The notes under the pieces: model-generated
Databases searched by the model: none
The model's input: the letters and a program-made list of their open reading frames with translations, nothing else
Told to the model about the DNA's origin: nothing
Program-made: the position numbers and the translations under genes
In this document: positions 1-13,053 of the stretch, piece by piece
Position numbering within the stretch: position 1 is the first letter of the stretch
Layout of the letters: every line of letters begins with the position of its first letter
Source of the DNA: Candidatus Methylomirabilis sp.
GTDB lineage: Bacteria; Methylomirabilota; Methylomirabilia; Methylomirabilales; Methylomirabilaceae
DNA: 13,053 nucleotides
Direction of reading: 5' to 3'
Assembly: GCA_041498975.1 (NCBI GenBank)
Contig: JBGQJI010000064.1
Location: 1-13,053 of the forward strand

Positions 1-415
1 CGAAGTTGACCTCTTCCACGGCGGGCTCGTTCACGCGCACGCCATCGACGAATACGCTGATCCCCTGAGGGATCCCCGTCACCGAGGTCCCGGAGAAGCC
101 TCGGAAAGACACGTCGAGCTGGTAGGAGTTTCCCTGCTGATCGTTGATGTGGACCCCTGGAAGCCCCTGCAGTAAATCGGGGAGCGTGACGGCCCCCGAA
201 CGCTTGATCTCCTCGCCAGTGATGACCTGCACGCTGGCCGGAACCTCGGAAGAAGTCAGCGGGACCATCGGAAGACGGGCTGGGGCGGTCACCAGGACCT
301 CCGGAAGCGGGACGATCTCCGGGGGCGCGGGCGGCTCCTGAGCAAGCGCTTCAGCGGAACTCAGAAGGAACAAGCCCGCGAGCACAGCAGATGGCCAACT
401 CCGATCACATGGCAA
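1..415 (-). CDS. TonB-dependent receptor, N-terminal part (signal peptide, TonB box, plug); runs off the window's left edge
   Basis: Not in the ORF track. Manual translation from TTG at 415 (GGAGG at 423-427, 7 nt spacing): MPCDRSWPSAVLAGLFLLSSAEALA-QEPPAPPEIVPLPEVLVTAPARLP...VPASVQVITGEEIKRSGAVTLPDLLQGLPGVHINDQQGNSYQLDVSFRGFSGTSVTGIPQGISVFVDGVRVNEPAVEEVNF. Signal peptide ending ALA, EVLVTA TonB box, plug motifs (SVQVIT, LPGV, RGF, VDGVRVN). Confidence 0.92.
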   Translation of the reverse strand, partial: MPCDRSWPSAVLAGLFLLSSAEALAQEPPAPPEIVPLPEVLVTAPARLPMVPLTSSEVPASVQVITGEEIKRSGAVTLPDLLQGLPGVHINDQQGNSYQLDVSFRGFSGTSVTGIPQGISVFVDGVRVNEPAVEEVNF

Positions 416-485
416 AGGGTCACCTCCTGAGGATAAGTGGGGCAGATTTGGGCAGACGTCTCCTCTGAGAAGCTTTCTCTCCATG

Positions 486-502
486 TGCAACGCATGTGCC
501 GG
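486..502 (-). promoter_or_regulatory. sigma-54 (-24/-12) promoter of the left TonB-dependent receptor
   Basis: Minus strand CCGGCACATGCGTTGCA = GG-N10-GC, close to the TGGCAC-N5-TTGC consensus, 70 bp upstream of the start and next to a sigma-54 activator gene. Confidence 0.85.
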
Positions 503-526
503 GTAATAGCGGCACGGAAAGGCGGG

Positions 527-539
527 AAACCCCTTGATT
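527..539 (-). promoter_or_regulatory. IHF-like binding site between sigma-54 promoter and putative enhancer
   Basis: Minus strand AATCAAGGGGTTT vs WATCAANNNNTTR (one mismatch), at the position typical for sigma-54 promoters. Confidence 0.5.
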
Positions 540-587
540 TGCTTACGCGGTTGGAAGAGTGCGGATATGCTCTGATCATGAAGCGTT

Positions 588-618
588 GGTTCAAATACAC
601 CAGCGGTCGATTTCAACC
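588..618. promoter_or_regulatory. Paired imperfect palindromes, candidate upstream activator (enhancer) sites
   Basis: GGTTCAAATACACC (588-601) and GGTCGATTTCAACC (605-618), both GGT-N8-ACC, about 90-120 bp upstream of the -24 GG. Confidence 0.4.
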
Positions 619-663
619 ATCCGATCGCGCCCCATCCGATCCGACTTCACTCCCAACAGGCCC

Positions 664-700
664 GCTTCGACAGGGCTCAGCGCAGGCTTCGACTTAGCTC
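664..700. repeat. REP-like tandem unit overlapping the activator stop codon
   Basis: GCTTCGACAGGGCTCAGCGCAG followed by a partial copy GCTTCGACTTAGCTC; shares GCTTCGA and CTCAGCGC with the palindromic element at 8996-9134. Confidence 0.45.
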
Positions 701-2097
701 GGGACAGGCGGGCGAGCGATTCCATGTTTCTGGATTCGATAGCGGAGCGCCTCCCGGCCGATGCCCAGCTTCCGGGCGGCCTCGGCCACATTGCCTCCCG
801 TCAAAGCCAGCGCTTGCTCGATCAATCGTCGCTCGATCTTTCGCAGGTCAATCCCCTGCTGAGGGAGCGCCACCTCCAGGAGCCCATCGTCACCGGTCCG
901 AAACGGCAGGCGCGAGATTTCAAGCCCAAGGGTCGATGGGGCGATCTCTTCGTCATCGCAGACCAGTACCGCTCGTTCCACCACATGGGCCAACTCGCGA
1001 ACATTGCCGGGCCAGCGATATGCTCTGAGGGCATCGAGACCGGCCTCCGAGAAGCGCCTTCCGGAAAGCGAATACTTGTGCGTGAACCGCTCGAGGAAAT
1101 AATTCGCCAGCAGGACCACGTCCTCCCCGCGCTCCCGAAGGGGTGGGAGCTCGATGGTGAGCACCTTGAGGCGATAGTAGAGGTCTTGCCGGAACTGGCC
1201 GGCTTTGACGGCCGCCTCGAGGTTCCGATTTGTGGCCGCAATGATCCGGACATGGATCTTTCGCTCCCGAAGGCTGCCCAACCGTCGAACCTGCTTCCGC
1301 TCGATCGCCTTCAACAGCTTCACTTGGAGGTCCAGGCCGATCTCACCCACCTCGTCCAAGAAGAGGGTCCCGCCGCTCGCGGCTTCGATCAGGCCGGGCT
1401 TCGCGGCTGTGGCCCCCGTGAACGCGCCCTTCTCGTAGCCGAATAGCTCCGCTTCCGCGAGCTCCTTCGGGATCGATGTGCACTCGACCTCGACGAACGG
1501 CTGGCCGGCCAGGCTCCCCCTGTGATGGATCGCCCTGGCCACAAGATCCTTGCCCGTCCCCGTCTCGCCCAGCAACAATACCGTCGGAAGATCTCCGGCC
1601 GGCCCACGCTCGAGCTGAGCGATCCTGTCGACGAGCCCGGTGATCTCTTTCATCCGGGAGGAGGTGCCCACGATGTCGCAATGGGCAGACTGCTGGACTT
1701 CTTTGCGTTGAAAGTACGAAAGGCGTTCCCGCAAACGGCTTGTCTCCAGCGCCTTCTCGATGGTGAATTTCAGCTCGTCGTGGTCGATCGGCTTCTGGAT
1801 ATAGTCGTATGCCCCATCCTTCATGGCCGCCACCGCGCTCTCGACACTGCTATAGGCGGTCATGATGATAACAATGGCATTGGGGTCGAGGCCGGCGATC
1901 CTTCTCAGCGCCTCGAGGCCACTCATCCCCGCCAGCTTAATATCGAGCAGGATGAGGTCCGGCCTTTCTGTCTCAATCGATCGAAGCCCGTCCTCTGCGC
2001 TCGATAGACTCCAGCACTCGTGGCCGTTCTTGCTCAGGAAGTGGGCCACCGACCTCGCGAACACCACCTCATCATCGATGATCAGTATCTTAGCCAT
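694..2097 (-). CDS. Sigma-54-dependent response regulator (NtrC/AtoC family bEBP): REC + AAA+ + Fis-type HTH, 467 aa
   Basis: REC (ILIIDDE, LILLDIKL, MTAY, YIQKP), Walker A GETGTGKD, LFGYEKGAFTGA, Walker B TLFLDEVGE, RQDLYYRL, WPGNVREL, C-terminal GNVAEAARKLGIGREALRYRIQK. Start overlaps the kinase end by 8 bp. Confidence 0.97.
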   Translation of the reverse strand: MAKILIIDDEVVFARSVAHFLSKNGHECWSLSSAEDGLRSIETERPDLILLDIKLAGMSGLEALRRIAGLDPNAIVIIMTAYSSVESAVAAMKDGAYDYIQKPIDHDELKFTIEKALETSRLRERLSYFQRKEVQQSAHCDIVGTSSRMKEITGLVDRIAQLERGPAGDLPTVLLLGETGTGKDLVARAIHHRGSLAGQPFVEVECTSIPKELAEAELFGYEKGAFTGATAAKPGLIEAASGGTLFLDEVGEIGLDLQVKLLKAIERKQVRRLGSLRERKIHVRIIAATNRNLEAAVKAGQFRQDLYYRLKVLTIELPPLRERGEDVVLLANYFLERFTHKYSLSGRRFSEAGLDALRAYRWPGNVRELAHVVERAVLVCDDEEIAPSTLGLEISRLPFRTGDDGLLEVALPQQGIDLRKIERRLIEQALALTGGNVAEAARKLGIGREALRYRIQKHGIARPPVPS

Positions 2098-3568
2098 TAA
2101 GACCGGCCCCCACGGAGCGTGAGATTGGAAGAAGGATCTGGACCGCGGTCCCCCCTTCGGGGCGGTTCGACACGGTGAGGTTGCCCCCGTGGTAACTGAC
2201 GATCTTTTGCGCCATCGTTAAACCAAGGCCCACCCCGTCGGTCTTCGTGGTGAAGTAGGGGGTGAAGACCTTCTGGAGCATCTCAGGGGGGATGCCCCCG
2301 CCATTGTCAGCGAGGTCGACGGCGACAACCTCCGGGCCTTCTCCTTCACAGATCAGGCGCGACGTGATCGCGACCCTTCCCCCTTGCGGGGTTGCCTCGC
2401 ACGCATTGGTGAAGAGGGAGACGAGGGCCTGTTCCAGATACCCCTCATCAAGGGGGACCGGGGGGAGCGTCCCGGAAAGGCTCAAATCTACCTCGATCTC
2501 CTTCTCCTCGACCAGGGGGCGAACGATATCCAACGCCTCCGCGATCACGCGGTTCAGGTCCGAAGGCGCCAGGGTCGGCGCGATCGGCTTCAAGGCGAAG
2601 AGAAAGTTATGGACCCATTGCTTCAAATGATCGACGGTGTCAACGATGCTTCTGAGATCTGCCCGGACCTCTTCCGGTATGCCGGGTTCGCTGAGGGCTG
2701 CCTGAGCTGAAGACCGGATGCTGGCGAGTGGGTTGCGGATATTGTGCGCGATGTACGAGGACAGCTCGCCAACCGCCGCCAATCGTTCGGCTTGTAGCAG
2801 GCGCTCCTGGATCCGCTTGAGGGCCTGCGCCATGCTGTTGATGGACGTGGCGAGAGCGCCCAGTTCATCCTTCGACCTGACCTGGATGCGATGGCTCAGC
2901 TCCCCGGTGCTGATGACCGCGGTTGAGCGACCGATCGCCTGAAGGGGCTTCACCAGCCAACGCTGGATTCCGAACAGCAAGCCGCCGCCCCACACCAGCG
3001 CGAGCAGCATGACGATCCCGGCCAGCAACTCTCCCTGCGACCCGGTTGCGATGGTCTGTCGCCTCGACCGCTCAGAAGCCGCTTCATAGTAGGCGCGGAG
3101 TCTGTTGATATCTTCGTCTTGCCTCTTGAACACGACCTGCTCTAATTCCCTCTCAACCTTCTGTACGGCGCGGTCCCGAGCCCCCCTTGCCAGCAAATCA
3201 AAAATCTCTCTCACCAGCAGGGTGACCCGTCGATGCGCTTCCTCGAGCTGTTGGATCAGCGTCTTCTCCTCGTCGGTTCGCGCATGGCTGCGGAGATCCG
3301 AAAACTCTCTCTCCAATCCCAATCCCAGGGCCTCGAACTCCTGTCGTGCGGACCGATCCCCGCTCACAAGCCGATCGAGGATCTCTTTGATCTGCCGATA
3401 CATATCTCCCCGCAGCCTTTCGGCCCTCAGGCTTTGCGCGTGAGAGTAGGCGAAGTCATCGGTTGCACCCTGCCATGTCCGCACGGCCCAGATCATCGCA
3501 AGCCCGATGCAGACCGCGAGGATGAAGATGACCAGGTATCCGATGTGAAGCCTTGTTCGAATCAGCAT
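2090..3568 (-). CDS. Membrane sensor histidine kinase (TM, helical periplasmic domain, TM, HAMP, HisKA, HATPase), 492 aa
   Basis: Two hydrophobic segments flanking a helical periplasmic region; HAMP (VKPLQAI...SKDELGALATSINSMA); H-box AHNIRNPL; N-box LFTNACEA; DNGGGI, FTPYFTTK, GVGLGL. Confidence 0.96.
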   Translation of the reverse strand: MLIRTRLHIGYLVIFILAVCIGLAMIWAVRTWQGATDDFAYSHAQSLRAERLRGDMYRQIKEILDRLVSGDRSARQEFEALGLGLEREFSDLRSHARTDEEKTLIQQLEEAHRRVTLLVREIFDLLARGARDRAVQKVERELEQVVFKRQDEDINRLRAYYEAASERSRRQTIATGSQGELLAGIVMLLALVWGGGLLFGIQRWLVKPLQAIGRSTAVISTGELSHRIQVRSKDELGALATSINSMAQALKRIQERLLQAERLAAVGELSSYIAHNIRNPLASIRSSAQAALSEPGIPEEVRADLRSIVDTVDHLKQWVHNFLFALKPIAPTLAPSDLNRVIAEALDIVRPLVEEKEIEVDLSLSGTLPPVPLDEGYLEQALVSLFTNACEATPQGGRVAITSRLICEGEGPEVVAVDLADNGGGIPPEMLQKVFTPYFTTKTDGVGLGLTMAQKIVSYHGGNLTVSNRPEGGTAVQILLPISRSVGAGLNG

Positions 3569-3579
3569 GGCGTGGAAAT

Positions 3580-3674
3580 AGCGGTCAGCAGTCAGCCATC
3601 AGCGGTCAGCGATCAGCAGTCAGCCAGAACGCTTCTGCTGAAAGCTGAGTGCTGATAGCTGAACGCTGAATGCT
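3580..3674. repeat. Inverted array of 7-bp tandem repeats forming a long hairpin
   Basis: Six AGCNNTC units (3580-3621), a CAGAA-CGC-TTCTG apex (3625-3637), then five GCTGANN units (3637-3671), complementary to the left arm. Confidence 0.85.
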
Positions 3675-3678
3675 TCCT

Positions 3679-5874
3679 TTAGAATCGGACCCTGATGCCG
3701 CCATGAACCAGGAGGGGGGCGCCAATGGTGACGATGCCATCGGTTGTCTTGCCGGCCTCGTACGTCCTGTCGAAGAGGTTTTCCACACCGAGGAAAACTT
3801 CACCTGCGGACACCTTGGGGATGGGGATCGGACGCCAAAGCATCAGGTCCACGACGAAGAAATCCCCGAGCTTCAGCGAGTTGAGGTCGTCCTCGAATTG
3901 ATCCCCGACGTACCGCCCCTGGATATAGAAGTTCAAGAGGGCCGGGTTGGTATAGGTCAGTTTCAGGGTGAACTGGTGCTCGGGAACCTGGGCGATCCTC
4001 TTCCCTTCCAGCGCCGGTTGATTTGGAGCGCTCAAGACTTCTGTATCGTTAAAGAGATAACTTCCCGACAAGGTCCAGGGAACGAACGGGCGGTACTCCA
4101 GTTCAGCTTCGATTCCCCTGATCTGGGTCCGTTCTAGATTCTGGCGCTGACGGCAGACGCCGCCCGCCAAAACCACGCCGCAGGGAGGGATTGCTTTCGA
4201 CCCGCCGCCTACCGGAACAGAGCCTATTGTGACGTTGGCAACTGGATCCTTGACGGTATTCCAGAAAGCTGTTAACCGCCCTGAGACGTTCCTGATGGGC
4301 GTGTAGTCGAGCCCGACTTCCCCCCCAAACAGTCGCTCCGGCTCCAGGCCTGCGTTGGCCTCGGTAATATCATTTCTAACTCTGAACGGCCGGAAGAGCT
4401 CGTTAATGGTGGGCGCACGAAAGCCATGGTAGTAAGACCCTCTGAAGGAGAGTTGGTCAGTGGCACGGTAGAGGATGGCCAGCTTGGGGCTGACGGCGAA
4501 TTCATCACGATCGAGAAAAGACTCGCTGCGCGTGATCCCTCCGGTTTGAAGGTTTCGTTCGACCCGGGAGGCATCAAAACTTCTCCAGAAATCTAACCTC
4601 CAGCCAAGCGTGATCTGCCACTGTGGCGTGGGCGTGATGATATCTTGCCAGTAGATCCCGGCGAGGAACTGCTCCCCTCCAGCCTTCCGCCGTCTTGTGA
4701 ATTGGCCCGATGGGGGCAATAGGGCGTTGAATGTAAAGTCCTCGTTGGTCTCTCCTTCGATCCATCGCAGGTCAGTCCCCGCCGTCAGCAGATGAGCCGG
4801 ATGGACCTGTTTCGACCACTGAAGATTGGCTCCTACGGCAGTTGAGGGCACATCGAACTGATCAAGCGCCGGGGTCTCGGAGTTCCGGTCTAGGACTGCT
4901 GAAGTAAAGGTGCTGTTGAAAGTCTGGAGGTGGGAAAACAGGGTGAACTGCCAATCGCTCCCGTCGGCTGTCTTTAACCGGCCACCGGTTCCGATATAGC
5001 CGGCCTCGGTCGAATTGTTTTGCTTCGGGGTTCCGTTGCCACGATCTTCCTGAAAGAAGCTTCCGGCGAGGAACAGGGACGTCGCCAGCGAAGGGGTGTA
5101 TTCCAGCCGACCGTTGAAGGTCTTGTGCTCTGAACCAGCGTCGATGTCAATTTTTCCCCGCTGGTCTTCACGGACGATCTTATAGCCATCGGTGCGGAAG
5201 AAGTTACCCTCTAGTGAGACCCCCCATGGACCCGTGACATGGCTGGCCAGCAGGTCGGCATCCACGGTGTTCAGCGTGCCGAGATCAAGCTTGGCTTGTG
5301 CCACCCTCGCCTCCGGCCGCTTGGTTACGATATTGATCACGCCGGCCAGCGCATAGTTCCCGTAGACGCCCGAGCCCCCACCACGGGTGACCTCGATCCG
5401 CTCGATACTCTCGAGAGGGACTTTGCTCCAGTAGACCCAGCCGCCAAAGGGATCGTTGAGCGGGACGCCGTCCAGCAAGACCAGAGTGCGACTCACGCCG
5501 CTCGGCCCGATCCCGCGAAGGGAGACCCCCTGCGCGGTGGGATGAGTCACGAGGCTGCTGCTCCGCCTGAACAGGCTGAACCCCGGGACCTGCCGCAACA
5601 GATCGTCCACCGTCCGAGCTGGTGACTGCTGGATCTCCTCCCTTGTGATGACCGTGACGTTTGCCGGGACATCTCGCAACTTCTGCTCGATCCGGCTGGC
5701 GGAGACCACGACCGGCTCCAGCGGAACTACCTCCTCCGTCCCGCCTGCCGTCGGCGAGACAGGAGGCGCACCCCATGCTGAGCCTGAGGAGACTCCGAGG
5801 GCGGATACCGCCACAAGCCCAGTCACCACAGAGATGAGAAGTAGCCCGGACCATGCCCTGTCTACCAGCATCAT
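3679..5874 (-). CDS. TonB-dependent receptor, complete, about 731 aa
   Basis: Start reassigned to ATG at 5874 (CAGGAGGAAGGGGGA upstream; MMLVDRAWSGLLLISVV...SAWG signal peptide). TonB box EPVVVSASR, plug (VPANVTVIT, LRGIG, LLDGVPLND, GVINIVTK), barrel motifs (FRAPTINELF, GVENLFDRTY) and C-terminal Phe (GIRVRF). Confidence 0.95.
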   Translation of the reverse strand: MMLVDRAWSGLLLISVVTGLVAVSALGVSSGSAWGAPPVSPTAGGTEEVVPLEPVVVSASRIEQKLRDVPANVTVITREEIQQSPARTVDDLLRQVPGFSLFRRSSSLVTHPTAQGVSLRGIGPSGVSRTLVLLDGVPLNDPFGGWVYWSKVPLESIERIEVTRGGGSGVYGNYALAGVINIVTKRPEARVAQAKLDLGTLNTVDADLLASHVTGPWGVSLEGNFFRTDGYKIVREDQRGKIDIDAGSEHKTFNGRLEYTPSLATSLFLAGSFFQEDRGNGTPKQNNSTEAGYIGTGGRLKTADGSDWQFTLFSHLQTFNSTFTSAVLDRNSETPALDQFDVPSTAVGANLQWSKQVHPAHLLTAGTDLRWIEGETNEDFTFNALLPPSGQFTRRRKAGGEQFLAGIYWQDIITPTPQWQITLGWRLDFWRSFDASRVERNLQTGGITRSESFLDRDEFAVSPKLAILYRATDQLSFRGSYYHGFRAPTINELFRPFRVRNDITEANAGLEPERLFGGEVGLDYTPIRNVSGRLTAFWNTVKDPVANVTIGSVPVGGGSKAIPPCGVVLAGGVCRQRQNLERTQIRGIEAELEYRPFVPWTLSGSYLFNDTEVLSAPNQPALEGKRIAQVPEHQFTLKLTYTNPALLNFYIQGRYVGDQFEDDLNSLKLGDFFVVDLMLWRPIPIPKVSAGEVFLGVENLFDRTYEAGKTTDGIVTIGAPLLVHGGIRVRF

Positions 5875-5945
5875 TCCCCCTTCCTCCTGAGGCGAAGTAC
5901 TTTGGTTAACCGAAGGCCGATCGATGACGAAACCGTTGAATAACC

Positions 5946-5962
5946 AGCATCCTTCGTGCCAA
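5946..5962 (-). promoter_or_regulatory. sigma-54 (-24/-12) promoter of the receptor-kinase-activator operon
   Basis: Minus strand TTGGCACGAAGGATGCT = GG-N10-GC with a perfect TGGCACG -24 element, 71 bp upstream of ATG 5874. Confidence 0.85.
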
Positions 5963-6475
5963 GCCAGGAGTGATAACGATTCCGGCCACTCCCGCGAAAC
6001 TTCCCGTAACGAAGGACTCTTTTGCGATCGGCTTGCGACAGGCGTCGCTTGACGGCGGCCAGCCCTGGGGGGAATCACACACTCAAGGGGTGAAATGGCC
6101 CTTTTCGGTTCCAGCCTGCTCCACTGTCCCATGAGTGGCGCGGATCTCATTCAGAAGGCTGAACTCCAGGAGTGATGGCGCATAATCAGCTCAAGCTGGC
6201 CGGCATCTGTCTGTCCATCAGGCGGCATGGAACGGGGTATTCATGGTTGATATCGGCTGATTTCGGCTTCGTAGATCCGCACGTCGCTGAGCAGGCCCGT
6301 CTCGTCGGTTTTTCGGCCGCGACATCCAGCCAGCCCCTCGCTGGGGGTTAGGAGGGTGGCCATGAGCTCAACGGAACGATTTTCCCCGACCCGCAAGGGC
6401 CGGAAAGGCCGGTGCTCACTCCAGCGGCAACTTCGAGGTGCGGGATGTTGAGAACTGCGATTGATCGTGCGGAAG

Positions 6476-8161
6476 TTACCGCAAGATCCCGGTCAGCACC
6501 CTGCCTTCACAGCCGTTCGGTGGCCGCACGTTGAGCAGGAACGCCAGGGTTCTGCCGAGATCCACCACCTCGGCGTCTCCGTACTTCCCCGGCTTCACCC
6601 ATTTGCTGCCCAGGAACATCAGCGGCACATTGGTGTCGTAAGTGTAGGGCGCGCCGTGGGTCGAAGCATACGCCAACGGTTTTTCGAACAGGTACCAGTT
6701 CGGCTTGTTGATCAGGACGATGTCCCCGCTATATTGCTGGTGCCACGCTAGGGTCACCTGTCTGGCTATCTTGGTCGGCGGAAGTTTGCCGTTTTGCAAC
6801 TGAGTGCGCGTGTACACGAAGGCGATCCCCGGATACTCGATGAGGAATTGGGCGGCTGCGTTCTCGACATCGGTGCGGTTGAGGTTCTTGCCGTCGATCA
6901 GGTCGTAGTCGAGATACAGGGTCGGATTCCACCAGGCGGTGACATACTTGGCATCGCCGAACTTCTTCGACAGGTGAGCGTTGACCGCCTCGATCATTTT
7001 CTCCGGGTCGATGCGGCCCGCATCGAGATTCTTTGATGTGCTGTACTCGGGGATGTTCATGAAGCCGTGGTCCGCGCTCAATGTGATGAGAACGGTATCC
7101 AACCCGACCCACTTATCCAGGTACTGGAAGAACTCGGCGAACACCCGATCGAGTCGTAACAGGTGGTCTTGGGCTTGTTTGCTTTCCGGCCCAAAAAGGT
7201 GATGGACGTAGTCGTGAGTGGTCCAACTGATCGCCAACAGGTCGGGGACACCGGCGGGGTTCTTGCCGAGGCTCTCGCCCTCGATCGCAGCCTTGACGAA
7301 ATCCAACGTCAGATTGTCACCGTAGGGAGTCCAGATCATCGCGTCGTAATAGCCGGGTCCGGGGTTGTCCGCACCGCCGCTGATGGGGTGGGGGAACTTG
7401 GTGCCCAGCCCTTTGTAATTTTTCGACCATGGGCGGTCGTCAGGAGCCGATCGGGCATACGCCTCATCCTGAAGCAAAGGGGTCCAGACCTCGCCGAAGT
7501 ACCTGTCCTGGGGCTTGCCCGCGTAGAAGCTATTCCACCACTCCGGATACTCCTTCATATAGTAATCGGAAGTGATGAAGCGTCCGGTGCTGGTGCTGTG
7601 CATATAGGCGGTGCCGGCATGCCCTCCAAGTCCGATTGCGCTGCGGTCTTTCCCCGACACCGTGATGACCTTCGATTTGCCGTTGGCGTAAATCAGTTCA
7701 TCTCCCACCGTGGTAACCTTGAGATTGAGCGGCGAAGTTCCCTGATGCTTCTTGGTTTCTTCCCCCAGGTACTTGTGCTTTGGGTCCTCGGTGGAGTACA
7801 CCCGCTCCTTGGTCTTTTTGTCCAGCCAGTCGTTGCCGATGATCCCGTGCTTGTACGGATGGGCGCAGGAAAGCAGTGTGGCATGGCCTACTGCGGTATA
7901 CGTCGTGGCGTGACTGTAGTTCGCGTTGTTGAACCAAGCCCCCTGGTCGAGGAAGCGCTTCAGTCCGCCCTCTCCGAGCAGATCATAGTACTTGACCACC
8001 TGCTCCTGCGGGAAGCCGTCAACAACCATGAACACCACCAGCTTTGGTGGGGCGATGCCGGCGGGCGCCTGGTCGGCAGCCTGGACCAGGCCGGCCGACA
8101 GAATGGCTGAAAGCAAGTAGACGAGGACGGATAACGATCGCAGACGTCTCACGCTTACCAT
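6476..8161 (-). CDS. Secreted alkaline phosphatase superfamily protein, PafA/PhoK-like, about 561 aa
   Basis: Start reassigned to ATG 8161 (GGAGGAGAGACC-ATG; signal peptide ending VQA). Motifs VVDG, TYTAVGHAT (Thr nucleophile), GIIGNDW, KDRSAI (PafA-type Lys/Arg), HDYVHH, SADHG, STHG. Confidence 0.92.
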   Translation of the reverse strand: MVSVRRLRSLSVLVYLLSAILSAGLVQAADQAPAGIAPPKLVVFMVVDGFPQEQVVKYYDLLGEGGLKRFLDQGAWFNNANYSHATTYTAVGHATLLSCAHPYKHGIIGNDWLDKKTKERVYSTEDPKHKYLGEETKKHQGTSPLNLKVTTVGDELIYANGKSKVITVSGKDRSAIGLGGHAGTAYMHSTSTGRFITSDYYMKEYPEWWNSFYAGKPQDRYFGEVWTPLLQDEAYARSAPDDRPWSKNYKGLGTKFPHPISGGADNPGPGYYDAMIWTPYGDNLTLDFVKAAIEGESLGKNPAGVPDLLAISWTTHDYVHHLFGPESKQAQDHLLRLDRVFAEFFQYLDKWVGLDTVLITLSADHGFMNIPEYSTSKNLDAGRIDPEKMIEAVNAHLSKKFGDAKYVTAWWNPTLYLDYDLIDGKNLNRTDVENAAAQFLIEYPGIAFVYTRTQLQNGKLPPTKIARQVTLAWHQQYSGDIVLINKPNWYLFEKPLAYASTHGAPYTYDTNVPLMFLGSKWVKPGKYGDAEVVDLGRTLAFLLNVRPPNGCEGRVLTGILR

Positions 8162-8370
8162 GGTCTCTCCTCCTCCAAGGGAATTGCTTATCCGCGCAGA
8201 ACCTCGGTGGTTATGGCGCCTTGCAGACAAAGGGCGCCAAGTCGATTCTTCGAAATCTTGCGCCCCATTGCTGGTCGCATCCCTCCACACGGGCACTCCT
8301 GTTCAGCGGGTCGTGTCGAGGACGGATCATTTGATTGAAACCCACGGGATCTGTTTTGCGCCCCAACCTC

Positions 8371-8397
8371 ATAATACCCCGAAGACGCCTCTGTCAA
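8371..8397 (-). promoter_or_regulatory. Possible sigma-70 promoter for the phosphatase
   Basis: Minus strand TTGACA (8397-8392) and TATTAT (8376-8371); spacer only 15 nt, so suboptimal. Confidence 0.3.
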
Positions 8398-8521
8398 GGA
8401 AAATCGAGGGCTGGAACGCTTCGGTTGGCGCACCGAAAATCGCTATCAAGTCGAGTTGCAGGCCGGCCAATGGCGCGTCCGCACCCCTTGCCCACCGAGT
8501 CGCCAGTGACGGTCGGACCGG

Positions 8522-8878
8522 TCAAGGAGTTCTCCGGCCGGCGAGGAGCCTTGCATAGGTCAGCTCGTCGAATCCACGAACGATGACATCCCCAACGATG
8601 AGGACGGGGATCCTCAATTGGCCGTCCTCATGAACGAAGGCCCGTTTGAGGTCGGCCTCCGGGATGGCGGCTTCACGTTGATCCCATCGGAGGATCTCCC
8701 CACCCATCTTCACGTACAGCGTGGGGAAGCGCCTGGCGATGTGCATCGCCTCTGCGCTTCGGACCGGACGGCGGTCAACGTCATGATCGGCGTAGGCGAT
8801 GCCGTATTGCGAGAGCAACTCCCTCGCACTGTCGCAGGCAGGTCATCCTGCACGATTGTACAGGACGATCTCGGTCAT
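8522..8878 (-). CDS. ArsC/Spx/glutaredoxin-like thioredoxin-fold probable selenoprotein (UxxC), 118 aa
   Basis: GGAGGAGCC-ATG at 8878 gives MTEIVLYNRAG*PACDSARELLSQYGIAYADHDV...LRIPVLIVGDVIVRGFDELTYARLL; the TGA at 8845-8843 occupies the first Cys position of the CxxC motif; RIPVLIV is the cis-Pro motif and VRGF the ArsC/Grx-like C-terminal motif. The ORF track only shows 8522-8818. Confidence 0.85.
8808..8828 (-). promoter_or_regulatory. Candidate bacterial SECIS hairpin
   Basis: mRNA UGA-14 nt-UGCGAGGG-AGUUG-CUCUCGCA: 8-bp stem (one G-U), apical loop with GU near its 5' side, loop starting 22 nt after the UGA. Confidence 0.65.
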
Positions 8879-8945
8879 GGCTCCTCCGTTTGGGTGTGCG
8901 TCAAATTTGTGGGGAAAGTGCCGCGGACCTTGTGAATCCGTACCG

Positions 8946-8971
8946 ATCTGACAGTACCAGTACTATCAGAT
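8946..8971. promoter_or_regulatory. Operator-like palindrome inside the MITE
   Basis: ATCTGACAGTAC-CA-GTACTATCAGAT, 11/12 symmetric with a 2-nt centre, AT-richer than its surroundings. Confidence 0.35.
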
Positions 8972-8995
8972 GAGATTCCAAGCGGCCGCTTCAAA

Positions 8996-9134
8996 CCCGT
9001 TCACCCTGAGGAGCGGCCCTCTTCCCAGGCCGCGTCTCGAAGGGCGCTCCGCATCCCGGCAGCCCGCACCCGAGCGCTGACGACGCGCTTCGAGACGGCC
9101 GCCAAAAAGACGCGGCCTCCTCAGCGCGAACGGG
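8996..9134. repeat. REP/REPIN-like composite palindrome nested in the MITE
   Basis: CCCGTTCACCCTGAGGAG pairs with CTCCTCAGCGCGAACGGG (16/18), CGTCTCGAAGGGCG pairs with CGCGCTTCGAGACG (13/14); each arm carries a side hairpin (CGGCC-N9-GGCCG; GCCGC-N9-GCGGC). Confidence 0.8.
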
Positions 9135-9243
9135 GGGTTGAGAGGCTGAGATTGACGAAAGCGAAGCCACAAATTTGTCGCACACCACCTCCGTTTACAC
9201 GCCATCGGAACCAATGCGCCCACCGGATCTTGGCTCGCCCCCT

Positions 9244-9267
9244 CTGCCGTCCGCCGAATGACGGCAG
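9244..9267 (-). other. Stem-loop just downstream of the decarboxylase
   Basis: CTGCCGTC-N8-GACGGCAG perfect 8-bp stem, 14 bp after the stop; no U-tract, so not a classical intrinsic terminator. Confidence 0.3.
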
Positions 9268-9281
9268 CGACCTCGCTCCAG

Positions 9282-10592
9282 CTACGCCTCGCCGCTCAAC
9301 TCCATGAACTGCTCCTCCACGGACCTCTTGCGATGCAGCGAGATCCACTCGGCCTTGTCCACCAGGATCGCGTTCGGGATCATCTCCCCGAAGTTCTGGG
9401 CCAATGAAAAGGTGTACGCGCCGCAATTGAACACGGCGAGCACCTCGCCGGGCTCGATCGTCCCGCTCACGAAGGAGACTGGATCGGTCTCTGTCGGCAT
9501 GCAGAGGAAATCACCCAGGGTGTACCGGGTCCGCCCCGGTCGAGGCTGCGAAGGGACGGCCACGTATTCCGCATTCTCGCGCGGAGGAAGGACGTTCCGG
9601 CCCGCATCGACCAACACCCAGCGTCTCCCGCCGTTCTGTTTGCACGACAGGACGCTCGCCAGGCACACGGCGGCATCGTTCACCAGGAACCTGCCCGGCT
9701 CGATGAGAATCTCCCGGTCGCCCTGAAGGCCCTTCAGCGGGTCCATCATGGTGGCGATGAAGCTTTTGAGCGTGTGACCGCGCGCTTCCATGAGATGGCG
9801 GCTCCCGAATCCTCCCCCGAAGTCGAGGACCCGGATCCGGATTCCAAGATCGGCCTCCACACGTCGGACGAATTTCACCACCGCGGCAACGTGCGCCCGG
9901 TGGGCATCCGGCAGGTACTGCCTGGTATAGCTGTGGCAATGCACCGCGCGAAGCGAGAGGAAGCGCGAGCGGGCGATCCGTTTGACCGCGACCGCCGCTT
10001 CTCCGGTCGGCACGTCAAAACCGAATTTCGATCCCGGCGGCGCGAACGGCCCCCGGAGGCGTCGTGACAGCAGCGGGTTGATCCTCAGGCCCACCCCGAT
10101 CGTCCTGCCAGCCCTCAGACCCAGGGCCTCCAGCAAGGCGATCTCAGAGAGTGACTCGACGTTGATGAGGAAAACGCCGTCGGTGACAGCGCGCTCCAGG
10201 AATTCCGGTCGCTTTGCGGGACCGTTCACCACGACCTGATCCGGAGAAAATCCGATCCGTCTGGCAAGAAGATACTCGAATTCCGACATCACCTCGACAT
10301 TGAATCCGGCCTCTCTCACCAGCGAGACAACCCCAACCAGATAGCAGGCTTTGAGGGCGAAGTGGATGCGAATCGGATGGGGACACACCTGCCCGGCGGC
10401 CACAGCCTCTGCGATGTTGTCGCGCAGGCGAGCCGATGAATAGACCAGCAGCGGGGTCCCCAGTTGTTTCAGGATCTCCCGATACGAAAGCGCCTCGATC
10501 CACAGCTTCCCGCCTTCCGTGCGGAATGCCCCGTCATGACGCAGGAAGCGGCGCGTGGCAGATGACGCGAAGAGATATTCGTCGCGGGTCAC
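9282..10592 (-). CDS. Fold type III PLP-dependent decarboxylase, diaminopimelate decarboxylase (LysA)-like, substrate uncertain, 436 aa
   Basis: GTPLLVYS, FALKAC (PLP Lys), NGPAK, NVES, GLRINP, SKFG, HCH, LDFGGGF, EPGRFLV, VDAG, FLCMP (catalytic Cys), GAY. GTG start overlaps the upstream stop (GTGA, 10589-10592). Confidence 0.9.
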   Translation of the reverse strand: MTRDEYLFASSATRRFLRHDGAFRTEGGKLWIEALSYREILKQLGTPLLVYSSARLRDNIAEAVAAGQVCPHPIRIHFALKACYLVGVVSLVREAGFNVEVMSEFEYLLARRIGFSPDQVVVNGPAKRPEFLERAVTDGVFLINVESLSEIALLEALGLRAGRTIGVGLRINPLLSRRLRGPFAPPGSKFGFDVPTGEAAVAVKRIARSRFLSLRAVHCHSYTRQYLPDAHRAHVAAVVKFVRRVEADLGIRIRVLDFGGGFGSRHLMEARGHTLKSFIATMMDPLKGLQGDREILIEPGRFLVNDAAVCLASVLSCKQNGGRRWVLVDAGRNVLPPRENAEYVAVPSQPRPGRTRYTLGDFLCMPTETDPVSFVSGTIEPGEVLAVFNCGAYTFSLAQNFGEMIPNAILVDKAEWISLHRKRSVEEQFMELSGEA

Positions 10593-11764
10593 GATACTTG
10601 CTCTACGGGATTCGGTTCACGGTGGACTCCCGACTGAAGCTCGGCGGCGACCTTCGTGAGCCCACCATGACACTCCTGACGACTGTGGCCGCGAGAGAAA
10701 ACCGTGCAGACCGGCTTGCCTCGGCCTATGCGCTCGCCCTCAGGCGGCAGGTCTCTCGCGCCATGCTCGTACCACCCTCTGGGATCGTGGAAGATCAGAT
10801 CTCCGGTCGCGAAGACGACGGCCTTCCCCAGGTAGTCGGGTGCAGTTGCAGTGTGCGCGCCGAGATCGAAGTCGGAAGGCATCCCCTGGCAGGCGGCCAG
10901 ATGCGCACCGAAGATATTGATCCCATAGGCACGTTCTACGAGCTCCATCGAGGCGGTGTAACGAGGATTGATTTCAAGTGGATAGATCGCTCTCTCCTTC
11001 AGGATGAAGTCCATCCCGTTCGCTCCGACGAGGTGGAATTCTCGCGCAATGGCCCGCACGATCTCTCGCACACCTTTGATTATTTCGGGCCATCGCGCAT
11101 GACGTCTTTGTACCACCGGCCCTAGGATACTGCCGCAGTAGCGAAAGCCGTCCGCCCCGAACTCTTTCTCGCCAACGAGTTGCTCGGAGATCCCCAGCAG
11201 AGTGCAATCCAGGCCGTCCGCAACGAACACCGCGCTACATGCGAGGCCATCCACGTACTCCTGAAAGAACACACCCGGCTCGACTCGGGTCCCTGGAGCA
11301 TGAAACGCGATGCCATGGCCACCGCCGCTGCGCTCGGGCTTGCGCAGCCACCGGGTGTTGGGGTCGAGGTCGGATACCGCTGAGGGGAAGCAGATCTTCG
11401 GCGACGGGATCCCTGCCCGCTCGAGGAACCCGAAGAATCGGGCAGGATCTCTCACTGATGACAGTACCGACGCGCGATTGCCCAACACCGGCTTTCCACG
11501 GCGCAACAGCTCAACCACGGACGGATGGTTTTCGAGGTTGGCGACATAGGCCAGCGCATCGCAGGTCAGGTCTCCGGCCAGAGTGACAAGATGCTGGGGG
11601 CTGTAGGGCAGGCCGAGGTCTCTCCTGATGGATCGACTCTCGCAGAGCAGTTGCAGGTCGAAATCCCCGAAGTAATCGACCGCGATGATCCGATGCGGAA
11701 GCCCGCTCCGAACCGCCGACTCAACCAGGCCGCGCGCGCTCACTCCCGCAATTAGAATGTCCAC
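10589..11764 (-). CDS. ATP-grasp carboxylate-amine ligase (COG2232-like, resembling archaeal/methylotroph C1-cofactor-cluster proteins), 391 aa
   Basis: N-terminus ILIAGVSARGLVESA...VDYFGDFDL, KPERSGGGHGI, FQEYVDG, RYCGSI, GANGMDFIL, LEINPRYTASMEL, GKPVCTV; GTG start with GAAGGA upstream. Confidence 0.85.
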   Translation of the reverse strand: MDILIAGVSARGLVESAVRSGLPHRIIAVDYFGDFDLQLLCESRSIRRDLGLPYSPQHLVTLAGDLTCDALAYVANLENHPSVVELLRRGKPVLGNRASVLSSVRDPARFFGFLERAGIPSPKICFPSAVSDLDPNTRWLRKPERSGGGHGIAFHAPGTRVEPGVFFQEYVDGLACSAVFVADGLDCTLLGISEQLVGEKEFGADGFRYCGSILGPVVQRRHARWPEIIKGVREIVRAIAREFHLVGANGMDFILKERAIYPLEINPRYTASMELVERAYGINIFGAHLAACQGMPSDFDLGAHTATAPDYLGKAVVFATGDLIFHDPRGWYEHGARDLPPEGERIGRGKPVCTVFSRGHSRQECHGGLTKVAAELQSGVHREPNPVEQVS

Positions 11765-11793
11765 TCTTGGTCCTTCGCCGCAGGCGCAGGGAC

Positions 11794-11831
11794 GCTGTCG
11801 GCTTTCAGCTGTCAGCGCTCAGCTTTCCGCT
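11794..11831. repeat. Second degenerate 7-bp tandem array
   Basis: GCTGTCG GCTTTCA GCTGTCA GCGCTCA GCTTTCC GCT, same TCAGC register as the 3580-3674 array. Confidence 0.6.
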
Positions 11832-11955
11832 TCCCATTGAGTCCTGCGCGCTGGCGGCTGAGCGTGATGAAGGATCAGCCCGAAGCGGTTGTCCTGTCAA
11901 GCGGTTTTTGCGGGGCGGCACTGGCTCGGAATAGCGAAGGTCGGCAAGCGCTTTC

Positions 11956-13053
11956 CTACTTCTTCAGCGCCGCTACGAGCTTCGTAAGCGTCTGCTTGGC
12001 GTCGCCGAAGACCATCATCGTGTTGGGCTGCACGAAGAGCTCGTTCTCGATCCCCGCAAAACCCGGATTCATGCTGCGCTTGAGCACGATCACCGCGCGC
12101 GCCTCTTCCACATTGAGCACGGGCATACCGTAGATCGGGCTGGCGGGATTACGCTTGGCGGCCGGGTTGACGACATCATTCGCGCCGACAACAAGCACCG
12201 CATCCGTCCTCGAGAATGCGTCGTTGATGTTTTCGAGGTCATAGATTTGGTCATACGGAACATTGGCCTCGGCCAGGAGCACGTTCATGTGCCCTGGCAT
12301 ACGGCCGGCCACGGGGTGGATGGCATATTTCACCGTAATGTTGCTCGTGTCCAGCAGGTCTGCCAGCTCGCGCAAGGCATGTTGGGCCTGAGACACCGCC
12401 ATCCCATAGCCGGGGGCGATGACGACACTCTGCGCGTTCCACAGCACGGTGGCCGCATCGTCGATGGTCCCTTCATTGATACCCCCGGCGGCCGACTCCG
12501 CACCTACGGGGGCCGTCTCGACTACCGCTCCGAAAGCCCCGAAGAGGACATTCGTGAAGGAGCGATTCATGGCCTTACTCATCATAATGGAAAGGAAGAA
12601 GCCGGACGCTCCGTCAAGCGCCCCACTGATAATCAAGATGTTGTTCGATAGCACAAACCCGGTAGCAGAGGCGGCCAGGCCCGCGTAGGAGTTCAATAGC
12701 GAGATGACGACCGGCATGTCGGCCCCACCGATCGGCAACACCAAGAGAACCCCTAGCAGGAATCCGAGCCCCAGCATGACGTAGAAGAGCAGGAAATGGG
12801 TCGGGACGAGAACCAGGTAGCCGATCAGTCCCAGGGTGATTGCCAAGAGTGAGATGTTCGATGCGTTTTGAAATTTGTAGGTCACCGGCACCCCGGTGAT
12901 CATTCCCTGTAGCTTTCCGAAGGCCATCAGGCTGCCCGTGAAGGTCAGGGCCCCGAGCATGACTTCAAACCCGATCGGCACCATCTTGACGGCGCTCAGC
13001 TCCCCGCCGTGCCGGTAGTACTCAGAGACCCCCACGAGAGCGGCCGCTAATCC
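11956..13053 (-). CDS. pntB: NAD(P) transhydrogenase subunit beta, 5' end off-window
   Basis: Frame open to the window edge (GLAAALVG...); motifs GALTFTGSLMAFGKL, PIGGADMPVVISLLNSYAGLA, KAMNRS, PGYGMAVSQAQH, HPVAGRMPGHMNVLLAEA, GANDVVNPAA, KRSMNPGFAG, GDAK. Confidence 0.98.
   Translation of the reverse strand, partial: GLAAALVGVSEYYRHGGELSAVKMVPIGFEVMLGALTFTGSLMAFGKLQGMITGVPVTYKFQNASNISLLAITLGLIGYLVLVPTHFLLFYVMLGLGFLLGVLLVLPIGGADMPVVISLLNSYAGLAASATGFVLSNNILIISGALDGASGFFLSIMMSKAMNRSFTNVLFGAFGAVVETAPVGAESAAGGINEGTIDDAATVLWNAQSVVIAPGYGMAVSQAQHALRELADLLDTSNITVKYAIHPVAGRMPGHMNVLLAEANVPYDQIYDLENINDAFSRTDAVLVVGANDVVNPAAKRNPASPIYGMPVLNVEEARAVIVLKRSMNPGFAGIENELFVQPNTMMVFGDAKQTLTKLVAALKK

Follow-up and report, generated by a model that had tools for sequence, protein, structure and literature searches.

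A UGA-containing gene for a predicted UxxC selenoprotein of the ArsC/glutaredoxin fold in Candidatus Methylomirabilis and its relatives

The window analysed here (13,053 nt) is contig C64 of a Candidatus Methylomirabilis assembly of 2.68 Mb, which consists of 241 contigs and is 84.9 % complete. On the minus strand, genes encoding PntB, an ATP-grasp protein and a PLP-dependent decarboxylase (LysA-like) are followed, after a gap of 403 nt, by the gene studied here, and then by genes for a PafA-like alkaline phosphatase, a TonB-dependent receptor, a histidine kinase and a sigma-54 response regulator. Starting from an ATG (8878-8876), the gene runs through eleven codons (MTEIVLYNRAG) to an in-frame TGA, continues with PACDSAR and remains open up to a second TGA (Table 1). 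Read-through of the first UGA yields a product of 118 aa carrying the motif U12-P-A-C15. The initial annotation had described this arrangement, with an ATG at 8878, eleven codons, TGA, PAC and then an open thioredoxin-fold frame, and reading of the sequence bears it out in every part. It had also expected standard gene callers to return a truncated 98-aa product, which agrees both with 98-aa database entries and with the plain ORF listing, where a 98-aa ORF starting at a TTG (8522..8818) is the sole entry at the gene. The relatives retrieved from public protein collections (15 matches) are all truncated, with lengths of 74-98 aa, and are either unnamed or labelled 'hypothetical protein'.

The ATG lies exactly 11 codons 5' of the TGA in 19 of the 20 best related loci, and a GGAG/Shine-Dalgarno element is the sole conserved feature in the upstream regions of five loci from the same genus. 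A scan of positions 8300-9400 found neither promoters nor terminators. Two long antisense ORFs overlap the gene (8618-8935 and 8160-8558, both on the plus strand) and are probably spurious; the recurrence of an antisense ORF in 12 related loci follows solely from conservation of the sense gene, and the ORF at 8160-8558 has no Pfam match.

Table 1. Positions of the selenoprotein gene and its elements within the window.
Feature	Position	Strand	Basis
Full predicted selenoprotein CDS (118 codons plus TGA stop, 8524-8522)	8522..8878	minus	frame reading; orthologs
Shine-Dalgarno GGAGGAG, 2 bases 5' of ATG	8881..8887	minus	sequence
UGA codon 12, predicted Sec, putative attacking residue of UxxC	8843..8845	minus	TGA/Cys pairing in 46 family loci
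TGC codon 15, presumed resolving Cys of U-P-A-C	8834..8836	minus	invariant in alignment A2; Ser in 9/46 loci
Predicted SECIS hairpin over codons 17-24	8808..8828	minus	stem UGCGAGGG/CUCUCGCA, loop AGUUG; comparative
TTG taken by ORF finders as start; Leu21 of the real protein	8816..8818	minus	ORF 8522..8818; 98-aa database entries
Pro91 codon, proline preceding strand beta3, predicted cis-Pro loop position	8606..8608	minus	invariant in alignment A2; model strand 92-95 next

The genes for the ATP-grasp protein and the LysA-like decarboxylase (9282-11764, minus strand) overlap by 4 nt and probably serve a small-molecule or polyamine-type pathway. In four of five loci from the same genus, the genes follow in the order ATP-grasp, decarboxylase, selenoprotein, with the fifth contig beginning inside the decarboxylase gene, and this order recurs within the genus only. 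In two other families, the neighbours of the selenoprotein gene are unrelated genes of the opposite strand, encoding either NUDIX, a TPP enzyme, TenA, MnmG and a GTPase, or a GDSL lipase, ABC-F and HtrA. Among 19 other genomes of the same genus, the ATP-grasp gene is present in 17, whereas the selenoprotein gene is present in only 4, and three genomes of another family carry the two genes on different contigs. Because the order is limited to the genus and the ATP-grasp gene occurs mostly without the selenoprotein gene, the neighbourhood provides no functional clue, and a functional link to the ATP-grasp/decarboxylase pair was rejected. The position behind this pair, singled out as unusual in the initial annotation, is thus real, but its weight as a pointer to function was overstated. 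The 403-nt gap (roughly 100-265 nt in sister species) is explained by a MITE-like repeat of about 300 nt (8892-9192) between the decarboxylase and selenoprotein genes, with terminal inverted repeats GGTGTGCG-N-CAAATTTGTGG ... CCACAAATTTG-N-CGCACACC and an end lying 5 nt short of the selenoprotein Shine-Dalgarno sequence. Six more copies of this repeat, with 88-91 % identity, are located on other contigs of the genome. In metagenome runs, many contigs end at 8892/8893, and the repeat is covered at up to about ten-fold greater depth.

When the UGA is read through, the product belongs to the ArsC/Spx/YffB branch of thioredoxin-fold redoxins; its core resembles glutaredoxin, and its middle insert takes a form of its own. 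The Pfam Glutaredoxin model (PF00462) matches all 20 family members; the window protein scores 42.3 bits against a gathering threshold of 22.9, with the match covering residues 4-57 only. Among NCBIfam models, NF041106 (ArsC_rel_Se_1, 'ArsC family (seleno)protein') ranks first for all 20 members and aligns along their entire length, although all of these matches are weak (best E = 1.4e-15) and the window protein scores 51 bits, below the curated cut-off of 85. Alignment of the family with an NF041106-type alignment by hhalign gives a probability of 99.7 % (E = 3e-25, 110 columns), and a profile search of the PDB returns Spx (E = 1e-9, residues 4-113), with the Spx CxxC placed on the UxxC. An AF2 model (pLDDT 92.8) predicts, in order, strand 4-8, helix 13-24, strand 30-33, helix 41-50, a beta-hairpin (53-58/61-66), helix 74-81, strands 92-95 and 98-101, and helix 105-112, and Pro91 would occupy the cis-Pro loop position of the thioredoxin fold, facing the active site. 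The top Foldseek matches are Spx, ArsC-related proteins and YffB (TM 0.54-0.59), and a second structural comparison gives Z 9.4-9.9 for Spx over 90-95 residues, Z about 9 for NrdH and glutaredoxins over about 76 residues, and Z about 8.1-8.3 for ArsC proteins. Residues W65, H83, D85 and R101 are invariant and specific to the family (alignment A2). The label 'ArsC/glutaredoxin fold', given before any database search, is therefore apt by Pfam, NCBIfam, profile and structure matches alike, and on these sequence comparisons the family is placed as a full-length sister of NF041106, between glutaredoxin and ArsC/Spx/YffB.

Members of NF041106 resemble the studied family in having about the same length, a U/C-x-x-C at the same place, the motifs G-x-LR-x-P and VGF/RGF, and, over the same codons, a SECIS hairpin with GUU in its loop. 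However, scores in the phylum scan separate the two families into distinct modes (80-185 bits for the studied family vs 55-71 bits), and the NF041106 paralog is only about 29 % identical to the window protein. This paralog is a second ArsC-family selenoprotein of the same genome (locus L032, contig C73:4690-5034, minus strand; G-U-K-T-C; 134.9 bits against NF041106); it lies between tRNA-Sec (C73:2759-2853) and selB (C73:9409-11295), and its SECIS-like hairpin CGCAAGA-GUU-UCUUGUG occupies the codons that carry the hairpin in the gene studied here. Selenoprotein glutaredoxins (PF00462, UxxC) share the UxxC that starts helix 1 and the proline before strand 3, and we take the RGFDE of the window protein to stand at the site of the Grx GG-x-DD. 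However, the window protein measures 118 aa and carries an insert of ~40 residues (helix 41-50, hairpin 53-66, helix 74-81) that is missing from compact glutaredoxins. The Spx/YffB/ArsC structures (1z3e, 6ghb, 1rw1, 3f0i) are the top structural matches and agree in domain order and length, but sequence identity is 20-25 %, and the middle region, predicted to be partly beta in the window protein, is all helical in theirs.

Selenoproteins of this kind already have a place in the literature. Entries in a 2006 survey (PMC1794560, Zhang and Gladyshev) name 'ArsC-like' and 'distant ArsC homolog' selenoproteins, and a 2008 list by the same authors (PMC2398784) contains 'Arsenate reductase (ArsC) 1, UxxS' and 'Arsenate reductase 2, cd03032, UxxC'. 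These ArsC-type UxxC selenoproteins embody the same concept, including the Sec/Cys pairing, as far as rows of the published tables, rather than sequences, can be compared. A passage of a 2026 review (PMC13188914) gives NF041106 as 'Arsenate reductase-like protein, UxxC' and refers to Kim et al. 2011 for a selenoprotein glutaredoxin that was examined by experiment. A literature search that covered some of the likely sources found no paper on exactly this sister family. ArsC-like and Grx-like UxxC selenoproteins are thus already published, and the family described here adds a new, uncurated member to a kind already known. Weak matches in relatives (E 1e-4 to 1e-5) include many short glutaredoxin-like frames across the order, nearly all with one in-frame TGA; these probably represent 'Uxx-star' selenoprotein families (NF041212 and relatives, which the query matches weakly) in selenoprotein-rich genomes.

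The proximity to Spx raises the question of whether the protein could be a redox-sensing regulator rather than an enzyme, with a U12/C15 selenenylsulfide switching its binding to RNA polymerase or another partner. Spx proteins are the best solved relatives by both profile and structure, and the Spx/MgsR family model TIGR01617 is touched by 14 of 20 members. However, all of these TIGR01617 matches are weak (best E 2.9e-7), and the window protein reaches 13.3 bits against a cut-off of 75. On the structural core, glutaredoxin and NrdH nearly equal Spx; in Foldseek, Spx attains a TM of just 0.55-0.59 with an rmsd of 6-8 A; and the beta-hairpin of the model (53-66) falls where the profile alignment to Spx requires a gap. 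In addition, the role of Spx as a regulator is a feature of Firmicutes. An Spx-like regulator is therefore unlikely. A related scenario, in place of a housekeeping reductase, is a redox switch restricted to Methylomirabilota, in which an Spx-like sensor would use a selenenylsulfide, more reactive than a disulfide, to control a binding partner. The near-perfect retention of a 19-nt SECIS across the phylum, against a fall in protein identity to 35 %, may be relevant here, and such a protein, if the reading were true, would be the first selenoprotein regulator; we regard this scenario as distinctly unlikely.

The homology to the ArsC superfamily, with ArsC structures among the matches, also invites comparison with a true glutaredoxin-coupled arsenate reductase using Sec as its nucleophile, and Sec-containing arsenate reductases (UxxS) are reported (PMC2398784, PMC13188914). 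However, only 5 of 20 members reach the Pfam ArsC model (PF03960) at E <= 1 (best E 0.058), so that the ArsC family model itself is not matched, and most members have UxxC rather than the UxxS/CxxS of ArsC. No gene of an ars family was found among the genes scanned around 21 loci (the window genes and representatives of 16 recurrent clusters). An arginine triad is conserved in glutaredoxin-coupled arsenate reductases, but of the possible triad arginines in the sequence alignment, R101 alone is invariant, and R89 is replaced by K or H. An arsenate reductase of this type is accordingly very improbable.

The genome encodes SelA (505 bits), SelB (378 bits) and SelD (399 bits), all above their curated cut-offs, and ARAGORN places a tRNA-SeC (selC, anticodon tca) on contig C73 at 2759-2853. 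SelD (contig C199:1054-1980, minus strand) is a selenoprotein as well: its frame contains a TGA, in GAG-U-ACK, with a hairpin after it. A six-frame search of 61 related genomes was used to read the aligned codon in the best 20 loci, which share 35-69 % identity with the window protein, and codon 12 is TGA in 17 and TGC in 3 of them. When 46 family loci across the phylum were read directly, codon by codon, TGA was found in 36 and Cys (TGC/TGT) in 10, so that the nucleophile position is Sec or Cys in all 46. The TGA forms comprise 34 UxxC and 2 UxxS, and the Cys forms comprise 3 CxxC (one genus) and 7 C-x-C-P-x-S (two genera); with only three genera contributing Cys forms, the number of independent events behind them is small. 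Across 251 genomes of the phylum, a profile scan returned 71 family matches of at least 79.8 bits, 61 with TGA and 10 without; two of the matches (G217, G075) lie in unpublished genomes, and 59 with TGA and 10 without remain when these are set aside. Alignment A2 shows invariant residues both before (L6, Y7, G11) and after (C15, R19, E20) the TGA, and the library protein P0018 reads GCPAC at the Sec site. A contig search with a Cys-containing pattern, which is unsuited to Sec forms, returned one full-length Cys relative and one 13-residue partial match.

Positions 8841-8861 are covered by contigs from four sediment-metagenome runs belonging to different studies, none of which has another letter at 8843-8845; the best-matching run may derive from the source sample, which leaves no more than three independent runs. 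The runs listed for the stretch include no RNA run. The initial annotation had proposed searching for Sec machinery in the genome and for homologs with TGA or Cys at codon 12, and both were found, with selA, selB, selC and selD all present; it had also named a sequencing error as a possible refutation, and an assembly error is excluded by the agreement of the four runs. Taken at the level of sequence, the evidence indicates that the selenoprotein gene is genuine and that its TGA almost certainly encodes selenocysteine. That the TGA instead arose by nonsense mutation, reflects an error of sequencing or assembly or is simply a stop codon, leaving the 98-aa downstream ORF or no product at all, is extremely improbable: gene callers do give the truncated form, and the gene's own terminator is likewise TGA, but the codon is shared among proteins of only 35-70 % identity and replaced only by Cys, the ATG keeps a fixed distance from it, conserved residues flank it on both sides, and the truncated product would be left without strand 1 and the entire active site.

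The putative SECIS element is a hairpin with an 8-bp stem and a loop of AGUUG that begins 14 nt 3' of the UGA. Its core, GCGAGRGAGUUYCUCUCG, is conserved at the same distance from the UGA (14-15 nt) in 36 of 36 TGA forms, with GCU or UCU in the loop of two variants. All seven pairs of the 7-bp core are formed in 33 of the 36 TGA forms and six of the seven in the remaining 3, whereas none of the 10 Cys forms has the full core (6, 6, 5, 4, 3, 3, 2, 1, 1 and 1 pairs kept). Among the Sec genes, the 17 closer ones are almost without synonymous change in codons 18-23 (A R E F L S), with GCG in 15/15, AGG/AGA in 17/17, and GAG, CTC and TCG in 17/17 each, whereas conserved Arg, Leu, Gly, Pro and Val columns outside the hairpin use 2-4 codons each, Arg being mostly CGN. 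Among columns with at least four-fold degeneracy, codon entropy averages 0.13 in the four that lie in the hairpin vs 1.35 in the 22 others (Mann-Whitney p = 0.0012), and Arg19 is AGR in 36 of 36 Sec forms vs 3 of 10 Cys forms. The energy of the hairpin is ordinary (71-nt fold, z = -0.33 vs shuffles), and a covariation test found no compensatory double changes in the stem; because the stem hardly varies, the covariation shuffles are uninformative. An Rfam search of positions 8500-9300 (E <= 10) gave two chance-level matches and no SECIS family. Support for the hairpin is therefore comparative, not thermodynamic, and comes from the synonymous constraint and the loss in Cys forms rather than from compensatory changes. 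The spacing and the G/U-containing loop presumably fit the bacterial SECIS model. A hairpin with a GU-containing loop 14 nt after the TGA had been noticed from the letters alone and is indeed present, and the accompanying statement that SECIS elements lie just 3' of the UGA accords with a hairpin that is conserved, synonymously constrained and degraded in 10 of 10 Cys forms.

Collectively, we consider it very likely that the gene encodes a cytoplasmic thioredoxin-fold redoxin of 118 aa, translated by means of SelB and a SECIS element, with the active site U12-P-A-C15 and a sister relationship to NF041106. By analogy with the known bacterial mechanism, SelB carrying Sec-tRNA(Sec) would bind the hairpin at 8828-8808, 14-15 nt 3' of the UGA, and Sec would be delivered at codon 12 instead of termination. 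Judging from the fold and the motif, Sec12 would face the Pro91 loop from the N-terminus of helix 1 and could act as the nucleophile on an oxidised substrate, e.g. a disulfide or mixed disulfide. Cys15 would then resolve the adduct to form an intramolecular selenenylsulfide, which may be recycled by a cellular thiol reductase system of the thioredoxin or glutaredoxin type. Since 9 of the 46 loci lack the second Cys, not every member of the family can use a dithiol-type cycle. The C-x-C-P-x-S forms (loci L083-L089, genera g12 and g17) have an extra Cys two residues upstream of the Sec position and Ser at the resolving position, and two Sec forms (loci L101-L102, genome G183) read U-P-T-S. These variants suggest that the resolving residue may have shifted, or that a monothiol-type route may operate, in some members.

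The redoxin proposed here is one further thioredoxin-fold UxxC protein, and it opens no new question. According to passages of the 2026 review, Methylomirabilota hold very large selenoproteomes, including a genome with 63 predicted selenoproteins (PMC13188914). The set of 36 Sec forms with an almost invariant hairpin and 10 Cys forms without it is suited to the training of SECIS predictors and to studies of SelB recognition. In addition, a dedicated model with a Sec-aware start would mend the annotation of the family, which has 71 matching loci among 251 genomes of one phylum.
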